Source of the DNA: Escherichia phage PSa2
Direction: 5' to 3' (one strand)
DNA: 64,000 nt
Sequence record: OL770310
Shown here: positions 1 through 64,000 of the stretch, one piece after another
How the letters are laid out: each line of letters begins with the position of its first letter
Numbering within the stretch: position 1 is the stretch's first letter
Position numbers and translations under genes: made by a program
The notes under the pieces: generated by a model
What the model saw: only the letters and a program-made list of their open reading frames with translations
Told to the model about the DNA's origin: nothing
The model's database searches: none

Positions 1-209
1 AGAGCTGTCTCTTTAATAGACTCCCACTGTTTGGGGTCTTTCAGAGGAAGTTCCTCTTCTTCAAACAGGTCTGTTCCATTTTCACTAACATCCCAGTTTT
101 CTTCCATGATTTCTTCTAGAAGCTCATGTTTAGAAAGACGAGTGTAGTCTCTAGCAGACTTGTGAGTGCTAGCACGGTTAAAATCATTCTTTGCAACGAA
201 GTTACGCAT
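1..209 (-). CDS. hypothetical protein, partial (N-terminus in window, continues past left edge)
   Basis: Manual reverse translation from ATG (complement of 207..209) gives MRNFVAKNDFNRASTHKSARDYTRLSKHELLEEIMEENWDV... with no stop to position 1; GGAG Shine-Dalgarno (SD) upstream at 213..216. Confidence 0.4.
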   Translation of the reverse strand, partial: MRNFVAKNDFNRASTHKSARDYTRLSKHELLEEIMEENWDVSENGTDLFEEEELPLKDPKQWESIKETA

Positions 210-250
210 AGTTTCTCCAAATAAGAGGGGCTTTCGCCCCCTGATTTAAA

Positions 251-466
251 TTACTTGCCAAGCAGTTTAAGGATATTTTCCTTAATAGTTTGAGCAGATT
301 TTTCACTCTTATTGGTTTCAGCCAGTTTCAGAGCGAGTTCTTCCTGCTGTTTCTGAATATCAGCAGCAGTTTTCTGATCAGCTTCAATACGAGCTTGAAG
401 TTCGTCAGTAATAGTGGTAAAGGAAGCAACGATTTCAGTAACGGAACGTGGTTTCTTAGAGAACAT
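251..466 (-). CDS. hypothetical small protein (ORF track 251..523; likely start at internal Met MFSKKPRS)
   Basis: ORF track; the first 19 codons overlap the hairpin at 505..518, so the internal ATG is preferred. Confidence 0.45.
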   Translation of the reverse strand: MFSKKPRSVTEIVASFTTITDELQARIEADQKTAADIQKQQEELALKLAETNKSEKSAQTIKENILKLLGK

Positions 467-526
467 AAAATATCCTTGATTAGTCAGAGAAAGAGTTAGT
501 ATATGGGGCTTTCGCCCCATCAATCA

Positions 527-1051
527 TTACTTCGCTTTACGCTTACGAGCAGGTTTAGCGGATTTAGCGGATTTACGATCAGAAGCACCAGTAAACTTAA
601 TACCGATACCATAGCACAGAGCGCGAACGTTGTCACGGCTATACTCTACCCCGAAGATATTCGGTTTAATGGAGCCAAACTGTCCACGGGATTCACGCAT
701 TACGTCGGCCATTGGCTTACGCTTCTGATTGACTGCTTTTTCGTAGTCTTTCAGAGCCATACCGTTGCGGGCGAACATCTCAGCACCGCCGTTAAAGCTC
801 AGAGTTACCGGTACAGACTTATGACCTTCACCCTTGATGAACACAACCTGCTTAGCAGTTGCGCGAGTAGAGTTCTTGGCCTTCGGCTTCTGGCGAACCG
901 GAGCCGCAGACTTCAGGGCAGTCTGAGCCTGAGCATCAGTAGGATGCTTACGCAGATGACGTTCCAGACGAGCCTTACGATTGGCTTCGGTCTGAGCGAA
1001 AGTTTTAACTGCCGGAGCTGCCTGAGTTTTTGCGTTTTTCTGCTTAGCCAT
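527..1051 (-). CDS. hypothetical basic Lys/Ala-rich protein
   Basis: 174 aa ORF with lysine-rich tails (KAKNSTRATAK, SAKSAKPARKRKAK); no recognisable catalytic motif. Confidence 0.55.
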   Translation of the reverse strand: MAKQKNAKTQAAPAVKTFAQTEANRKARLERHLRKHPTDAQAQTALKSAAPVRQKPKAKNSTRATAKQVVFIKGEGHKSVPVTLSFNGGAEMFARNGMALKDYEKAVNQKRKPMADVMRESRGQFGSIKPNIFGVEYSRDNVRALCYGIGIKFTGASDRKSAKSAKPARKRKAK

Positions 1052-1134
1052 TATTTGTTTTCCTTTTTGTTGATCAATTTATGAGATATATTATACGAAA
1101 TTTTGAAGCGTTTAGCAAATGAATTTTTTAAAAA

Positions 1135-1413
1135 TTATCTGCCGATCATCTTAGCTTGTTCCTCACTGAAAACGTACTGATAACCACCCTTGTTATATGC
1201 AGGAGCAGTACACAGTTTCTTGCGCTCAATTTCTTCTTGAGCTTTGCGTTCCCTTTCGGCTAATTCTTCATCTAGGTAAACTAGACGTTGCTCCGGAGGT
1301 GGTGGAAGCCTAGTTTCTGGCTCACCAATATTTGCCTTTCTGATCTGACGCGGAGATTGTGCGCGTTTTCTCAAAGGTTTAAATCCTAATGAATTTGAGT
1401 TGTAAATTCGCAT
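1135..1413 (-). CDS. hypothetical protein
   Basis: 92 aa ORF in a co-oriented gene string. Confidence 0.45.
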   Translation of the reverse strand: MRIYNSNSLGFKPLRKRAQSPRQIRKANIGEPETRLPPPPEQRLVYLDEELAERERKAQEEIERKKLCTAPAYNKGGYQYVFSEEQAKMIGR

Positions 1414-1489
1414 AAAGCCCTCCTCACTTTCAATACGAATATTATACTAAATTCGAGGGCTTTAAGCAAGTGAATTTTTAAATTATTTA

Positions 1490-1978
1490 TTACATCTCAG
1501 CAAGTTCTTGCTCAGTAATTACAGTATTGCATAGAGCATCAACTTCTTCATTACCACGAATACCTGAGTGACCTTTAACCTTAACAAAGGTTGGATTGGT
1601 ATCATGGAAGTTAATATACTGTTGAGTTAGTTTAAATGCTTCTTGCCAGAGTTCTAGATTAAGAGGAGTTTCACCATCTCCCTTCTTCCAGCCTTTCTTC
1701 TGCCAAGACCACATCCAGCTTTCCATACCATTTTTGCAGTAAGCAGAATCAGTATAGATAATTACTGGACGATTATCTTTCTTAGTAGACCAACGAAGAA
1801 CTTCTACAATTGCAGTGAGTTCCATTTCGTTATTAGTAGTTTTAGGACTGAAGCCGGATTTAGATCCGATACGATCATCATTATCATTATAGACAACGAA
1901 TCCCCATGCACCTAACCCAGGATTGCCTTTACATGCACCATCTGTATATATGTGGAAAACTGACATTATTTGCTCCAA
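1490..1978 (-). CDS. rnh: ribonuclease H (RNase HI family)
   Basis: HIYTDGACKGNPG...GAWGFVV, ELTAIVEVL, IYTDSAY, KGHSG...EEVDALC: the RNase HI carboxylate/His signature. Confidence 0.85.
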   Translation of the reverse strand: MEQIMSVFHIYTDGACKGNPGLGAWGFVVYNDNDDRIGSKSGFSPKTTNNEMELTAIVEVLRWSTKKDNRPVIIYTDSAYCKNGMESWMWSWQKKGWKKGDGETPLNLELWQEAFKLTQQYINFHDTNPTFVKVKGHSGIRGNEEVDALCNTVITEQELAEM

Positions 1979-2235
1979 TCAATTTCAAGCCAAAAACCTT
2001 CACGCTGCTCATACTTAGCTTCCACAACATAACCTAGTTTACTAAGTTTTTGCATGACGCTATTTCTAGCGTTTTCTGAGTATTCAGTCAGTCCCTGGAT
2101 GTGGCAATTAAATTCTTTATCTTTGATGGCTTTGTCAATCTCTACGGCAATAAGTGACTCTAAGTCAATTACTTCCTTTTTAATACTAGCAATAGTATTT
2201 TGTTTTGCTTCTAAAGCAGATAAAAGAATAGACAT
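1966..2235 (-). CDS. hypothetical protein
   Basis: 89 aa ORF, start/stop coupled to neighbours. Confidence 0.45.
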   Translation of the reverse strand: MSILLSALEAKQNTIASIKKEVIDLESLIAVEIDKAIKDKEFNCHIQGLTEYSENARNSVMQKLSKLGYVVEAKYEQREGFWLEIDWSK

Positions 2236-2237
2236 AT

Positions 2238-2816
2238 TTATTCTCCAATTACTAAAACATCATGTTGGGAAGATACACCACACATATAATCTGCACAATG
2301 CGTAAAAGCCAGATCAATGATTTCAAATATATCATCTACATCTAAATCTGTGGCTCGACAATCCGCAATAGCTAAACCTGTACGAATACTGGAAAGTACA
2401 TCTTCTCCTCCACAGCCTACACCGGCATATTCAACTTCTAGAATAGAAGCATTAGATTGGAAAATAAAGATTCTTCCTTTGTAGAGCATAATAAATTGTC
2501 CCAGATTAGGTTCAGCATATTTTTCATTTTTCTTTTCGCCAAAGTCTTTCTGGTTAAACATATCACGTAATTTAGGTACTATTTCCGTATATAAATATTT
2601 ATCATCGGAAATATCTGCTAAACGTGGTGGTACAGTAAAGCTATGCTCTAGTAATTGTCCCATGTAGAAGGAACTAGTGTATCCGAAGTACAAATCATCA
2701 GAGATTTTGAATACTTTCGGATTTTTAACCAGCAGTTTCGTATAGCCATTAGAACCCATACGATCACCAGCTAAGTATACTTTATCTTTATATTTAAATG
2801 CTACTATGGCTGTCAT
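2238..2816 (-). CDS. HslV/proteasome-like Ntn-hydrolase fold protein
   Basis: N-terminus MTAIVAFKYKDKVYLAGDRMGSNGYT...KVFKISDDLYFGYTSS resembles HslV (TTIVSVRRNG.VVIAGDGQ...KVRRLYNDKVIAGFAGG) with Thr at position 2 as candidate nucleophile. Pattern match only. Confidence 0.45.
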   Translation of the reverse strand: MTAIVAFKYKDKVYLAGDRMGSNGYTKLLVKNPKVFKISDDLYFGYTSSFYMGQLLEHSFTVPPRLADISDDKYLYTEIVPKLRDMFNQKDFGEKKNEKYAEPNLGQFIMLYKGRIFIFQSNASILEVEYAGVGCGGEDVLSSIRTGLAIADCRATDLDVDDIFEIIDLAFTHCADYMCGVSSQHDVLVIGE

Positions 2817-2914
2817 TATTAAATCCTTCTGTCAAATTAGAAGTATATTATATTTGAATTTCACTCAGTAAGCAAATGAAATTTAAATATAATAGCCCCG
2901 AAGGGCTATTTGAA

Positions 2915-3268
2915 TTAGATTATAATCAAGATTATTAGAGCGTATGTCAGATAATGCAGTAACTGATCAAATCCTAAAGCTATCCAAAACTTAGCATCGC
3001 TTATAGCGTATTTACAGCGTTGTGCTTTCCAATAATCTATAATAAAGTGTAGAATTAATTCCATAATAGCTAAAGCTATAGACATTCCTGGTGATGTGAA
3101 TAGGATTAGAATTGCAAATGTTAATCCAGCATGTACTAGCGAATGGGTTAATAATGGAAGTTTCCACCCTATTTTATGCGTCTTTCTTAGCATATATGGT
3201 GTTTGGAGTGGATAATCGGCCATAAAATGTTTTAGAAAGAATATGACAAATAATAGTATAATTAACAT
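2915..3268 (-). CDS. small integral membrane protein
   Basis: 117 aa, strongly hydrophobic with 3-4 predicted transmembrane (TM) helices. Confidence 0.5.
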   Translation of the reverse strand: MLIILLFVIFFLKHFMADYPLQTPYMLRKTHKIGWKLPLLTHSLVHAGLTFAILILFTSPGMSIALAIMELILHFIIDYWKAQRCKYAISDAKFWIALGFDQLLHYLTYALIILIII

Positions 3269-3271
3269 ATG

Positions 3272-4126
3272 CTACACCGTAAATGGATATGCAATAGCAG
3301 GATGGTGTTCATAGCCACGAACAGTAAAATCATCCTTACTTACCCACGTTAATACATCATCCAAAGTTCTAATATTTGGATTGATTTCTAAAGTAGGAGG
3401 TGCAAAAGGTTCACGATCGAATTGCTTGTGCTCCATCAGAACATTATACTGATCTTCATAGATATGAAGATTGATAATCTTTTGACGAGCAATACCTGGC
3501 TTAAGACCTGTAATCTGTGCCATAATAGCTAGAAGTGCATAGCATTGTACCATATTAAATACTTGGCCCAGCAAGAAATCATTAGACCTCTGGAAAGAGT
3601 TTAGGTATAGTGTATCACCTAAAATAGAGAATTGATGGGTATGCATACACGGACGTAGGCATCCTTTACGAAATTCCCCAGGGTTCCAAAAAGTTAAAAT
3701 TTCTCCACGATCGTCAATCCCTCTTTTCAAATTATGATAGACTTTGGCTAACTGATCAAATACCATACCATCAGAATTAGTCCAATGACGTCCTTGAACA
3801 CCATAGACTCGTCCCATATCATCTTCGCCTTTACGGAATGGATTACCTAGCCAGGCAATATTTTCATTTGCATTAGCATTCCATGTATTAACACCAATAG
3901 CGCGGAATTGTGCTGCTGAGTCGTACCCACGGAGATATCCGATCATTTCCATTATTGCTTGTTTAGCAAATGCTTTACGAGTAGTTACTAGCGGCAGTTC
4001 TCCTGCTCCTACGTTAAAGGTAAAGTCTGCATCAATAATGGTTAGGCAACGAACCCCCGTTCTAGGATTCGTTACCCATACACCCTCTTCTAGAATACGT
4101 TTTCCAGTTTCAATATATTGCTTCAT
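3272..4126 (-). CDS. thyA: thymidylate synthase
   Basis: Conserved ThyA motifs including active-site region [10 protein letters not shown] and [20 protein letters not shown]; ATGA overlap with the downstream gene. Confidence 0.9.
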
Positions 4127-4653
4127 TTAAATATCACCAATTCTTGTAAGAAAGAAAGTGTTTTATCTGCATTCTGTCCTGCTACATAGTCCATTCTAGT
4201 TGCCATTGAATTAGTTAAAGTAATGTGATGATGCAGATGTACATCAGCAGATAATGGTGTAGCTGAAGTAATAGTAGAGATATACGCCATATCTAGATGA
4301 TTTTTGACATACATTTCAAGAAGCAGAGTTGCTCCCCCTAATACTACAGTTACTTCTTCCTTGAGGAAATCAGGTAGACTGTATCCAATGTTACTTATGC
4401 GTGTGGCTGATCCTACAGAGTTAGGTAGTGGTCTATTTGCATAAATAAATAGGTCAGAATCTCCTAGTATTCTTTTTTGCAGAGTCTCAGGGAATGCTAA
4501 CCAAGTTCCTGCTCCTACAATAATATTGTCAGGTGCTAGAGAATCCAAAGTAGCATAGAAGATATCTAGTTCTTCTTTGAAAGAACCCCAAGGGAGCTTA
4601 CCATTGAGGCCGAACTCCCCATTCGGCCCAGTTGCATAGATTGCTGCTATCAT
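4123..4653 (-). CDS. frd: dihydrofolate reductase
   Basis: 176 aa between thyA and nrdB; N-terminal [22 protein letters not shown] resembles the DHFR NADPH/folate-binding start. Confidence 0.7.
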
Positions 4654-5798
4654 TAGAACATATCCTCAAATTCGTTGCCAAGATCTTTCAGAGTATCAGC
4701 AGAGGTTTCAGTTACTTGACCTACACGGTACGCTGCACCAATCTGAATCTCTTGCGGAGCAGGTTGTAAAGATGTAGTATCCAACCAGTTCATAATCCAC
4801 GGAATAGGGTTCTTAGTAATTACAGGTAAGTGGCTTGGCCATTCTACACCAATGTGCATAAATGCGTTACGTCCTACAAAGTAAAGGTATTCTTCAAGCA
4901 GTTCTGCATTCAAACCAATCAGACTGCGGCCTTTAAAAATAAAGTGACCCCATTCAATCTCAGTTTTCAGAGTTTTCAGGAGTTGTGCTGGTGCTTTAGC
5001 TAATGCTTCATCTACCAGATCTTTATCAAACTGCTGGAACATAATCTGGATGATAGCTTTAGACATTTGAGTATGCAGAGCTTCATCTTTAGCGATTAAT
5101 TGCAGGTTCTTAGCAATACCTTGCAGAATATCGTTCTCTGCTAGAGCAAAGGTACATGCAAAAGATGCGTAGAACTGCATTGCTTCCAGACCGTAGATTG
5201 CAAAGTAAGCATCTAACAGCTTAGCCTGAGTTTCACGTTTAACTTCAGGGAACTCAGTTTCTGGATAAGTATTATCACCCTGATGATCACGTACTGCAAG
5301 GAAATACTGACCTAACAGATACAATTCATCAAACAGTTCAACAGAATCTGCGATACGTGCAAATGCTTCTTGGTTTTTAGTTACAGAATCAATAAATTCT
5401 GCTGGGTCAGTCAGAACGTTACGAATAATGTTACTATACGCACGGCTATGTAGATCTTCGAAGTAGCTCCACTGCTTGAGCATACCTTCCAATTCAGGAC
5501 GGCTTACAAGTGGCATAATAGCTGCCTCAGGAGCACGACTAATGAAAGAATCTGTTTGAGTTTGCCACGCTAAGTTCAGGAGAGTAATTTCCTGGATATC
5601 ACGCGGAAGGTTTGGCCATTGTTTCTTATCAGCTTCCAGACTGATTTCAGTTTCAGTCCAAAATTGAGAACGTTGCAGAAGTGCTAGACGCTCAAGTTCA
5701 GGATGTGCTACACGAACGTAATCTGCGATACCAAGAGAATCGCCCAGGAAAAGGTCAGCGTTAGTATGATCCCAATTCAGGTTTAGTAAAGTAGTCAT
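4653..5798 (-). CDS. nrdB: ribonucleotide reductase class Ia small subunit
   Basis: 381 aa ferritin-like protein immediately downstream of nrdA; typical NrdB length and helix-rich sequence. Confidence 0.85.
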   Translation of the reverse strand: MTTLLNLNWDHTNADLFLGDSLGIADYVRVAHPELERLALLQRSQFWTETEISLEADKKQWPNLPRDIQEITLLNLAWQTQTDSFISRAPEAAIMPLVSRPELEGMLKQWSYFEDLHSRAYSNIIRNVLTDPAEFIDSVTKNQEAFARIADSVELFDELYLLGQYFLAVRDHQGDNTYPETEFPEVKRETQAKLLDAYFAIYGLEAMQFYASFACTFALAENDILQGIAKNLQLIAKDEALHTQMSKAIIQIMFQQFDKDLVDEALAKAPAQLLKTLKTEIEWGHFIFKGRSLIGLNAELLEEYLYFVGRNAFMHIGVEWPSHLPVITKNPIPWIMNWLDTTSLQPAPQEIQIGAAYRVGQVTETSADTLKDLGNEFEDMF

Positions 5799-5904
5799 TG
5801 ATTTTCCTCTTTCTCACTATTTCAGGAATATTATAGCAAATCTGGTAGCGATTAGCAAGTAAAATTTCAAAGAAAAAGGAGACCCGAAGATCTCCTTGTT
5901 TTTA

Positions 5905-8235
5905 TTACAGGTTACAACCACCTGATGCACAACCTGCTGCTTCTTCACCAGCTCCACCACCATTTTCAGTGTTGAAGTTAGCGTAGTACCAAGTTTTCCA
6001 ACCGTACTTAACAGCAGTCATGAAATCACGAACTACTACTGGACCAGGAATGATTTCATTCTCAAACTTGGTGTAGTCATAGTACATATTTGTACTGATA
6101 GACTGACTGAAAAATTTCTGCATGGTTGCTACCCATTTGATCCACTCGATACGATCTACATCATAAGCCAGTTTATAGCTCATTAATGTATCCCAATTAG
6201 TTGCACCTGGAGCAATTGCAATTACTTTATTCACTGCACTACCCTTGATAGATACGATCTTACGAGGCGGTTCGATAGAGTTAGTAACACCTAGCAGTAC
6301 AGAGGAACTTTCACCTGGCATCTGAGCAGTCAGAACAGAGTTACGCATACCATATTTCAGAATATCTGCACGCAGAGATTCCCAATCCATTTCTAGACCT
6401 ACAGTTACCAGTTCATCAACAGTTTTCTTATACGTGTCGATTACCAGAGTTCCTTGTGAAGGCTTAGTACGATTAAACCAGTCACATGCACCCTGTTCTT
6501 TGGCCAGACGTACAGAGGCTTTGTGCAGGAAGTAGGACAGCTTTTCAGCTTCACGGTGAATCCAGTTACGTGCTTCAACACCTTCGTAAGCCAAACCTTC
6601 TGCTGCCATTGCACCTGCTGCGTTCATCAGACCAATACCAACGTTACGACGTTTCTTAGCCGTGTATTCCATAGTTGGGAATGGATAATCCTGAATCTCA
6701 ATGATTGTATCAACGAATTTCAGAAGGATGTAGCAAGTTTTCTCCCATTCAGCCAGAGATTCCATGCGGCCTAGTACAACACCACCTAAGTTACACAGAG
6801 ATACTTCACCAATATCTTCTGGACGCATATCGTCTAACTGATCTTGGGTTTTATACAGTTCCGTAACGTGATGGAATGGACGGGTTGGCTGAGTAATTTC
6901 AACACAAAGGTTGGTCATACGAATCGGGTCAAGGAAGTTACCATGACGGTTAGATTCACCAATGTGATGAGCATACATACGCCCTGTTTCCATACGGATA
7001 CGTAACCAAGTATCTAGGATTTCTTTTGCAGAGATTCTAGGAGCTGCTGGAATTGTTTTTCCTTCGTGGTCGATCTTTGTAAGAGATGCCACACGTTTCT
7101 CCGCTGCCACGTAGATTTCTTCAAACTTAGCCTCATCTTCACCATAAAACGCTTCATGAACTTCTGGTGCGTAGAAGTAGGACATTAGCGTAATATCTTC
7201 GTTTTTCAGGTAACGTTTTAACAGAAGGTTGTTAAAGCTCAGAGAATAATCCATCTTATCGATTTTATTCTCGTCTGTAGCACGTTGCTGCTTAACCTGC
7301 ATCAACTGAATGATTTCAGGATCGAAGTATGGATAAGACACAGTAGCAGAACCGCCACGGGTTTGCTGAGTGTTAGCTTTTACTGAACGGTCAATGTGTC
7401 GATAATATGGCAGTTTTCCGGAATGCGGGAATGCCCCATTTCGCACCGGATCAGCAATTGATCGGCTTTCAAGATGATACCCGATTCCCGCTCTGGCTGC
7501 GACCATTTTGAAGACGATATGCTCGGCTGTGTCGATTGAATCGAGGGTATCAGTACTATCAACAAGACAACAAGAAGCAAAACCGCGGTCGCTGCTCCTA
7601 AGACCCACGAGAGGTGGAGTCGGCACGTTGATTTTATGGAGTGACATTGCGTTGTAGAGGTCGATTGCATCGAGAATTGTCCAGTTAGGTTGAGATAACA
7701 TCGCCATTGCCATACCCATATAGGCAAACTGCGGGGTTTCATAAATTTCACCAGTTGCAATATTACGACGAGAATACTTGTCGAAGAACTGTTTCAGTCC
7801 ACCACTGGTGAATAAACGATCACGATCATGATCAATAACTTGGTTCAGAGCGTCAAACTGATCATCGCTAATCCATGCACTCATGTCTTCCCAAGCGCCT
7901 GCACGAACCATATGATCGTGGAAGAAACGCAGAGAAGGAGGTTCAAAGGAATCATATAGGCGTTTACGCATCTGCGCAAGACGTAATTCCTTTGCTACAG
8001 TATCATATGCTGGGTTGTCTTTGATAAGACCTTCAGCGGCTTTAATTAACACATCTTGGAGTGTATCGGAGTCTACAACACCTTTGGGTAGATTTTTCAG
8101 GGCAGCCATAACTACGGCAGACCAACTTACGTCAGTATCTTTACATGCCCATGCAGCCCAATCATTGAGTTTTTCAGGAGCAAAGTCCTGAACAGTACCG
8201 TCACGTTTAATTACTTTTTCGATGCGATGGCTCAT
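5905..8235 (-). CDS. nrdA: ribonucleotide reductase class Ia large subunit (ORF track start 8295; SD-supported start 8235)
   Basis: ATP-cone-like N-terminus (VIKRDGTVQDFAPEKLNDW), barrel motifs, C-terminal Cys pair (CASGGCNL). AAGGAAA SD precedes the Met at 8235. Confidence 0.9.
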   Translation of the reverse strand: MSHRIEKVIKRDGTVQDFAPEKLNDWAAWACKDTDVSWSAVVMAALKNLPKGVVDSDTLQDVLIKAAEGLIKDNPAYDTVAKELRLAQMRKRLYDSFEPPSLRFFHDHMVRAGAWEDMSAWISDDQFDALNQVIDHDRDRLFTSGGLKQFFDKYSRRNIATGEIYETPQFAYMGMAMAMLSQPNWTILDAIDLYNAMSLHKINVPTPPLVGLRSSDRGFASCCLVDSTDTLDSIDTAEHIVFKMVAARAGIGYHLESRSIADPVRNGAFPHSGKLPYYRHIDRSVKANTQQTRGGSATVSYPYFDPEIIQLMQVKQQRATDENKIDKMDYSLSFNNLLLKRYLKNEDITLMSYFYAPEVHEAFYGEDEAKFEEIYVAAEKRVASLTKIDHEGKTIPAAPRISAKEILDTWLRIRMETGRMYAHHIGESNRHGNFLDPIRMTNLCVEITQPTRPFHHVTELYKTQDQLDDMRPEDIGEVSLCNLGGVVLGRMESLAEWEKTCYILLKFVDTIIEIQDYPFPTMEYTAKKRRNVGIGLMNAAGAMAAEGLAYEGVEARNWIHREAEKLSYFLHKASVRLAKEQGACDWFNRTKPSQGTLVIDTYKKTVDELVTVGLEMDWESLRADILKYGMRNSVLTAQMPGESSSVLLGVTNSIEPPRKIVSIKGSAVNKVIAIAPGATNWDTLMSYKLAYDVDRIEWIKWVATMQKFFSQSISTNMYYDYTKFENEIIPGPVVVRDFMTAVKYGWKTWYYANFNTENGGGAGEEAAGCASGGCNL

Positions 8236-8358
8236 TTGGCTTTCCTTTTTGTAGTTATCAGGATTTAGGAAATATTCTACTTTGTTTTGGGTCATTTTGC
8301 AAGTACAATTTTACAGATAAAAAGAGCCCGGATATTTTCATACCCAGGCTCGTCTGTC

Positions 8359-8601
8359 TTACCATTTAAGTTTATCGGCTTGATCAAGTAACTGCTGTCG
8401 TATTTCTCGGTTAAAGAGAATATCTACAGAAGTACTTAGTTCATTATAGTTGAAAGGCCGATTTGGATTAGAGGCTACAATTTTCCACGCTAGGGTAGTC
8501 TTAGGACTTTCTTCCCCTTCCTTACGTGTAATCATATTAGCAGCACTCAATGAAGTACGGTGGATCTTAGTTTTGCGGTGCAGATGTACGACGTTTCCCA
8601 T
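8359..8601 (-). CDS. hypothetical protein
   Basis: 80 aa ORF between phoH and nrdA; no CxxC, so not an obvious glutaredoxin. Confidence 0.4.
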   Translation of the reverse strand: MGNVVHLHRKTKIHRTSLSAANMITRKEGEESPKTTLAWKIVASNPNRPFNYNELSTSVDILFNREIRQQLLDQADKLKW

Positions 8602-8602
8602 A

Positions 8603-9355
8603 TTACACCTTCCCCATATCCTTAAAGATATCGTAGAATGCTTTAGACTCTGGTGAGCGAACGTTGTCGATCAGTTCGATCATAGAGAAAGGAGAGTTTT
8701 CGTACTTCTCATAGACTTCCATAAGAAGTGCTAGACCTGAATCACCCTTGATGTCTTTCTGAGCTATATCCCCACAGATAATTAAACGACAATCTTGTCC
8801 TACACGAGTCAGGAGACAGATCATTGCTTCAACGGAGATATTCTGAGCTTCATCGACAATAACATAGGAGTTGTTGAAAGTTCGGCCACGGGCATGTTCG
8901 ATAGCCAGGAATTTGATTTTCTGACGTTCGACATATCCTTTGTAGGCGTGATCACCGATTGCCCATTTCATGCCATCGGCTATTGGTTCCAACCAAGGCT
9001 CTAGCTTTTCTGCTAGATCACCTGGGAGCATACCAAGAGATTTACCTAGAGGTTCGTTCGGACGCACGAGGATCACTTGCTCAATATCTGAGTGAATGTC
9101 TACGAGTTCCTGAGCTGCAATAACGGATGGAATAAAGGTTTTACCAGTACCTGGTTCACCAATACCCACAGTCACTGTGTTGTTCTTGATCATATTGATA
9201 TATGATTTTTGCTCACGGTTTTTACCAACTAGGGATTTAGCAACTGGATTGGCGTAATCACCAGAGAAATCTGCTTGAATTACGTTACTCTCATACTTGT
9301 TGCCACGCTTTCTTGAACCATTGCGGTTCTCTCTTTTTTGACGTGCTTTTCCCAT
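8603..9355 (-). CDS. phoH: PhoH-like ATPase
   Basis: Walker A GEPGTGKT, Walker B IVDEAQN. The ATG at 9355 is preceded by AGGAG; the track start at 9364 is a GTG. Confidence 0.85.
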   Translation of the reverse strand: MGKARQKRENRNGSRKRGNKYESNVIQADFSGDYANPVAKSLVGKNREQKSYINMIKNNTVTVGIGEPGTGKTFIPSVIAAQELVDIHSDIEQVILVRPNEPLGKSLGMLPGDLAEKLEPWLEPIADGMKWAIGDHAYKGYVERQKIKFLAIEHARGRTFNNSYVIVDEAQNISVEAMICLLTRVGQDCRLIICGDIAQKDIKGDSGLALLMEVYEKYENSPFSMIELIDNVRSPESKAFYDIFKDMGKV

Positions 9356-9428
9356 AAATAACACTCCTATAGTGTACTTCGCTAACAGAGGATCAACAAA
9401 AAGATCTTGTTTATCAACTTACAAATAT

Positions 9429-9457
9429 ATTATACCAATATATGCGGGAGAAAGCAA
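9429..9457 (-). promoter_or_regulatory. sigma70-type promoter for phoH operon (TTGCTT-N17-TATAAT)
   Basis: Reverse complement reads TTGCTT, 17 nt spacer, TATAAT, then ATATATTTGTAAGTTGATAAACAAG resembling the plus-strand leader module. Confidence 0.55.
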
Positions 9458-9649
9458 CTACAATTTTAAATAAGCCTATGATATTGCATTTAAATAAAAA
9501 ATTTGCTTGCTTTTATTGGGAGATGTATGGTACTAGATAATCATTTTATATCGCGTACACGGGCGCGTGATTATACTATTTTTAATAGAGGTTGGCAAAT
9601 AAAATTTTTTGACTCAGATCAATTTACAGAATGTTATAGTAAAATATTG

Positions 9650-9678
9650 TTGACATCCGCCTTCGAATGAGTTATAAT
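9650..9678 (+). promoter_or_regulatory. consensus sigma70 promoter upstream of nrdD (TTGACA-N17-TATAAT)
   Basis: Perfect -35 and -10 hexamers with 17 nt spacer; AGGAGGG SD at 9697..9703, ATG at 9708. Confidence 0.65.
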
Positions 9679-9707
9679 AGTAGTCTTAGTTAGAGAAGGA
9701 GGGTATA

Positions 9708-11582
9708 ATGAATCGCAATGAAGAACTAAAGTATAAAGGAATGCAGTCCTTGATTCGAAACTGCAAAGAAATTATCGAAGGTTCAGCAGATGAAGAACTG
9801 CTGTTTAATAATGCCAATAAGCCCTCAGAACGTTTCCCTACACAAAGGGACATGCTTGCAGGGGAATTGAGTAAATATCTGATTCTGGAAGAAATGCCAA
9901 TCCAGATTCGAAATGCTCACATGATTGGTGATATTCACTTCCATGATGCTGATTACGCTGCGTTAGGTATGACTAACTGTTGCCTGGTTGCTTTGGAAGA
10001 TATGTTGAAAAACGGTATGAAGGTTGGTAATGCTGAAATCAGTACGCCAAACTCCATTACTACTGCGGCTGCTATTACAGCTCAGATTATTACTCAGGTT
10101 AGCTCCCATCAATATGGTGGTACTTCTGTAGACCGATTAGATGAAGTACTGGCTCCTTATGTTCGTAAGTCTTATGATAAGAATCATGCGTTTGCAAAGC
10201 GTTGGACTAAGGATGAAGCCAAAGCATCTGTAATGGCTACGGAAATGACTGAGAAAGAAGTTTACGATGCCTGTCAAGGTCTAGAGTATGAAATCAATAC
10301 GATGTTCAACTCTAATGGTCAGAGTCCATTTATTACCTTTGGTTTTGGTCTAGGAACTTCCTGGGAAGCACGTCTTGTACAGAAAGCAATCTTAGAAGTG
10401 CGTATGGATGGTTTGGGTATCAATAAACGTACAGCTATCTTCCCTAAACTGGTATTTGTTTTGCGTGATGGCGTAAACATGAAACCTGGTGATGTTAACT
10501 ATGATATCAAGAAGTTAGCTATGAAATGTACTGCTGAACGTATGTATCCTGACTACATCAGTTATGATAAGGTTGTAGAAGTTACGGGAGACTACAAAGT
10601 CTCTATGGGCTGTCGTTCATTCCTGGCTGCTGCGGAAGATGGTGAAACTTCTGGTCGTAACAACTTAGGCGTTGTTTCCGTAAACCTTCCTCGAATCGCT
10701 ATCGAAGCGGAAGGAAATATTGATCTATTCTTCGATCTGCTTGAGCTGCGTGTGGATACCGCGTTAAAAGCATTGGAGTGGAGGGTTGATCGCTTAAAAT
10801 ACATTCAAGCTAAAGCTGCGCCCATCCTCTATATGTCAGGAGCCTTTGGATTACGTCTGGGACCCGATGAATATGTATTTGATCATTTCTACAAGCGTGC
10901 TTCTGTATCTCTAGGATATATTGGTTGCCACGAAATGTTGCAGCTCATGTTTGGTAAAGATGTAGATACAATGTCTGAGTCTTGTATCAAGTTCGTTCAA
11001 CGTGTGCTACAATATATGCGTGATCGTGCTGATCAGAAGAAGGAAGAGACTCAATTAGGTTATAGTCTGTATGCTACACCATCTGAATCTCTATGTGATC
11101 GCTTTTGTCGCCTAGACCGTGAGTATTTCCCAGAGCATGAAGATATTCTGGCTAAAGGATATTACACTAACTCCCATCACCTTGATGTAGAACGTAAGGT
11201 TGCTCCAAACGTGAAGTTTGATTATGAGTCTAACTTTACCCCTATTGCTTCTGGTGGGTGCATTTCCTATGTGGAACTACCGGATATGAAACGATTCCCA
11301 GATGCGCTGGAATGGGTTATTAACTATGCCGCAAGTAAAGTTCATTACTTCGGTATTAATACTCCAGTAGACTCTTGTGGGGAATGTGGGTTCTTGGGTG
11401 AAACTATAGCTTCTGAGGATGGTTTCAAATGCCCTATTTGTGGCAACCATGATCCTGAGACTCTTGAGGTAACTCGTCGAGTTTGTGGCTATCTTGGAAA
11501 TCCAGGTGCTCGTCCGTTTAACCCAGGTAAACAACATGAGGTTATGGGTCGAGTGAAACATCAGGACATTCGCGCTAAATAA
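9708..11582 (+). CDS. nrdD: anaerobic ribonucleoside-triphosphate reductase (class III)
   Basis: 624 aa; C-terminal glycyl-radical motif (RVCGYLG) and zinc-ribbon cysteines (CGECG...CPICG). Confidence 0.9.
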   Translation: MNRNEELKYKGMQSLIRNCKEIIEGSADEELLFNNANKPSERFPTQRDMLAGELSKYLILEEMPIQIRNAHMIGDIHFHDADYAALGMTNCCLVALEDMLKNGMKVGNAEISTPNSITTAAAITAQIITQVSSHQYGGTSVDRLDEVLAPYVRKSYDKNHAFAKRWTKDEAKASVMATEMTEKEVYDACQGLEYEINTMFNSNGQSPFITFGFGLGTSWEARLVQKAILEVRMDGLGINKRTAIFPKLVFVLRDGVNMKPGDVNYDIKKLAMKCTAERMYPDYISYDKVVEVTGDYKVSMGCRSFLAAAEDGETSGRNNLGVVSVNLPRIAIEAEGNIDLFFDLLELRVDTALKALEWRVDRLKYIQAKAAPILYMSGAFGLRLGPDEYVFDHFYKRASVSLGYIGCHEMLQLMFGKDVDTMSESCIKFVQRVLQYMRDRADQKKEETQLGYSLYATPSESLCDRFCRLDREYFPEHEDILAKGYYTNSHHLDVERKVAPNVKFDYESNFTPIASGGCISYVELPDMKRFPDALEWVINYAASKVHYFGINTPVDSCGECGFLGETIASEDGFKCPICGNHDPETLEVTRRVCGYLGNPGARPFNPGKQHEVMGRVKHQDIRAK

Positions 11583-11589
11583 TGAATCA

Positions 11590-11625
11590 GCCAGGTTGCT
11601 AGTCGACCTGGCTTTTATTTTATTT
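11590..11625 (+). terminator. rho-independent terminator after nrdD
   Basis: Stem GCCAGGT/ACCTGGC with 9 nt loop, followed by TTTTATTTTATTT. Confidence 0.7.
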
Positions 11626-11652
11626 GCTTTCTAGCTAAAACTTATGTATAAT
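11624..11652 (+). promoter_or_regulatory. early promoter module (TTGCTT-N17-TATAAT)
   Basis: -35 TTGCTT 11624..11629, -10 TATAAT 11647..11652, then TGATTTATAAATTTGAGAGGAG leader and ATG at 11681. Confidence 0.65.
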
Positions 11653-11680
11653 TGATTTATAAATTTGAGAGGAGAAAGCT

Positions 11681-11962
11681 ATGAGTGAATTGCTTCCTAA
11701 AGTAGATGTTTCCCATCTTGGAGAGCCTAGTGAAGAACGTAAGGCTCTAGATTGGTTGGGCGGATTTGATTATCGTCGTGTTGTTGCAACATGGAATGAT
11801 AAGAAAGTTAAGAAGTTTCGGGTACATTATGTAGGTAAAGACAAGTGGCTCTGGATTGATTATGAAGAATCGAAGGGGTCTACTAAGGCTGTGAAAATTT
11901 ATCGTATGTATGGGTATTATTATGCTCACTGTGATAAGAATGAATTTACAGTACAGAACTAA
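11681..11962 (+). CDS. hypothetical protein
   Basis: 93 aa ORF directly behind a promoter/leader module. Confidence 0.5.
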   Translation: MSELLPKVDVSHLGEPSEERKALDWLGGFDYRRVVATWNDKKVKKFRVHYVGKDKWLWIDYEESKGSTKAVKIYRMYGYYYAHCDKNEFTVQN

Positions 11963-11971
11963 GGAACAAGA

Positions 11972-12175
11972 ATGAAAAACGTAAAACATCTCAAATATCG
12001 CTTAATTTACAACGGACGTATGGAAACAGAAGATCTAGCTCAGCTAGCGATCAATTCAGATGAAGTTACAGTTCGTGCTTTGTCCATCGAGAAGCTGCGT
12101 GCTTCTTACGAAAATCGTATTATGGAATTGGAGGAAAAACTTTATGGACTTCTTGAATCAGAATCTAAAAAGTAA
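11972..12175 (+). CDS. hypothetical small protein
   Basis: 67 aa ORF with SD-like AAGGAACAAG upstream. Confidence 0.35.
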   Translation: MKNVKHLKYRLIYNGRMETEDLAQLAINSDEVTVRALSIEKLRASYENRIMELEEKLYGLLESESKK

Positions 12176-12338
12176 TTTAGAAAATATGCTCATGGAGCAG
12201 TGGAATGCTGGGTATAATGCTGGAGTAGCTACCTGTATTGCTGGTTTGGATATGCTTATTAAGCAAGAGAAGGTTCGCCCAGAAGAAGCAATTCTGCTCC
12301 AAAATATCATCGAAGGATTCAAGCAAGGAATCGTATAA
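12144..12338 (+). CDS. hypothetical small protein (ORF track 12060..12338; internal Met with GGAGGAAAA SD preferred)
   Basis: ORF track; SD GGAGGAAAA 7 nt upstream of the ATG at 12144. Confidence 0.35.
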   Translation: MDFLNQNLKSNLENMLMEQWNAGYNAGVATCIAGLDMLIKQEKVRPEEAILLQNIIEGFKQGIV

Positions 12339-13152
12339 TGCGTAGACTAATCGTTGTTAGTGGTGCAGGTTTGAGTGTAGATAGTGGTGTTCGTGCTTTC
12401 CGTACTGATACTGCTAGTGGGAAATCCTTGTGGGATGAGTACGATCTAGAGGAAGTATGTAATATTCATGCCTTTCGTGGTAATTTTACCATAAAACTCA
12501 TATGTTTTACAACAAACGTCGTGAAGAGTTACAAACTGTTGAACCTAACCTAGCTCATTTGCGTATTGGTGAATGGTATAAACGGTATCCAAATCAAGTG
12601 GTAAACCTTACTACCAATGTTGATGATCTAATCGAACGTGCTGGAGTGCCGAGAGAAGATATACTCCATATTCATGGATATCTGAAAGAAATTATTGTAG
12701 AGCATGCGTTCGACCAGACACGTGATGTTATTGATATTGGGTATAGTTCTATTGATCCAGATGACTTTGATTGGGTTAAACCTAACGTTATCTTCTTTGG
12801 TGAGGTTGCTCCTGCCTATAAAACAATGTATGAGGTTTTTGATGGTATCACCAGTCATGATATGATCATCATTGTTGGGTGCTCTAACCAAGTAATTAAC
12901 TTCTACTGGGAGCTATTTCCTGTTCTGAATCTTACTGCTGCAAAACTTATGGTAGTTAACTATTACGATAGTGCAGTAGCTATGGAACCAGGCTATCAGG
13001 GCATGACTCGTAGTGAAATGTATCAGTTAGAAGAACGTGGTATTCCTTACTGGAGTAAAGGTGCTGTGGATGCCTTTAGTGATCCCGATTTTATTGCTCG
13101 TGTGGAAGCTCATCTAGAAGGTAAACCCTATGTTCAACAAAAGCATGTGTGA
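12338..13152 (+). CDS. Sir2-family (sirtuin-like) NAD-dependent protein, reading frame interrupted near 12484..12505
   Basis: Frame-2 ORF 12338..12553 carries VVSGAGLSVDSGVRAFR...SLW (sirtuin NAD-binding signature); frame-1 ORF 12502..13152 carries FYNKRRE..PNLAHL, TTNVDDLIERAG, HIHG, VIFFGE, IIVGCS. Halves overlap in different frames. Confidence 0.6.
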
Positions 13153-13312
13153 TCTTTTAGTGTGGCCGGATGGTAGTTGGTGCTACCGTTTCGAATTTGC
13201 TACCGATGATTTCTCATGGAAGAGTGATGATTTCTGTGTTATCTATGAAGATACAGCAGAATGGAAAGAGTTCCTTATTAAGGAGGGAGAATATGGTGAA
13301 GAAGATTTTTAA
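13130..13312 (+). CDS. hypothetical small acidic protein
   Basis: 60 aa ORF ending EYGEEDF; overlaps the Sir2-like stop. Confidence 0.35.
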   Translation: MFNKSMCDLLVWPDGSWCYRFEFATDDFSWKSDDFCVIYEDTAEWKEFLIKEGEYGEEDF

Positions 13313-13478
13313 GGGTATCTGGAAAGGTCTAGTATGGTTTGTCAACCTAATCGGTATGATTACCATTTATTCTCTGTTCCTATCTGTTATGTGGGGTAAA
13401 GGTGAGCTGAAGGTTCCAGTTCCTTTTACTGATGAAGTTAAAGTCTGGACGTGGGATGCTACTGGTGGAAATAAGTAA
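13293..13478 (+). CDS. small membrane protein (track ORF 13170..13478; SD-supported start 13293)
   Basis: AAGGAGGG SD then ATG; MVKKIFKGIWKGLVWFVNLIGMITIYSLFLSVMW has one clear TM helix. Confidence 0.4.
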   Translation: MVKKIFKGIWKGLVWFVNLIGMITIYSLFLSVMWGKGELKVPVPFTDEVKVWTWDATGGNK

Positions 13479-13971
13479 TACTCCTATAATTTTCCTGGAT
13501 ATTGATGGGGTGCTCAATTCGAGCATCTCTCACCATCATGCTCCAGATAGTGAAAAGCTATTCTTTGGTAGTGATTGGGTTTATAAGCCATTACTCCAGG
13601 CTTTTCAGAACTTCCTTAAACCTTCTCCAATAATGATTGTTGGGGTATCTTCATGGTTTTCTGTACGAAACGAGATGGAGAACGTCCAGATTATGACCGG
13701 ACTCGGTTTGATCGATCGTTTCCTTGGTACAACAGATTTTACTGGAGGTGGTTTATCTCGAGGTAATTCTGTCTTACGTTTCGTAGAAAAACATAAGCTC
13801 AAGCATTGGTGCGTCCTAGATGATGCTGGTGCTATGATGTACCAATTTCCTACTGTTATTGTAAATGGCAGGACTGGAATAAACCTTCAAGATTTAAATA
13901 CTATCAGCTATATGCTGGAATTTAGTCCAGATCTTGAAATGTGTAAGGCTCTTCAGAAACTCAAGGTGTAA
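13432..13971 (+). CDS. HAD-superfamily phosphatase (possible nucleotidase)
   Basis: HAD motif I IIFLDIDGVLN near the N-terminus; alternative start at 13456. Confidence 0.6.
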   Translation: MKLKSGRGMLLVEISNTPIIFLDIDGVLNSSISHHHAPDSEKLFFGSDWVYKPLLQAFQNFLKPSPIMIVGVSSWFSVRNEMENVQIMTGLGLIDRFLGTTDFTGGGLSRGNSVLRFVEKHKLKHWCVLDDAGAMMYQFPTVIVNGRTGINLQDLNTISYMLEFSPDLEMCKALQKLKV

Positions 13972-13973
13972 AT

Positions 13974-14402
13974 ATGTTCGATAATCTTTTCATGAAAGAG
14001 GTAAATCCTATGCTCCTCAACTTCTGGCGTTCTCTCCCTAATGGTATGTATAATGAAACCATCAATCTGCTCAAGATTTGGTGTGAGAATAACGATATCT
14101 TCTTATCCTTTAAAGGCCCACTAGAGGAAGCTCCGTGTATTGGAGTTAGCGTGGATTTAGGGGAGGGAGTAGAAGAGATTGTAGACTGGAAAGAACTCGA
14201 TGAAATGGGTCTGGTTTTTGCCTTGAACCATAAGCTGTTTATGCCTGCAAATCACCGTCTTATTGTAAATTATCGCACTGGTGAAGCTCCTGCTTTCCAG
14301 GTAAATGAACGTGAGGGCTGGTCATATTCGCCCGAGGAAGTAAATGAGGGGATTCAGAAACTTCGTCGTTTCGGGTATATGATCCCAGGTTTAACTGCTT
14401 AA
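13974..14402 (+). CDS. hypothetical acidic protein, paralogue A
   Basis: 142 aa; shares W.ELDEMGLVFALN...TGEAP.FQV...GYMIPGL with the next ORF. Confidence 0.6.
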   Translation: MFDNLFMKEVNPMLLNFWRSLPNGMYNETINLLKIWCENNDIFLSFKGPLEEAPCIGVSVDLGEGVEEIVDWKELDEMGLVFALNHKLFMPANHRLIVNYRTGEAPAFQVNEREGWSYSPEEVNEGIQKLRRFGYMIPGLTA

Positions 14403-14411
14403 GGAGGCAGA

Positions 14412-14807
14412 ATGGAACAAGTATTTTGGCGTCAGATAGATCCTAGTTTGGTAGAGCGTGCTGAGGGGCTCCTTGCACGTTGGTTGGGGGTTGACAAGGT
14501 TAGTGTAACATTTCCGTTTACTTCTGTAACAGACCCTAGTGTAGGTGTCTTTGTGGACGAAGATGAAGATGATGGTTGGGAAGCTGACTGGAATGAATTG
14601 TCCAGCATGGGCTTGATTGTTGCCCTCAACTTCTCTATATTCCACCCACGTGGTTTAGCTATTACACGTGATCCCGAAACCGGTGAATCCCCTTATCTTT
14701 TGCAAGTAGAAGATGATATTTGGGAGTACACCGAAGGTATTCTCGAAGAAGCTAAAGGTCAATTAAATCGTATTGGGATCTATGTCCCGGGCCTAAATGA
14801 TGATTGA
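14412..14807 (+). CDS. hypothetical acidic protein, paralogue B
   Basis: 131 aa, net charge about -19 by hand count; WNELSSMGLIVALN...TGESPYLLQV...GIYVPGL. Confidence 0.6.
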   Translation: MEQVFWRQIDPSLVERAEGLLARWLGVDKVSVTFPFTSVTDPSVGVFVDEDEDDGWEADWNELSSMGLIVALNFSIFHPRGLAITRDPETGESPYLLQVEDDIWEYTEGILEEAKGQLNRIGIYVPGLNDD

Positions 14808-14898
14808 TTTTCATTAGCTCAATCCTGATTACCGAGTCATTTTGGCTCGGTTTTCTCTGTGCTCAAAGACACTGATAGCACCTTCGGAAAAATTTTAC

Positions 14899-14927
14899 TT
14901 GCAGGATGCTCAAAATCTTGATATAAT
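14899..14927 (+). promoter_or_regulatory. early promoter module with no ORF behind it (TTGCAG-N17-TATAAT)
   Basis: -35 TTGCAG 14899..14904, -10 TATAAT 14922..14927, leader ATTTATATTGAATTGAGAGACATT; no start codon in the expected position. Confidence 0.5.
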
Positions 14928-15423
14928 ATTTATATTGAATTGAGAGACATTAGTAAAAATTGATTTTGCTAATTTTTCTTGTTTACAATCCGCAATACGG
15001 AACAGTTAGGCTGCCCCATTAAGGGTTGTTTTAACTATTACTAGTGTTTATACTGCATTAGTTAATTATCAATTAAGTGATCTGCGTACCCTGAATTCGG
15101 AAAGGTAAATCCAAACCGTGCATATTTAGCTCGTTATATAGGCAGAGCTTTATATGGGGGTGCGAACGAAAAGAGCAGCGAATGGTGACACGTCCAGTAG
15201 CCACCTACCAATAGGATAGTGAGGGCAATCAGAATCGGCTTAGCGGCCAATGACCTAGGTTCTGATCTGGATAAGAGTTAAGAGAGCGCAGCACTGAGGT
15301 ATGATAACTTATTCATACTGCTTGATGATGATTAATGTTTGTGTAAATGGTAGTAATAGTTGTTCTATTCTTTTGAATAGTCCTAAAGAAAGATATTCGA
15401 ATAACCAACATAGGAGTATTGTT

Positions 15424-18213
15424 GTGTTCTCAATCCTACAAGGCCACGCAGGATTTTCCAGAGATAAAGCTACTGGCATCTGGAAAGAGATCAAAGTGGA
15501 AGATTATACCTTTGCAAAGCGATTCTCTAAAGAGCATCCAGAAGGTAAACCAGCTTCCATGCCCTTCAAATTTGATGTACTTGAAGAACTTGACCCGCAA
15601 AACCTTGCTGAAATGTTACCTATCATGCGTCGTCTTACCAAAGACCCGCATATTGTAGCTATTCGGGGTAAATGTCTAGCTCCAAAAGATAATGTGCGTC
15701 GTACCAGGGGAAACTTTAACGTATCCAATCCTAGTCATATTATTGCTATGGACGTGGATGGTATTGTAGATACTGGTGGCTATGACAAGTTTAATCTTGT
15801 TGGCATGGCACGTCATATTATTAAGATGTTGAATAGTATTAGTGAGGATATGTTTCCTCTTGATGCAGGGTTTATTGCCCATGCATCGTCTTCGGCTGGG
15901 TTAAAACCAGGTATCCGAATGCACTTAATGCTAGAATCTAATGTCAAGGTAACGCAGGGACAGTTAAAGTTCTTATTTACATCTATCAATGATAGTAGTA
16001 AGCAAAAGTACGGCTTTGATATTGCTGACTTAGCTTATTATTCTTCTGTTCAGCTTCACTATTTCGCAGATCCCTTATTTGATGATGGTATAGTCGATCC
16101 GTTTAAAGCGGAGAATAAACCACGTCTTGTGTATGTTAAGGGTTCGAAGGTAAATCTACCTAATAACCTAGTTGACTTTGAAACAACTAGAGGTGAGTTT
16201 AAAGAAGAGTTCTACTCCTTACTTGACCAAATTAAAGGCAAGAAGGCTGCATCTGATAAAGTGGAAGAAACCATCAGCGAACTAGAAGAAGCTGAGGATG
16301 GAGTGTACCTGCGTATTATTCCAAAACTTTATCACAGAGCGTTAGAAGATGGTGTTGACTTTACGTGGTTAGAACGTGAGATTAAACCAGCTTTATCTGA
16401 GTATATTGCGACTAAAGATAATAGTCGTAATATTCAAGATTACTTTAATAACGGTCGTAAGCAGGCTCTCAAAGCCTTTGTAAATAACTCCAAACGTGAG
16501 ATTCCACCAAACTTAAAAGGTGTACCATTAAAACGTCTAGACACAGATTCTCCACCAGAAGTTCCATACCTGAAAATTAACATTGTACCACCAAAAGGAC
16601 ATTTAACATTTGTTAAGGCAAGTCTTGGTACGGGTAAAACTACAGCAGTAACTAAGTGGCTAGATGCAGGTGTTCTTCCAGGGAACTTTATTGCAATCAC
16701 AAATACTAGAGCACTTGTATCTTCTAACGCGAAGAAATTCGGTGCTGGCCAGTATGATAAGTCAGTTGATATGCTGAACTTCAAACGTGGTGCTATTGAT
16801 CGTATGTCTTCAACTATTCACTCTATCCATAAGTTCAAGAGCTTTGTGGGTCAGATTGATACGATCTTTATTGATGAATGTGACGCAGTAATGAATGATC
16901 TGTTATTCGCTCCGGTTGTTAAAAACCGTCGTGAATGTATTCAGGTTCTTCGTGATATCCTTATTACTGCTAAAACTGTTATCTTATCTGATGGTGATAT
17001 CAGTGCAGAAACGATTGAAGCCTATGGTTCTTTGATTGATTTTGATAAACCAGTTGCATTCTATAATCATCACCGTAAAATGCTGGCGAAAGCTCACGCT
17101 TATGAATTCCCTGACGAATCCAGTATTTGGGTTGCACTTCAAACATCTCTAGAGATGGGTGAGAAGTCAATCCTAGTATCTGACTGTGGACCAGATGAAC
17201 TGAATGAAAAGGGAATGGCGTTACGTCGTAATACTGGTGCGTTAGTTAAAGAAATTCACTCAAACTCTACGTCTGATATAGATATCCGACGTATTCTGGA
17301 TTATACAACTAATGAGCTAATTGATCAACAGATTGATTGTTTGTTATGTAGTCCATCTGTAACGAGTGGTGTTGACTTTAACTATTTTGATAACGTATTC
17401 GTAATCACTAGAACCTCAAACCAAGCGCCAAACATGCGTTTTCAAGCAATCAGGCGCGACCGTGGTGCTCAGAACATTTATTATTTTATTGATAAATCTA
17501 CGAGTGGATTCTCTGCGGGTTCCGAGCAATATAATATTGACGAGGGTTGGATTGAGTTAGCTCAGCAACTGTACGCACGCCGTCGTGAGCTGGAATCTAG
17601 AAACTATACTAGTACTTTGCGCTATTATCTGCTTGATCAGGGTGCAACTATCGATATTTTCAGCGAAAGCTGGGGAACTATCGAAGGTGCAGGAAAAGAG
17701 TATACAGAAGAGCGAATCAAAGCTATTTTGCACTCAACTCCTGAATATTGTGCACCACGTCATGCAGATGCCTATGAAGCCAAGTTACTTCTGGTTCGCT
17801 ATTATCATCTGGATTCTATTAAAGATGTAACAGTGGAACACGTTGAACAGTATATCAAGGATAAACCAAACGATAGAGCTGCATTCTTCCATAAGATGCA
17901 CGAGATGTTCTGGGAAGATATTAAGAAGTGTTCAAATGTAACAATCAAACCGTTTATTGAAGCTCTTAAGAATAAGAAGAAGGATTTCTTCCTTAAGACA
18001 GGTCAGAGCGCTAACCCAAAATATGCTCGTATGTATCTTGGCATGATGGGTATCGGTAAAGATCTGGATACGGAAAAGATTGTGGACTGGTACAGAACTT
18101 ACTGTAAGATCGAATGTATGCCGATTCCAGTTAAGTTTATGACAGATGAAGAACGTCAGATGCATGAGGAAGCTCTTGCTGAATTGGGGGCTAGAAATGA
18201 CAGCGAAGAATAA
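15424..18213 (+). CDS. SF2 helicase, replication-origin-binding-protein type (ORF track start 15301; GTG 15424 with TAGGAG SD preferred)
   Basis: Walker A KASLGTGKTTAV, Walker B IFIDECDAV; ~930-970 aa. First ~40 track codons are low complexity. Confidence 0.7.
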   Translation: MFSILQGHAGFSRDKATGIWKEIKVEDYTFAKRFSKEHPEGKPASMPFKFDVLEELDPQNLAEMLPIMRRLTKDPHIVAIRGKCLAPKDNVRRTRGNFNVSNPSHIIAMDVDGIVDTGGYDKFNLVGMARHIIKMLNSISEDMFPLDAGFIAHASSSAGLKPGIRMHLMLESNVKVTQGQLKFLFTSINDSSKQKYGFDIADLAYYSSVQLHYFADPLFDDGIVDPFKAENKPRLVYVKGSKVNLPNNLVDFETTRGEFKEEFYSLLDQIKGKKAASDKVEETISELEEAEDGVYLRIIPKLYHRALEDGVDFTWLEREIKPALSEYIATKDNSRNIQDYFNNGRKQALKAFVNNSKREIPPNLKGVPLKRLDTDSPPEVPYLKINIVPPKGHLTFVKASLGTGKTTAVTKWLDAGVLPGNFIAITNTRALVSSNAKKFGAGQYDKSVDMLNFKRGAIDRMSSTIHSIHKFKSFVGQIDTIFIDECDAVMNDLLFAPVVKNRRECIQVLRDILITAKTVILSDGDISAETIEAYGSLIDFDKPVAFYNHHRKMLAKAHAYEFPDESSIWVALQTSLEMGEKSILVSDCGPDELNEKGMALRRNTGALVKEIHSNSTSDIDIRRILDYTTNELIDQQIDCLLCSPSVTSGVDFNYFDNVFVITRTSNQAPNMRFQAIRRDRGAQNIYYFIDKSTSGFSAGSEQYNIDEGWIELAQQLYARRRELESRNYTSTLRYYLLDQGATIDIFSESWGTIEGAGKEYTEERIKAILHSTPEYCAPRHADAYEAKLLLVRYYHLDSIKDVTVEHVEQYIKDKPNDRAAFFHKMHEMFWEDIKKCSNVTIKPFIEALKNKKKDFFLKTGQSANPKYARMYLGMMGIGKDLDTEKIVDWYRTYCKIECMPIPVKFMTDEERQMHEEALAELGARNDSEE

Positions 18214-18430
18214 AAAGTGGGAAACAAGGAAGTTTCCCGTAAAAGAACGTAAAACTTCTGTTTACGATACTGCGGAGAAACTATGTAGGGTTGTACCACC
18301 TCGTCTCGCTGGCATCCCTAACGTCTCCATATGGTTACTTAAACAACGGAAGACTCGTGTGTCTCTTCGCATTGGCTTTGAGTTAGATAAAGTCTATGCT
18401 GAACTTGCTTCTTTGCTCAAAGAATCATAA
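18197..18430 (+). CDS. hypothetical small basic protein (track ORF 18146..18430)
   Basis: ORF overlapping the helicase stop; MTAKNKKWETRKFPVKERK... Confidence 0.3.
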   Translation: MTAKNKKWETRKFPVKERKTSVYDTAEKLCRVVPPRLAGIPNVSIWLLKQRKTRVSLRIGFELDKVYAELASLLKES

Positions 18431-18439
18431 AAATTTTAT

Positions 18440-18468
18440 TTGCTTTCAGGAAAAATTTTCTGTATAAT
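18440..18468 (+). promoter_or_regulatory. early promoter module (TTGCTT-N17-TATAAT)
   Basis: -35 18440..18445, -10 18463..18468, leader AGATTCATAAATTTGAGAGAGGAG, ATG 18500. Confidence 0.65.
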
Positions 18469-18499
18469 AGATTCATAAATTTGAGAGAGGAGTTTAAAT

Positions 18500-19204
18500 A
18501 TGGCTGGTTCTCGTAGAAAGAAACTTATCCATGAAATCCCTGATGAAACCTTTAAAAAGGTTATTGAACATTTGGAGAATGGTGGTACTAAGAAAGCAGC
18601 ATGTGAAATGCTCGGTGTTTCTTCTAACCCAACTATGGAACGAATGATTGAAGAATGGAGAGATCGTCAGGTTCAGGTTGCGGAAATGAAAAAGAAGAAG
18701 CGTGGAACACTGATTGAAGGTGTTGAGCTTGCAAACGTAATTGAACAGTATCTTTCTGGTGATTCTTTTGAAGAAATCGCAGATCGTAATTATCGTTCTG
18801 TAGCGATGATTAAATCTGTTCTGGAACGTTATGGTGCTCTGCTTCGTTTAAACGATATTGTTGATCCATTGAATCCACCGCTGATTCCTGATGATGCAAT
18901 GGCAGAAGAATTTGAAGTTGGAGAACTTGTTTGGGTTCCTGGCTATCAGTGTATTGGTGAAATCAAGAAAGCAATGACTAATCCAGTTGGCTGCTATCGT
19001 GTTTGGTTGTTATCAGAAGGTAAACAACAGAACGTTCACTATATGCACTACGAATTAGCTTCTGTTAAACATCTGGAAAAGCTGGGTGTTGATGTTAAGG
19101 CTCTGGGCTTTAAGTGGAGTCGTGAAGAAGTTATCACGTTGGTTAATGAAGCTGTTAAAGCTGCCCTGAAACTAGATAAAGAGAAAGGAAAACGTCGTGA
19201 GTAA
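18500..19204 (+). CDS. putative HTH DNA-binding protein
   Basis: 234 aa; N-terminal helix-turn-helix (HTH)-like segment GGTKKAACEMLGVSSNPTMERMIEEW. Confidence 0.55.
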   Translation: MAGSRRKKLIHEIPDETFKKVIEHLENGGTKKAACEMLGVSSNPTMERMIEEWRDRQVQVAEMKKKKRGTLIEGVELANVIEQYLSGDSFEEIADRNYRSVAMIKSVLERYGALLRLNDIVDPLNPPLIPDDAMAEEFEVGELVWVPGYQCIGEIKKAMTNPVGCYRVWLLSEGKQQNVHYMHYELASVKHLEKLGVDVKALGFKWSREEVITLVNEAVKAALKLDKEKGKRRE

Positions 19205-19451
19205 ACTAACTGATCTGTTAAAAGCTGGAGACGTAAAATATCTCCAGCGAGATAGCTGGGAAAATAATGCCTATTCTACCACTATTATCAAAGTAGATGT
19301 TGATAATAATGACATCATAGAATTTACTTGGTGGTGGTCTAAAGATGGGCGTACTAAACTCACGCTAGACGATGCATCGTGGAAAACCACTGAGCTAACT
19401 CTAGACGAAGCTCTGGCCGACGATTGGGAGATCGTTGAACTAGATGTGTAG
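19197..19451 (+). CDS. hypothetical protein
   Basis: 84 aa ORF, start overlapping upstream stop. Confidence 0.45.
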   Translation: MSKLTDLLKAGDVKYLQRDSWENNAYSTTIIKVDVDNNDIIEFTWWWSKDGRTKLTLDDASWKTTELTLDEALADDWEIVELDV

Positions 19452-19471
19452 CAGTTACTGAAAAATTTCAG

Positions 19472-19500
19472 TTGCTTAATCCTGTAATTCTTGATATAAT
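19472..19500 (+). promoter_or_regulatory. early promoter (TTGCTT-N17-TATAAT)
   Basis: -35 19472..19477, -10 19495..19500; ATG at 19559. Confidence 0.6.
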
Positions 19501-19558
19501 ATTCTCATAGTTTGAAAGAACTATTCTGTTTAATTCTTAATTAAGGAAATCGAAAAAT

Positions 19559-19969
19559 ATGACTACTCCAACTCAGTGGACTGATGAACTGTTCGAAAAA
19601 ATGTCTTCCGACTACGTTGCTCGTATGGAGCAATTCCCAGAAGATGAGCGTCCGGGCGTTAGCATGGAAATTGTTAGCGAAATTGCTCAGGAAAATGGTG
19701 TAACTCCGAACGGTTTCCGTATGAAGCTGACCAAAGCAGGTCTGTATATCAAGAAAGCTGCTGGCTCTACTTCTAAATCAAGCGCATCTACTGGAGAAAA
19801 AGCTTCTGGTGGTTCTCGTACTTCCAAAGCTCAGGCTCACTCCGATCTTCGCTCTGCATTCTCTGATGCTGGCTTAGCCCCGGACTTCCTGGACGACGCA
19901 ATCATCGACAAGCTGACCGGTAAAGCAGCTGCTCATCTGGCAGAAGCTATCCGAGCTATCACTAAGTAA
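19559..19969 (+). CDS. hypothetical protein with one HTH-like repeat, host-like codon usage
   Basis: SEIAQENGVTPNGFRMKLTKAG matches the repeat unit of the 22695..23462 protein; CTG/CGT/GGT-rich codons. Confidence 0.55.
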   Translation: MTTPTQWTDELFEKMSSDYVARMEQFPEDERPGVSMEIVSEIAQENGVTPNGFRMKLTKAGLYIKKAAGSTSKSSASTGEKASGGSRTSKAQAHSDLRSAFSDAGLAPDFLDDAIIDKLTGKAAAHLAEAIRAITK

Positions 19970-20005
19970 TTCTTAGATAAATCCACCAACACAAGGAATA
20001 CAGTT

Positions 20006-20302
20006 ATGAATAAAGCTGAAATTATTGCTCAATGCGAAAAATTTGGTGAGTTTTATCTTCATTACGAAAAACTTCGTCAGAAAGGAACCACGTACCTTCA
20101 GGGTACGATGGAATTTGATCCAGCTCAGGATAAATACCTGGCTGAGCGTATTAAACGTGAGCGCATCCGTAAGCCGAAAGAAGATGAAATCCTCGTTTTC
20201 TCTCGTACTAACGATAGCTTCCGTTTCATTCCTGTTGCGAAAGTTCGCCGTGTGACGAGCCTCCAGTCAGAGTTAGATCGTGCTTCTCCAGTAGGCCGAT
20301 AA
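20006..20302 (+). CDS. hypothetical protein
   Basis: 98 aa ORF followed by a terminator hairpin. Confidence 0.5.
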   Translation: MNKAEIIAQCEKFGEFYLHYEKLRQKGTTYLQGTMEFDPAQDKYLAERIKRERIRKPKEDEILVFSRTNDSFRFIPVAKVRRVTSLQSELDRASPVGR

Positions 20303-20312
20303 GAAACCAATT

Positions 20313-20340
20313 AGCCCCTATATGGGGCTTTTTGTGTATT
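20313..20340 (+). terminator. rho-independent terminator
   Basis: AGCCCC-TATAT-GGGGCT hairpin followed by TTTTGTGTATTT. Confidence 0.6.
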
Positions 20341-20352
20341 TGGGATATGTAA

Positions 20353-20661
20353 ATGAGCGATCAGGTAAATCAAAACTATGAAGGACACATTGACGACCAG
20401 TCCATCATGCTTTGGGAGAAGGACGGGGAACAAGTAAGACTAACCGTATCTGAATTTCGTGGGAATCTATACATGGGAATTCGTTACTGGCTCCAAGATA
20501 TTACTGGAGAGTGGTTTCCAACGAAATCCGGCTTCTCTTTTCCTTATACCCTAGAAACTACATCACATCTATTTTACGCTTTTACGCAAATCCTCAGTGA
20601 ATCCGAGGTCTTGCATGAAGTACAGAAACGAGCTAAAGAACTCAAAGCCAAGAATGCCTAG
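20353..20661 (+). CDS. hypothetical protein
   Basis: 102 aa ORF. Confidence 0.5.
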   Translation: MSDQVNQNYEGHIDDQSIMLWEKDGEQVRLTVSEFRGNLYMGIRYWLQDITGEWFPTKSGFSFPYTLETTSHLFYAFTQILSESEVLHEVQKRAKELKAKNA

Positions 20662-20680
20662 TTCTTGGCTTTTTCTTTAT
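20646..20680 (+). terminator. rho-independent terminator overlapping stop codon
   Basis: AGCCAAGAA...TTCTTGGCT stem followed by TTTTTCTTT. Confidence 0.6.
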
Positions 20681-20688
20681 AAATGTAC

Positions 20689-20717
20689 TTGCTTTAGACT
20701 CAGTTTTGTTATATAAT
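20689..20717 (+). promoter_or_regulatory. early promoter module (TTGCTT-N17-TATAAT)
   Basis: -35 20689..20694, -10 20712..20717, leader ATTTATATAAATTGATGAGAGAT, ATG 20749. Confidence 0.65.
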
Positions 20718-20748
20718 ATTTATATAAATTGATGAGAGATATAAATAA

Positions 20749-21720
20749 ATGACTAATGTAAAAGAATTTATTAAACGCTGTCAAGAAGCATATTATCAAG
20801 GTATGTCTTTAATCTCTGACGAAGAATATGATCGTCTGATTAAAAGATTCCCACTAGAGGAAGAAATCGGACCGAAAGGTGATATTCCTCATTTGTATCG
20901 TATGTATTCTTTGCAGAAAGTCTATTACGGTCGCGGTGATAAAGCTCCATTCAATCCATTAGGTCAGGTTGAAACTGATAAGTTAGATGGTTGTGCGATT
21001 TCTCTATTATATATTAATGGTGAATTTGTTCAAGCGTTAACTCGTGGTAACGGTATTCTAGGGAATGATGTAACGCATAATGTTAAAATGCTGAACATCC
21101 CCAAAACTATTTCCCAAAAAGTACCAACTCAAATCACTGGTGAAGTTCTCATTACTAAAGAAGTAGAGAACAAACGTAACTACGCTTCGGGTGCTATTAA
21201 CCTGAAAGACAGCGATGATTTCATCCAACGTATTGGTGAAGGTGGTTTAATCTTCGTTGCATACGGTATCCAGTGTTCAGCGGAAACAGTCGGTATTACA
21301 GAAGCCTATTTAAAAGATATGCTTTGGCTAGAGAATGAGAACTTCTTGACAGTTGTTAATGTTCGTTCCTTTTTTAAATGGATTCCGACGGACGGTAAAG
21401 TTGTTCGTATTAACGACAACAATAAATTCTTCCGTGAAGGTTGGACTAATAAATTTCCTCGTGGTGCATTTGCTATTAAAGAGGATGAAGAAGGCGAAAT
21501 TACCACACTTGTTAAAGTTGAATGGCAAGTAGGGGCTTCTGGTAAAGTAACTCCAGTTGGTTATTTCGAACCGGTGATTATTGATGATGCCACAATCGTT
21601 AAAGCAACTCTTAATAACGTTGATTATATTAACGCTCTCGATTTAGAGATCGGTTGCCAGATTCGAGTGATTCGTGCTGGTGGTGTAATCCCTTGTATAG
21701 TAGAGCGAGTATACGACTAA
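20749..21720 (+). CDS. NAD-dependent DNA ligase, N-terminal adenylation half
   Basis: Adenylation motif ETDKLDGCAISLLY (KxDG) and NAD-ligase Ia-like N-terminus. Confidence 0.8.
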   Translation: MTNVKEFIKRCQEAYYQGMSLISDEEYDRLIKRFPLEEEIGPKGDIPHLYRMYSLQKVYYGRGDKAPFNPLGQVETDKLDGCAISLLYINGEFVQALTRGNGILGNDVTHNVKMLNIPKTISQKVPTQITGEVLITKEVENKRNYASGAINLKDSDDFIQRIGEGGLIFVAYGIQCSAETVGITEAYLKDMLWLENENFLTVVNVRSFFKWIPTDGKVVRINDNNKFFREGWTNKFPRGAFAIKEDEEGEITTLVKVEWQVGASGKVTPVGYFEPVIIDDATIVKATLNNVDYINALDLEIGCQIRVIRAGGVIPCIVERVYD

Positions 21721-21770
21721 TTCGTAACCCTTTGCTACCCGTTTACCATGTCGGAATTATAAAGTGGTTA

Positions 21771-21799
21771 TTGACATTTTCGCCGCTTAGGTATATACT
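21771..21799 (+). promoter_or_regulatory. promoter between ligase halves (TTGACA-N17-TATACT)
   Basis: -35 TTGACA 21771..21776, -10 TATACT 21794..21799; only an 8-codon ORF downstream. Confidence 0.45.
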
Positions 21800-21863
21800 A
21801 TTATCATTCAGTTGAGGGATAGAAAGTTATGGCGAGGGTAAGCAAAGTTAGTTAAAATTGTAG

Positions 21864-21892
21864 TTGCTAAATGCTTAAATACTTGCTATAAT
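21864..21892 (+). promoter_or_regulatory. early promoter module (TTGCTA-N17-TATAAT)
   Basis: -35 21864..21869, -10 21887..21892, leader ATTTATATAAATTGATAAGGAAG, ATG 21920. Confidence 0.6.
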
Positions 21893-21919
21893 ATTTATAT
21901 AAATTGATAAGGAAGAAAT

Positions 21920-22702
21920 TTGATGAAAATCGAAATTCCAACACAATGTCCCTCTTGTGGTTCTAAGCTAGATCTTGTCAACGGGCAATTATTCTGTAGG
22001 AATAAGTCCAACTGTCCAGCGCAATCAAGTAAGTTAATCGAGAACTTCTGCACAAAAATGAAGTTAAAGGGCTTTGGCCCGAAAACTATTGAGAAGCTGG
22101 AGCTGACTAAGATCTCAGAACTGTTTTACCTGACCGAAGAAGATTTGGTAGGAGCTGTGGGTAGCAAGGTTGCCGCTAAATTGATTAGCGAGTTAAATAC
22201 TAAGGTTCGCGGAGACATTGACTTTGGTTCAGTTCTCGGTTCTTTAGGAATTCCTCTTATTGGAGAGGTTGCAGCAAAGAAACTGTCCCAAAATTGCACT
22301 AGCTTCCACGATGTGAAGGCTGACGGCAAGGCTGGAGAAAATTACAAAACCTGGCTAAATTCCCCACAAGGCAAGGATGTTATTGAATTACCGTGGAAAT
22401 TCTCAACTGGTATCCGAGGTGCTAAAGCTGACATCATCATTACAGATGATTTAGTTGCCCAGCCAAATGGAATCACGGTCTGTATTACCGGATCTTTGCA
22501 AGATTTTGCAAATCGAACGGATGCAACAAACTATTTAGAAAGTCTAGGGTATACGGTTAAGAAGTCCGTTACCAAAGACGTCAAATACCTAATCTGTGAG
22601 GATGAATCAAAACGTTCTTCCTCATCTTATAAGAAAGCCGAAACGAATGGGATAGAAATCCTGTCGATTAAAGAACTATTGGAGAAAAATAATAATGTCT
22701 AA
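21920..22702 (+). CDS. NAD-dependent DNA ligase, C-terminal half (Zn finger / HhH / BRCT-like)
   Basis: Cys4 zinc finger CPSCGSKLD...CRNKSNCPAQ typical of LigA, in a separate ORF from the adenylation domain. Confidence 0.8.
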   Translation: MMKIEIPTQCPSCGSKLDLVNGQLFCRNKSNCPAQSSKLIENFCTKMKLKGFGPKTIEKLELTKISELFYLTEEDLVGAVGSKVAAKLISELNTKVRGDIDFGSVLGSLGIPLIGEVAAKKLSQNCTSFHDVKADGKAGENYKTWLNSPQGKDVIELPWKFSTGIRGAKADIIITDDLVAQPNGITVCITGSLQDFANRTDATNYLESLGYTVKKSVTKDVKYLICEDESKRSSSSYKKAETNGIEILSIKELLEKNNNV

Positions 22703-23462
22703 ACTGAACTGGAACGTAGAAGGTGTAACCGAGTCTCTGAAAGCAAAAGCCACTGCTCTGGGTGTTGCTGTAATCTCTCAAGAACAAGTAGCTGCTATCG
22801 CTGCTGAACTGGCTACCGAGACTGGTAAAGACGTTACCGCTCGCTCTGTTGGCTCTAAGCTGCGTAAAGAAGGTTTCGAAGTACAGAAAGCTAACGAAGT
22901 ACAGAAATCCCCGTGGACTCCTGAGCAGGAAGCTGAACTGGTTGATTTCCTGAACGCTCATGCGGGTCAGTATACTTACGCTGAAATCGCTGCTGCTGTA
23001 GCTGGTGGTCAGTTCGGTGCTAAGCAGGTTCAGGGTAAGATCCTGAGTCTGGAAATGACTGCTTCTGTTAAGCCAACCGAAAAAGCTGCTGCTGTTCGTT
23101 CCTTCACTCCTGACGAAGAAACTGATTTCGTTAATCAGGTTGTTGCTGGTGCTACTATTGAAGCTATCGCTGCTCACTTTGGTCGCAATATTAAGCAGAT
23201 CCGTGGTAAAGCTCTGAGTCTGCTTCGTGAAGGTCGTATCGCTGCTATGCCGGTACAGGAAACTTCAAGTGCTAAAACTCGTGAAGATCTGTTAGAAGGT
23301 CTGGATCTGGCTAACATGACTGTTGCTGAGATCGCTGAGAAAACTGGTAAGTCTGAGCGCGGTGTTAAATCTATGCTGTCTCGTCGTGGTCTGGTTGCTA
23401 AGGACTATGATGGTGCCGCTAAGCGTGCTAAACTGGATGCAAAAGCTGCGGCTGCTGAATAA
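22695..23462 (+). CDS. protein with four tandem HTH-like repeats, host-like codon usage
   Basis: Four ~35 aa repeats (AAIAAELATETGKDVTARSVGSKLRKEG / AEIAAAVAGGQFGAKQVQGKILSL / EAIAAHFGRNIKQIRGKALSLLREG / AEIAEKTGKSERGVKSMLSRRG). Confidence 0.6.
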   Translation: MSKLNWNVEGVTESLKAKATALGVAVISQEQVAAIAAELATETGKDVTARSVGSKLRKEGFEVQKANEVQKSPWTPEQEAELVDFLNAHAGQYTYAEIAAAVAGGQFGAKQVQGKILSLEMTASVKPTEKAAAVRSFTPDEETDFVNQVVAGATIEAIAAHFGRNIKQIRGKALSLLREGRIAAMPVQETSSAKTREDLLEGLDLANMTVAEIAEKTGKSERGVKSMLSRRGLVAKDYDGAAKRAKLDAKAAAAE

Positions 23463-23479
23463 TCTGGTAAATTAAACCT

Positions 23480-23511
23480 AAGGGGAGGGGGCTATGCTCC
23501 TTCCCCTTTTT
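23480..23511 (+). terminator. rho-independent terminator (imperfect stem)
   Basis: AAGGGGA...TCCCCTT stem followed by TTTTT; a second GAAA-loop hairpin GCACGAAAGCGTGC at 23521..23534. Confidence 0.5.
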
Positions 23512-23544
23512 GCATTTAGAAGGCACGAAAGCGTGCAAAGGAGA

Positions 23545-25017
23545 ATGACCTTGTTTAACGTGCAAGCTGTAGTGTTGAAGATGCTTCTCGCTTCTGAACA
23601 GAAGCAAATAGCATTGGAAACATTCTCAAAACTGCATAAAGATCATTTTAATGACGCTTTCTCCTCAATTTACCAAGCCGTCCAGAATTATTATAAGAAA
23701 TATAACGCAATGCCGTCCATTGACGCACTGATGCTTGAGGCCAATAGGAACGCCCGCCTTTCTCAAGCTCTTGTCGTCTTAGCTAACACTCAAATTCCAG
23801 AAGTGAGCATGGAACAGGCGCTTGAAGTCCTAGAAGCCGAATATACACAGGATCTATTCCTGAAACTTCTAGAAACAGACGTGCTTCAAGATTTAACAAT
23901 GCTGGATCAGGGAGAAATTCTCAACCGAGTTGCCTCCCTTCACTTAAAATTAGAAGAGAAAGTAACGAATACTGGAAAGGTATTCAACGCAGACACAATG
24001 CGTATTTTCCAGAGAGAAGAAGATACCAAACTGAACTTGATCGCTCTTGGTATTTGTAATGAGTTCGACGCTCAAATTGGTTTAGCTCGCACAGAAACGT
24101 TACTGCTTGGTGGTTGGCGTGGTACTGGTAAATCCATTATCTGTTCAAACATACAGGTTCAGCAATATTTGAATGGAGACATTGCTCCATATTTCTCAAT
24201 TGAGATGAAGGAGCACGAAGTGTTTAGACGTAATCTGGCTATGTTAGCTGGAGTATCTGCATTAGCAATGCGTAATAACACTCTTGAAGGTGCTGCTCTG
24301 TTGAGATTAGCCAGAACTAGGGCTAGAATGTTTAATGGTGGTGAAGAGCTTTTCGATAACTTCGTTAAGCAATACACTATGGCTAAAATGAGTGACTTCT
24401 ATGATATGGAAAGTAAACTCCTTGAAGGCTATGAGCTTCACACTCCTATGATCATCATTTACGATCCTGAACTGTCTATTACGACGGTTGACGTAGAATT
24501 AAATAAACTAGTTGCTAAATATGGTGATAAGGTTACTGTAGCTCTTCTAGACTATATTAACCAAACAAGACTTCCAGATTCAAAGACCATTGACATGTAT
24601 GACTGGAAAGAACAGATGGTTGTTAGTTCATCTTTCAAATCTATCTGCCAGAAACATAACGTGGCTGGTGTTGCCCCTTACCAGATTGACCAAGATGGTA
24701 GAACGCGTATGTCTAAAGGGATTCTTGATTCCGCAGATATGGCTGCTAATCTTAACGCTGCAAAAGCTGATAATGGTCAAGGTGCTATTATGTTTGATTT
24801 CGTTAAGACTCGTTCCTCTGATAGTGTGAAGTTTATGCCTAAGATGAACTGGGAAACTCTACGAATGGATAACACTACCAACCTAGCAATGGAAGATATT
24901 GCGCAAATGGAAGCTGAGTTCGTTATTCCTATTGAAAAGGATAAACCAGCTCAACCTAAACGTGCTAAGAAAGACAAAGCTGAAAATTCAACAGGTGAAC
25001 AGGCCAGCGATATATGA
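23545..25017 (+). CDS. DnaB-like replicative helicase (track start 23494; AAGGAG-supported start 23545)
   Basis: RecA-fold P-loop GGWRGTGKS; track N-terminus overlaps terminator hairpins. Confidence 0.75.
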   Translation: MTLFNVQAVVLKMLLASEQKQIALETFSKLHKDHFNDAFSSIYQAVQNYYKKYNAMPSIDALMLEANRNARLSQALVVLANTQIPEVSMEQALEVLEAEYTQDLFLKLLETDVLQDLTMLDQGEILNRVASLHLKLEEKVTNTGKVFNADTMRIFQREEDTKLNLIALGICNEFDAQIGLARTETLLLGGWRGTGKSIICSNIQVQQYLNGDIAPYFSIEMKEHEVFRRNLAMLAGVSALAMRNNTLEGAALLRLARTRARMFNGGEELFDNFVKQYTMAKMSDFYDMESKLLEGYELHTPMIIIYDPELSITTVDVELNKLVAKYGDKVTVALLDYINQTRLPDSKTIDMYDWKEQMVVSSSFKSICQKHNVAGVAPYQIDQDGRTRMSKGILDSADMAANLNAAKADNGQGAIMFDFVKTRSSDSVKFMPKMNWETLRMDNTTNLAMEDIAQMEAEFVIPIEKDKPAQPKRAKKDKAENSTGEQASDI

Positions 25018-25904
25018 GTAGAATAACAGAACTACTTGATCTGAAAGGCATTGAATACAAAGACACAGGTGGGGATATCCTCATCTGTTGTCTCAATCCA
25101 GATCATGATGATAAACACCCAAGCTTGCGTATTGACCCTGAATCAGGTATTATGCATTGCTTGAGCTGTGGCTTCGGTAGAGGAATACCGAGCATTTACC
25201 ATTATTTTAATGAGACTCAGTACAGACAGTCACCAAGATTGTCTCAAGTACGTAAAAAGATTTCAGAGATTAGGAATGGATCTACGAATCTTGCAATTCC
25301 TGAATCTGCTTACCTTTTCGAAGGTGATTTCCGAGGTATCAGTTCTAAGACCTTGAAGAAATATTTTGCTTTCCAACATCAAGCAGACTGGGAAGGCAGA
25401 ATTGTATTCCCAATAACAGATGCTGTTGGACGCAATATCCTATTCTTGGGACGTTCTATAAACAGTTCTGCCCCTCCTAAATACTTAGTAAAACCAAAAC
25501 AAGTTTCACCACCGATTTTCCCTGTACGATATAATACACCAGTTCTTATTCTAGTTGAAGGTATCTTTGATATGTTAAATCTAGAAGATAACGGTGTAGA
25601 TTATGCTTCTTGCTGCTTTGGTACACATCAGTTTACATCTGATAACATTGCCGATAAGTTCAGTCCTTACATTATTGCTGGAGTAAGAGTAGTAGTTATC
25701 CTATTAGATAATGATGCCTCTGGTAATAAAGCTGCGCAAGCATTGGCGAAGCTAATTCGTACAAAAACACGTTTAACACCTGTAATTGGTAACTTCCTTC
25801 TTCCAGAAGGCAAAGACCCAGGTGATTTAAATAAAGAAGAGATCGATATGTTGGCTCAACGTATTGAAATTTTAGTTGCCGAATCGCTCAAAGATTTGGT
25901 ATAA
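25014..25904 (+). CDS. DNA primase (zinc-finger/TOPRIM type)
   Basis: Zn-binding CCLNPDHDDKHPS...HCLSCG, TOPRIM-like LILVEGIFDM and VVILLDNDASG; ATGA overlap with the helicase. Confidence 0.8.
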   Translation: MSRITELLDLKGIEYKDTGGDILICCLNPDHDDKHPSLRIDPESGIMHCLSCGFGRGIPSIYHYFNETQYRQSPRLSQVRKKISEIRNGSTNLAIPESAYLFEGDFRGISSKTLKKYFAFQHQADWEGRIVFPITDAVGRNILFLGRSINSSAPPKYLVKPKQVSPPIFPVRYNTPVLILVEGIFDMLNLEDNGVDYASCCFGTHQFTSDNIADKFSPYIIAGVRVVVILLDNDASGNKAAQALAKLIRTKTRLTPVIGNFLLPEGKDPGDLNKEEIDMLAQRIEILVAESLKDLV

Positions 25905-25966
25905 TATATTGGTAAGTTAGAGAAGAAACACTGAAGTTATACTTACTTACCAAAAGGAGACTAAAT

Positions 25967-28534
25967 TTGAAAATTGCAGTAGTTGATAAAGCTCTAAATA
26001 ACACTCGTTATGATAAACACTTCCAGCTTTATGGTGAGGAAGTTGATGTATTCCATATGTGTAACGAGAAGTTATCTGGCCGTTTGCTGAAAAAGCATAT
26101 TACAATCGGAACTCCAGATAACCCGTTCGATCCGAACGATTACGATTTTGTTGTACTAGTTGGTGCTGAACCTTTCCTGTATTTCGCAGGTAAGAAAGGT
26201 ATCGGTGATTATACTGGTAAACGTGTAGAGCATGGCGGCTATGCCAATTGGATTGCAAGTATTAGTCCAGCTCAGTTACACTTTAAACCTGAAATGAAAC
26301 CAGTTTTCGATGCAACTGTAGGAAGTATTCACGATATTATTAATGGTCGTGAGAAGATTGCAAAAGCTGGTGATTATCGTCCTATTACTGATCCAGATGA
26401 AGCTGAAGAATACATCAAGATGGTATATAACATGGTTATCGGTCCTATCGCATTCGACTCCGAAACCTCAGCTTTGTACGCTCGTGATGGTTATCTGCTT
26501 GGTGTTTCTATGTCTCACCAAGAGTACCAGGGTGTTTATATTGACTCTGACAGCATCACCGAAGTAGCTGTACATTATCTCCAGAAAATTCTGGATAGCA
26601 AGAATCATCAGATCGTTTTTCATAACTTGAAGTTTGATATGCACTTTTATTCCTATCATCTAGGACTTTCCTTTGAGAAAGCACATAAAGAGCGTAGACT
26701 TCACGATACCATGTTACAACACTATGTTCTTGATGAACGTCGTGGTACTCACGGCCTGAAATCTCTGGCTATGAAGTATACTGACATGGGTGATTATGAC
26801 TTTGAACTGGATAAGTTCAAGGAGGATTATTGCAAAGCACATAAGATCAAGAAAGAAGATTTCAGCTATGATCTGATTCCATTTGATATTATGTGGCCTT
26901 ATGCTGCAAAAGATACCGATGCTACTCTGCGTCTGCATAACTTCTTCTTACCGAAAATTGAGAAGAATGAAAAGCTTTGCAGTCTATACTATGACGTTCT
27001 GATGCCTGGTTGTGTATTCTTGCAACGTGTTGAAGATCGTGGTGTACCAATTTCTGTTGATCGCTTGAAAGAAGCTCAGTATCAGTTAACTCACAACCTG
27101 AACAAGGCTCGTGAAAAGCTGTATACTTATCCAGAAGTCGTTCAGCTAGAGAAAGACCAGAACGAAGCATTTAACCCTAACTCTGTTAAGCAGCTCCGTG
27201 TTCTTTTATTTGATTATGTTGGTCTGACTCCAACTGGTAAGCTGACAGATACAGGTGCAGATTCTACAAACGCAGAAGCTCTGAACGAACTGGCTACTCA
27301 GCATCCAATTGCTAAGACTCTGCTAGAGATTCGTAAGCTGACTAAGCTGATCTCTACTTATGTTGAGAAGATTCTTCTGAGCATTGATGCAGATGGTTGC
27401 ATTCGTACTGGTTTCCATGAACACATGACTACTTCTGGTCGTCTGAGTTCTTCTGGTAAGCTGAACCTGCAACAGTTACCACGTGATGAATCTATTATCA
27501 AGGGTTGTGTAGTAGCTCCCCCTGGATATCGTGTAATCGCATGGGACTTAACAACTGCGGAAGTTTATTACGCTGCTGTACTGTCTGGTGACAGAAACAT
27601 GCAACAAGTATTTATCAACATGAAGAATGAGCCAGATAAATATCCTGACTTCCACTCAAACATCGCACACATGGTATTTAAACTGACCTGTGAACCGCGT
27701 GATGTTAAGAAGTTGTTCCCAGCTCTGCGTCAGGCTGCTAAGGCAATTACCTTCGGTATTCTGTACGGTTCTGGCCCAGCTAAAGTAGCTCATTCTGTTA
27801 ACGAAGCTCTTCTGGAACAGGCCGCTAAGACAGGCGAACCGTTTGTTGAATGTACCGTTGCAGATGCGAAGGACTATATCGAAACTTACTTCGGTCAATT
27901 CCCTCAGCTTAAGCGTTGGATTGATAAGTGCCACGATCAGATCAAGAACTTTGGATTCATCTACAGTCACTTTGGTCGTAAGCGTCGTCTGCACAATATC
28001 CATTCTGAAGATCGTGGTGTTCAGGGTGAGGAAATCCGTTCTGGATTTAACGCAATCATTCAGTCTGCATCTTCGGATAGCCTGTTATTAGGTGCTATTG
28101 ATGCTGATGAAGAAATCCTGTCCCTGGGTCTAGGAAAAGAGATGAAGATCGTCATGTTGGTTCACGACTCCGTGGTTGCCATTGTACGTGAAGATCTGAT
28201 TGATCAGTATAATGAGATTCTGATTCGTAACATCCAGAAGGATCGTGGTATTAGTATCCCTGGCTGCCCAATCGGTATTGATTCTGATTCTGAGAAAGGG
28301 GGTTCTCGTGACTACTCTTGTGGTAAGATGAAGAAACAGCACCCATCAATCGCTTGTATTGATGATGATGAGTATACTCGTTATGTTAAAGGTGTATTAC
28401 TCGATGCAGATTTCGAGTATAAGAAGTTAGCTGCAATGGATAAAGAGCATCCAGACCACAGCAAATACAAGGATGATAAGTTTATTGCTGTATGTAAAGA
28501 TCTGGATAATGTGAAAAGGATTTTAGGTGCTTGA
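25967..28534 (+). CDS. DNA polymerase, family A, with 3'-5' exonuclease domain
   Basis: Exo I IAFDSETSALY, Pol A motif B RQAAKAITFGILYGSG, motif C LVHDSVV; 855 aa. Confidence 0.9.
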   Translation: MKIAVVDKALNNTRYDKHFQLYGEEVDVFHMCNEKLSGRLLKKHITIGTPDNPFDPNDYDFVVLVGAEPFLYFAGKKGIGDYTGKRVEHGGYANWIASISPAQLHFKPEMKPVFDATVGSIHDIINGREKIAKAGDYRPITDPDEAEEYIKMVYNMVIGPIAFDSETSALYARDGYLLGVSMSHQEYQGVYIDSDSITEVAVHYLQKILDSKNHQIVFHNLKFDMHFYSYHLGLSFEKAHKERRLHDTMLQHYVLDERRGTHGLKSLAMKYTDMGDYDFELDKFKEDYCKAHKIKKEDFSYDLIPFDIMWPYAAKDTDATLRLHNFFLPKIEKNEKLCSLYYDVLMPGCVFLQRVEDRGVPISVDRLKEAQYQLTHNLNKAREKLYTYPEVVQLEKDQNEAFNPNSVKQLRVLLFDYVGLTPTGKLTDTGADSTNAEALNELATQHPIAKTLLEIRKLTKLISTYVEKILLSIDADGCIRTGFHEHMTTSGRLSSSGKLNLQQLPRDESIIKGCVVAPPGYRVIAWDLTTAEVYYAAVLSGDRNMQQVFINMKNEPDKYPDFHSNIAHMVFKLTCEPRDVKKLFPALRQAAKAITFGILYGSGPAKVAHSVNEALLEQAAKTGEPFVECTVADAKDYIETYFGQFPQLKRWIDKCHDQIKNFGFIYSHFGRKRRLHNIHSEDRGVQGEEIRSGFNAIIQSASSDSLLLGAIDADEEILSLGLGKEMKIVMLVHDSVVAIVREDLIDQYNEILIRNIQKDRGISIPGCPIGIDSDSEKGGSRDYSCGKMKKQHPSIACIDDDEYTRYVKGVLLDADFEYKKLAAMDKEHPDHSKYKDDKFIAVCKDLDNVKRILGA

Positions 28535-29024
28535 TTTCAAATTGCCCGTATATGCTTTACGGGCATTTGTATCAATTGAGCAGGAAGGTGATTATTCCGT
28601 AATTACAACAAAATATAATAAATATGTGCTAGATAACAGGAAGTTGCCCGGCACATTCTCCCAACGTAGGTTAGCCCTATTTGAGAAGCGGAAAGAATTA
28701 CCGTATAAGCTCTATCCTATTCGTGGTAGAATATCAATGTTGTCCCAATTAGTAGGGTCAAAGCGTAGCCAGTTTATAGATTCTGATGGAAATCTTATTA
28801 ACTGGAAGAAAACTACGTTCTATGATGTTATCACATCTAAAGTTCTGCATTCTGCAAGAATTTATAATGGAAAGTATCAATGTTATGTGGCTAAAGTCCC
28901 ATATCCATTCGTGCTATCCTATGTTCCAGCTTATATAAGCTATATTCTGGTAAATAATAGCCCTGTTATTTATCAAGTCCATCAAGAGGAGCCTGAAATT
29001 CCTAGACTTAGAATAAAATTATGA
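28527..29024 (+). CDS. hypothetical protein
   Basis: 165 aa ORF coupled to flanking replication genes. Confidence 0.5.
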   Translation: MLDFKLPVYALRAFVSIEQEGDYSVITTKYNKYVLDNRKLPGTFSQRRLALFEKRKELPYKLYPIRGRISMLSQLVGSKRSQFIDSDGNLINWKKTTFYDVITSKVLHSARIYNGKYQCYVAKVPYPFVLSYVPAYISYILVNNSPVIYQVHQEEPEIPRLRIKL

Positions 29025-30373
29025 AGGTTGTTATATCTAATAAAGCCTATTTCAAGCCCGATGATGAACTCTGGGATTACTGTAGTAAGCAAACCACTTA
29101 TCACATCGAGACAATGACTAGTAAATACCCTATTATGTATAAGAATAGTGGTGTTGTTGCTAAAGAGATTAAGTGGATTCCTATTACGCGTCTGGATTTA
29201 CTAGATGCTAAGGGAGTAAAGTACGAATTAGTTGATAAACGTACGTTAGCTCCGGTAGAAATACCAGAACCTCAGTTCAAACTGCGTGAAGAAGATCAGC
29301 TTCCTATATATGAAGAGTGTGATGATACTTGTATTATCAATGGTAAGCCTGGGTTTGGTAAAACTATCCTAGCTCTTGCTCTTGCATATAAGTTTGGCCA
29401 GAAAACTCTGGTAATCTGCACCAACACATCCATTCGTGAAATGTGGGCTGCAGAAGTTCGTAAATGGTTTGGGTTTGAACCTGGTATTATTGGCTCTGGG
29501 AAGTATAATATTGATCCACCAATCGTGGTCAGTAATATACAAACAGTGAATAAACATGCGAATAATCTTTCTAAAGTGTTCGGTACTGTTATAGTTGATG
29601 AAGTACACCACTGTGTGGCTACAACTTTCACTAATTTCCTAGAGATCTCATGTGCTCGCTATAAGATTGGTCTATCTGGTACGTTAAAGCGTAAGGATGG
29701 CCTGCAAGTTATGTTCAAAGACTTCTTCGGATATAAGATCTTTAGTCCACCCGTTAATAATACTGTTCCACCTACAATCCATAGGTACTCCGTGCCTGTT
29801 GAGTTATCAGGTAACCAAAACGTACCCTGGGCATTACGTGCTAACGATGTGTATAATCATCCTGAATATCGAGAAACTATTATAAACCTAGCGCATTTAT
29901 ATGTGTCTATGGGACATAAGGTTCTCTTTGTAAGTGATAGGACGGAACTAATCCAAACAATACTAGAAGCTCTCGCACAACGTGGTGTTACAACCTATGA
30001 GATTATAGGTGCAACTCCTTTGGATGATCGATTGAGAATCCAGAAAGATGTAGCGGAGGGCGGACCTTGTGTACTTGCAGCAGCTCAGAGTATCTTCTCA
30101 GAAGGTATTTCTCTTAACGAGCTGTCTTGTTTAATAATGGGAAGTCTCATTAATAATGAATCTCTCATAGAACAGTTAGCAGGCCGCGTTCAACGTATTG
30201 TTGACGGAAAGCTAGATCCGATTGTTGTAGATTTAATTATGAAAGGAGGTACTGGTTTAAGACAGGCTTCTGGACGTATGGCCGTGTATCGCAATAATGC
30301 ATGGAAAACTATTACTATGACTCCGGAGAAAGCAGTACAATTAGCTAAAATTGCATTTGGCAACTGCTCATAA
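29021..30373 (+). CDS. SF2 DEAD/DEAH-box helicase
   Basis: Walker A NGKPGFGKT, DEAH-like box VIVDEVHH, motif III-like SGT. Confidence 0.8.
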   Translation: MKVVISNKAYFKPDDELWDYCSKQTTYHIETMTSKYPIMYKNSGVVAKEIKWIPITRLDLLDAKGVKYELVDKRTLAPVEIPEPQFKLREEDQLPIYEECDDTCIINGKPGFGKTILALALAYKFGQKTLVICTNTSIREMWAAEVRKWFGFEPGIIGSGKYNIDPPIVVSNIQTVNKHANNLSKVFGTVIVDEVHHCVATTFTNFLEISCARYKIGLSGTLKRKDGLQVMFKDFFGYKIFSPPVNNTVPPTIHRYSVPVELSGNQNVPWALRANDVYNHPEYRETIINLAHLYVSMGHKVLFVSDRTELIQTILEALAQRGVTTYEIIGATPLDDRLRIQKDVAEGGPCVLAAAQSIFSEGISLNELSCLIMGSLINNESLIEQLAGRVQRIVDGKLDPIVVDLIMKGGTGLRQASGRMAVYRNNAWKTITMTPEKAVQLAKIAFGNCS

Positions 30374-30456
30374 TTATTGTATAATATACACATAAATTTG
30401 AGAGAGAAAGTTTCGGATTGATAAGAAAGTCCGAAGCAGAAAAATAAAAATTGTAC

Positions 30457-30486
30457 TTGTCAAATCCTCCCGATTTAATGTATAAT
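30457..30486 (+). promoter_or_regulatory. early promoter module (TTGTCA-N18-TATAAT); a -10/leader copy without -35 sits at 30380..30410
   Basis: -10 TATAAT 30481..30486, leader ATATATACATAAATTGATGAGAGAC, ATG 30516. Confidence 0.55.
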
Positions 30487-30515
30487 ATATATACATAAAT
30501 TGATGAGAGACAAAA

Positions 30516-30878
30516 ATGAAATTCTTTGATTACGAGAGAATTTACCTCTTAGCTAGAGGAAACTCCGACCTGATTGTCAAGCTATTTAATAGAATGCTTG
30601 CAGAGCCTGATGCTCACCAGTTACTGGTCGGTTCTTCATTCATCTTGAATGAATCAACTATTGTTGATAACCCTTACAAATTGTCTAATAGACAACTGGC
30701 AGAATATCTAGGAATTCTAAGTCTACGAAATTATGCCGAATATAAGTTTACAAACGATCCGAGTTTGGACATGCAATATGTTCCCATATGGATACCACGT
30801 TCTGTAATCGACACTAACCCACTAATTGCAATCAATAAATCGAAGATAATCTTTAAAGAGGAAATAAAATATGGCTAA
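30516..30878 (+). CDS. hypothetical protein
   Basis: 120 aa ORF behind a promoter/leader module. Confidence 0.5.
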   Translation: MKFFDYERIYLLARGNSDLIVKLFNRMLAEPDAHQLLVGSSFILNESTIVDNPYKLSNRQLAEYLGILSLRNYAEYKFTNDPSLDMQYVPIWIPRSVIDTNPLIAINKSKIIFKEEIKYG

Positions 30879-31644
30879 GTCTTGGGGCGAAACTACTGGC
30901 GGTTCTAACGATAAAATCGACTTCCTGAAATTCAACAACGGTGTAACTCGTGTTCGTATCGTTTCTGGTGTTCTTCCACGTTATGTCTACTGGCTGACTA
31001 ACAAAGATGGTAATGCAGCTCCGTTTGAGTGCCTGCGTTTCAACCGTACTAAAGAGAGCTTCGTTCGCGGTAAAGCTGACCCGATTCACGAAATGGGCTT
31101 CTTCGAGAAAGAGCTGGACAAAGATGGTAATCGTGTTCCGCTGAAACCGAAGAAAAACTACATCGCTTTCGTTATCGACCGTTCTGATAACAAACTGAAA
31201 GTTATGGAAGTTAAAGCTACTATCCTGAAAGGCATCCAGTCTATCATGAAGCAGCTTGAATTGGCAGATCCATTCGATATCGATATTTCTATCGAGAAGA
31301 AAGGTAAAGGCTTCGATACTGAGTACGATGTACAGCAGATCGCAGCAATGCAGTTCCAGATGAAACTGAAAGATCCTACCAGTGCTGAATCAAAACTGCA
31401 CGCCGCAGATACTGATATTCTCGGTGAAGCACTGAGTGATGAAAATGGCGATTTCCTGAAGTTCGAAAAAGTTCCTTCTCTGGAAGAAACCTATCCGGTT
31501 CCGTCCTACGAAGAGCAGAAAGAAGCTATTCTCGCCTTCATGGAAGGTCGTGAGAAGCAAGACGGCGGTGACGCTAAGTCTGGTGGTGATGCTGGTTCTC
31601 AGAAAGGCATCGACGCTGAAGCTGCTAGCGATCTGGACGACTAA
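30871..31644 (+). CDS. hypothetical protein with acidic C-terminal tail (possible ssDNA-binding protein), host-like codon usage
   Basis: 257 aa; acidic terminus ...IDAEAASDLDD as in many SSBs. Weak inference. Confidence 0.45.
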   Translation: MAKSWGETTGGSNDKIDFLKFNNGVTRVRIVSGVLPRYVYWLTNKDGNAAPFECLRFNRTKESFVRGKADPIHEMGFFEKELDKDGNRVPLKPKKNYIAFVIDRSDNKLKVMEVKATILKGIQSIMKQLELADPFDIDISIEKKGKGFDTEYDVQQIAAMQFQMKLKDPTSAESKLHAADTDILGEALSDENGDFLKFEKVPSLEETYPVPSYEEQKEAILAFMEGREKQDGGDAKSGGDAGSQKGIDAEAASDLDD

Positions 31645-31652
31645 TAAACCAA

Positions 31653-31679
31653 GGGGAGCTACGGCTCCCTTTCTTTTTA
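31653..31679 (+). terminator. rho-independent terminator
   Basis: GGGAGC-TACG-GCTCCC hairpin followed by TTTCTTTTT. Confidence 0.65.
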
Positions 31680-31683
31680 ACTT

Positions 31684-32661
31684 ATGAGAATACTATTTAG
31701 TGCTGATCATCATATCAAACTAGGACAAGATAAAGTTCCAAAGGAATGGCAGAAGCGTCGCTTCCTGATGCTAGGAGAACGGTTAAATGACATATTCCAT
31801 AATCATAACTGTGATCTGCATATTGCTGGTGGTGATATTCTTGATGTTGCCGACCCATCGTCGGAAGAAATAGAACTTCTTGAGCAGTTCATGTCAATAC
31901 TTGATCATCCAGGCAAGATCTTCACTGGGAACCATGAAATGTTAACTAAAACTATTTCATGCCTGTATCATTATGCAGGGGTTATTAACAAAGTAACAAA
32001 CGGAAATTGGGAAGTCATTACTAAACCATATCGTTCTCCTGAATTTGATATTATCCCTTACGATGAAATTCACAAACCAAAGTGGAAACCCTCTGAATCA
32101 AAATTATGTTTCACGCATGTTCGTGGTGAAATCCCTCCACATGTAAAACCAGAGATTGATCTAACGAGGTATAACTGTTACGACACTGTAATTGCTGGCG
32201 ATTTACATTCTTATACTAATAGTCAAACTGTTGGTTCTACTAGACTTCTTTATCCAGGATCTCCATTAACTACATCGTTCCATAGAGAACGCACAAAAGG
32301 TACAAATGGTTGTTTTATCATTGATACCGACACATTAAAAGTAGAATGGATTGAACTTGGTGACTTACCACAACTGATTCGTAAAACAATAGGAGTCGGT
32401 GAGGAAATGGAGCCTAGTGACTATGACCGTGTAATTTATGAAGTCACTGGTGACGTCGTTCAGTTAAAGTCTATTAAAGATTCCGATCTCCTAGATAAAA
32501 AGATTAACCATCGAGTTACTAAAGATGCTAAGTTAAATCTTGTCGATCTTGATATGTTAGGCGAGCTTGAGCTTTACTTCCGTGAAGTTGAAAAGCTGTC
32601 TCAAGGCGACATTGATAGAATCTTAGCTAGAGCTGCTAAATATGTCAAAGATTACAATTAA
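31684..32661 (+). CDS. SbcD/Mre11-like nuclease (calcineurin-like phosphoesterase)
   Basis: N-terminal MRILFSADHH and downstream GNHE phosphoesterase motifs; followed by an SbcC-like ATPase. Confidence 0.8.
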   Translation: MRILFSADHHIKLGQDKVPKEWQKRRFLMLGERLNDIFHNHNCDLHIAGGDILDVADPSSEEIELLEQFMSILDHPGKIFTGNHEMLTKTISCLYHYAGVINKVTNGNWEVITKPYRSPEFDIIPYDEIHKPKWKPSESKLCFTHVRGEIPPHVKPEIDLTRYNCYDTVIAGDLHSYTNSQTVGSTRLLYPGSPLTTSFHRERTKGTNGCFIIDTDTLKVEWIELGDLPQLIRKTIGVGEEMEPSDYDRVIYEVTGDVVQLKSIKDSDLLDKKINHRVTKDAKLNLVDLDMLGELELYFREVEKLSQGDIDRILARAAKYVKDYN

Positions 32662-34480
32662 GACACTAAAATTCAGCAACGTTATGTCTTACGGTAAGGA
32701 TATCGTAATTCATTTCGATAAGAATCCAGTTACTCAGTTAATTGGAGGAAATGGTCTAGGGAAGTCCACTATTGCTACTGTTATTGAGGAATTGTTTTAT
32801 AACAAGAACTCACGTGGTATCAAGAAGGACGCCCTATTCTCTTGGGGTTCTCCGAAGAAAGAGTATGATATGCACGCTTACTTCTCGAAAGATGAAGATG
32901 AGTATGAATTGCATAAAGTAGTTAAATCAACTGCTAAGGTTACGCTGATTAAGAACGGGGAAGATATCAGTGGGCACACAGCAACTCAAACGTACAAGAT
33001 GATTGAAGAGATTATGGGTGGTGACTTCCAAACATTCACTAAACTGATCTATCAATCTGTTGGTTCCAATCTAGACTTCCTCAAAGCAACTGATGCAACA
33101 CGTAAAGCTTTTCTTGTTAATCTGTTCAATCAGGAACAGTATAAAGAGATGTCAGAAACTATTAAGGCTGATCGTAAAGAAGTGGCAAGTACGTTAAGTA
33201 ACTTGCAAGGCCAGATGGCCGTAATTACGAAGATCCTCAATGGAAAAGGTAATCTCGGAAGTTTACAAGAACCAGTTGAAGTTCCAGAGTTTGATGAAGA
33301 ACCGTTAGCACAAGAACTTACTGAATCGAAAATTAAGGCGGCATTAGCCAAGTCACAAGAGGCTAATATTACTAAACTCCGTAATTTGGACAAAGCTGTA
33401 CAAGTTGCCGAACAATCTTTCGAGCCTTTCAAAAATTTCCCTGCGCCCACTGACCAATCTGAAGAGATCTCAAGTGTTACGCGTGACCTAACGATCGTTA
33501 CCTCACGTGCGGGAGAAGTCAAGAAACGTTATCAGAAGTTCAAGCAAGAGGCTTCAAATACTGAATGTCCTACTTGTGGCACTCACCTTGATACAACTGC
33601 TGCTCAAAAAGCCATGGATATGGCTAGAACAGAATATGATCCTCTGTTTAAAGAGAAACAATCTCTTGAAGCTACATTGGAGCAGTTGAAGAAAGAACAA
33701 GTCGAGTACACTGCGTATACTAGAGCTAAGGATGCTTTGGATAAGGCAGTAGCAGCTAGAGACGAATTCAAAAATTCAATGAGTGATGCTTCTTTTGAAG
33801 AACTCAATGTGCAAATCCTACAGGTGCAAATCCGACAATTAGAACAGGAAATCGCAGATGGACGTTCTAAAGTTGCAATTGCCAAAGAACATAATGCAAA
33901 TGTCGAATTAGCCAATGCAAAGTATAAAGCGAAACTAGAACAGATTGAGAAAGCTGAGGCAGAAATGTCTGAGATAACGTCCAAACTGGAAGGAGTATCA
34001 GAAGCTGTTGCTGATCTTGATATTCTGATCGCTGCATTGAAAAATCTGGTAGGATATAAACTAGAGCATAGTGTGAAAGTATTTGAGGAATTAATTAATA
34101 AATATCTTTCTATTATGACTGGTGGTAAGTTCGCACTTGGATTTGAACTTGATGAAACTAAATTACAAGTAGTAATCTTCAATGATGGAAATCGTACTAG
34201 TATGGAGAACTGCTCCACTGGTCAGCAAAGTAGAATTAATTTAGCAACTCTGTTAGCTATTCGAATGCTGTTAACATCTATCAGCAAAGTTAATATTAAT
34301 CTTCTGTTCCTTGACGAAGTTATTAGCTTTATTGATACGAAAGGACTTGATACTCTCGTTGAATTATTAAATGAGGAAGATAGTCTAAACTCTATCATTG
34401 TTTCTCATGGGCATACGCATCCATTAGCCCATAAGATTACTGTCAAAAAAGATGCAGAAGGATTTTCCTACTTAGAATAA
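32642..34480 (+). CDS. SbcC/Rad50-like ATPase
   Basis: Walker A GGNGLGKST, central coiled coil with CPTCG zinc hook, signature STGQQSRINL, Walker B LLFLDEV. Confidence 0.8.
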   Translation: MSKITIKTLKFSNVMSYGKDIVIHFDKNPVTQLIGGNGLGKSTIATVIEELFYNKNSRGIKKDALFSWGSPKKEYDMHAYFSKDEDEYELHKVVKSTAKVTLIKNGEDISGHTATQTYKMIEEIMGGDFQTFTKLIYQSVGSNLDFLKATDATRKAFLVNLFNQEQYKEMSETIKADRKEVASTLSNLQGQMAVITKILNGKGNLGSLQEPVEVPEFDEEPLAQELTESKIKAALAKSQEANITKLRNLDKAVQVAEQSFEPFKNFPAPTDQSEEISSVTRDLTIVTSRAGEVKKRYQKFKQEASNTECPTCGTHLDTTAAQKAMDMARTEYDPLFKEKQSLEATLEQLKKEQVEYTAYTRAKDALDKAVAARDEFKNSMSDASFEELNVQILQVQIRQLEQEIADGRSKVAIAKEHNANVELANAKYKAKLEQIEKAEAEMSEITSKLEGVSEAVADLDILIAALKNLVGYKLEHSVKVFEELINKYLSIMTGGKFALGFELDETKLQVVIFNDGNRTSMENCSTGQQSRINLATLLAIRMLLTSISKVNINLLFLDEVISFIDTKGLDTLVELLNEEDSLNSIIVSHGHTHPLAHKITVKKDAEGFSYLE

Positions 34481-34483
34481 AAC

Positions 34484-34966
34484 ATGGCCGTAGATAGTAG
34501 AGAGAAAGGTAAACGTGGTGAATATCAGGTAAGAGATATACTGCGTGAACGTACAGGTCTTGAGTGGGAACGTGTTCCAGGCTCTGGTGCTTTTGGCCAG
34601 AGCCATGGACTGAAGGGTGACATCTACCTCCCACCACAAAGCGGACACATTAGTAAATACTGCTTCGAAGTTAAGTGGTATAAAGATGATAACATATCAA
34701 GTAATTTATTTAACGTTGGTGAATCCACTCTAGAGAAGTGGTGGCAGCAGTGTTCCCGTGAAGGTGAACAGATGAACTCCAAACCAGCCTTAATATTCAA
34801 GAAAGACAGAGGACAGTGGTTAATTGCTTTGGATAGCTCAGACCCGATGGTTGACAACTTAATGAGTCGTACCCATATGGTGTTAAATAAGAAAGACATG
34901 GAAATCGTAATAGGGTTATTCGAACCGTGGTTACATCACGCATCTGTTGAGGACTTAATTAAATAA
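34484..34966 (+). CDS. putative PD-(D/E)xK nuclease (Holliday-junction-resolvase-like)
   Basis: KGKRGEYQVRDIL...GSGAFG...GDIYL...FEVK resembles the Hjc-type G-E...D...E-x-K motif order. Confidence 0.45.
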   Translation: MAVDSREKGKRGEYQVRDILRERTGLEWERVPGSGAFGQSHGLKGDIYLPPQSGHISKYCFEVKWYKDDNISSNLFNVGESTLEKWWQQCSREGEQMNSKPALIFKKDRGQWLIALDSSDPMVDNLMSRTHMVLNKKDMEIVIGLFEPWLHHASVEDLIK

Positions 34967-35841
34967 TGAGTAAATCCTGGGGAAAATTTATTGAAGAGGA
35001 AGAAGCTGAGCTGGCTTCTCGTCGCAACCTAATGATTGTTGACGGAACTAACTTAGGCTTCCGCTTTAAGCATAATAACAGTAAGAAACCTTTTGCTTCT
35101 AGTTATGTATCAACGATTCAATCTTTAGCGAAATCTTACTCTGCTAGAACTACGATCGTCCTTGGTGATAAAGGGAAGTCTGTGTTCCGTCTTGAACATC
35201 TTCCTGATTATAAAGGCAATCGTGATGAAAAGTATGCACAACGTACAGAAGAAGAGAAAGCTCTAGATGAGCAGTTCTTTGAGTATCTTCGTGACGCTTT
35301 CGAGTTGTGTGAAACTACATTTCCAACCTTCACTATTCGCGGTGTAGAAGCAGATGATATGGCAGCTTATATTGTTAAGCTCATTGGTCACTTATATGAT
35401 CACGTTTGGCTGATCTCTACTGATGGTGACTGGGATACTTTATTAACTGATCGAGTTTCTCGCTTCTCCTTTACCACACGTCGTGAATACCATCTTCGTG
35501 ATATGTATGAATACCATAACGTTGATGATGTTGACCAGTTTATCTCTCTGAAAGCAATCATGGGAGATCTTGGTGATAACATTCGTGGTGTTGAGGGCAT
35601 TGGTGCAAAACGTGGTTATAATATTATACGTGAATTTGGTAATGTTCTGGATATTATTGATCAACTCCCGTTGCCTGGGAAACAGAAATATATACAGAAT
35701 CTGAACGCATCGGAGGAGTTGCTTTTCCGAAACTTGATTCTGGTTGATTTACCGACCTATTGTGTAGATGCTATTGCTGCTGTAGGTCAAGACGTATTAG
35801 ATAAGTTTACGAAAGATATTTTGGAGATCGCAGGACAATGA
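34966..35841 (+). CDS. D15: flap endonuclease / 5'-3' exonuclease
   Basis: N-terminus MSKSWGKFIEEEEAE...NLMIVDGTNLGFRF matches the T5 D15 exonuclease as recalled; carboxylate clusters and H3TH region AIMGDLGDNIRGVEGIG. Confidence 0.9.
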   Translation: MSKSWGKFIEEEEAELASRRNLMIVDGTNLGFRFKHNNSKKPFASSYVSTIQSLAKSYSARTTIVLGDKGKSVFRLEHLPDYKGNRDEKYAQRTEEEKALDEQFFEYLRDAFELCETTFPTFTIRGVEADDMAAYIVKLIGHLYDHVWLISTDGDWDTLLTDRVSRFSFTTRREYHLRDMYEYHNVDDVDQFISLKAIMGDLGDNIRGVEGIGAKRGYNIIREFGNVLDIIDQLPLPGKQKYIQNLNASEELLFRNLILVDLPTYCVDAIAAVGQDVLDKFTKDILEIAGQ

Positions 35842-36284
35842 TTAAAATTAAACTAACTCATCCAGATTGCATGCCGAAGATTGGTTCTGATGATGCCGCA
35901 GGTATGGATCTGCGTGCATTCTTCGGTACTAACCTTGCAGCAGATTTACGTGCTATTGCACCAGGCAAATCCCTTATGATTGACACCGGTGTCGCGGTGG
36001 AAATTCCGCGAGGTTGGTTTGGTTTGGTAGTTCCTCGCAGCTCTTTAGGTAAGCGTAAACTGATGATCGCAAATACCGCAGGAGTAATCGACTCAGACTA
36101 CCGTGGTACTATTAAGATGAACCTGTTTAACTACGGTTCTGAAATGCAAACTCTGGAGAATTTCGAGAGACTTTGTCAGCTAGTGGTACTACCACACTAT
36201 TCAACCCATCATTTTGAAATCGTTGACGAACTAGAGGAGACTGATCGTGGAGAAGGCGGCTTTGGAAGCTCAGGAAGTAAGTAA
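35838..36284 (+). CDS. dut: dUTP diphosphatase
   Basis: dUTPase motifs GMDLRA, IDSDYRG, RGEGGFGSSG. Confidence 0.85.
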   Translation: MIKIKLTHPDCMPKIGSDDAAGMDLRAFFGTNLAADLRAIAPGKSLMIDTGVAVEIPRGWFGLVVPRSSLGKRKLMIANTAGVIDSDYRGTIKMNLFNYGSEMQTLENFERLCQLVVLPHYSTHHFEIVDELEETDRGEGGFGSSGSK

Positions 36285-36513
36285 TTTTGCAGATCCTAAT
36301 ATGATAGGAGTAGATGTAGATCAATCTAATTTTTACAAGATTGATGTTAAATACGTTGAACCTGAGAAAATAGTATTGAGAGTTGATGTATCTGGTGTAG
36401 TAGAACAGTGGGATGAAGAAGGGTTTATCGCACTTTGCACTGAATCTCAAGATCCTATGCTTAAAGCCATGCTAGCAGTATATAATTTAGGTATTATTGC
36501 AGGTAGTAGATAA
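36247..36513 (+). CDS. hypothetical protein
   Basis: 88 aa ORF overlapping the dut 3' end, followed by a strong terminator. Confidence 0.4.
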   Translation: MEKAALEAQEVSNFADPNMIGVDVDQSNFYKIDVKYVEPEKIVLRVDVSGVVEQWDEEGFIALCTESQDPMLKAMLAVYNLGIIAGSR

Positions 36514-36520
36514 CAATAAA

Positions 36521-36555
36521 CCCCAGTGGACAATCCACTGGGGTTTTCTTTTATT
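36521..36555. terminator. bidirectional rho-independent terminator at the early/late convergence point
   Basis: CCCCAGTGG-ACAAT-CCACTGGGG hairpin flanked by an A-run and TTTTCTTTTATTT. Confidence 0.75.
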
Positions 36556-36596
36556 TAGTAAGGAGTTGTTTTACTAATTCCTTTATTTTATTAATC

Positions 36597-36611
36597 TTTT
36601 TTTTTTTTTTT
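36597..36611. repeat. T15 homopolymer followed by TGCATTTTGCATTTTGCGTTTT repeat
   Basis: Direct count of 15 consecutive T at 36597..36611. Confidence 0.8.
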
Positions 36612-36792
36612 GAGAGGGTGCAAAACGAACCTCTTGCATTTTGCATTTTGCGTTTTCATATTGTACATAAGAACAGCCTAAGAATCAGTGAACTGTTAAC
36701 ATAGCAGAACACGCGTTGCGTTGCTAGGATAATCAATGTTCAGGCTTGTTTCGCAGCAATATTTTTCAGTGACAGATTGCACTCCACTTATA

Positions 36793-39744
36793 TTACGGTA
36801 GTTCTGTAATTGTTGGAGCATTTCCGTTAAGCATTGATTTTACAAGGTTTTTCAGTTCATATAACTCATTGCGTAATACGTTAATTTCCTCCTGTTGATT
36901 ATCAATCTTTGCTTTTTGCTCTTTGAATGCGTTAACAAGAAGTGCGACAACACCATTATAGTTAATGCCTTTGATTGCCTCGCCTTTTGGGTCTAGCTGA
37001 CCATCGTTATTCAAAGAATGAACCGCTTCCGGCAAAACCCTTTCAACATCTTGTGCGATCAATCCAGCCTCAATACTATAAACGCTGTTTTCATCTTCAA
37101 TTAGATTGTTGCGCTTGTAGTAAGTATAACCAGTTAGATAATCAATTTTGTCGGATGCCGTTTCGATCTCTTTTAGATGTGCTTTTAATCTAATGTCAGA
37201 CCTGCTAACCCAATTTGATGCGCTACCATTTCCAGCACTATCAAAAACAAATTCAGCGCCATTAACATAAAGATGTGTTTCAGCGCCGCCAGAAGTCCAC
37301 GGAACAACATCCATGCCAGCTATCCAATCTTTCCCCCAATAAACAGATTTAAATATGGCAACCGCAGAATCAAATCCAGTGTGCTCAACAAGCAATCCAG
37401 ACGCACGACTACGCCAGTCGGCAAATAAACCACCCTCAACTTGACCAGCAATAAGAGCGTTTGGATAACCGCGCCTAACTCCATTTACATACATACCCCT
37501 TGCGTTATCATCAACATAAGATGATATGACCCTGTAAGTGTTTATTCCTGATGGAGTCCATGCAAATATTCTCGCTGAATCAGCAAACGCGCTTATGTGA
37601 CCATCACGATCCCATTTAAGACCTGAATCATGATCCCCAATTGCTATAGAGTAATCACCAAGAGCCGATTGAGCATCCGGACTTAATAACATCAATTGCC
37701 TATCAGATCTTGCTATCCTGTACCATCCACCCCAAGAGCCAGCACTACAAATGATACCCCATTTATTACCGTTCATTGCGGTTGCAACAATATTTCCATA
37801 CTCAACATGACCGTTTGCATTTTTACCGTGAACATGCAATTCATACATCCACCAACCAGAGGCTTCAGGTGGTTGATATGTAACAAGTTCTCCGCTTGAG
37901 TAATAACCGCTTTCTGCGTATGTTGACATAAACCCAAGAATGTTTGAATTATTAGGAATAATAATTGCTTGACCACCAACAGGAGTATTTAAGTTCTTTC
38001 TTGCTCCAACTTCAGTATTAGATCCAGTGCCGCCAGCATCAATTGAAAGAGGAATCCATCTTTCAGTTTCATCAGTCCAAACACCCCACGCCGCATCAGG
38101 TCTAATTGTGATTCGATAAGGTGAGTTACTCCCTGGTGCATACATCATAGTTTCTGTTTCTGTTTGCTTTAAACGATCAATGCCAAAGTTTATTTTTGCG
38201 CCCTCAACGTTTTCAGCACCAGTACCGCCAGCACCAATAGAAAGCGCAGATGTGCTGTTATTGTCATTACGCGCAACGCGCCATTCCCCATTGTTAGCGA
38301 TCCGTAATTCATAAGTCCATGCAGGATTACGAAAAGAATTATAAGCGCCAGCATATTGATCTTTTACAGAATTAACAGCCTCAACTTTTAGCGCCTCCCT
38401 TGCAAGGTCTTTGTTTGCAAGATCATTAAGATTCTGATCCTTCTTTAACGACGCTTGCATAACCTGTTCTGCTGATGCAGCCGCTGTCTCCGCTCTATCT
38501 GCTGCACTGGTGGCATTAGTAGCTTTCTCTCCTGCTATTGTAGCGCTACCAGCGGCCTCCAGGGCCTTGTCTGTTGCTGTCGTTGCAGCAGTAGTGGCGG
38601 TATTTTTAAATACCTCTGCTTCGTCTCTGTAGCCTTTGGTTGTGGTCATCGCTTGCGTAGCTGTATTCGCACTACCTGATGCACTTTGCTGAGCTAGCTT
38701 AGCAGCGTCTTCACTAGCTTTTGAGTTAATTTCACTAGTCTTTGTATTAGTTTCTGAGTTTTTTGCTGCTAATGCTGATGTGGAGGCTTGTGCAGCGAAT
38801 GCTTCTGCTTCATCCCTGAATCCTTTGGAGTCAGAAGCAGAGGCAGCGGAATCAGCAGCATTAGTCTCACTAGTTTTTGCTGCTGCTGCATATGCTGCTG
38901 CATTAGTCTCACTAGTTTTTGCATTAGTCTCACTAGTTTTTGCATTAATCTCACTAGTTTTTGCTGCAGCTGATGATTCTATAGCAGTAGTTTCACTAAT
39001 TTTTGCTGCAGCTGATGATTCTGCAGCTTTAGTAGCGGATGCAGCAGATTGAGAAGCAGAAATAGCAGACTGAGAAGCAGAAGCTTCAGAAGCTTCAGCA
39101 GAAATAGCAGATTCATTCTCAGAATTCTTAGCATTAAGTTCTGAAGTCTTAGCAGCTATCTCGGAGTCTTTTGCAGTAGTAGCGTATTCTCCCGCCTCTG
39201 TAGCAGAACCAGCAGCAGCAATAGCCTGATTGGTAGATTCAGTAGCAGATGTAGCAGCATTTTGCTCAGAAGTAGCAGCAGCAGTCTTAGCAGCCTCAGC
39301 GTCCTTCTTAGCTTGTTCAGCTAATAGACGACTCTGTTCAGCATTTTGTGCAGCAAGTTCAGCAGAATCACGGAATCCTTTGGATTCCTCAGCTGACGTA
39401 GCAGAGGCATCAGCACTATCTTTAGATAAACCAGCTTGTCTCTCCGCTTCAGTAGCAGAAGCAGCAGATTGAGTTGCAGAAGTTTCTGAAGAGTTAGCGT
39501 AAATTGCAGCTAGGTTCTCCGAGTCCTTAGCATTTGTTTCAGATTCTTTTGCTGCAATTTCAGAATCTTTTGCTGCTGCGGCAGAAGCAGCAGAGGCCTC
39601 AACAGCCCCTGTTAGTTCACTAGCAGTAATAGAACTAATAGAAGTACCTAAAACTACCGTATACTTAGGATATTTACTAGCAGTAGTTGTAGTGTCATCT
39701 ATGTTCAGAATCTGCTGTACAATAATTTTAGTTTTAAGTGCCAT
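36793..39744 (-). CDS. side (L-shaped-type) tail fibre with C-terminal intramolecular chaperone domain
   Basis: 983 aa; Ala/Ser/Thr-rich repeats (SETNAKTSETNAK), then SRSDIRLKAHL...chaperone-like C-terminus (S74-type SDxRxK motif). Confidence 0.75.
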   Translation of the reverse strand: MALKTKIIVQQILNIDDTTTTASKYPKYTVVLGTSISSITASELTGAVEASAASAAAAKDSEIAAKESETNAKDSENLAAIYANSSETSATQSAASATEAERQAGLSKDSADASATSAEESKGFRDSAELAAQNAEQSRLLAEQAKKDAEAAKTAAATSEQNAATSATESTNQAIAAAGSATEAGEYATTAKDSEIAAKTSELNAKNSENESAISAEASEASASQSAISASQSAASATKAAESSAAAKISETTAIESSAAAKTSEINAKTSETNAKTSETNAAAYAAAAKTSETNAADSAASASDSKGFRDEAEAFAAQASTSALAAKNSETNTKTSEINSKASEDAAKLAQQSASGSANTATQAMTTTKGYRDEAEVFKNTATTAATTATDKALEAAGSATIAGEKATNATSAADRAETAAASAEQVMQASLKKDQNLNDLANKDLAREALKVEAVNSVKDQYAGAYNSFRNPAWTYELRIANNGEWRVARNDNNSTSALSIGAGGTGAENVEGAKINFGIDRLKQTETETMMYAPGSNSPYRITIRPDAAWGVWTDETERWIPLSIDAGGTGSNTEVGARKNLNTPVGGQAIIIPNNSNILGFMSTYAESGYYSSGELVTYQPPEASGWWMYELHVHGKNANGHVEYGNIVATAMNGNKWGIICSAGSWGGWYRIARSDRQLMLLSPDAQSALGDYSIAIGDHDSGLKWDRDGHISAFADSARIFAWTPSGINTYRVISSYVDDNARGMYVNGVRRGYPNALIAGQVEGGLFADWRSRASGLLVEHTGFDSAVAIFKSVYWGKDWIAGMDVVPWTSGGAETHLYVNGAEFVFDSAGNGSASNWVSRSDIRLKAHLKEIETASDKIDYLTGYTYYKRNNLIEDENSVYSIEAGLIAQDVERVLPEAVHSLNNDGQLDPKGEAIKGINYNGVVALLVNAFKEQKAKIDNQQEEINVLRNELYELKNLVKSMLNGNAPTITELP
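38858..39027. repeat. tandem 21-bp coding repeats inside tail-fibre gene
   Basis: GCATTAGTCTCACTAGTTTTT at 38858, 38900, 38921, variant 38942; adjacent duplicated TTTTGCTGCAGCTGATGATTCT. Confidence 0.8.
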
Positions 39745-40166
39745 TATTGAGTTACTCCATCGCTGATGTATACTTTACCTTCCATAATACGGAAAGAATT
39801 GACTTCAGAGCCAATTACATCACGAGTCATTAGGATATCATAATAACCAGCAAAACGTTGTCTTGGGTTATACTTATCACGTTCTTTAGATGCTTTTTCA
39901 CCAATATTAGTAGTGTCTGCAATGGAAAGACTAATTGCAGCAGCACCTTGAGCAGCATCAATAACATGAGTTTTAAAATTAGCTAGAACCTCGGCGTTCT
40001 CATCTAAACTAGATTTAATAGTTCCTCTGAGTGAATACCCTGTCAAGTTAACAGGAAATTCTGTTGGCGGATATACGCTATCATCAACATCCATAAATTG
40101 CATGATAAGACTATAAGGCACTTTCTCATCAACAACAATATCAATAACTCGGTTTTCTGTACTCAT
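39744..40166 (-). CDS. small tail structural protein (collar-type by position)
   Basis: 140 aa ORF between the fibre and baseplate genes. Confidence 0.45.
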
Positions 40167-40171
40167 TATAA

Positions 40172-42229
40172 TTACCTTATATGGATATAGCCACTATTTA
40201 GGTCTATCTTCATCTTGTAGTATGCTTCAGGGTTTCCTGATAACGCAGCATTTCTATCGTAGATTATATTAACACCTATTTGTGATAAGAAGGCATTTCC
40301 TGCCACAATCTTATCAGCAGTTACAGTTCCATTAACAATCATGTTGCCATGAAGAACCATTGCAGGGTTAATCCATCCAGCCCCGTTCCATTGACGGGTA
40401 AATGCTGTTTGTGGAGCATTACTGTTAAATTGTGTTAGAACATCGTATTTAACCGGAGGTTTTCCAAAGTTATTTTGAAAGAATGCGTTAGCTTGTCCAT
40501 CATCCCAACCGCCTAATCCAGGAATACCCATGGAGTACATCCCAGGACCACGCTGTCCATCATGTCCTATAGTACCTTCAGTACCACTCCATTGAACTAC
40601 ATCAGACCAGCTAGTACCTTCAAGAAGTTTGTTAGTAACTGGATCAAGTGTACCTGTAGTCGCATAGATATTTTGTGTCATATCTGTACGATTAGGTGGA
40701 GTTTTTGACCAACCAGGAGGTGGATAATCTTGTTCTAACGGTTTGGCCGGTAAAGATGTTGCTAACTTATAAACAAATACTGTTTGCTTACCTTGTAAAC
40801 CAGTTCCAATATCTACGTCACCATTTGGTGTTCCAATTACTACACCACTAGAAATACGCAGAGTAGTACCATCATAACGTATCCATTGTGTAGCATTACC
40901 AATATCTAACTTAGCTTTGGCAGAGGTATTATCCATACCCATCCAAATACCAGAGTTATTATCTCCCCAAGATTTACCTTGAGTATAAATTGCTGGATTA
41001 TCTTTACCAGATAAGTTAGTCATGATAAAGTTCGCAGCATTAATATCTCTAGTAATTACTTTACCATCGACGTTAACAACACGATTTATAGGGTCGAAAG
41101 AAATAGGTGCTTTTCCTTCTTCATCTAGCAGACCAATGTTAATAGCACCAGTAGCTGCATCAATTAAGAATGTCTGTCTCCAGATTTCTCCATCTTTCAT
41201 ACTACCCTTAATAAAGGCATAGTTAACATCAATACCAGTCTCATTGACAAAACTATTATCTAGAGGAGTATCTTCATTCAATATAAATGTTACAGGAGCT
41301 GATTCTGTTATATCTTGCTTATTTGGTCCCCAGGCAATTGATGAAACCTTAAAGGTATGTTCAACTTTCCATGGGAATGATATAATCGTTGCAGCTCTAG
41401 CAGCACCCACGTTTATCTTTTGAGCTTTAGCCCATCCGGTTTTAGCGTATTCCTCGGAGTTTATATAAGTAACCAAGAACTCACGAACGTTAGCACCAGC
41501 ACCACGTTCCCAGTCCCACTCAATTCTAACATCATATCGTTCTTTACCATCAGCAATTCGTGCAGCTTTAAAAACAATATCGATAGGTGCAGTAGGAGGA
41601 ACAAAATTATAAGCTACAGTTAGAATATTAGGGAACTCATAGTACCCAGAAGAATCAACTGTAACACCATCAGGCATAGTTACTTGACCAGATATTCTGA
41701 TCTTATAGTCTCCGATAGGAACTCCACCAAATTTAATAGTAGAACCTAAAGCCCCAATATAATATTTAGTCCAAGGACTGTCTTCAGTGGCTGTACTTTT
41801 TAACTCAATAGTACAGTAACTTGCTTCACCAGTTGTTTCCACAACAACTATCGGTGCGCCCACCCCAACATCCACAGGTTCTGACTCAGATCTTGCTGCA
41901 ACAATTATTGGCTTCTCTTTTGTTTTAAAGTTAGTTTCATTAGAGAGGTTAATACCAATTTTTGCATTTAAAAGTTCTGAGTCAATAATTGAGTCATAAA
42001 AAGCTCCCTGAACCTGATAGGTAGTTGAGGGAGCTAAATTATTGATCATAACAAAGAAAGTGTCGATTCCAGTGAAATCTCTTCTATCCACTTCTTCGCC
42101 AAGTTTAAGCCAGAATGATCTACCGATAACATCGTAGTCGGTATAGATAGAATGCTGGATATACGCCATCGTATACCCAGTCATAATACTATTTAAGACC
42201 ATCTTGGCTGGTGCATTATTCGAAATCAT
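40172..42229 (-). CDS. baseplate/central fibre protein (pb4-like by size and position)
   Basis: 685 aa, Gly/Thr/Asn-rich, downstream of the hub gene. Confidence 0.55.
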
Positions 42230-45079
42230 TTAAATAGATGCCCAATCCACAGATTGCTCGCCATTATCACCTTCTGCTCTTATACGGAAGCGTAACTTCC
42301 TATTAATACCTAGAGCATCCTCATTATGAAGAGCATAGTCTGCCTTATTGTATATCAGTAGATAATCGTAGACATACTGATCTTCAATTCGTACACTTCT
42401 TAATAAACGATCTAGGTTATCGTAGATTTCGAGAGTGTAGAAGATTCCATCAATGATATCTTCTTCTGGAATTCTATCCCAGGCCAACTTAACGTCTGGT
42501 CCTACAAACTCCGAAGCATCTCCTGAAGCTGTATTAGTAACCCTGAAGTTACTAACGACGCTTAAGTTTTTAGCAGAGTTAAGTTCTACTGATAATGTTA
42601 CAGGGGAACTTCGTCTACCATTAATATCTACAGCTCTAATCTCAAAGACTGCTAAACCAGCAGGTTCTCCAATAATTTCTTGGATCATTCGTAGATTTGG
42701 ATTAGTTTCTAGTTGCTGTACGATATAAGGATCAGCATGTCCAGAATGAACGATGGAGTAATAAACAACGTTATTAGTTAAGCTAGGAAGCCAAGATAGC
42801 TCACCATTCTTACCAATAGACCCTACTTGTCCACCTGGTGTTGGTGTATACATAAAGTCTCTGGGAGGCAGTACGTTATTACTAACATCAGGGATATCGT
42901 TACCACTATTATCAACCTGCTCGGAGTTAATGAACACATCCTCACCATACTCTTGCAGTGTAATATTAATCTTACCTTCTCTAGAGTTTTCAACTTCATC
43001 AACTAGGAAGTATTTCTTGTCCCAACCATAACGACCATATGTAAAAGCAATCGGATCGTTAGGCTCAATGCCTATGAAATGATATGGTAATGAGAATGTG
43101 AGAGTTCGTGAGTAACGAGACTTTTTCAGTTCTCTATCTGCAAAGCTACGCGCAGTATAGTAGTTAGTGATGTTTGCAAAAGAAAGCTGAAGTTTTTTAT
43201 CTAACCCTTTATCTTGCTCCTTAAATATAGAGTTAAAGAATGTAATGGAGTTAGTTTTCCAGCTTAATGCGGGATCTAGTATAGAGGCCTGTACTGAGTT
43301 AAACTTATTTCTACCAGTAGTATCTGATAGCTCCAGATCACCATAGGTATCTAAGAAGTCAATCTCCAGTGGAGTATTCGAGAACTTCTCAACAGTTATT
43401 CTATACTGACCAGATAAGTTGTTGATAGCACCTCCATAAGACTCTATTAATCCCTGCACGTTTTTAAATACTGACTCAGAGGTATCGAGAATAGTGTTCA
43501 TTTGAACTATTTGTCTATTCTCCACTACAGCATCAGTCCATCCAACGTATCTCCAATAGGGTTGCCAAGAAACCTGATAGGATTCATCAATAATATCTAG
43601 AATAGCTGCTTCTTGTATAAGTTGCTGGAGAGGGAACTGGTCAATAGTGATATTAGCACCATAGCGATCAGAGGTTAGGTAGTCCAGAGTTTGCCAGATA
43701 CCATTTAAGCTAGTCTTATCAGCAGTTACCCTACCATCTGAATGATAGATCTTAATCTTCTTGCCTTGAACTTCAGCACTAACTTCTGGAATTTCTGTTC
43801 TGTTTTCATTAATAGTAAAGCGAACGATAGCATAAGCAGTATCTAATAGCTTATAACGAGAGTCCCAGTATTCCGGTCCATTCTCGTTTAGGTTCTGTAG
43901 GTAGAAACCTTTCTCTTTTGCAATGTTAACTAGAACATCCGCAGCAGATTGATCTGCTTTACCATGATAAGTCCAGATACGGATATCGCCATTACCATCA
44001 TTATACTTATATTCCTGTCCATGAACAGAAGGTTCAGAGCTTGGTTGACCAGAAGCAATACGTTGCATGGTATCGCCAGCTACTTTCTTAGTACCAAAGC
44101 AAGTTCGAGACTTACTATCATTAGGATCAATACAGATCATTGGTACATCACCAAAGTAGAAATCTAGGAATCCATCAATCTCACCCTCACAGAAAGCGTA
44201 TACTACATATACTATATTAGGGTTATGTAGTTCAGTATCTGCAAATACTGGGATTCCAGGAATTTTCTGAACTCCGTACACTACTGGAAGGAATTTAGCT
44301 GCTAAGTTAAAATCAAGATCGACTTCCTTAGTTACAGTCTCATAGTATTTCTTTAGGCTATAGCTTCTAGAAAGACCAAATAACTTTTTCTTAGATTGTA
44401 ACTTATAACGTTCTTCCTGAACCTGATACTTAGCAAGGATAGAAATACTCTTGTTAGCGTGGAAGAATCCGTAGTCCTCTTGGTATTCAGGTCGCTTAGC
44501 ACCATTAGATGGAACTAATTGTCCGGCAACAATCTCAAGCCCTCTATGGTCAGCATCATCTGTGAAACGTCCATTTACTCTATCAAAGTCATAGAATTGG
44601 TTTGAACAGTTCCATGTAATAACGGATGTACTAACTCCCGAAGTACCAATGTTATCCTTAATACCACCACCAGTGATTTTACCACGGAAGTAAAGTAAAG
44701 GACCATTAGTGTCTGGATCTACAGGAAGAATGTTACCTTCTTCATCAATAACCGCTTGATGGATTGAGATAGATCTATCCAGGAAGGATACACCATTTTG
44801 GACTAGTTTTAATACTTCATCCTCAGCAGTACCTGTGATAGTAAAAGAAAGGCTACCAATGGAAAGTTTTCTATTTTGTTTATGTGTTGTTATAGACTTA
44901 ACTTTACCGGATGTGTAAAGAATACCATTGTAAATTACATCCCTAAAATAGTCTGTAAGATAAATGTATGCAGAACTTGATCCGGTAGAGCTTGGCAATT
45001 CAAGAGTAATAAGGCGTGCAGTTTTTATTTTATTATTAGTTCTTAAATACTCTCTTGCACTGTCAAGAATTTTCTTCAT
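42230..45079 (-). CDS. baseplate hub / tail tip protein (pb3-like)
   Basis: 949 aa protein immediately after the distal tail protein and tape measure. Confidence 0.6.
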   Translation of the reverse strand: MKKILDSAREYLRTNNKIKTARLITLELPSSTGSSSAYIYLTDYFRDVIYNGILYTSGKVKSITTHKQNRKLSIGSLSFTITGTAEDEVLKLVQNGVSFLDRSISIHQAVIDEEGNILPVDPDTNGPLLYFRGKITGGGIKDNIGTSGVSTSVITWNCSNQFYDFDRVNGRFTDDADHRGLEIVAGQLVPSNGAKRPEYQEDYGFFHANKSISILAKYQVQEERYKLQSKKKLFGLSRSYSLKKYYETVTKEVDLDFNLAAKFLPVVYGVQKIPGIPVFADTELHNPNIVYVVYAFCEGEIDGFLDFYFGDVPMICIDPNDSKSRTCFGTKKVAGDTMQRIASGQPSSEPSVHGQEYKYNDGNGDIRIWTYHGKADQSAADVLVNIAKEKGFYLQNLNENGPEYWDSRYKLLDTAYAIVRFTINENRTEIPEVSAEVQGKKIKIYHSDGRVTADKTSLNGIWQTLDYLTSDRYGANITIDQFPLQQLIQEAAILDIIDESYQVSWQPYWRYVGWTDAVVENRQIVQMNTILDTSESVFKNVQGLIESYGGAINNLSGQYRITVEKFSNTPLEIDFLDTYGDLELSDTTGRNKFNSVQASILDPALSWKTNSITFFNSIFKEQDKGLDKKLQLSFANITNYYTARSFADRELKKSRYSRTLTFSLPYHFIGIEPNDPIAFTYGRYGWDKKYFLVDEVENSREGKINITLQEYGEDVFINSEQVDNSGNDIPDVSNNVLPPRDFMYTPTPGGQVGSIGKNGELSWLPSLTNNVVYYSIVHSGHADPYIVQQLETNPNLRMIQEIIGEPAGLAVFEIRAVDINGRRSSPVTLSVELNSAKNLSVVSNFRVTNTASGDASEFVGPDVKLAWDRIPEEDIIDGIFYTLEIYDNLDRLLRSVRIEDQYVYDYLLIYNKADYALHNEDALGINRKLRFRIRAEGDNGEQSVDWASI

Positions 45080-45690
45080 AGACTTTCCCTCAAGGAAAGT
45101 GAAATACCAGTATATGTACCATTACTATTTAACGTAGAGCCGAAGCTGTCTCCGTTCATTAATTTAGTTCTAAATAGAATACCATTAAATACCGGTTTCT
45201 CACTACCCGTAGTAGTAATGAATAGATCAGGGTAAACACTTATATTCCAAGTATTTCCTACTGTGTTGATAGAAGTGATTTTGTACACTTTTGGGTGGTT
45301 GGACAATTTAAATAAATCGCCTGGTTTAGGCAGTCCACGAAGTGTACCTTTAGTGTCCATAATAACTGTTGAACCTTTTTGTCCAGCAGGAATATTTACA
45401 GCACTAGTATCACCACGAACTCGGAAAGCTTCATATTGCGGTAATAACACATCAATATAGCTACCTGTTCTTTTGTAATCTAGAATGAATGAATCTAATT
45501 TAGCAAATTCATCTGGGAATAATTCTGGATAAGAGATATTAATACCCCAATATTGAGCAGACACCTTAACCTCCCTAACTTTACCATTAGGTAATTCATC
45601 ACGAATCATAGGGTCATTGTCTACTAAGTTAACGCTTTCAAAACCTAACCCTGATAGCTCTGGGTTCGTGTATGGGTCTGGTAGTCTCAT
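45076..45690 (-). CDS. distal tail protein (pb9-like)
   Basis: 204 aa ORF directly downstream of the tape measure gene; ATGA overlap with the hub gene. Confidence 0.55.
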   Translation of the reverse strand: MRLPDPYTNPELSGLGFESVNLVDNDPMIRDELPNGKVREVKVSAQYWGINISYPELFPDEFAKLDSFILDYKRTGSYIDVLLPQYEAFRVRGDTSAVNIPAGQKGSTVIMDTKGTLRGLPKPGDLFKLSNHPKVYKITSINTVGNTWNISVYPDLFITTTGSEKPVFNGILFRTKLMNGDSFGSTLNSNGTYTGISLSLRESL

Positions 45691-45716
45691 AGTTAATTTC
45701 TCCTCTTAATAACAAT

Positions 45717-45745
45717 ATTATAATAGGATTGGAAAATTTTATCAA
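45717..45745 (-). promoter_or_regulatory. sigma70-like promoter inside late region (TTGATA-N17-TATAAT)
   Basis: Reverse complement: TTGATA, 17 nt spacer, TATAAT, then AAGAGGAG SD and ATG at 45690. Confidence 0.45.
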
Positions 45746-45759
45746 GAAATTTTTATTTT

Positions 45760-45792
45760 TCCATAAAGAAAAGGAGGACATAAAGTCCTCCT
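45760..45792 (-). terminator. rho-independent terminator after tape measure gene
   Basis: AGGAGGAC/GTCCTCCT hairpin followed on the minus strand by TTTCTTTATGG. Confidence 0.6.
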
Positions 45793-45798
45793 CCAGTA

Positions 45799-48700
45799 TT
45801 AAGAATTACCAAGTGATTTCAGGGTGGTTCCATTCTCATTAAGAGCCTGTTCCACGGCATCCCTGAAAGCAGCACTATTGCTCGAAGCAAAATCTCGGAA
45901 GCTAGCCGCATCCATCGTACTAATGTTCAGCACAATAGGTCTACCCGATGTACCTTTTGAAGATCCTTTGAGTTCATCAGTAGGAGTAGCCTTCATTGGA
46001 ACCATAGGAGTGATTACTTCGGTACCGTGCTCACCCATCTGGTAACTAACTCCAGGATACATATTACCACCTTCTGCACGAGGTACGAAAGAGTTCGCAT
46101 TACCAATCCCTTGATCTCCTCGAATATAAGAAAGTTCACCTGCGTTAGCCGACATAGAAACGTCTACGTTCTTCTGGCGCTCTCCAAGAGTTAAGTAACC
46201 AGCCGTCTCAGCACCCGAGTCCCCAATAGAAGACATACCAGATGCAGAGGATGCTTGAGCAAGAGCCATAGCACCTGCTAAACCAGCTGCAACCATCAGA
46301 GGAATAGAGAATGGATATGGAACAGCTGTTGCTGCTTGCATCACCGCTACTGCCGTCTGGATAATGATTTGCTTCTTAGCTGCATCTTGCTGGATCTTGA
46401 GCTTTTCAGCCTCTAACTTCTTGATCTTAGCTTTGGATTGCTCAGATTTACCATCACGTTTCTGTTCTGCTGCAATAGCTGCATCAATAGCACTTACCTG
46501 TTGACCAACACTATACTGAATCATTGAAGATACAGTTTGCATACCAGCCGCTACTAGAGAGGTAGTATCCAGAGACCCTTGAGAGAACTGGATCATAGAG
46601 TTAGTTAAATTACCCATGCTTTGAGCTACAGCAGTTGCTTCGGAATTTAACTCAGATAGTTTAGAAATTGCTTGGTCATACGAAGACATCCTATTCTGCA
46701 TATCAGCAAAATCTTTATCTGCTCCAGATAGGCCAGTTGTAGGAGTATAAGTAGCTCCAACAGAAGAACCTACCTGTTGCTGCATCTGAGCATTACGTTG
46801 TGCTGTTAAAGCTGACATCTGAGCCCTTGTCTTAGCTATTTCAGCATTCCAGCGCATTTGCTCGTTAGCATTACCTTTGGTAAGTTCTTTCATCTGAGTA
46901 TAAAAATCTAACTGCATTTCCATTTTCTGCATTTCCCCTGCCAGAGGGAACAGGGAAGTTAGAGTATTTTCAAAGGCTTCTTGCCTTTTACTGGTCATTT
47001 CAGCTTGCTGGTCCTGACGGAATTTCCATATTTCACGTTCAATTTGGGCTTGAGAACGTCTAGACTGTTCAGCCTCTTTCTGTTTATCAGCTTGTTTTGT
47101 ATACCATTCGTACTTCTCTTTTTCAATGGTCAATTCAAGATTTAACTGTGCTAAACGATATTGAGTATCTGTCATAGTACGGTTATTCAGGAGAGCAATT
47201 TCACGATCAACACCAAGAATCTTATCGGTATAGTCCTTAACCTTCTTCTGAGCTTCCATACCCTGGTTAGTGATCTTAATACGTTCTAGCTGAATCTTAG
47301 CTATTTCACCTTCGATTGCTTTGTTACCTTTGTTAGTTTCTAGGACACGCTTAAGAGCTGCTTCCTGTTCTTCTAACTGTTGGATTTCCAGACGTCTACC
47401 AGCTTCCTGTGCTTTCTCTTTATCCTTAGTCTGGTTATACACTTCGGCAATCTTCTGCTGAACTTCTAACTGATTCTTAGTCTCATTACCAGTTAATTTT
47501 ACATAACCAGCAAGAGCTTGAGAAGCAGTCTTCATCTCACTAAGAGTATTATATCCTAAGTTCAGGCTCTTAACATACTCATCAGCATTTTTACCAGTAC
47601 CAGCAGAAAGAGACTCAATAGTCTTAATCGTATCTGATAGGGATGCACTAGTTTTAGCCGCAGTATTAGTATTCTGAGCGATGTTCTGGATATCGTTAGC
47701 TAAATCACTAGCAGTTTTCTTAGCCTGATCATATGCTTTCTGCTGTTCTGTCAGTCCTTTCAGAGTTGCAGAGTTGAAGTCATAAACCGCATCAGGGTCA
47801 TTTGCATCTTTCTGTAGGTTAATTTGCTTCTGGAATTCTGGATTAGCCTTAGCAGCTGCAGCACCAGCAGCTTGGTATGCCGATTTCCATGCATTAAGAT
47901 TGCCAGTTGAATCCTCTACTTCCTTATCAAGACGCTCTACCTGGAGAGCTAATGCAGCAGTATCTGCAATAAATTTCTGGTTTTCTTCAGAAGATCCTAT
48001 GCGAACTCCTCCTACTTCAAAACCTCCTGCAGCTAACCCTACCGGTGCACCTTGAGCAACTAAACGAATAGCCCCTGCTGTAGATGCATCTGCTTGCTGC
48101 ATACGCTTATCTAGATCAGCTTTTAACTTATTACGCTTTTCTAGAGATTCTTTGTACATATCAAGAGCTTTATTATATCCTTCCTCAGAAGCGGAAAGAC
48201 TTAAAGCTACAGCACCAACGTTAGTTGGATCAATCTGGCGGTTAGTTTCTTCCTGTGCTCTAGCAGCAGAAGCCGAGATAGACGCTTGAGAAGTATAGAA
48301 TACTGCGTTGATAGAATCAATTACCGGCCCTAAATACTTAGCAGCAGCCTGTTGAACTTTTCTCAGTGCAGCATCAGCGTTAGCAGCAAACTGTTCCCAC
48401 GGAGTTGCACGAAGTACGTCATCCAGATAGCCGAAACGTTTAGTAGATTCAGCGATTACTGCGTTAGCATATGCTTGTTGCTTTTGGAAAGTAGAAAGAC
48501 TATTGACGTTATACGTAATACCTGTGTTAGCAGCATTTAACTGTTTAACGTAGTCAGCATATGCATCGTTAAGACGAATAGTAACACCAAGTTCATCTAG
48601 AAGTTCGATTTCTTGCTTAGATACACCCTTGATTACACGGTTAAGTGCATCAGTCATATCAACACCAAGAACAGCAGCAGCACGACGAGCTACTAGACCA

Positions 48701-49509
48701 AATTTATTAAGTTGTTCAGCATCGAATCCATATGCAGAAGCAGAGGATGCCTGTCTCATTGCTTCTTCGAAGGAGATTGCATAACCAGCGGCCTCTTGTA
48801 GAGATCTAGCTAGGGTTTGTACAGGAGTACCTGTTTGAGTACCAACAATAGTACCAAACTTCTCAAGACGGTTTAACTGGTCACCCATCTTAAGTTGTTC
48901 GAATGCAGATTGTAGAACGAACACGTTAGATGCGATAGCAGCATACATAAGAGGTAAACTACCCCCCACTTTAGCCATTGCTGCGAAGTCACGAGTAGCA
49001 CCACGTGCTGAACCAGAAGTATTACCAATTGCACGACTAGCACGCCCTGCAGCGGTAGTTGTATCATTAAAGCCTCTAGCAGTATTACCTAGTGCTCGGT
49101 TAGTATCATATAATCTATCTTGAACTTTTTCAGTTGCAGCAGCTACATCATTACCAATCGCCTTAACAGATTTACCAACGTGTGTAAATCCAGATTCTAG
49201 CTTATCGGATACCTCGATCATAGCAATAGCAAGGTCATCTAACTTAGCACCAATACTATCCATAGATTTGGTGATGCCCATCATACCTCTGCTAGCCTGC
49301 ATTTTAGTTAGACTTTTAGCTGCTCTATCCGCCGCCCTCTCAATGGAGTAAAGAGTTTTGGGCATTTTTCCTAACTGTTCATTAGTCAGTTCGGAAGCGG
49401 CAGCAGCATTTTCTAACGCATCGGAAACGTTCTCAATAGATTTTGCAGTACGGGTTGCCCCTTTCTGCTTTACATCTATAAGTAGTTCTCGTATTAGCTT
49501 ATCAGTCAT
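45799..49509 (-). CDS. tail tape measure protein
   Basis: 1236 aa, coiled-coil Ala/Gln/Lys-rich; size and position typical of a tape measure protein. Confidence 0.85.
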   Translation of the reverse strand: MTDKLIRELLIDVKQKGATRTAKSIENVSDALENAAAASELTNEQLGKMPKTLYSIERAADRAAKSLTKMQASRGMMGITKSMDSIGAKLDDLAIAMIEVSDKLESGFTHVGKSVKAIGNDVAAATEKVQDRLYDTNRALGNTARGFNDTTTAAGRASRAIGNTSGSARGATRDFAAMAKVGGSLPLMYAAIASNVFVLQSAFEQLKMGDQLNRLEKFGTIVGTQTGTPVQTLARSLQEAAGYAISFEEAMRQASSASAYGFDAEQLNKFGLVARRAAAVLGVDMTDALNRVIKGVSKQEIELLDELGVTIRLNDAYADYVKQLNAANTGITYNVNSLSTFQKQQAYANAVIAESTKRFGYLDDVLRATPWEQFAANADAALRKVQQAAAKYLGPVIDSINAVFYTSQASISASAARAQEETNRQIDPTNVGAVALSLSASEEGYNKALDMYKESLEKRNKLKADLDKRMQQADASTAGAIRLVAQGAPVGLAAGGFEVGGVRIGSSEENQKFIADTAALALQVERLDKEVEDSTGNLNAWKSAYQAAGAAAAKANPEFQKQINLQKDANDPDAVYDFNSATLKGLTEQQKAYDQAKKTASDLANDIQNIAQNTNTAAKTSASLSDTIKTIESLSAGTGKNADEYVKSLNLGYNTLSEMKTASQALAGYVKLTGNETKNQLEVQQKIAEVYNQTKDKEKAQEAGRRLEIQQLEEQEAALKRVLETNKGNKAIEGEIAKIQLERIKITNQGMEAQKKVKDYTDKILGVDREIALLNNRTMTDTQYRLAQLNLELTIEKEKYEWYTKQADKQKEAEQSRRSQAQIEREIWKFRQDQQAEMTSKRQEAFENTLTSLFPLAGEMQKMEMQLDFYTQMKELTKGNANEQMRWNAEIAKTRAQMSALTAQRNAQMQQQVGSSVGATYTPTTGLSGADKDFADMQNRMSSYDQAISKLSELNSEATAVAQSMGNLTNSMIQFSQGSLDTTSLVAAGMQTVSSMIQYSVGQQVSAIDAAIAAEQKRDGKSEQSKAKIKKLEAEKLKIQQDAAKKQIIIQTAVAVMQAATAVPYPFSIPLMVAAGLAGAMALAQASSASGMSSIGDSGAETAGYLTLGERQKNVDVSMSANAGELSYIRGDQGIGNANSFVPRAEGGNMYPGVSYQMGEHGTEVITPMVPMKATPTDELKGSSKGTSGRPIVLNISTMDAASFRDFASSNSAAFRDAVEQALNENGTTLKSLGNS

Positions 49510-49520
49510 TTATTTTTCCC

Positions 49521-49554
49521 AATAAAAAAGGCTCTGGGCAAATCACCCAGAGCC
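49521..49554 (-). terminator. terminator plus conserved leader upstream of tape measure gene
   Basis: GGCTCTGGG/CCCAGAGCC hairpin then TTTTTTATTGGGAAAAATAA-ATG; the 25-mer is identical to the one at 54527..54551. Confidence 0.6.
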
Positions 49555-49589
49555 AAGCCTCATCGTGGAACGCCCATTGGAGGAAACTT

Positions 49590-49958
49590 TTACTGAGCTC
49601 GAGATCTAGCATGCGGTTTAATGTTCGGAGTACGACCATTAGGTTTACTATGCTTCTCGGCTCTCTTACGAGCTGCATCTACAGCTTTCGAATCAAATAT
49701 ATTGATGATGTGTAGAACAAACTCTTTTTCTATAGGATCAGTAATCCCATAGATATCAAATAAAACACCTAGTGCACTTTTATCTTTTCCTATAAAGATA
49801 GGAAAGTCACCTGGTATGAAACAGTCAATAAGGCTGTTATAAATATTCATACTAGTAGATACAATAGGTGGAAAATCTTCGAGTTCAACAGGCATTGCCT
49901 TAGGATCAGGTTCAATACCTAGTGAATCACAAAGCATTAAATATTGTTGTTTTGTCAT
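49590..49958 (-). CDS. hypothetical protein (possible tail assembly chaperone by position)
   Basis: 122 aa ORF between tail tube and tape measure genes. Confidence 0.4.
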   Translation of the reverse strand: MTKQQYLMLCDSLGIEPDPKAMPVELEDFPPIVSTSMNIYNSLIDCFIPGDFPIFIGKDKSALGVLFDIYGITDPIEKEFVLHIINIFDSKAVDAARKRAEKHSKPNGRTPNIKPHARSRAQ

Positions 49959-50019
49959 TTTAGATGCTGAGGATTTAATACATTTATCTGCAAAATCGGC
50001 AACAGCATCTAGTAACTGC

Positions 50020-50424
50020 TTACGCTTTTGAGCTACGAAAAGTATCTAAGTGGAACACTGTCTGGTTGATCCAAGAATCAAACGCAGCAGAGTTCTGCAT
50101 AAGCATGATAGCGTTATCGCGACTAAATGGAACTTCAGTAGTAGGATCAGCTTCAGTTTCGATAAGCATCAGCTTCTCAACATCTCCAATCGTCAAGCCA
50201 GTCCAGCCAGCAATTGCAGTGTCAACGAAAGCTTCAATAAACTTATCATCGTCCTGAACTTGAATCATAGTACCGTTAACCCACTCATCACGCTTAGCGG
50301 AAGAGATAACACGCTTAGATGCAGCACGAGACATGTAGTTTAGTTGCAGCTTGAAGTTAGGCATACCTGGGTAAGCCAGCTCAATAGTACGAGTTTCAAG
50401 GGTAATATCTTTTAAATTGATCAT
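50020..50424 (-). CDS. hypothetical protein (possible tail assembly chaperone by position)
   Basis: 134 aa ORF. Confidence 0.4.
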   Translation of the reverse strand: MINLKDITLETRTIELAYPGMPNFKLQLNYMSRAASKRVISSAKRDEWVNGTMIQVQDDDKFIEAFVDTAIAGWTGLTIGDVEKLMLIETEADPTTEVPFSRDNAIMLMQNSAAFDSWINQTVFHLDTFRSSKA

Positions 50425-51320
50425 TTCTTTATTTCTCCAAAGAAGTCGATTCTTACCGGATCAGAGTCTGCAGTAGGGATTACATCCCATTCAACTCTGT
50501 ATATATCCGAGAATTGTAGGCGTTTTGTTATACGTGCTGAAGGAAAATCAATAGAAATATGTTCATTTCGGATGGTTAATGGGATGTCAGTTTCGGGTTC
50601 AATATTATAAAACGTATCACCAGCAAATCGCTTGGTATAGTAAAATGCAATTGTTGCCGAAGCATTCATTTCATTAACATAAGCTCTCTTATTATTATAT
50701 ATTTTGTTTATGTCAAATACGCTTTTATCTTCTCTCCAAGAACATTGTTGCTGGAAGGACATAGAAGCAGATAAAAGAGCTGGTAAAACATTACTGTTGG
50801 TAGATACTCTAGGAGGACTATATGATATAACTTCACCCTGAACAATAGAACCAGCAGGAGTAAAAGTAGACACCTCAGAGAATTTACCGGATTCAATCCC
50901 TACGTTTAGGATAGGGACACTTTTATCTAGAGAAAAATCTACATTAGATACGTAGCAATTCTCGAAGTATACACAGTTATTATCTTTATTAACTATGTAT
51001 ATATTAAACATTGTTGGCTCAATATTTGTACTATAAAGTGGTAGTAAGAATGTGTTACCCTCTCTATCAAAGCCCATCCATTCAAAGAAGTTAGCTTCAG
51101 TAAGGGTATTACTAAAATTTATAGCCAGCGATATTGAAGATGGAGTTTGTGCATTAATAATAGAGTCAGCATAGTTGGTTCTACGATGGATAGTCCTACG
51201 AAGAGTTTTAAATTCCTCGTAGGAGGTATTAATATCATAATTTGACAGAGCGTCAAAGTGATACGCTCTGCCATCATACTCAACTATAATTTTTGACTCT
51301 CGCATTAGAGAGTAATACAT
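50421..51320 (-). CDS. tail structural protein, unassigned
   Basis: 299 aa ORF directly downstream of the tail tube gene. Confidence 0.4.
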   Translation of the reverse strand: MYYSLMRESKIIVEYDGRAYHFDALSNYDINTSYEEFKTLRRTIHRRTNYADSIINAQTPSSISLAINFSNTLTEANFFEWMGFDREGNTFLLPLYSTNIEPTMFNIYIVNKDNNCVYFENCYVSNVDFSLDKSVPILNVGIESGKFSEVSTFTPAGSIVQGEVISYSPPRVSTNSNVLPALLSASMSFQQQCSWREDKSVFDINKIYNNKRAYVNEMNASATIAFYYTKRFAGDTFYNIEPETDIPLTIRNEHISIDFPSARITKRLQFSDIYRVEWDVIPTADSDPVRIDFFGEIKK

Positions 51321-51324
51321 TTAA

Positions 51325-52734
51325 TTAGCCACCAGAAGCAGTAACTGTAATGCTCTTAGTACCTTCTACACCAGAACCGTCTTTAGCTACAGCTTTAACA
51401 GTAACTGCACCTACTTTGGTAACATCAGCAGTTAGCAGACCGGAATCAGCATCAATAGTAGCTGCTGTACCAGAAGAGATAGACCAAGTTACAGCCTTAT
51501 TAGTAGCTTCTGCAGGCAGAACATCTACTGTCATCTGGAGAGTTGCACTATTTTCAACTGTAGTTGCATCCCCAGCAGACTTAACAGTAATGCCAGTAAC
51601 TGGGACCGGAGCAGCTTGACCACCATCACCTGTAGCAATCAGGTTAGCAATAGTAGTTTTAGTATACTTATTAGAGAAACCAAGATAACCTTCATCACCA
51701 GTATCCAGATCAGTAGGAATTGCTTTGAACTCTACAGAAGTACCAAGTACATCGTCAGTCTCAATAGTTGGGATGTTTACGTGAGCTTGCTTAGCAACCA
51801 GAACAGCAGCAGGGCGCTCATCATCATATTCACCACCAAGTACTAGAGCGATTTCGAAACGGTTAACTACTTTCAGGGTCTTAATTAGATCTTTGTACAG
51901 ATCCATAGAACCTAGAGCTTTATCGTTAAGATAAGCAGTTAGAGAACCAGTTAATTCGAATGCACCAGTAAATGAACCGATTGGAATGTTTACACGAGAC
52001 ATAATATTCGGAGTCAGATAGGTGATGTTGTTGTTGATTGTGAAGCTACCACCAGTGATCGGAATATCGTATGCCTTACCACTATCCATATCCTTAATCT
52101 TCAGAATAGTCAGTTTGTTCTTGATGTAAGAACTTTGGATAGTCATGTAAGTTTCATCATCGATACCTACAATATCAGGATCAAATGGTTGTGAATCCAA
52201 TGGGATCAGCTGGTTACCATTACCTGACCAAGTTACACGACCGATATCTTCGATATCAACGTTTACTTCAGCTTGGTTGATCTGACAGGAATCAATATAG
52301 CTCCATGCTTTATCCGTAAGGATATAGATGTGCAGCATATCCAGTTCGTGGTATGCATTATCTTTAAAGTTAACCATGAAGTTAGTTTCGTTGGTATGAG
52401 CCCCAGTATCACCATCAAGATTGATACGCTTACCACTAGATAGCGCATGCCATAACATATAGTCTGGAACGATCTGCTTACTAGTAGTCTTATCTAAGTA
52501 AGGCAGGATGTAAGTAGAGAAACTCCACTCAGCTGCGTTCAGGGAGTCGTTGAAACGTTTTGAACCACGAGTTGGACGCGGACCAGCTTCGTTAACAGTA
52601 ATATCGGTTGAGTTACTGTCCTGACCCCAAGAAATATCATCTTGAACTAGAATCTCTTGCGTGTTGGTCTTATCGTGACCAGTCTTAACCGTAGACACGA
52701 AGATTCGAGTATTACGTAATAGTTGTAAAGACAT
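51325..52734 (-). CDS. major tail tube protein with C-terminal Ig-like domain
   Basis: 469 aa; C-terminal Ig-like segment (TGITVKSAGDATTVENSATLQMTVDVLPAEATNKAVTWSISSGTAATIDADSGLLTADV). Confidence 0.7.
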   Translation of the reverse strand: MSLQLLRNTRIFVSTVKTGHDKTNTQEILVQDDISWGQDSNSTDITVNEAGPRPTRGSKRFNDSLNAAEWSFSTYILPYLDKTTSKQIVPDYMLWHALSSGKRINLDGDTGAHTNETNFMVNFKDNAYHELDMLHIYILTDKAWSYIDSCQINQAEVNVDIEDIGRVTWSGNGNQLIPLDSQPFDPDIVGIDDETYMTIQSSYIKNKLTILKIKDMDSGKAYDIPITGGSFTINNNITYLTPNIMSRVNIPIGSFTGAFELTGSLTAYLNDKALGSMDLYKDLIKTLKVVNRFEIALVLGGEYDDERPAAVLVAKQAHVNIPTIETDDVLGTSVEFKAIPTDLDTGDEGYLGFSNKYTKTTIANLIATGDGGQAAPVPVTGITVKSAGDATTVENSATLQMTVDVLPAEATNKAVTWSISSGTAATIDADSGLLTADVTKVGAVTVKAVAKDGSGVEGTKSITVTASGG

Positions 52735-52760
52735 TTATTTATATTCTCCTAATCTGTAAC

Positions 52761-53246
52761 TTATCTGCGAAGTGCCCTACGAGGTGGCTGATACCTCACT
52801 GTTACATTTATTTCCGCTAAACCATATGGGGCCAGTAGACCTTCATCTGTAGCTACTGAGGTAATGCTCATATCAGTTGCCTCACATGGGAAGGTCGATC
52901 CATTAGGTTTACTAACAGTATATTCTAAATTTCCACCTGTGTCAATGACGGTTTTTATGTCAGCTACGAGTTTTTCAAGTTGCTCTTGAATATCTGTTTT
53001 CTCTTTGTCATACACGAAGATTGGAAGTTCTAAAAACATCCACTGTTGGCCTGAAGGAAGATACTGCCCAGTTTCAGTTCCGATATGGACTGCCACATAA
53101 GGAAATTCTCGGATTTCCTCAAATTTATAAGTTTGACGAGAAACGTTTCCATAAAGGTTATTGAAATACTCGTCAGGTTGTGAACCATCCATTTGTGTGG
53201 CGATTCGGTCAACCACTGCTTGTGCAATACTTGTTCTGTGATCCAT
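52761..53246 (-). CDS. tail terminator / neck protein (by position)
   Basis: 161 aa ORF between capsid-proximal genes and the tail tube. Confidence 0.4.
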   Translation of the reverse strand: MDHRTSIAQAVVDRIATQMDGSQPDEYFNNLYGNVSRQTYKFEEIREFPYVAVHIGTETGQYLPSGQQWMFLELPIFVYDKEKTDIQEQLEKLVADIKTVIDTGGNLEYTVSKPNGSTFPCEATDMSITSVATDEGLLAPYGLAEINVTVRYQPPRRALRR

Positions 53247-53249
53247 TTA

Positions 53250-54017
53250 TTAGGTTCCTTGATTAACCTTGATTTTATATCTAGAGTGAATCAGGTCTCT
53301 TGCAGCTTTTGCGATTGCTTCCCCAATAAGTTTTTGAGGGTTTCGAGCGCCAGGGTAAGGTCGTAGAGAAAGTCTTCGATATGTAGAAACTGCGGGGTTG
53401 AACACAGAATAAGGACGAACCATATAATTATACGTCACATTCAGCTCTGGAGCACCTTTACTAGTTTCTGCATCACGTAGCATAACGTCTTTAATCTTTA
53501 AGGAGTTAGCAAAGCGACCAGTTCTGAACTTCAATGGTGCTCCTGCTTTTTTCATATCCTTGATTAAGTATTCCTTAGCTACTATCTCAAGAATAGCACG
53601 CATGTTACTATTTGATACGAAACGACCGGAAGCACCTGTTACTGCACCAGAATAGCCATCTTCAGTATCTCTAGGATCTCCAAAGTTTACCTGAACTCTA
53701 CCGGTAGAACGTTTTTTACCAACAGCAGAACGTTTACCCGCGGTTGCTTGAATTAGATTCTCTAGAGCACCTAAATCACCAGAAAGATCTAAGTTAGAAG
53801 AGACGGCCTTCAATATAGATGCTGTCCTAACATTTAATAAGTCTTGAGATACTGGTTTTGAGAATTTGAAAGATACCTGTGCAACTGTACCATCTCTTGT
53901 AGGGTCTTTCAAACCTGTCTCAACTGTATACACAACAGTATTCTTATTATTCTCAGATCGTCCTGCAGTATCTAGCTGCTCTTTAATAATTTGTCTAGCT
54001 AGATCAGAAAGAGCCAT
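53250..54017 (-). CDS. neck / tail completion protein (by position)
   Basis: 255 aa ORF. Confidence 0.4.
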   Translation of the reverse strand: MALSDLARQIIKEQLDTAGRSENNKNTVVYTVETGLKDPTRDGTVAQVSFKFSKPVSQDLLNVRTASILKAVSSNLDLSGDLGALENLIQATAGKRSAVGKKRSTGRVQVNFGDPRDTEDGYSGAVTGASGRFVSNSNMRAILEIVAKEYLIKDMKKAGAPLKFRTGRFANSLKIKDVMLRDAETSKGAPELNVTYNYMVRPYSVFNPAVSTYRRLSLRPYPGARNPQKLIGEAIAKAARDLIHSRYKIKVNQGT

Positions 54018-54529
54018 TACACTCTCCTATAGACTTCGATGATTGTACGAATATGCTCTGGAATACCAGACTTAGTATTGTTAAACGTAACTGTCTCACC
54101 ACCAATAGTCTTGGCTTGACGATAATCTTGCTTATGCCAGTGATCTACTAACAGACATGCTGCCAGTTTAAGATCTTCAGGCATTGGATTGAAACCACCT
54201 TGAGTATACTCTACATCCATGTACCCTTCAGGAGGATTAAACTTAAGGAGAATAACACCATCAGGGTACAATTTAAACTGTTCCGGGTCTATTTCATTCT
54301 CGTTAATAGTCATCTTTGTAATAGATGTGGCTGAGGGAGAACTCAGAAAATATTTCCTACGGCTAGGTTTTGTAGTGATTAATTGATCTACCGCATCTGC
54401 ATCATCCATACCTAGAAGGCTCGTAATCAGCGTATTGGCAGCTTTAATCATCATCTCAACCTGAGTTTCCATATCAGGTCGCTTTGCGTTAGCATATAGT
54501 CTGTAGTCTTCAACAGTGATGATTTGCAT
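54017..54529 (-). CDS. head completion / head-tail adaptor protein (by position)
   Basis: 170 aa ORF immediately downstream of the major capsid gene. Confidence 0.4.
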   Translation of the reverse strand: MQIITVEDYRLYANAKRPDMETQVEMMIKAANTLITSLLGMDDADAVDQLITTKPSRRKYFLSSPSATSITKMTINENEIDPEQFKLYPDGVILLKFNPPEGYMDVEYTQGGFNPMPEDLKLAACLLVDHWHKQDYRQAKTIGGETVTFNNTKSGIPEHIRTIIEVYRRV

Positions 54530-54540
54530 TTATTTTTCCC

Positions 54541-54567
54541 AATAAAAAAGGAGAGCCGAAGCTCTCC
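54541..54567 (-). terminator. terminator after major capsid gene with UUCG-loop hairpin
   Basis: Minus strand GGAGAGC-TTCG-GCTCTCC then TTTTTTATTGGGAAAAATAA-ATG. Confidence 0.65.
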
Positions 54568-54588
54568 TTATCGGCTGAAAAGCCTGTA

Positions 54589-55965
54589 TTAAGATGCAGC
54601 GTAAGCACCAGATACAACGCCGTTTTCGAAGTAACGTTGCAGGTTAACACGCTGAGTAACGTAGTATGCGTCACGCTGTTTGCCAGCTTGGCGCTCACGT
54701 TCAACAGTAACAGCACGCTGACGCGGCATTACGAAGTTATCTTTGTAAACAATAACTGCGAATTCTGCAGAAGCAGCTTTAGCTGGGAAATACTCAGAAA
54801 CTACAACCGGCAGACCGTAAATACGACCAACCTGACCTTGCAGTTTAACAGCATCGTTACCAACCTGGGCAACATCCTGCCATTCTTCATCTTCCAGCAG
54901 ATCGTAGTAAGCATCCATAGATACGATCAGTACCAGTTTGCTCAGTTTCAGACCATGACGGCCCAGTTTACGACGCAGCTTGGAGATAGTCTTAGCAGTT
55001 ACCAGAACAGAACCGTCAGCTTTAGCTTCGGTAACAACCTTAGCACCATCATCAGCAGCCAGTTTCAGCAGACCCTTAGGCTGACCAGTACCATTACCAG
55101 ACATGAAAGCTTCTTCGATAGAAACAGCGTGTGCTTCGATCAGACGCTTACGCAGCAGAGGCAGCAGGGAGAAGATTGCATCTTCTTCAGTTTCATCAGT
55201 GATGAAGGATTTAGCAGCCAGCTTGTAAGTTTTGAAGCTGATTTCAGTCAGTTGACCTTTAACTTCGTCACCAACAGTTTCGTCAGTACCGAATTTGGAA
55301 GCATCTACCCAAGTAGCGCGACCAGCTTCTGGTTCAACGAGCATAGTAAGGATTTTGCTGGACATTGGCAGTTCATCGAACAGTGCACCAACTACCAGTT
55401 CCTTCTGCAGGTCACGAATAATACGGGTAGAGAAGATAGTTTCGTATGCTTCGCTAGACATGGAAACGGAAGAAGAACCGTTAACAGCTTTAATGTGAGC
55501 CTTACCATGTTCAGTTTCGAATACGTCTTTCTCCATCATATAAGACAGAAGAACCAGTTTCTCAACTTCATCTTCGAAAGCATCCTGAGTGCCATAAAGA
55601 GCTTTAGCTACGCTATCACCAACGAAGGAACGACCTTCACGAGCTGCCAACAGAGACTTGATTTCGTCCTGAAGACCAACGATGGTTTCCTGTTGCTTTT
55701 CTACAGTCTGTGCAAACAGTTCTGCGCTCTTCTTAGACTTCTCATCCAGGTTCTTAACCAGATCCAGAGCTTCTTCCAGACGCTTACGGTCTTCACCAAC
55801 AGCTTTAGATACTAGGTCGTTCATACGAGCCAGTTCTTTTTCTTCCTGCTCTTCACGCAGACGCTTAGCTTCCGCAGCTTTCTGAGCAGCGGTCAGACCT
55901 TCCAGAGATTTAGCCAGATCACCCAGACCAAGTTCTTCCTTCAGCTTATTAATATCAATAGTCAT
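54589..55965 (-). CDS. major capsid protein (HK97-fold type)
   Basis: 458 aa; N-terminal scaffold-like coiled coil; strongly host-like codon usage; followed by a strong terminator. Confidence 0.85.
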   Translation of the reverse strand: MTIDINKLKEELGLGDLAKSLEGLTAAQKAAEAKRLREEQEEKELARMNDLVSKAVGEDRKRLEEALDLVKNLDEKSKKSAELFAQTVEKQQETIVGLQDEIKSLLAAREGRSFVGDSVAKALYGTQDAFEDEVEKLVLLSYMMEKDVFETEHGKAHIKAVNGSSSVSMSSEAYETIFSTRIIRDLQKELVVGALFDELPMSSKILTMLVEPEAGRATWVDASKFGTDETVGDEVKGQLTEISFKTYKLAAKSFITDETEEDAIFSLLPLLRKRLIEAHAVSIEEAFMSGNGTGQPKGLLKLAADDGAKVVTEAKADGSVLVTAKTISKLRRKLGRHGLKLSKLVLIVSMDAYYDLLEDEEWQDVAQVGNDAVKLQGQVGRIYGLPVVVSEYFPAKAASAEFAVIVYKDNFVMPRQRAVTVERERQAGKQRDAYYVTQRVNLQRYFENGVVSGAYAAS

Positions 55966-55982
55966 TTTTAAATAATTCTCCG

Positions 55983-56615
55983 TTATTCTTTAACGTAGCC
56001 TAAAGCTATCGCAAGTTTTTCTAGTTCAGAAAGATTACGTTCTTGAGCTGGGACAGCCTTAGAACTTGTTGCAGTAAAAGATTTGCGCCATTCAGTGTAA
56101 TCGTGGCCATTCATACTCTTAGCGAGGTTGAACGTTGAGTCCTGATTACAAGGTACAGAAACTACCGAAACTTCATATAGTTCTAAATCTTTAATAATAA
56201 ATATGTCAGTAGCTTCATCCCATTCTGCGTCTAGGCAGCGGAATCCGATACTGAAGGTTTTCAGTACACCGTTTTTAATTAGTGAGAAGATAGCCGGATC
56301 AGAACTTTCATAAATCTCGCATTCAATTTCGAGACCCATTTCAGTAGGGTTAAGATCAATACACTTGCCGATTGGACGACGATGGTCGTGGCCGAAAAGA
56401 ATAATCGGGTTTTTCATGTAGTTAGCAAGTGCATTAGACGTTTTCCATGCCGAAGCAGGAATTACGTCACCAGCGCGATCTTTACTAATTGTATTAGCGA
56501 ATCCACGGATTTTTACAACACCCTCTTTGGATTCGCTATCAATAGACTTAATGTAAGCGTCTAAATGAACCGGTGCTGATTTTAACTTGTTATAGTCAAT
56601 AGCAGCATTTGTCAT
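55983..56615 (-). CDS. prohead maturation protease
   Basis: 210 aa ORF between portal/decoration and capsid genes. Confidence 0.6.
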   Translation of the reverse strand: MTNAAIDYNKLKSAPVHLDAYIKSIDSESKEGVVKIRGFANTISKDRAGDVIPASAWKTSNALANYMKNPIILFGHDHRRPIGKCIDLNPTEMGLEIECEIYESSDPAIFSLIKNGVLKTFSIGFRCLDAEWDEATDIFIIKDLELYEVSVVSVPCNQDSTFNLAKSMNGHDYTEWRKSFTATSSKAVPAQERNLSELEKLAIALGYVKE

Positions 56616-56618
56616 TTA

Positions 56619-57101
56619 TTAAGCCTCCGGCGCAGGGTTGATAGTTGTTACGCACTCATTAGAAGTAATGGAAGTAGATTTACTATCCGTTACAACAACT
56701 TTGTAAGTACCAGCATCTTCTGCAGCAGCTGTAGCTTTGTTGAAATTAGAGCCAGTAACACCACTAAGTGGAGAACCGTCTTTAGTCCAAGCATAAGTAT
56801 ATGGTGCAGTACCACCAGTAACTGTTACGCCCAGATTAATTGCTGCACCAGTATCAACAGCTAGAGTTTTAGCCAGATTCTTCGTGAAAGCTATAGCCGG
56901 AACAACCGGAGCAGTAACTTCGTATGCTTCTTTGAACTTATTCCAAACCTTGCGGTTGGTATGTGCAGTGGTCATTCCAAACTCTTTACGTAGAGTAGCA
57001 TAGTTTGGAACGAACTTGTGTGCTGCAACCGTAGCAAAGAAGATATGAGATTCTGGCAGCTTTTCACCAAAAATGGCCTTTAGACCATCATAATCAATCA
57101 T
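56619..57101 (-). CDS. capsid decoration protein with Ig-like domain
   Basis: C-terminal Ig-like segment TVTGGTAPYTYAWTKDGSPLSGV...GTYKVVVTD. Confidence 0.55.
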   Translation of the reverse strand: MIDYDGLKAIFGEKLPESHIFFATVAAHKFVPNYATLRKEFGMTTAHTNRKVWNKFKEAYEVTAPVVPAIAFTKNLAKTLAVDTGAAINLGVTVTGGTAPYTYAWTKDGSPLSGVTGSNFNKATAAAEDAGTYKVVVTDSKSTSITSNECVTTINPAPEA

Positions 57102-58315
57102 TCTTTATCCCCATCGGCAGTGCCTTGCGGTCTACCACCTTCTTGACCAGATACACCTGTTGCAGAACCAGCAACGTTAGCAGGAATACGAATCTTATTC
57201 ATCTGCTCATCATCTAAAGGTTCAAGGTTAAGCTCTTCACGAGCCTCGTTACCAGTCATGATACCGTTATTAACCAAAGAGGTTAAATGTTTAGCCTCAG
57301 CTTCTTTATCTGGCGTCAGTGCAGCTACTTCCTTAGTATTAGGAGTAACCTTGTAGCCAAAGAAGAAAGTAAGAGAACTAGTCAGCTTGTTCAGCATAGG
57401 AATGATAGTCATGTAATAGAACAATTCGATGTTTGGTCGAATGTTAGCATTATTACCACCATCAAGTAACACTTGCGGAACACCAAAGGCAAGACAGATG
57501 GATTTATTAAATCCTTCGATATCTTCCTTGAAGTCTAGATCTTTAAAAGAGGATATTTGGGAGTACGGTTTTGCTTTCATACCACCATCTAGAATCAGGA
57601 CAGTAGACTGACCCGTACTAGGATTATAATCGAGTTGTAATTCTTCTTGTTTACGCTCACGCAATTTCTTGTTCAGGATTTCATCCGTCTCAAGAATAAG
57701 ACCAATCACTGTGCCGTTATCGAGGAACTTCTCTTTAAAGTTAAGCATTTTAGAACGCTTCTCAAGAGAGTCAATAACTGTAGCAACACGAGATTGTCCA
57801 GAAATTTGGGAGTTTGTGCCACACACGTAACTGTTATCCTTTATAAAGATAATCTCATCTACGCGATAGTCTATCTGGTTATTAAATATAAATTTTTTGA
57901 TAAACTTATTGGCATCTGCCTCTACTTGCATTAGTGCAGCAGGGACATGGTAAAGTGCTGTGCCATCCCAATAGATGTATGCACAACCCTCAAAAAGTAG
58001 GTCAGTGACTACAAGTCTACGGAATGTGCTTATATCCATGAATGGATTAGGTCGTACATTTAAGAGAGTGTCTAGAGTCTTTGCCTTGACGCCGTTAGCG
58101 TACGTGACAATATTATATTTATCTCCGACAGTATAAGAACACTCCGCCGCACTATCTATAACCATGTTAGCAGTTCGGTTGAGAATCTCAATCTTACTGT
58201 AGGCTTGTCCAGTGGTAAATGGCTTACGGTTAGTGCGATGACTAACTGGTTCCATGTCTCTTATAATACGTTGACCCGGATTTAGCTTTTCAGTAATCCA
58301 GCTTTTTAAACCCAT
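57098..58315 (-). CDS. portal protein
   Basis: 405 aa ORF between terminase/HNH and protease. Confidence 0.7.
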   Translation of the reverse strand: MGLKSWITEKLNPGQRIIRDMEPVSHRTNRKPFTTGQAYSKIEILNRTANMVIDSAAECSYTVGDKYNIVTYANGVKAKTLDTLLNVRPNPFMDISTFRRLVVTDLLFEGCAYIYWDGTALYHVPAALMQVEADANKFIKKFIFNNQIDYRVDEIIFIKDNSYVCGTNSQISGQSRVATVIDSLEKRSKMLNFKEKFLDNGTVIGLILETDEILNKKLRERKQEELQLDYNPSTGQSTVLILDGGMKAKPYSQISSFKDLDFKEDIEGFNKSICLAFGVPQVLLDGGNNANIRPNIELFYYMTIIPMLNKLTSSLTFFFGYKVTPNTKEVAALTPDKEAEAKHLTSLVNNGIMTGNEAREELNLEPLDDEQMNKIRIPANVAGSATGVSGQEGGRPQGTADGDKE

Positions 58316-58839
58316 TATAAGAACCTTGCGAATCCTGATTTAGTTTCAGTCTTGACTTGTGTCTTTTCTTGAGGATTCTGTAGCTTTTCCTTTTGTTTAA
58401 GAACCCATGCCTTCTGCTTATTAGCAGAGAAAAGGGGAGGTTCTTTAGTGTACACCTTATGTAATAGTTGGTGATGGTGGACACAAAGGGTAACAGTGTC
58501 GTCTACTAGCTCATGCCTATATCTTTCATAGAATGCCGTCCTATTTGAGAGGACTGTTTCTTCGTTAGTGAAATCCAACTGGAGTTCTTTAGCAAATTTT
58601 TTAACTAGTAGAGACACTGTATGGTAATGATGAAGCTCTAATTCTTCACCACAACCACAGATTTCGCAGCGATCGGCTTTTTTATATTGACTTTTTATAC
58701 CGTCTCGCATGAGTGATATAGCATCACGTTTATATTTTACATTTCCTGCCACAGTATTCTCCTCAACTGTATGAATATAGTATACATAATCATGTCGAAT
58801 TTGTAAAGGGGATTTTAAAATGCAGGAATGGGATACCAA
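58315..58839 (-). CDS. HNH endonuclease-like protein
   Basis: CEICGCGEELELHHYH...N...LCVHHHQLLH: Cys/His pattern of the HNH motif. Confidence 0.6.
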   Translation of the reverse strand: MVSHSCILKSPLQIRHDYVYYIHTVEENTVAGNVKYKRDAISLMRDGIKSQYKKADRCEICGCGEELELHHYHTVSLLVKKFAKELQLDFTNEETVLSNRTAFYERYRHELVDDTVTLCVHHHQLLHKVYTKEPPLFSANKQKAWVLKQKEKLQNPQEKTQVKTETKSGFARFL

Positions 58840-58866
58840 CTGAGTAGTATCCCATCCTATACTTAT

Positions 58867-60183
58867 TTATTTCCCACGGGAAATTGAGTAAATTCCATAA
58901 CGCAGTGCGTCACAAAGGTGAGAGTTCGCATCATGACGTGGTTTTTCACGTGATAATTTCTCTTCGCCTTCCTGGAAGTCCCACTTGTAGTTCGCTAGGG
59001 CGTGGATCAATGAGGTACATGAAGCATCTACGATGATCTTGCCTTGCTGGAACAGTGCTTGCAGACATGCCAAACCATCTAGGACAGATTTCTTAGCAGG
59101 TGCAGAAGCGATTTCATGTTCATATGCTAAGTCCTGACGGAACTGAGCAGCAGCGGAGTCTACAAATATACGATCAACATTATAACGATCTATGCAGTGT
59201 TGGATATAAGCAGCGTGTTGAGCTGTAGTCTTTTCAGCTTGCTGATATTCTTCCAGTACGTAATAAACATCTTCATCGTAGTGATACTTAATAGTAAGAA
59301 CTGCTGTAGGATCACGATAACCAACGTCGATACCAAGTAATGTTTCGAATGCCTCATCATCTTTAAAGAAGTGACGCATACCTTTAAGGTCTTTAACATG
59401 CTCGATAGCATTGAAGGTATCAAAGATCTGACCTTCGAATACAGAGAAGTCAGCCTCATATTCTTGACGGAAGTAGTTTTTACTAACAGTACGACGAGCT
59501 TCCTCGATATCGTTTAGGTCAGCACGTGGGTTATCACGATACGTACCATGAATAGATACCCAGTTAGGTAACGTTTCATTAAATCCTTTTTCGTAGAACT
59601 CTTTGAACCAGTTACCACCACGAGGTGTAGAAATAAATAGAGCTTTAGAGTTTGGTTTATCTAGGGTAGGACGTAACTGAATATCGAAAGCTGCACCACC
59701 AACATCGGAAATAGCTGCTTCGTCAAAAATGATGAAGTCATAGGAACGACCAACCGCGGAGTCAGCCTGGGCCGCAGAAGCTAGTTTAAAGAGAGAACCA
59801 TTTGCTAGTTCAATCTCTTTATCTTTTGCGTTCTCACGTTCAGTCTGTAATCCATACTTCTTAATAAGACCACGAATCTGTGACCAACCTATGTTAGCCA
59901 GTGAGTAGTTAGGTGCAACTACTAGCACCTTCACATTGGGTTCCAGAAGTTTTAAGAACCCAAGAGTATATGCGATGAACGACTTACCTACACGACGTGA
60001 TACACATGCGGTCACGAAACGGTGTCTTGGGTCTTCCAATGCATTAATAATTGCAATTTGAGGGGCATTAGGTGTAATTCCCTCTTGTGCTAGGATGCTA
60101 GAGACTGGTAGACGAAAGAATCGTTTGTCAATACCAAAGTCAATAACATCTGTGGTGTTAATATAGTCTCTAGAGACTTTCAT
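58867..60183 (-). CDS. terminase large subunit
   Basis: ATPase Walker A-like ACVSRRVGKS and Walker B DFIIFDEAA; C-terminal nuclease-size region; 438 aa. Confidence 0.85.
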   Translation of the reverse strand: MKVSRDYINTTDVIDFGIDKRFFRLPVSSILAQEGITPNAPQIAIINALEDPRHRFVTACVSRRVGKSFIAYTLGFLKLLEPNVKVLVVAPNYSLANIGWSQIRGLIKKYGLQTERENAKDKEIELANGSLFKLASAAQADSAVGRSYDFIIFDEAAISDVGGAAFDIQLRPTLDKPNSKALFISTPRGGNWFKEFYEKGFNETLPNWVSIHGTYRDNPRADLNDIEEARRTVSKNYFRQEYEADFSVFEGQIFDTFNAIEHVKDLKGMRHFFKDDEAFETLLGIDVGYRDPTAVLTIKYHYDEDVYYVLEEYQQAEKTTAQHAAYIQHCIDRYNVDRIFVDSAAAQFRQDLAYEHEIASAPAKKSVLDGLACLQALFQQGKIIVDASCTSLIHALANYKWDFQEGEEKLSREKPRHDANSHLCDALRYGIYSISRGK

Positions 60184-60665
60184 TATCTCTTACCTCCTCC
60201 TGCTAGAGCAGTAATAAGATTCATATAGTTTTCGTCACCACTTCCAGCAATAATATTATTCTGAATGTTAGTCTGGTTAGCCGGAGTACGGGCTGCTGCC
60301 TTCACTTTCTCCAGTTCTACCATCATTTTCATTTCTTCCATTTTCATCTTGTGCGCCTTCCAGAGAATATCCATGATATCCTGGTCAGAGCCCATGCCAG
60401 TTTCTTCGAGTTCTTCCAACTTGCGCTTGATAACTTCATCAAGAACCCCAAACAAACGGTCGCGATTACGGAAGCCACTTTCCATAAAGATATCGTTAAG
60501 ATAGTTTTTAACTTCCCCACGATTCATTATATCACGAAATGCAATCTCGGACATCCCAAGACTACGAGCAGCGGCAGGAACATCACTACCACACTGTAAA
60601 TAGGCTTCAATAACATCCATGCCTTCGGGAGACATGAGATCAGGAACTAATACATCATTTGCCAT
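60183..60665 (-). CDS. putative terminase small subunit / DNA-binding protein
   Basis: 160 aa with HTH-like [17 protein letters not shown]; ATGA-coupled to the large subunit. Confidence 0.5.
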
Positions 60666-60675
60666 ATATCCTCCT

Positions 60676-62457
60676 TTAGGTTAGGCGTTGAACTGTTACA
60701 CGTAGTCTTGGTAAGAAGATAGCAGCTGCTTCGGCAGCATGGATAATAACGCCTAACTCAACGTTACCATTACCAAGGTTTTTTACTGTATAAATATACC
60801 CATTTCTACGAAAAGCCATCTCATCAGGTCTACTAGCCCACGTTTGGGTATAGCTATATGAAGTTGTACTGTGATATGGTACTAGATAGCCAGGTGGCAG
60901 AGTAAGAATCTGATGAAATACACCATCACCAGCTGTATAACTTTGTTGACGTCTACCTTGTACCTGCCAAGCACTACCCCCATAAGTACGCACAGGCATT
61001 CCAGCAGTATTAAGATTACCCATAATAACTTCAGTAGTTAATATAACAGTAGAGTGAGCATTTGGTAATCCCAACCAAACTGTGGCCAAAGGTGTGTAGA
61101 AGTCACCAGCACCAGGGTAGGATGGAGTTATATCATCCCCAACATAAGTACTCGCAACGTTGCCTGGGAATAATCTAAGTGGTACGGTACTAGGACTCCA
61201 TACAGGGCCATGCTCATTACCTATAGAGTTGGTATTAGTATCTACATACCACTGTTTACCAACACCAAATTTATAAAGGCTAATTTGAGAAGCAGCACCC
61301 CCATAGTTAACAGGAGACCACAAACCCCCATTACTAGAGCCGATAAATTCACATCGTGCAGTATTATCACCAAAAACTCCGGTATACGCGGTATTATTAC
61401 CAACATACTCCATATCAGGGCGATAACCTAAGTTTCCAAAAGCATTCTGGTTAATAAATTTATAGCCTGAGTTGGGTAAGCTAACACCTTTAATAGTAAA
61501 GTTAGATGGAGATATCAGGATATCTGAACCAGTAAATGGATTACCAGAAATCCCCATACTACCATTAGAATAGCGTAGATTTAGCACATACCAAATAACT
61601 TTAGTAGGTGTAACATTATACCAGTCTTGCACATATACCTTTCTAGCTGACTGAGCAGCCATATTAGAAGTAGAACCTCTACAAACATATATTTTTTCTG
61701 GATATGCAGGAGATTGGTAAAGAACGTTTACGTTATCTGGTAGTACACCTTTTTTACCGGCAAAGCCACGAATATTGGAACTACAAACGTAAAACCAATC
61801 ATGACCTCTACCAGCAGACCCGATAGGCGCTTGCCAGTTAGGCTCCCAATAGTCTGCATTACCACCATCTATAGGAACTGTAGATACACCCGTTGGAAAG
61901 CCCATTAATCTCCAGGCTCTGGAAATAGCTTCACCAGCAGAAACACCACCAGGTCTAAAGATCTGGAAACCGGAAGATTGTAGCAAAGTACCGCCAGTTC
62001 CTTGTCTAGCAATAGATTCCTCATGACCTAGGCTACCATTATAAATATAGGTACCATGAGCTAAACTATCCCCGATTGCAAAGGCAGATGTTATTGCCAA
62101 TTCAGCACCCGCACGTGGTTGGTCTTCAAAGAATGTTAAAAACTGGCCAACCTGAGATTGTGTACCATTAAGGAAACCCCTATGAGTACCATTTATCTCA
62201 ATAGCAGTTAATATAACTCTACCAGGATCATTGGATTTAATGTTTATAATATCCCAAGGCATCTGAGTAACAAAGTACCCATTACCTGCATCACCTAGGG
62301 CAGCCTCATAAGTCCCATCAACTAGGACGAAGGGCATATCTGAGTGGAAGATACTATTAGTATTTGGAGAGTAGTGCTGATTTATATCACCACCATTAGC
62401 AGCGTTTAGAGATAATACAGTTTTACCATCACTAAATTTTCCTGCGAAAAAACTCAT
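60676..62457 (-). CDS. receptor-binding protein (pb5-like), receptor unknown
   Basis: 593 aa Gly/Asn/Tyr-rich protein heading the late operon, divergent from a lipoprotein gene as for oad/llp in T5-like phages (recalled). Confidence 0.55.
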
Positions 62458-62482
62458 ACAATCTCCTTCTTTAAAAATGTAT

Positions 62483-62511
62483 TTGCTTAGATCCCTCTAT
62501 TTTGCTATAAT
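62483..62511 (+). promoter_or_regulatory. early promoter module for lipoprotein gene (TTGCTT-N17-TATAAT)
   Basis: -35 62483..62488, -10 62506..62511, leader ATATTTATAAATTAAACAGAGGAAC, ATG 62541. Confidence 0.65.
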
Positions 62512-62540
62512 ATATTTATAAATTAAACAGAGGAACAATT

Positions 62541-62807
62541 ATGAAAAAGTTACTAGCCATCGTAGTTGCAGCAGTAGTGTTGACGGGTTGTGTACCGGCT
62601 CCCGAGCCATTCTGTAAGGCATACGTGAAGTCTTATGGTCATGTTGGTGAAGAACACTATGCTTTAGATATTCGAGAAGCACGTACTGTAGGCTACCGAT
62701 TCCCTAAAACTCAGTTACGCACTAAGTTTGGGTGGTGGGATTTGTCACAGTTTGATCTCAAATATGGCGATTGCAAATTTAAACTAGAACAATCTGGTCA
62801 CTTGTAA
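62541..62807 (+). CDS. llp: lipoprotein, Llp-like (candidate receptor-blocking superinfection-exclusion protein)
   Basis: Signal peptide with lipobox MKKLLAIVVAAVVLTGC; divergent from the RBP gene. Confidence 0.6.
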   Translation: MKKLLAIVVAAVVLTGCVPAPEPFCKAYVKSYGHVGEEHYALDIREARTVGYRFPKTQLRTKFGWWDLSQFDLKYGDCKFKLEQSGHL

Positions 62808-62881
62808 TTAGTATAAAGTAAAAAGATCTCGAAGTAAACAAAAATTTTTATTTCTGGGATGAGGTACAGGTAGCAAACACA

Positions 62882-63196
62882 ATGCAAGATGTAGAAAAGT
62901 CCTTTCAGGAACCTGTTAACTTTGAAATAGATCCCAGAACTAAAGCAATACATAATGCGATTAACGAAATCATTCAAGACGTCATAGAAGATACAATAGA
63001 ATACGTGATGGGAACATCCTTCTTACTAGAAGAGTCCGGCTTCGATGAAGTAATGGATCTTATCGGGACAGTCATAATGGTTCGTGCAATTGCTAGGATA
63101 TTCCAAATACCAGGACTACAGGAGAAGCAAAGAGATGTCAGACGACAACAGAAGAAAGAACAGACGCGGGGAAGTGTACGAAAGTTGGATAAATAG
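62882..63196 (+). CDS. hypothetical protein
   Basis: 104 aa ORF; partly overlapped in another frame by ORF 63084..63269. Confidence 0.35.
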   Translation: MQDVEKSFQEPVNFEIDPRTKAIHNAINEIIQDVIEDTIEYVMGTSFLLEESGFDEVMDLIGTVIMVRAIARIFQIPGLQEKQRDVRRQQKKEQTRGSVRKLDK

Positions 63197-63269
63197 TTTC
63201 GGATTCGGAACTGTATTATTCTTTATCTTTGTACTCTTTTGGTTAGCAGCTATGGCGGGGTGGTTATAA
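63084..63269 (+). CDS. small membrane protein (alternative start 63135)
   Basis: C-terminal TM helix FGTVLFFIFVLFWLAAMAGWL. Confidence 0.3.
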   Translation: MQLLGYSKYQDYRRSKEMSDDNRRKNRRGEVYESWINSFGFGTVLFFIFVLFWLAAMAGWL

Positions 63270-63372
63270 TGGAAGTAGTAATTATTGCTTTACTAGTTGT
63301 GGTAATTATCGGGCAGTGCATTTTAGATAACCACCTAGCTCGTATCGAACGTAAGCTGCTGGGAGATAAATA

Positions 63373-63567
63373 ATGGATTGGTTAGGACTTATTACACTTG
63401 TAGTATGGATTGTCTGGATTGTTGGATACATGACGTCACATCGTAATCGTATACAGAAGCTAGAGGATAAAGTCACCCAACTAAACATTAATATGGATAA
63501 GTTACTGGACTCCCAACGTAATGATCGGGCACGTATTCACCAACTTGAGAGGGAATTAGATGTTTAG
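63373..63567 (+). CDS. small single-pass membrane protein
   Basis: N-terminal TM LGLITLVVWIVWIVGYM then coiled-coil-like charged tail. Confidence 0.45.
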   Translation: MDWLGLITLVVWIVWIVGYMTSHRNRIQKLEDKVTQLNINMDKLLDSQRNDRARIHQLERELDV

Positions 63568-63805
63568 CTTTGTAGCTATCTTCATTATCGGAGTGCTTGC
63601 TGGGATCTTCGGAACACTCGGGGCGATTAATAAGCATCGTGAATATATTGCGGGAGTATCGCGGGAGCTTTCGGAAAGGGAGCGGAAGTTTGCGGAGAAA
63701 CGTGCGGAGTTTGAGCGAGAGTGGTCGGAGGGATCTCGGGCGTCGCGGCGGAGATTTCGTATGTCAGAATCGGGAGATAAGCCAGTAGATAGGAGAAGTT
63801 CATGA
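63560..63805 (+). CDS. small single-pass membrane protein with Arg/Glu-rich tail
   Basis: TM FSFVAIFIIGVLAGIFGTLGAI then ERERKFAEKRAEFEREW..RRRF, encoded by a purine/GC-rich GCGGAG-like repeat. Confidence 0.45.
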   Translation: MFSFVAIFIIGVLAGIFGTLGAINKHREYIAGVSRELSERERKFAEKRAEFEREWSEGSRASRRRFRMSESGDKPVDRRSS

Positions 63806-64000
63806 TATTTAAGAAAATCCCTGATGAAATAGCTGGTAGTTTTTCATATGATCCAGATACGGGGCGATTCCTGCCTATTATAGGGTATACTAAGGAAAGT
63901 GAAGGTTATCTCATATATCGTCACCCACAGTTCGGAGAGTTTAGAGTGCATCGCCTAGCTTGGTGGTGCATCTACGGAGAAGATCCCGGAGAATCTCTCC
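63802..64000 (+). CDS. HNH-family homing-endonuclease-like protein, partial (runs off right edge)
   Basis: Manual translation MIFKKIPDEIAGSFSYDPDTGRFLPIIGYTKESEGYLIYRH...FRVHRLAWWCIYGEDPG resembles the HNH_3 N-terminal pattern (GYL..., VHRL...). Confidence 0.45.
   Translation, partial: MIFKKIPDEIAGSFSYDPDTGRFLPIIGYTKESEGYLIYRHPQFGEFRVHRLAWWCIYGEDPGESL

What the first reader, a model, noticed from the sequence alone, without database searches (positions are those of the whole stretch)
49507..54567. Identical hairpin-plus-leader element before two late genes
The 25-mer CCTTTTTTATTGGGAAAAATAAATG (minus strand) occurs at 49507..49531 and 54527..54551, each preceded by a different GC-rich hairpin (one with a UUCG loop), immediately before the tape measure gene and the head-completion gene. 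Different stems with an identical U-tract/leader suggest a selected regulatory unit (partial terminator plus fixed translation-initiation region) that sets stoichiometry after highly expressed genes.
Basis: seen in the sequence. Interest (0 to 1): 0.45.

Follow-up and report, generated by a model that had tools for sequence, protein, structure and literature searches.

The report
Two late-operon terminators sharing one leader
Two intrinsic transcription terminators in the late structural operon of a T5-like phage each run straight into the same ribosome-binding leader of a low-copy virion gene; the arrangement is real and strongly conserved, but it is an ordinary kind of gene-dosage control and both terminators are already annotated in phage T5.

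Summary
The 25-mer CCTTTTTTATTGGGAAAAATAAATG occurs exactly twice, at 49507-49531 and 54527-54551 (minus strand). Each copy follows a different GC-rich hairpin and ends in the ATG of the tape-measure or head-completion gene. The window is an Epseptimavirus, 99% identical to Escherichia phage SuperGirl. Hairpin, U-tract, SD and ATG are packed the same way at both positions across Demerecviridae (E. coli, Salmonella, Klebsiella, Pectobacterium and Vibrio phages), with different stems in different lineages. That fits leaky intrinsic terminators placed where the operon passes from high-copy to low-copy genes. In the T5/Epseptimavirus group both intergenic blocks are far more conserved than third-codon positions. 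The identity of the two leaders is not a family-wide rule. Leaders differ in other lineages, variants arise at one site only, and T5 itself lost the leader at the tape-measure gene to a homing-endonuclease insertion. The same 23-mer also recurs by chance or convergence in unrelated phages and bacteria. The T5 reference record already annotates both hairpins as putative rho-independent terminators and annotates promoter P-J5, which feeds the unit closed by site 1. Verdict: real, functional, a known kind, low to moderate interest.

The parts
54527..54551 (-). Copy 2 of the 25-mer. It comprises the last 2 stem bases (CC), the U-tract UUUUUUAUU (54549-54541), the weak SD GGGA (54540-54537), the A-rich spacer and the ATG (54529-54527) of the head-completion gene.
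54550..54567 (-). Site-2 terminator hairpin GGAGAGC-UUCG-GCUCUCC, extendable by AA/UU to 54569-54548. It lies 21 nt after the stop codon of the major capsid gene.
   Evidence: -12 kcal/mol for the core stem. The orthologue is annotated as a putative rho-independent terminator in T5.
54573..54584 (-). Small upstream hairpin GGCU-UUUC-AGCC between the capsid stop codon and the terminator. The stem is kept while the loop varies in Klebsiella and Pectobacterium relatives.
49507..49531 (-). Copy 1 of the 25-mer. It comprises the last 2 stem bases, the U-tract (49529-49521), the SD GGGA (49520-49517), the spacer and the ATG (49509-49507) of the tape measure gene.
49530..49554 (-). Site-1 terminator hairpin GGCUCUGGGU-GAUUU-GCCCAGAGCC.
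   Evidence: -19.1 kcal/mol. The orthologue is annotated as a putative rho-independent terminator in T5.
49555..49589 (-). Conserved non-coding element upstream of the site-1 terminator, AAGUUUCCUCCAAUGGGCGUUCCACGAUGAGGCUU. It contains an anti-SD-like CCUCC and a UUCCACGA motif. It folds into a hairpin or, alternatively, pairs with the tape-measure SD around the terminator.
   Evidence: One-nucleotide indels between close relatives show that it is non-coding.
52917..52945 (-). Conserved sigma-70-type promoter TTGACA-17-TATACT inside the tail-terminator-protein gene. It drives the tail tube, minor tail and two chaperone ORFs, and site 1 closes this unit.
   Evidence: Annotated as 'promoter P-J 5' in T5.
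58779..58807 (-). Promoter-like TTTACA-17-TATACT, conserved at a homologous position upstream of the portal-to-capsid block. It is the candidate start of the unit that site 2 closes.
45770..45794 (-). Third terminator, after the tape measure gene (GGAGGAGGAC-UUUAU-GUCCUCCUUU). Its tail CCTTTTCTTTATGGAAAAATAAAAA resembles the 25-mer but leads into a promoter (45745-45717) and not into an ATG.

Best explanation
Sites 1 and 2 are leaky rho-independent terminators inside the late structural gene cluster of a T5-like phage. Site 2 ends the head unit (portal, decoration protein, protease, major capsid protein). Site 1 ends the unit driven by the P-J5-type promoter (tail tube, minor tail protein, two tail-assembly-chaperone ORFs). 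The U-tract of each terminator is followed directly by the Shine-Dalgarno sequence, with the start codon 14 nt after the U-tract. The next gene is needed in few copies per virion: the head-completion adaptor after site 2 and the tape measure protein after site 1. These genes can therefore be transcribed only by polymerases that read through the hairpin, which lowers their mRNA level relative to the upstream high-copy genes. The hairpin left at the 3' end probably also stabilises the terminated upstream mRNA. The shared 25-mer is where three constrained signals overlap. These are a 9-nt U-tract, a weak GGGA SD, and the AAAUAAAUG start context that several late genes use. In the T5/Epseptimavirus lineage both sites settled on the same sequence, either from a common origin or by one old conversion event, and purifying selection holds each site separately. 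The sequence features, positions, conservation and promoters are shown here. Termination, read-through fraction and dosage effect are inferred.
For: Hairpin plus U-tract geometry is present at both sites. Both rank among the best terminator-like sites in a 20-kb scan. The same architecture occurs at both positions in E. coli, Salmonella, Klebsiella, Pectobacterium and Vibrio Demerecviridae, with at least 6-8 different stems per site, which is compensatory replacement. Only 14 nt separate the U-tract from the ATG, and no promoter is predicted in that gap. The upstream promoters are conserved family-wide, with invariant hexamers while the spacer and codons change. The T5 record annotates P-J5 and both terminators. 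The intergenic blocks differ from the window by 0.6-1.1% on average. Third-codon positions differ by 14-43%, and the neighbouring P134-P122 gap by 12.9%. ATAAATG is the start context of five late genes. Leader variants occur at one site only per genome.
Against: No transcript 3'-end or expression data were available for any T5-like phage. T5 modifies the host RNA polymerase, so in vivo efficiency is unknown. Loops and linkers, which a plain terminator does not need, are almost invariant within the T5 group. This hints at an extra constraint that the model does not explain. Site 1 follows chaperone ORFs and not the most abundant tail protein.
Confidence: 0.75

Rival explanations
1. The two cassettes are specific recognition sites for a phage-encoded factor, such as an antiterminator, an RNA-binding translational repressor or a processing nuclease. 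The factor would co-regulate the head-completion and tape measure genes, and that would explain why the leaders are identical and why every nucleotide is conserved.
For: The whole blocks, including loops and linkers, are almost invariant in 25-27 distinct genomes. There are exactly two copies per genome, both before low-copy genes.
Against: The two leaders do not co-vary within genomes across the family (p=0.41 for the tail and 0.18 for the core, excluding the window lineage). Single-site variants are tolerated. T5 dispenses with the leader at the tape measure gene. The hairpins, the most obvious recognition feature, differ between the two sites. No Rfam family matches.
Confidence: 0.1
2. The hairpins act mainly as mRNA 3'-end protectors or processing sites, like the RNase III sites of T7, and not as transcription stops. 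Dosage would then be set by differential mRNA decay.
For: Each site has two tandem hairpins. A stable UUCG tetraloop is typical of exonuclease barriers. The upstream hairpins are conserved.
Against: A perfect 6-7 U run directly after the stem is kept in every lineage. Termination needs this run, but a decay barrier does not. The two roles are not exclusive.
Confidence: 0.1
3. At site 1 the pyrimidine-rich element upstream of the terminator (CCUCC, UUCCAC) pairs with the tape-measure SD in read-through RNA. The helix encloses the terminator hairpin and adds translational repression to the transcriptional attenuation.
For: CCUCC or UUCC motifs are conserved upstream of site 1 in all lineages although the region is non-coding. 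The SD is predicted to be paired with probability 0.55-0.99 in 8 of 9 lineages.
Against: Composition-matched shuffles of the upstream segment pair with the SD almost as often (rank fractions 0.10-0.66, median 0.19). Any SD is complementary to CCUCC by definition. Site 2 shows no such signal.
Confidence: 0.2
4. The repeat is a neutral leftover of a recent duplication or gene conversion and has no functional meaning.
For: The identity is exact. The tails of the two sites in outgroups suggest that the site-2 leader moved towards the site-1 type in the ancestor of the T5 group.
Against: The 22-23-nt identity is shared by essentially all Tequintavirus and Epseptimavirus genomes sampled, so it is old. 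It is held by purifying selection 20-60 times stronger than at third-codon positions. There is no ongoing homogenisation, because variants are single-site.
Confidence: 0.05

Closest known systems
Putative rho-independent terminators annotated in the phage T5 reference genome (NC_005859: 96553-96587 and 101563-101586), together with promoter P-J5
   Same: They are orthologous elements. They have the same hairpins, the same positions after T5.142 (chaperone) and T5.149 (pb8), and the same internal promoter in the tail-terminator gene.
   Different: In T5 an endonuclease gene (T5.141) sits between the site-1 U-tract and pb2, so the shared leader survives only at site 2. The record does not mention the shared leader or the family-wide conservation.
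Phage T7 terminator T-phi after major capsid gene 10 (textbook knowledge, not tested here)
   Same: An incomplete terminator directly after the major capsid gene lets a fraction of polymerases continue into lower-copy virion genes.
   Different: T-phi acts on T7 RNA polymerase, whereas T5-like phages use the host polymerase. T-phi is not fused to the next gene's ribosome-binding site, and there is no second copy with the same leader.
Promoter-early stem-loop (PeSL) repeats of T4-type phages (from memory, not tested here)
   Same: They are short conserved intergenic cassettes that combine a stem-loop with an expression signal and are repeated within one phage genome.
   Different: PeSLs occur in many copies, carry a promoter, flank mobile accessory genes and are thought to promote shuffling. 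Here there are only two copies, no promoter, and the flanking genes are core structural genes.

Membership tests
Rho-independent (intrinsic) terminator | GC-rich stem-loop on the sense strand downstream of a stop codon | tested here: met
   The stems have 7-10 bp and energies of -12 and -19 kcal/mol. They start 21 and 35 nt after the capsid and chaperone stop codons.
Rho-independent (intrinsic) terminator | U-rich tract immediately 3' of the stem | tested here: met
   UUUUUUAUU directly abuts both stems. A T5-7 run is kept in every lineage examined.
Rho-independent (intrinsic) terminator | The structure, not the sequence, is conserved among relatives | tested here: met
   There are at least 6 different stems at site 1 and 8 at site 2 across Demerecviridae, all forming hairpins at the same position. 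An RNAalifold run on MAFFT alignments was uninformative.
Rho-independent (intrinsic) terminator | RNA 3' ends generated at the U-tract | not testable with these tools
   No Term-seq or transcript mapping for T5-like phages was found.
Operon-internal attenuator (leaky terminator setting gene dosage) | Essential downstream genes have no promoter of their own after the terminator | tested here: met
   Only 14 nt separate the U-tract from the ATG, and no promoter-like site lies in or across the element. The next conserved promoter is 1.6 kb further on.
Operon-internal attenuator (leaky terminator setting gene dosage) | Measured partial read-through and lower downstream expression | not testable with these tools
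   This needs RNA or protein quantification in infected cells.
Shared translational operator / regulon (several genes' initiation regions bound by one repressor) | The operator sequences of co-regulated genes co-vary between lineages | tested here: not met
   The permutation test on 7-8 lineages found no within-genome similarity excess outside the T5 group. Single-site variants also occur.
Dispersed intergenic repeat family (PeSL/REP-like) | Many copies spread through the genome | tested here: not met
   There are two copies in about 111 kb, plus one distant relative after the tape measure gene.

The most novel reading that the evidence does not exclude
The near-total nucleotide invariance of both 59-80-nt blocks, including loops and linkers, reflects a second layer of control that uses the terminator as a scaffold. 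At site 1 this would be a helix between the conserved CCUCC/UUCCAC element and the tape-measure SD that clamps around the terminator hairpin. Read-through transcripts would then be translationally throttled, or opened by a phage factor or by ribosomes finishing the chaperone ORF. This would couple tape-measure synthesis to chaperone synthesis.
Probability: 0.12. Interest if true: 0.5.

Novelty: already known. Interest (0 to 1): 0.22.

Why it matters
It gives a clear, comparative picture of how a large virulent siphophage that uses the host polymerase divides its late structural cluster into promoter-terminator units matching virion copy numbers. It also shows that these junctions are among the most conserved sequences in the region. 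That is useful for annotation, for engineering T5-like therapeutic phages (places where insertions are tolerated or harmful) and for designing expression cassettes. It does not reveal a new mechanism.

Tried and rejected
- **Coding explanation:** ORF 49502-49678 overlaps site 1. I rejected it as coding because close relatives differ by 1-nt indels inside it.
- **Promoter inside the 25-mer:** no acceptable -10/-35 pair was found.
- **Rfam:** only two sub-threshold chance hits.
- **T5 nick-site consensus:** no usable consensus in the accessible literature, so I dropped it.
- **Homology of the L134 match:** an unrelated 42.6-kb phage has a hairpin, the same 24-mer and a tape measure gene. The two tape measure proteins are not similar. 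The 23-mer also occurs in Clostridia and Nostoc genomes. I treat the match as convergence or chance in low-complexity sequence.
- **RNAalifold on MAFFT alignments of divergent intergenic regions:** the arms were misaligned and almost no consensus pairs were found. I replaced it with per-sequence folds.
- **SD sequestration:** suggestive, but not distinguishable from composition-matched shuffles.
- **Concerted evolution or gene conversion still in progress:** rejected, because variants are single-site.
- **Bidirectional terminator:** the antisense strand has no U-tract after either hairpin (read directly).
Full report
**Observation.** The minus-strand 25-mer CCTTTTTTATTGGGAAAAATAAATG is present exactly at 49507-49531 and 54527-54551. 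No other match exists in the window even with three mismatches, and none of 100 dinucleotide shuffles gave any match. Each copy begins with the last two bases of a GC-rich hairpin. Site 2 has GGAGAGC-UUCG-GCUCUCC at 54567-54550, and site 1 has GGCUCUGGGU-GAUUU-GCCCAGAGCC at 49554-49530. Each copy ends with a start codon.

**Identity of the genome and genes.** The region is 99% identical to Escherichia phage SuperGirl (Demerecviridae, Epseptimavirus), and 546 phage records match it. Using that annotation and PHROG matches, the minus-strand gene order runs as follows:
- portal, decoration protein, prohead protease and major capsid protein (54589-55965)
- site 2
- head-completion adaptor (54017-54529), tail completion protein and tail terminator protein
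- tail tube (51325-52734) and minor tail protein
- two tail-assembly-chaperone ORFs, P134 (50020-50424) and P122 (49590-49958)
- site 1
- tape measure protein (45799-49509)

Site 2 therefore follows the capsid gene directly. Site 1 follows the chaperone pair and not the tail tube gene.

**Whole-genome and collection-wide search.**
- The rest of the SuperGirl genome holds no further copy.
- A third terminator lies after the tape measure gene (45794-45770). Its tail, CCTTTTCTTTATGGAAAAATAAAAA, is related to the 25-mer. It leads into a conserved near-consensus promoter (TTGATA-17-TATAAT, 45745-45717) for the distal tail protein gene and not into an ATG.
- In IMG/VR the 21-nt core occurs 51 times in T5-like genomes, 26 at site 2 and 25 at site 1. 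It occurs three times elsewhere, each time after a hairpin.
- One of those cases is an unrelated 42.6-kb phage in which the same 24-mer precedes a tape measure gene. The two tape measure proteins are not detectably similar.
- The 23-mer including the ATG also occurs in Clostridia and Nostoc genomes, in at least three independent contexts, twice before ORFs of 203 and 247 aa.
- The string itself is therefore a recurrent low-complexity solution for a terminator tail followed by an A-rich ribosome-binding site.

**Comparative anatomy.**
- In about 30 Tequintavirus and Epseptimavirus genomes both sites are present. They share at least CCTTTTTTATTGGGAAAAATAAA.
- Most Tequintavirus genomes have a spacer 3 nt longer at site 1 (…AAAACATG or …AAAATATG). 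The full 25-mer identity is therefore specific to the Epseptimavirus subset.
- Variants occur at only one of the two sites in a given genome. At site 2 these are L012/L021, L013/L018 and L029. At site 1 they are L005, L015, L016 and L026. There is no concerted evolution.
- In T5 an HNH-type endonuclease gene (T5.141; phrog_681/559) is inserted exactly after …CCTTTTTTATT. The tape measure gene pb2 then has a different leader.
- In L012/L018/L021/L120 a roughly 700-nt insertion lies between the capsid stop codon and the site-2 hairpins.
- Beyond the T5 group, the same layout holds at both positions: stop codon, GC hairpin (-12 to -22 kcal/mol), five to seven T's, SD, and an ATG within about 17-28 nt. 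This applies to Klebsiella phage IME260, Pectobacterium phages DU_PP_V and My1, Vibrio phages Ceto and phi 3, and metagenomic relatives down to 47% capsid identity. The stems differ between lineages.
- In the Vibrio lineages the gene after site 1 is an extra ORF of about 280 aa that precedes the tape measure gene. The terminator therefore belongs to the end of the chaperone unit and not to the tape measure gene.

**Selection.** I compared 25-27 distinct T5-group genomes with the window.

| Region | Mean difference from the window |
|---|---|
| Site-1 intergenic block (80 nt) | 0.006 |
| Site-2 intergenic block (59 nt) | 0.011 |
| Site-3 intergenic block | 0.044 |
| P134-P122 gap | 0.129 |
| Third-codon positions of flanking genes | 0.14-0.43 |

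With insertion-bearing loci excluded, only 3-5% of intergenic columns vary. By comparison, 49-83% of third-position columns vary. Loops, linkers and the small upstream hairpins are conserved too. This is stronger than a plain terminator needs and is the one feature my model does not fully explain.

**Transcription units.**
- A TTGACA-17-TATACT promoter lies inside the tail-terminator-protein gene (52945-52917). Its hexamers are invariant in T5, IME260, DU_PP_V, My1 and Ceto, and a near-identical TTGACT form is seen in L108. Its spacer and the surrounding codons change.
- The T5 reference record annotates this site as 'promoter P-J 5'. From memory, this is one of the T5 promoters characterised functionally in the 1980s.
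- A second promoter-like site (TTTACA-17-TATACT, 58807-58779) is conserved at a homologous position upstream of the portal-to-capsid block.
- The same T5 record annotates both hairpins as putative rho-independent terminators.
- The resulting model has three steps. A head promoter drives portal through capsid, and site 2 lets some transcription leak into the adaptor, tail completion and tail terminator genes. P-J5 drives tail tube, minor tail and the chaperones, and site 1 lets some leak into the tape measure gene, which ends at site 3. A further promoter then drives the distal tail genes.
- No promoter fits in the 14 nt between the U-tract and the ATG. The essential head-completion and tape measure genes must therefore be transcribed by read-through.

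**Why the leaders are identical.**
- The 3' part (ATAAATG) is the start context of five late genes: protease, head completion, tail terminator, tail tube and tape measure.
- The 5' part is the U-tract.
- Across lineages both sites follow T5-7, ATT or similar, a G-rich SD, an A-rich spacer and ATG.
- Unrelated site and lineage pairs can be nearly identical. My1 site 1 against Vibrio phi 3 site 2 scores 0.92.
- A permutation test shows no within-genome excess similarity outside the T5 group. Excluding the window lineage, p is 0.41 for the whole tail and 0.18 for the core.
- The identity is therefore lineage-specific. It is most simply explained as two sites occupying the same narrow optimum, possibly after one old conversion event, each held by its own purifying selection. 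It is not a shared recognition site.

**Extra lead at site 1.** The non-coding element between the chaperone stop codon and the terminator carries CCUCC and UUCCACGA motifs that are conserved family-wide. In folds of read-through RNA the downstream SD is paired with this element in 8 of 9 lineages, with probability 0.55-0.99. Composition-matched shuffles of the upstream segment do nearly as well, with a median rank of 0.19. The idea of an SD clamp around the terminator therefore remains only suggestive. Site 2 shows no such signal.

**Literature.** Accessible papers only report generic counts of predicted terminators and promoters in T5-like genomes. I found no transcript 3'-end mapping.

**Verdict.** It overstates the significance of the identical leader. 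The elements are orthologues of terminators already annotated in T5, and the principle is textbook (T7 T-phi). Interest is low to moderate, and the unexplained near-invariance of the whole blocks is the only open point.

Noticed in passing
window 50035-50048 (-), with ORFs 50020-50424 and 49590-49958: This is a candidate programmed +1 ribosomal frameshift joining the two tail-assembly-chaperone ORFs. P134 and P122 match the N- and C-terminal halves of one chaperone family (phrog_313). The P122 frame is +1 relative to P134, has no SD before its ATG, and stays open back into the end of P134. In 11 of 12 lineages (E. coli, Klebsiella, Pectobacterium and Vibrio phages and metagenomic relatives) the short overlap starts with a +1-frame stop codon. 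Exactly 5 nt later comes an in-frame UUU CGN (here UUU CGU, 50040-50035). The T5 and fuchur records annotate two separate CDSs with no slippage join. This would be a lambda G/GT analogue that uses +1 instead of -1.
   Followed up: partly
L020 10180-10977 (T5; = NC_005859 95777-96529): An HNH-type endonuclease gene (T5.141) is inserted precisely between the site-1 U-tract and the pb2 start, replacing the shared leader. A different insertion of about 700 nt sits between the capsid stop codon and the site-2 hairpins in L012/L018/L021/L120. It is flanked by a 38-nt perfect palindrome, TATATTATATTAGTATGACGTCATACTAATATAATATA. The ultra-conserved junctions seem to be preferred landing sites for mobile endonuclease genes.
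   Followed up: partly
L134 9511-9531 (-) (IMGVR_UViG_3300032255_000005) and L165: An unrelated 42.6-kb phage contig carries the hairpin GCCGC-UUUUAA-GCGGC followed by the same 24-mer and the ATG of its own 639-aa tape measure gene (phrog_9483). The upstream neighbour appears to be on the opposite strand. I treated this as convergence or chance, but the shared gene context is curious.
   Followed up: partly
L113-L117, L126 (Vibrio phages Ceto, phi 3 and relatives), about 850 nt between the site-1 terminator and the tape measure gene: A conserved extra ORF of about 280 aa (MIKDLKTYIETVNK… or MTIKNFKDYQK…) follows the site-1 terminator before the tape measure gene in the Vibrio lineages. Its function was not examined.
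   Followed up: no
window 58826-58857 (-): A 13-bp hairpin (GGATGGGATACTACTCAGTTGGTATCCCATTC) without a good U-tract lies between the large terminase gene and the nicking-endonuclease ORF. It sits immediately upstream of the conserved TTTACA-17-TATACT promoter-like site at 58807-58779.
   Followed up: no

What the first reader, a model, noticed from the sequence alone, without database searches (positions are those of the whole stretch)
58315..58839. HNH endonuclease genes in and beside the packaging module
An HNH-motif protein lies between portal and terminase genes, and a second HNH-family gene begins at 63802. HNH proteins next to terminase can be required cofactors for packaging; free-standing ones in T5-like phages are often mobile homing endonucleases marking insertion hot spots.
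Basis: partly seen in the sequence, partly recalled or inferred. Interest (0 to 1): 0.35.

Follow-up and report, generated by a model that had tools for sequence, protein, structure and literature searches.

The report
T5 SciA nickase plus homing HNH
The gene between terminase and portal is this phage's copy of the already characterised T5 SciA nicking endonuclease, a core gene and not a mobile one, while the gene starting at 63802 is an ordinary, sporadically present HNH homing endonuclease.

Summary
Both observations hold. The window is the late region of a T5-like Salmonella/Escherichia phage (Epseptimavirus). The ORF at 58315..58839 (-) is real but over-extended. The gene most likely starts at GTG 58752, giving 145 aa.

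This protein is 81% identical to T5 gene T5.153. Its alignment profile hits PDB 9QGV/9QGX at E=3e-66. Its AlphaFold model matches 9qgv_A, 'SciA(H42Q) endonuclease from Escherichia phage T5 in complex with 10 bp DNA (GCGC...)', at TM 0.98. Homologues carry Pfam PF26848 (Phage_T5_Nicking_endo). It is a divergent HNH that classic Pfam HNH models miss.

It is a core gene: 899 phage records carry it against 907 that carry the T5-type large terminase. It always sits between TerL and portal, and its stop overlaps the portal start. So it is not a homing endonuclease, and nothing shows it is a required packaging cofactor.

The polymorphism next to it comes from a different endonuclease cassette (T5.154 type). 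That cassette sits between the sciA promoter and sciA in some relatives and is absent here.

The gene at 63802 (cut by the window end) is an HNH_3/AP2 endonuclease. Close copies occur in only 26 records, and an unrelated ORF replaces it in relatives, so it looks like a true mobile element.

Verdict: correct observation, already known biology, low interest.

The parts
58315..58752 (-). sciA: 145-aa SciA-type HNH nicking endonuclease (GTG start, TAA stop overlapping the portal ATG by 1 nt)
   Evidence: 81% identity to T5.153. Profile hit to PDB 9QGV/9QGX at E=3e-66. AF2 model (pLDDT 86.6) matches 9qgv_A at TM 0.98, rmsd 0.7. C29, C32, H41, H42, C90, H93, H94 and H98 are invariant in 40 homologues. 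Homologues carry PF26848.
58753..58839 (-). non-coding 5' extension of the mechanical ORF (not part of the gene)
   Evidence: No homologue has this extension in the alignment. The region holds regulatory-looking elements conserved in relatives.
58759..58764 (-). ribosome binding site GAGGAG, 6 nt before the GTG
   Evidence: Read from the sequence. An RBS is annotated at the same place in phage Sepoy.
58779..58807 (-). promoter-like site TTTACA-17-TATACT upstream of sciA
   Evidence: 10 of 12 consensus match. Conserved in T5, DT571/2, HildyBeyeler and JLBYU43. A 'putative promoter' is annotated at the same distance from TerL in T5 AY692264. Function is inferred, not shown.
58826..58857 (-). terminator-like hairpin just after the TerL stop codon
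   Evidence: 13-pair stem followed by a T-rich tail. Conserved in the four relatives aligned. Function is inferred.
58765..58771 (-). empty insertion site: the point after '...TATACTATATTCAT' where relatives carry the T5.154-type endonuclease cassette or its remnants
   Evidence: Alignment of the spacers. Span differences of +146, +404 and +720 nt appear in a spread sample of records.
58867..60183 (-). terL, large terminase subunit
   Evidence: Pfam Terminase_6N 1.2e-14 and Terminase_6C 8e-13; PHROG 2.
60183..60665 (-). terS, small terminase subunit, annotated in T5 records as 'probable sciB protein'
   Evidence: PHROG 3802 at 2.2e-90. 95% identical to T5.156. sciB annotation in AY587007 and AY692264 and in DT571/2.
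57098..58315 (-). portal gene; its ATG overlaps the sciA stop codon (TAATG)
   Evidence: Pfam Phage_portal 2e-51; sequence.
33440..33447 (-). predicted SciA target: homologue of the T5 major nick at 64.8% of the genome, GTGG/GCGCAGGG on the - strand inside the D13 (SbcC-like) gene
   Evidence: T5 annotates a 'major DNA single-chain interruption' at the aligned position. The site is kept in a Klebsiella Sugarlandvirus at 58% local protein identity, and GCGC is kept in phiR2-01. Nicking in this phage is inferred.
63802..64000 (+). 5' part (66 codons) of a free-standing HNH_3/AP2 homing endonuclease gene, cut by the window end
   Evidence: PHROG 99. 94% identical to the atrejo 157-aa protein with Pfam HNH_3 and AP2. 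Homology to SuperGirl breaks exactly at the ATG. Copies at >=80% identity occur in only 26 records.

Best explanation
The gene at 58315..58752 (-) is the orthologue of bacteriophage T5 SciA. SciA is a small HNH (beta-beta-alpha-metal) endonuclease with a CCCH zinc site. In T5 it binds GCGC-containing sites and cuts one strand (consensus Pu/GCGC), producing the fixed single-chain interruptions of T5-type virion DNA. Here it is a core late gene. It has its own promoter-like site downstream of terL, is translationally coupled to the portal gene, and lies next to terS (annotated as sciB). Its likely target inside this window is GTGG/GCGCAGGG on the minus strand at 33440-33447. Shown here: orthology, fold, conserved catalytic and zinc residues, universal synteny, and conservation of one T5 nick site. 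Inferred: that this phage's DNA is actually nicked there, and that nicking happens late, around packaging. The gene starting at 63802 is unrelated: a sporadic, free-standing HNH_3/AP2 homing endonuclease inserted between the last late-region gene and the terminal-repeat genes.
For: 81% identity to T5.153 over all 145 aa. The profile of 40 homologues hits only PDB 9QGV/9QGX 'Nicking endonuclease' (E=3e-66). The AF2 model (pLDDT 86.6) matches 9qgv_A/9qgx_A, 'SciA(H42Q/H42A) endonuclease from Escherichia phage T5 in complex with 10 bp DNA (GCGC sequence)', at TM 0.97-0.98. H42, the residue mutated in those entries, and C29, C32, C90, H93, H94 and H98 are invariant. All 92 homologues carry PF26848, named Phage_T5_Nicking_endo. 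GenBank and UniRef names include 'nicking endonuclease' and 'sciA'. SciA is found in 899 phage records and TerL in 907, with identical genus counts. The order TerS-TerL-SciA-portal, or SciA-portal, is kept in distant metagenomic contigs. The T5 major nick site is conserved at 33440-33447. For the second gene: domains; clean replacement; sporadic distribution, many distant paralogues.
Against: No experiment on this phage exists, and no paper describing the 9QGV/9QGX work was found in the searchable library. The biochemical claim therefore rests on PDB titles, database names and older genetics cited second-hand (PMC3517423). The motif RGCGCRGG is not enriched in the window (2 found, 1.95 expected). 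One copy lies on the other strand (56629-56636), so the short motif alone cannot define the sites. Classic Pfam and NCBIfam HNH models do not hit the protein.
Confidence: 0.9

Rival explanations
1. The protein is an HK97 gp74-type HNH cofactor that the terminase needs to cut concatemers. On this reading nicking is secondary.
For: It is HNH-type and sits between terL and an HK97-family portal (PF04860). It is universally linked to these genes. terS is annotated as sciB, 'involved in formation of single-chain interruptions', which ties nicking genetics to the terminase.
Against: Viable T5 mutants lacking nicks are reported (PMC3517423). The solved structures are with GCGC nick-site DNA, not with genome ends. 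There is no hit to PF01844, where I recall gp74-like proteins being filed; that filing was not checked here. TerL carries its own RNaseH-like nuclease domain (Terminase_6C).
Confidence: 0.07
2. The gene at 58315 is a free-standing mobile homing endonuclease marking an insertion hot spot.
For: It has its own promoter-like site after a terminator-like hairpin. The adjacent spacer is polymorphic among relatives.
Against: It is present in about 99% of records that have the T5-type TerL, always at the same place, down to 47% identity in Vibrio phages. It overlaps the portal start. The polymorphism is caused by a different gene, the T5.154 type, inserted upstream of it.
Confidence: 0.02
3. The 63802 gene is a domesticated or inactive leftover rather than an active homing endonuclease.
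For: Only 66 codons are visible in the window. The AP2 hit of the full-length relative is below Pfam's cut-off. No activity data exist.
Against: The full-length 157-aa ORF is intact at 88-100% identity in 26 records, and its insertion borders are exact. The HNH_3 hit is above the cut-off.
Confidence: 0.25

Closest known systems
Bacteriophage T5 SciA nicking endonuclease (T5.153 / T5p149 / ORF142; PDB 9QGV, 9QGX; Pfam PF26848 Phage_T5_Nicking_endo)
   Same: 81% identical over the same 145 aa. Same fold (TM 0.98). Same invariant catalytic His and CCCH residues. Same position between terL and portal. The T5 major nick site in D13 is conserved.
   Different: GTG instead of ATG start. 28 substitutions. 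The T5.154 endonuclease gene that lies immediately upstream in T5 is absent here.
HK97 gp74-type HNH proteins of phage packaging modules (my own recollection of Kala et al. 2014; not retrieved here)
   Same: Small HNH protein encoded next to terminase and an HK97-family portal.
   Different: No PF01844 hit. A helical insertion of about 43 aa splits the two beta strands of the motif. Its known substrate is internal GCGC nick sites, not genome ends. Nick-less mutants are viable.
Nicking HNH homing endonucleases such as I-HmuI and I-BasI (PMC3017599)
   Same: HNH active site that cuts one strand at a specific sequence.
   Different: Those are mobile, intron-encoded or free-standing, and sporadic. 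SciA is a fixed core gene with several targets spread over its own genome.
T5-family free-standing HNH endonucleases (F-Tfl / heg genes; Pfam HNH_3 with AP2), for the gene at 63802
   Same: HNH_3 plus an AP2-like DNA-binding domain, about 157 aa. Sporadic, with several paralogues per genome. About 45% identical to a gene annotated 'hegI: putative H-N-H endonuclease P-TflIX'.
   Different: It is a distinct lineage at this particular site, between the T5.162 homologue and dmp. Only the first 66 codons lie in the window.
CBASS Cap5 HNH effectors (best non-self PDB fold match)
   Same: Shared HNH core, but only weakly (Foldseek probability 0.3).
   Different: Unrelated architecture and biology. 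The match is not significant.

Membership tests
T5 SciA / Pfam PF26848 Phage_T5_Nicking_endo | Full-length sequence similarity to T5 SciA | tested here: met
   81% identity over 145/145 aa. Profile against PDB gives E=3e-66. The exact protein sits in a cluster named 'nicking endonuclease'. PF26848 is precomputed on all 92 homologues and named. PF26848 is not in the local Pfam copy, so it was not scored directly.
T5 SciA / Pfam PF26848 Phage_T5_Nicking_endo | Same three-dimensional fold as the solved SciA structure | tested here: met
   The AF2 model matches 9qgv_A at TMt 0.98, rmsd 0.7 A over 119 columns.
T5 SciA / Pfam PF26848 Phage_T5_Nicking_endo | Catalytic His42 and zinc ligands (C29, C32, C90, H93) present | tested here: met
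   These residues are invariant in 40 homologues, including the window protein. H42 is the residue mutated in 9QGV/9QGX.
T5 SciA / Pfam PF26848 Phage_T5_Nicking_endo | Gene located between terL and portal of a T5-like phage | tested here: met
T5 SciA / Pfam PF26848 Phage_T5_Nicking_endo | Strand-specific nicking at Pu/GCGC sites in virion DNA | not testable with these tools
   Only the presence of the conserved T5 nick-site sequence at 33440-33447 (-) could be shown.
Canonical HNH (Pfam PF01844 and relatives) | Significant hit to a Pfam HNH model | tested here: not met
   No hit at E<=1 for the 174-aa form. The best hit for the 145-aa form is AI2M-like_HNH at E=4.6. Only PHROG 8048 'HNH endonuclease' hits, at 2.2e-5. 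Distant family members give sub-threshold PF01844 hits to either half of the motif.
Canonical HNH (Pfam PF01844 and relatives) | Beta-beta-alpha-metal core with a His general base and a flanking zinc site | tested here: met
   The model has strand 38-42 (with H41 H42), strand 86-90 and helix 91-101 (with H93, H94, H98). Beyond the family, the weak BFVD fold hits are mostly proteins named HNH/HNHc, at probability 0.9-0.98.
Canonical HNH (Pfam PF01844 and relatives) | Conserved middle Asn of the H-N-H motif | tested here: not met
   The position five residues before C90 varies (D/E/H/Q/A/Y) in the alignment. A helical insertion of about 43 aa separates the two strands.
HK97 gp74-type packaging HNH | Adjacent to terminase and an HK97-family portal | tested here: met
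HK97 gp74-type packaging HNH | Needed for, or stimulates, terminase cutting of genome ends | not testable with these tools
   Second-hand literature says nick-less T5 mutants are viable. No data exist for this phage.
Free-standing homing endonuclease (gene at 58315) | Sporadic presence or absence among close relatives | tested here: not met
   899 records carry it against 907 with TerL, and 896 of the 899 are full length.
Free-standing HNH_3/AP2 homing endonuclease (gene at 63802) | HNH_3 nuclease domain plus a DNA-binding module | tested here: inconclusive
   Shown only on the full-length orthologue of phage atrejo: HNH_3 at 6.5e-7 (above cut-off), AP2 at 1.9e-6 (28.5 bits, below the 33.3 cut-off). 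The window holds only residues 1-66, which are 94% identical.
Free-standing HNH_3/AP2 homing endonuclease (gene at 63802) | Sporadic distribution with exact insertion borders | tested here: met
   Of 220 records matching the flank, only a few continue into the gene. 26 records carry it at >=80% identity. The borders lie exactly at the ATG and just after the stop, and SuperGirl has an unrelated 71-aa ORF instead.
Free-standing HNH_3/AP2 homing endonuclease (gene at 63802) | Cleaves the allele lacking it and spreads by repair | not testable with these tools
   Needs mixed-infection or in vitro cleavage assays.

The most novel reading that the evidence does not exclude
SciA may be a fixed third component of the Demerecviridae packaging machine rather than an independent enzyme. 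On this reading the nicks are made on DNA while the TerS(SciB)-TerL-portal complex is translocating it. That would explain the universal terS-terL-sciA-portal linkage, the translational coupling to portal, the strand specificity, and why a short palindromic core (GCGC) is cut on one strand only.
Probability: 0.25. Interest if true: 0.5.

Novelty: already known. Interest (0 to 1): 0.15.

Why it matters
It corrects the label. This is not a mobile element or a generic 'HNH next to terminase' but the enzyme behind a classic oddity of T5 biology, the fixed single-strand nicks, whose purpose is still unknown. For annotation, many GenBank records call it 'hypothetical protein' or use a wrong start (174 or 131 aa). 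The analysis also separates three unrelated endonuclease stories in one 6-kb stretch. One is a core nickase (sciA). One is an empty site for a T5orf172-type cassette. One is a truly sporadic HNH_3/AP2 gene. No new biology is implied for this window.

Tried and rejected
- **Profile searches.** Pfam-A and NCBIfam scans of the protein gave no usable hit, so classification had to come from the PDB profile search and the fold search.
- **Literature.** Searches for sciA, T5 nickase and 9QGV found no primary paper. Only second-hand statements turned up, in PMC3517423.
- **Nick motif as a statistical signal.** RGCGCRGG occurs twice against 1.95 expected. GCGC is about half the mono- or dinucleotide expectation (54 against about 100) but close to the Markov-2 expectation of 63. 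Neither gives a usable enrichment or avoidance argument.
- **The 71-aa ORF.** I tested whether the ORF that replaces the 63802 gene in SuperGirl, Sepoy and JNwz02 is a decayed copy of it. There is no similarity (E=7.3), so it is a different cassette.
- **The 174-aa TTG start.** Rejected, because the extension covers the conserved hairpin and promoter and no homologue shares it.
- **Nick site in distant relatives.** The D13 nick site could not be aligned in the Proteus and Vibrio relatives, so its conservation is shown only for Markadamsvirinae and a Sugarlandvirus.

Full report
**What the window is.** The region from 51 to 64 kb is the head, packaging and receptor-binding part of a T5-like phage. 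On the minus strand it reads, from 60665 down to 51325: small terminase, large terminase, the gene in question, portal, decoration protein, prohead protease, major capsid protein, head-tail and neck proteins, and the tail tube gene. A 4-kb stretch around the finding is 97-98.5% identical to Salmonella and Escherichia phages of the genus Epseptimavirus. It matches 460 phage records in all.

**Check of the observation.**
- The ORF at 58315..58839 (-) exists and carries C-x2-C ... HH ... C-x2-HH-x3-H.
- Its upper limit is only the first TTG after a stop codon. A GAGGAG ribosome binding site lies 6 nt before a GTG at 58752.
- All 40 aligned homologues begin at the equivalent 'MA.N'.
- T5, JNwz02, Sepoy, DT571/2, HildyBeyeler and JLBYU43 all annotate 438 nt.
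- Database clusters hold three annotated lengths (174, 145 and 131 aa), so the start is often mis-called.
- The stop codon overlaps the portal ATG (TAATG).
- The second gene starts at ATG 63802, overlapping the previous stop (ATGA), and runs off the window.

**What the first gene is.**
- Local Pfam-A and NCBIfam give nothing. PHROGs gives family 3497 (unknown function, 7e-68) and a weak HNH family hit (2.2e-5).
- The protein is 81% identical to T5.153.
- A profile of 40 homologues finds exactly two distinct PDB sequences, 9QGV and 9QGX, 'Nicking endonuclease', at E=3e-66.
- An AlphaFold model (mean pLDDT 86.6) matches them at TM 0.97-0.98.
- The entry titles read 'SciA(H42Q)/(H42A) endonuclease from Escherichia phage T5 in complex with 10 bp DNA (GCGC sequence ...)', released 2026-03-25.
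- All 92 homologues found in the large protein collection carry Pfam PF26848. Another tool names that family Phage_T5_Nicking_endo. It is newer than the local Pfam copy.
- GenBank and UniRef names agree: 'nicking endonuclease', 'nicking site-specific endonuclease', and 'sciA ... (T5p149, ORF142)'.

The gene is therefore the SciA orthologue.

**Is it HNH?** Yes, but a divergent one.
- The model has one strand carrying H41-H42, then about 43 residues of helices, then a second strand (VTLC) and a helix carrying H93, H94 and H98.
- C29, C32, H41, H42, C90, H93, H94 and H98 are invariant. The usual middle Asn position is not conserved.
- Outside the family, the weak fold matches are mostly proteins named HNH or HNHc, plus Cap5 HNH effectors.
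- Distant family members give sub-threshold PF01844 hits to one half of the motif or the other.
- An exhaustive profile search of 1.84 billion representatives finds only 165 proteins at E<=0.001, so the family is narrow.

**Core gene or mobile?** It is a core gene.
- tblastn finds SciA in 899 phage records, 896 of them full length. The T5-type TerL (E<=1e-80) is in 907.
- Genus counts match: Vibrio 356 and 356, Escherichia 129 and 129, Klebsiella 81 and 81, Proteus 10 and 10, Aeromonas 7 and 7, Salmonella 267 and 271.
- In the Vibrio phages sampled, the gene sits about 100 nt after TerL.
- Two distant metagenomic relatives keep the order TerS-TerL-SciA-portal, or SciA overlapping portal.

This excludes a homing endonuclease.

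**The flanking polymorphism.** The 114-nt spacer between terL and sciA holds a terminator-like hairpin (58857-58826) and a promoter-like TTTACA-17-TATACT (58807-58779). Both are conserved in T5, DT571/2, HildyBeyeler and JLBYU43. T5 AY692264 annotates a putative promoter at the same offset.

Directly after the -10 region the relatives diverge:
- T5 and JLBYU43 carry a cassette of about 720 nt (T5.154, 'endonuclease' or 'GIY-YIG nuclease family').
- DT571/2 carries an internally deleted remnant (+404 nt).
- HildyBeyeler carries a short remnant (+146 nt).
- This window has none.

In an evenly spaced sample of 60 of the 450 matching records, about 8 have the full cassette and about 7 have shorter extras. 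T5.154 hits Pfam T5orf172, MUG113, CapR and a treble-clef zinc finger. So an insertion hot spot exists, but its occupant is another gene, and the site is empty here.

**How SciA most likely works here.**
- The T5 record annotates major single-chain interruptions on the minus strand, matched to the consensus 5'-N-Pu/pGCGC-N. The sequences are GGTGG/GCGCGGGC and GAGA/GCGCAGGG.
- PMC3517423 quotes the consensus R/GCGCRGG. It notes that the motif also occurs on the un-nicked strand, that sciA and sciB were mapped to the late region, that viable nick-less mutants exist, and that the role of the nicks is unknown.
- The 64.8% site lies in gene D13. The window's D13 homologue (32642..34480, +) has GTGG/GCGCAGGG on the minus strand at 33440-33447, in a 95%-identical context.
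- The site is kept in a Klebsiella Sugarlandvirus with only 58% local protein identity. GCGC is kept in phiR2-01 although the amino acids differ there. It could not be found in Proteus or Vibrio relatives.
- terS here is 95% identical to T5.156, which two T5 records annotate as 'probable sciB protein'.

The steps from 'orthologue with a conserved site' to 'this DNA is nicked at 33443, late in infection' are inference.

**The second gene.**
- The window's 66 residues are 94% identical to the start of a 157-aa protein of phage atrejo. At the DNA level they are almost identical to phage 1-23.
- The full-length protein hits Pfam HNH_3 (6.5e-7) and AP2 (1.9e-6, below cut-off).
- Of 220 records that match the upstream flank, nearly all stop matching at 63805.
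- SuperGirl, Sepoy and JNwz02 carry an unrelated 71-aa ORF at that spot. Homology resumes right after the stop codon.
- Copies at >=80% identity occur in 26 records. Paralogues below 60% identity occur in 643 records of many phage groups, often several per genome.

This is the pattern of a free-standing homing endonuclease.

**Verdict.** The first gene is an already characterised, structurally solved, family-defining enzyme. Interest is low.

Noticed in passing
window 58765-58866 (-), compared with L001 5785-6618, L010, L011, L012: The T5.154-type endonuclease cassette of relatives is inserted exactly between the conserved promoter-like site and the sciA ribosome binding site, so it would be transcribed from the sciA promoter. 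DT571/2 and HildyBeyeler carry decayed remnants, and this window has a clean empty site.
   Followed up: yes
protein P0249 (335 aa): A distant family member fuses CapR and DUF4379 zinc-finger modules, the same N-terminal modules as T5.154, to a C-terminal SciA-like HNH domain (residues 220-330). The SciA nuclease core therefore also occurs in modular proteins that look like homing endonucleases.
   Followed up: partly
window 56629-56636 (+): A second exact match to the T5 nick consensus (GGCGCAGG) lies on the opposite strand, at the protease/decoration-protein gene junction. T5 nicks are on one strand only, so something beyond this 8-mer must set specificity.
   Followed up: no
window, whole: GCGC occurs 54 times against about 100 expected from base or dinucleotide composition, but 63 expected from trinucleotides. 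This gives no clear avoidance of the nickase core site.
   Followed up: partly
window 60183-60665 (-): The small terminase subunit is the gene that T5 records AY587007 and AY692264 annotate as sciB, 'involved in formation of single-chain interruptions'. This links nicking genetics to the packaging enzyme.
   Followed up: partly
database records: T5-like sequences appear under unlikely names: 'Listeria phage LM 4-14-1', Campylobacter phages, many Salmonella and Shigella 'chromosomal' proteins, and a 'PhoH family protein, partial [Enterococcus faecalis]' (P0092) carrying half a SciA domain. These are probably contamination or chimeric assemblies.
   Followed up: no
window 60676-62457 (-) and 62541-62807 (+): The receptor-binding protein (593 aa) and the divergently transcribed lipoprotein (88 aa, annotated in relatives as Cor / receptor-blocking protein) follow the terminase genes as in T5. 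The receptor-binding protein is shorter than T5 pb5 (1782 nt against 1923 nt).
   Followed up: no

Follow-up and report, generated by a model that had tools for sequence, protein, structure and literature searches.

A divergent receptor-binding protein and lipoprotein gene pair of the predicted BtuB type in an EPS7-like phage

In T5-like phages, a receptor-binding protein (RBP) gene and a small lipoprotein gene that diverge from each other beside the terminase genes are the hallmark of the module with which T5 and BF23 bind and block the receptor (PMC8624392, PMC10644984). The FhuA-type module of T5, comprising pb5 and Llp, has been solved structurally (8a8c, 8b14, 8a60, 7qjf), and the prototype of the BtuB-type module is found in BF23 (DQ097178; Mondigler et al. 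2006), DT57C and SPC35. The Llp of BF23 and DT57C blocks BtuB-dependent phages, but not T5 (PMC4728585). The receptor of such a phage is predicted by the cluster to which its RBP belongs, a three-cluster rule that comes from BASEL (PMC8594841), and dependence on BtuB has been described for JNwz02, EPS7, SPC35, BF23, DT57C and phiR2-01 (PMC11014889, PMC4728585, PMC8624392). Like Llp, the Cor proteins of T1, phi80, N15 and HK022 are small lipoproteins of the outer membrane; they inactivate a TonB-dependent transporter that serves as phage receptor, and they fall into the same PHROG, 1119. Unlike the Llp described here, they target FhuA and are encoded near the tail-fibre genes of lambdoid and T1-like phages.

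In this study, we analysed a 64,000-nucleotide stretch of Escherichia phage PSa2 (OL770310), hereafter the window, whose source is an EPS7-like phage of the genus Epseptimavirus. We established the gene structure, homology, fold, BtuB-cluster position and promoter conservation of a divergent gene pair (Table 1) that very probably serves an EPS7-like siphophage of the T5 type as its host-recognition module, made up of a BtuB-binding RBP and a BtuB-inactivating Llp. An original prediction, made from the letters alone, had called a 593-aa gene at the head of the structural genes and, divergent from it, a lipoprotein gene with an LTGC lipobox and an early promoter, in the arrangement of oad and llp of T5-like phages. 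The two ORFs and their divergence were correct to the base, and the lipobox, the promoter (at the sequence level), the gene order and the likeness to T5 and BF23 all held up. As judged from sequence, both ORFs (593 aa and 88 aa) are genuine genes rather than products of chance, because they match PHROG 4815 and PHROG 1119, respectively, and recur in hundreds of syntenic phage records.

Table 1. Features of the RBP/llp region and adjoining genes (window coordinates).
Feature	Position	Strand	Basis or remarks
Portal gene	57098..58315	-	
HNH-like ORF, 174 aa	between TerL and portal	-	
Terminase large subunit, TerL	58867..60183	-	Pfam Terminase_6N, Terminase_6C; PHROG 2
Terminase small subunit, TerS	60183..60665	-	PHROG 3802, E 2.2e-90; next same-strand gene after RBP, 10-nt gap
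RBP gene, oad/hrs homologue, predicted BtuB-specific class	60676..62457	-	593-aa ORF, ATG start; PHROG 4815, PDB pb5, Foldseek
Shine-Dalgarno of RBP gene, AAGGAG	62463..62468 (plus-strand numbering)	-	direct sequence reading
llp promoter -35, TTGCTT, with A-tract (AAAAAT) 5' of it	62483..62488	+	alignment to BF23 DQ097178
llp promoter extended -10, TGcTATAAT	62503..62511	+	TG 62503-62504, TATAAT 62506-62511; alignment to BF23 annotation
Shine-Dalgarno of llp, GAGGA	62530..62534	+	6 nt 5' of ATG; direct sequence reading
llp, putative receptor-blocking (superinfection-exclusion) lipoprotein precursor, 88 aa	62541..62807	+	ORF, lipobox, homology

The gene pair is already known, since it is nearly identical to that of published, annotated phages, and nothing about it is new here. 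The region is 97.7% identical to EPS7 at the nucleotide level, and the structural region is 98.9% identical to that of the BASEL Escherichia phage SuperGirl (Bas29, MZ501105). Llp is identical in SuperGirl and in the Salmonella phage JNwz02 (MZ570151; 100%) and 98.9% identical in EPS7 (CP000917), and the RBP of SuperGirl differs at five of 593 residues (S142G, R183G, D197E, S330T and T356A; 99.2% identity). These three phages, all Epseptimavirus, have the layout, spacer and promoter of the window; in the GenBank record of EPS7, the RBP gene is split by a frameshift and is unannotated. BF23, DT57C and SPC35 show the same divergent arrangement and promoter hexamers, and the FhuA-type module of T5 has its genomic position, divergent layout, llp promoter and RBP fold in common with the window.

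Because TerS, TerL, an HNH-like ORF and the portal gene follow it on the minus strand, the RBP gene heads a string of packaging and structural genes. The order of RBP, TerS, TerL and portal and the position of TerS are the same in T5, SPC35, DT57C and JNwz02, and by analogy the RBP gene may be a late gene that is co-transcribed with the structural genes. The spacer puts 83 bp between the two start codons, and a search of its minus strand by eye for a late RBP promoter gave just weak sigma-70-like candidates. The Shine-Dalgarno stretch of the RBP gene was invariant in an alignment of seven phages (window, EPS7, JNwz02, BF23, SPC35, DT57C and T5).

That the 593-aa protein is a receptor-binding protein of the pb5/Oad/Hrs family is supported by a match of residues 1-593 to PHROG 4815, 'receptor binding tail protein' (E 1.2e-282), and by a phmmer match to pb5 in the PDB (E 2e-46). 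In its AF2 model (pLDDT 91.4, pTM 0.91), the protein takes on the elongated, mainly beta fold of pb5; the sole significant Foldseek matches of the model in the PDB were the T5 pb5 chains 8b14_B and 8a8c_B (E 3.5e-31 and 9e-28, TM 0.61-0.68). Conservation across receptor classes is 57-80% over the first 30 residues, in keeping with a possible common site of attachment. Profile searches of Pfam and NCBIfam with the RBP returned no match. Separately, PF26860 is precomputed for RBP homologues in the protein database.

The RBP identity matrix, in which S124 (NC_048013) represented the FepA type, resolved three separate clusters (BtuB, FhuA and FepA), and by sequence the window RBP belongs within the BtuB-specific cluster of Markadamsvirinae, apart from the other two. 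It is 60-98% identical to the RBPs of six BtuB phages, including JNwz02 (98.0%), SPC35 (83%), BF23 (76%), DT57C (65%) and phiR2-01 (60%), and only 35.7% identical to T5 Oad (FhuA) and 32.4% to S124 (FepA). By tblastn, it is 94.8% identical to S133 and 90.2% to S126, both of which are listed as BtuB binders (PMC12980165). Deletion of btuB abolished plaque formation by JNwz02 and lowered its adsorption from 91% to 8% (PMC11014889), and the BtuB dependence of EPS7 is credited to Hong 2008 where it is cited in PMC8594841 and PMC11014889. A 2026 screen found a pb5 homologue of approximately 30% identity in 23 BtuB-binding Demerecviridae (bioRxiv 10.64898/2026.04.02.716166). The original prediction had noted that the protein is shorter than pb5 and had suggested from this that its receptor may not be FhuA; the RBP is indeed shorter (593 aa versus 640 aa for T5 Oad, with BF23 Hrs two residues longer than the window RBP), and alignment with homologues of known specificity points to BtuB. 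On this comparison, the receptor is almost certainly the vitamin B12 transporter BtuB.

Where the RBP differs from T5 pb5 is consistent with a change of receptor class, in that divergence peaks at the regions of pb5 that contact FhuA (loop definitions from PMC9586334). Identity with T5 falls to 17-20% over residues 91-150, a stretch that contains the aligned counterpart of the L1 loop tip, with T5 Gln115 opposite Pro114 of the window, and part of loop L4 (T5 570-590) is deleted. Some points speak for a different receptor. The RBP is homologous to a FhuA-binding protein; the lipoprotein carries the label 'Cor' in PHROG and RefSeq (where its homologues are named 'Cor superinfection exclusion protein'), and the Cor family is known above all as a blocker of FhuA; and, in principle, a receptor switch can follow from small changes in an RBP. 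On this view, the lipoprotein would block a receptor that is not BtuB but FhuA (the T5 case), FepA (the case of H8 and S124) or a new one. We consider this extremely improbable, given that the low identities to T5 Oad and FepA-type S124 stand against near-identity to JNwz02, for which a btuB knockout exists, and 60-83% identity to four further phages with experimentally demonstrated BtuB dependence (PMC11014889, PMC4728585, PMC8624392), and that even the most divergent members of the cluster, DT57C and phiR2-01, use BtuB. One apparent FepA-type counter-example, 'S124' with an 83% identical RBP, proved to be a clash of names, as vB_SenS_S124 (OK108607) and the FepA-using S124 (NC_048013) are two different phages.

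The small protein is supported, from its sequence, as a member of the Llp family of T5-like phages. Its N-terminus reads MKKLLAIVVAAVVLTG followed directly by cysteine and is predicted to be a Sec/SPII signal peptide (residues 1-16) with a lipobox, L-T-G-C at residues 14-17, and a lipidated Cys17 (predicted codon, 62589-62591). Both G16 and C17 are invariant across the Llp family comparison, the Val at +2 implies that there is no inner-membrane retention signal, and Pfam LPAM_1 scored 18.6 bits, slightly below its cut-off of 20. The mature protein has 72 aa, with Cys9 and Cys62; T5 Llp is likewise a small lipoprotein of the same PHROG with a cysteine near each mature end (Cys11 and Cys58). Across all 88 residues, Llp is 67-69% identical to Llp of BF23 and DT57C, family members were matched at E 1e-31 to 1e-36, the C-terminal half (RFP..QLRTKFGWWDLSQFDLKYGDCKFKLEQS) is near-invariant, and all three cysteines are conserved. 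PHROG 1119 was matched by the precursor (E 1.2e-23) and, at positions 17-78, by the mature domains of the window (E 2.2e-14), BF23 (2.6e-16) and T5 (1.4e-11), matches to be read with the caveat that this PHROG may itself contain the Llp of all three. Because hhalign, comparing the Llp family with T5 Llp, aligned columns 1-29 only, a stretch limited to the signal peptide plus the first Cys motif, we make no claim of direct homology between the mature domains. Neither the single Llp sequence nor the family profile matched any PDB sequence, and PADLOC gave no match for Llp or the ORF downstream of llp.

Could the lipoprotein do something other than block the receptor of its own phage? The llp position might be taken up by an unrelated accessory lipoprotein or by a factor that excludes other phages. 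Positional labels can mislead, as shown by S124 (NC_048013), in which a 'receptor blocking protein' is a non-lipoprotein; a literature search found no functional test of the EPS7-type Llp variant; and the window Llp falls short of the NCBIfam Cor equivalog, lamb_exclu_cor (13.7 bits, cut-off 31), with no Pfam domain above threshold. Against these points stand the full-length identity to the Llp of BF23 and DT57C, whose exclusion is demonstrably specific for BtuB phages (PMC4728585), the almost invariant C-terminal half with its conserved cysteines, and a promoter and divergent layout that match BF23 and T5, so that we judge such a role to be very unlikely and favour a receptor-blocking Llp.

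The promoter of llp is highly conserved. Its hexamers are separated by 17 nt and are invariant in all seven of the phages aligned, and the -35 and -10 signals annotated in the BF23 record coincide with them column for column. A search of the window for TTGCT-N17-19-TATAAT yielded 11 copies, versus 0.30 expected, and the other 10 all lie at 1-22 kb, a part that encodes ribonucleotide reductases and DNA ligase, that is, functions in nucleotide metabolism and replication. Genes of this kind are early in T5. At the sequence level, then, the llp promoter is a sigma-70 promoter of the early class. A generic consensus promoter scan did not list it, because its -35 element, TTGCTT, matches the consensus at three of six positions.

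For the exact sequence in the window, we infer the functions of both RBP and Llp, as well as jamming of the BtuB plug from the periplasm. The RBP would be a monomer that tips the straight central tail fibre and binds irreversibly to BtuB, not FhuA, and this binding would lead to opening of the tail and ejection of the DNA. Transcription of llp would start at a strong sigma-70 promoter whose class is otherwise confined to the nucleotide-metabolism and replication part of the window. Its product would be exported, lipidated on Cys17 and sorted to the outer membrane, and is probably closed by a disulfide between Cys9 and Cys62 (mature numbering). There, Llp would inactivate the BtuB of the infected cell, such that phages of the same receptor class could not adsorb and cell debris would not cost the phage its progeny. 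With T5 Llp and FhuA taken as the analogue, Llp most likely binds BtuB at its plug and periplasmic face, with the extracellular loops closed allosterically. Direct occlusion of BtuB at the cell surface would be another way to block it; an early in vitro study, as discussed in PMC9586334, put T5 Llp outside the cell, a search for a BtuB-Llp structure found none, and direct homology between the mature domain and T5 Llp has weak support. Surface occlusion appears unlikely to us, and periplasmic action remains the reading that we prefer.

Within the BtuB type, Llp of Epseptimavirus forms a subtype distinct from that of BF23, with a mature N-terminal half that differs and a C-terminal half that is nearly identical. 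Given this divergent half, and given that the Llp travels with its own RBP subtype, the EPS7-type Llp might be a functionally distinct BtuB-blocker allele, possibly with a separate exclusion group. We regard this as doubtful; the tested allele is that of BF23 and DT57C only. Such a group could be tuned to the BtuB of Salmonella versus that of E. coli, or might give no cross-protection from phages of the BF23 type, in which case mutual exclusion would not hold among all 'BtuB-type' T5-like phages.

Altogether, the RBP and Llp would be the terminal-receptor determinants of this phage, which would need BtuB for infection and exclude other BtuB-dependent T5-like phages. For the design of phage cocktails, loss of btuB would be the expected route to resistance. 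Of this module, the PDB as searched contains T5 pb5 and T5 Llp alone, and no BtuB-type RBP or Llp. A structure of BtuB with either protein would bear on whether the plug jamming by 'reverse allostery' that has been proposed for FhuA extends to other TonB-dependent transporters.

The 593-aa receptor-binding protein (RBP, of the pb5/Oad/Hrs family) and the 88-aa predicted receptor-blocking lipoprotein (Llp) are encoded in the window at exactly the originally predicted coordinates, on genes that diverge from start codons 83 bp apart. The Llp N-terminus reads as a classical lipoprotein signal peptide, with the predicted lipobox LTGC, a predicted lipidated Cys17 and Val at +2. Since the terminase genes, an HNH-like ORF and the portal gene lie downstream on the same strand, the RBP gene heads the packaging and structural block, as had been proposed; gene order and analogy with T5 suggest that it is a late gene, co-transcribed with the terminase genes.

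Coordinates of the RBP/llp gene pair, its promoter and neighboring features in the window
Feature	Position	Strand	Details
Portal gene		-	same strand as RBP gene; after the 174-aa ORF
174-aa HNH-like ORF	58315-58839	-	between TerL and portal gene
Large terminase subunit (TerL)	58867..60183	-	next after small terminase subunit
Small terminase subunit	60183..60665	-	PHROG 3802, E 2e-90; downstream of RBP gene
RBP gene	60676..62457	-	ORF, 593 aa; ATG start; AAGGAG ribosome-binding site
llp -35, TTGCTT	62483-62488	+	A-tract upstream; 17-nt spacer to -10
llp extended -10, TGcTATAAT	62503-62511	+	
llp	62541..62807	+	ORF, 88 aa; N-terminus MKKLLAIVVAAVVLTG/CVPAP
Acidic 104-aa ORF	62882..63196	+	directly downstream of llp
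Terminator-like site	63193-63214		right after the 104-aa ORF
Four small overlapping ORFs	63084-63805	+	61, 44, 64 and 81 aa
ORF leaving window edge	63803-64000	+	...FRVHRLAWW...

Near-identity to phages EPS7, SuperGirl and JNwz02 places the window in the genus Epseptimavirus (Demerecviridae, Markadamsvirinae). In DNA sequence, the 3.3-kb region of the gene pair is 97.7% identical to EPS7, and at least 80% of it is spanned by each of over 200 records of T5-like phages; the adjoining 24 kb, which carries tail and head genes, matches the BASEL phage SuperGirl (Bas29) at 98.9% identity. The SuperGirl RBP differs by 5 substitutions in 593 residues and its Llp is identical, the JNwz02 RBP and Llp are 98.0% and 100% identical, and the EPS7 Llp is 98.9% identical. 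In the EPS7 record (CP000917, 3667-5541), the RBP is split into ORFs of 327 and 250 aa in different frames with no CDS annotation, whereas it is intact in the window; the split is probably a sequencing frameshift. Related records annotate the pair as "receptor-binding (tail tip) protein" and "receptor-blocking" or "superinfection exclusion protein".

The RBP aligns over its whole length with PHROG 4815 ("receptor binding tail protein"; E 1e-282). A phmmer sequence search also matched it to both solved T5 pb5 chains (E 2e-46), with 188 N-terminal and 320 C-terminal residues aligning but not the middle. An AlphaFold2 model built from 37 homologues (pLDDT 91.4) had pb5 (8b14_B, 8a8c_B) as its sole significant PDB match by Foldseek (E 3.5e-31, TM 0.61-0.68). 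Nothing closer is deposited in the PDB, which means that no BtuB-type RBP structure has been solved; likewise, a PDB search with the window Llp returned no solved BtuB-type Llp. Pfam family PF26860 is listed, precomputed, for all RBP homologues in the protein database, yet hmmscan of the RBP against a Pfam-A copy returned no family, so that the database and the Pfam-A copy seem not to be synchronized.

To assign the receptor class, we computed a pairwise identity matrix of RBPs that included phages of known receptor, and three well-separated groups emerged. Identity to the window was 98.0% for JNwz02, 83.0% for SPC35, 76.1% for BF23 (Hrs), 65.2% for DT57C and 60.2% for the Yersinia phage phiR2-01, all of which use BtuB, compared with 35.7% for T5 (Oad; FhuA) and 32.4% for S124 (NC_048013; FepA). 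S133 (94.8%) and S126 (90.2%) are likewise listed as binding BtuB (PMC12980165). The BASEL study described exactly the same three RBP clusters, with the terminal receptor predictable from cluster position (PMC8594841), and a 2026 genome-wide screen found 23 BtuB-binding Demerecviridae whose pb5 homologue is about 30% identical to pb5 (bioRxiv 10.64898/2026.04.02.716166). Deletion of btuB abolished JNwz02 plaques and lowered adsorption from 91% to 8% (PMC11014889). An apparent FepA-dependent counter-example, "S124" with an 83%-identical RBP, was a name clash between vB_SenS_S124 (OK108607, China) and the FepA-dependent S124 (NC_048013, Denmark). RBP clustering and the published receptor data therefore bear out the suggestion, made from the shorter RBP, that the receptor may differ from FhuA; it is almost certainly BtuB.

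Divergence from pb5 is unevenly distributed. The FhuA-pb5 structure shows four loops reaching into the barrel, namely L1 (tip Gln115), L2 (tip Phe170), L3 and L4 (570-590) (PMC9586334). RBP residues 91-150, which include Pro114 aligned to Gln115 at the L1 tip, are only 17-20% identical to T5, L4 is partly deleted in the alignment, and the lowest block (241-270, 13%) falls within the middle region that phmmer left unaligned. Within the first 30 residues, identity reaches 57% with T5 and 80% with the FepA-type protein. Such a pattern would fit a common scaffold with one end on the conserved straight fibre, to which we infer the conserved N-terminus attaches, and receptor-specific loops at the other.

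That llp is driven by an early promoter is well supported at the sequence level. Its promoter hexamers occupy the exact alignment columns of the -35 and -10 annotated in the BF23 record and are invariant among the window, EPS7, JNwz02, BF23, SPC35, DT57C and T5, even though the flanking coding sequences differ between T5 and BtuB types. Across the window, TTGCT-N17-19-TATAAT has 11 matches where chance predicts 0.30. Besides the llp copy, ten are present, all within the first 22 kb (1090-21892), where ribonucleotide reductases, DNA ligase and similar functions are encoded; these are early genes in T5. Of the ten, five sit on the minus strand at 1-9.5 kb and the other five on the plus strand at 11.6-21.9 kb, which points to two divergent sets of transcription units; the copy at 18440-18468 is almost identical to the classical T5 P_N25 promoter known from pQE vectors.

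Several neighboring ORFs deserve mention. The 174-aa ORF contains Cys and His motifs, has a weak HNH-endonuclease match (PHROG 3497, E 7e-68; PHROG 8048, E 2e-5), and is likely a homing-endonuclease-type insertion; at this interval EPS7 has only a 100-aa hypothetical protein annotated. No terminator-like site lies between llp and the acidic 104-aa ORF (PHROG 16810, no assigned function), which may be transcribed together with llp from the early promoter. The four overlapping ORFs, with hydrophobic segments, mirror T5.159-162, single-transmembrane proteins, and the ORF at the window edge resembles an HNH homing endonuclease; the corresponding position in SuperGirl carries the annotation "putative homing endonuclease".

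Full-length Llp is 67-69% identical to the BF23, SPC35 and DT57C proteins. Homologues in the database form a small, restricted family of 10 clusters (90% identity level; every member 87-89 aa), with G16, C17, C25 and C78 invariant and the C-terminal half (...FGWWDLSQFDLKYGDCKFKLEQS) almost so. Plasmid-expressed DT57C Llp, one residue apart from BF23 Llp, reduced BF23 and DT57C plating by a factor of over 100 and left T5 unaffected (PMC4728585); six orders of magnitude are reported for BF23 Llp (Mondigler 2006, as cited in PMC4728585). Blocking by these close homologues supports, by analogy, the prediction that the window Llp blocks the phage's own receptor; our literature search found no functional test of the EPS7-type (Epseptimavirus) allele. 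FepA-type S124 (NC_048013, 6219-6653) seems to lack llp at the canonical position, as the 122 bp between its RBP gene and the next gene contain no lipobox ORF. That gene (103 aa), annotated "receptor blocking protein; T5 Llp-like", encodes not a lipoprotein but a homologue of the window's 104-aa ORF, which is conserved even where llp appears missing; Llp trees that include it (PMC12980165) therefore compare non-homologous proteins.

T5 Llp attaches to FhuA from the periplasmic side, holding the plug in a non-native state with EL7 and EL8 folded inward over the pb5 site, and its Cys11-Cys58 disulfide ties the termini together (PMC9586334). T5 and BF23 Llp have been described as non-homologous (PMC10644984, PMC4728585), and direct evidence for homology is weak: the window and T5 proteins are 19.5% identical, hhalign of the Llp family to T5 Llp aligned only the signal peptide and first Cys motif, PDB searches with the sequence and family profile gave no match, and neither did Foldseek of the Llp AF2 model, in which five strands precede a C-terminal helix (pLDDT 82.7). 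In support of a relationship, the mature Llp of T5, of BF23 and of the window each match positions 17-78 of PHROG 1119, "Cor superinfection exclusion protein" (E 1e-11, 3e-16 and 2e-14), and mature Cys1, 11 and 58 of T5 have equivalents in Cys1, 9 and 62 of the window protein. Distant homology with a shared mechanism is likely, by which Llp would jam the BtuB plug from the periplasmic side, as T5 Llp does on FhuA.

Altogether, the predicted gene pair is confirmed and its interpretation supported, sharpened from a receptor that may not be FhuA to BtuB. The RBP/Llp module is already known and annotated, and has been experimentally characterized in near-identical relatives.
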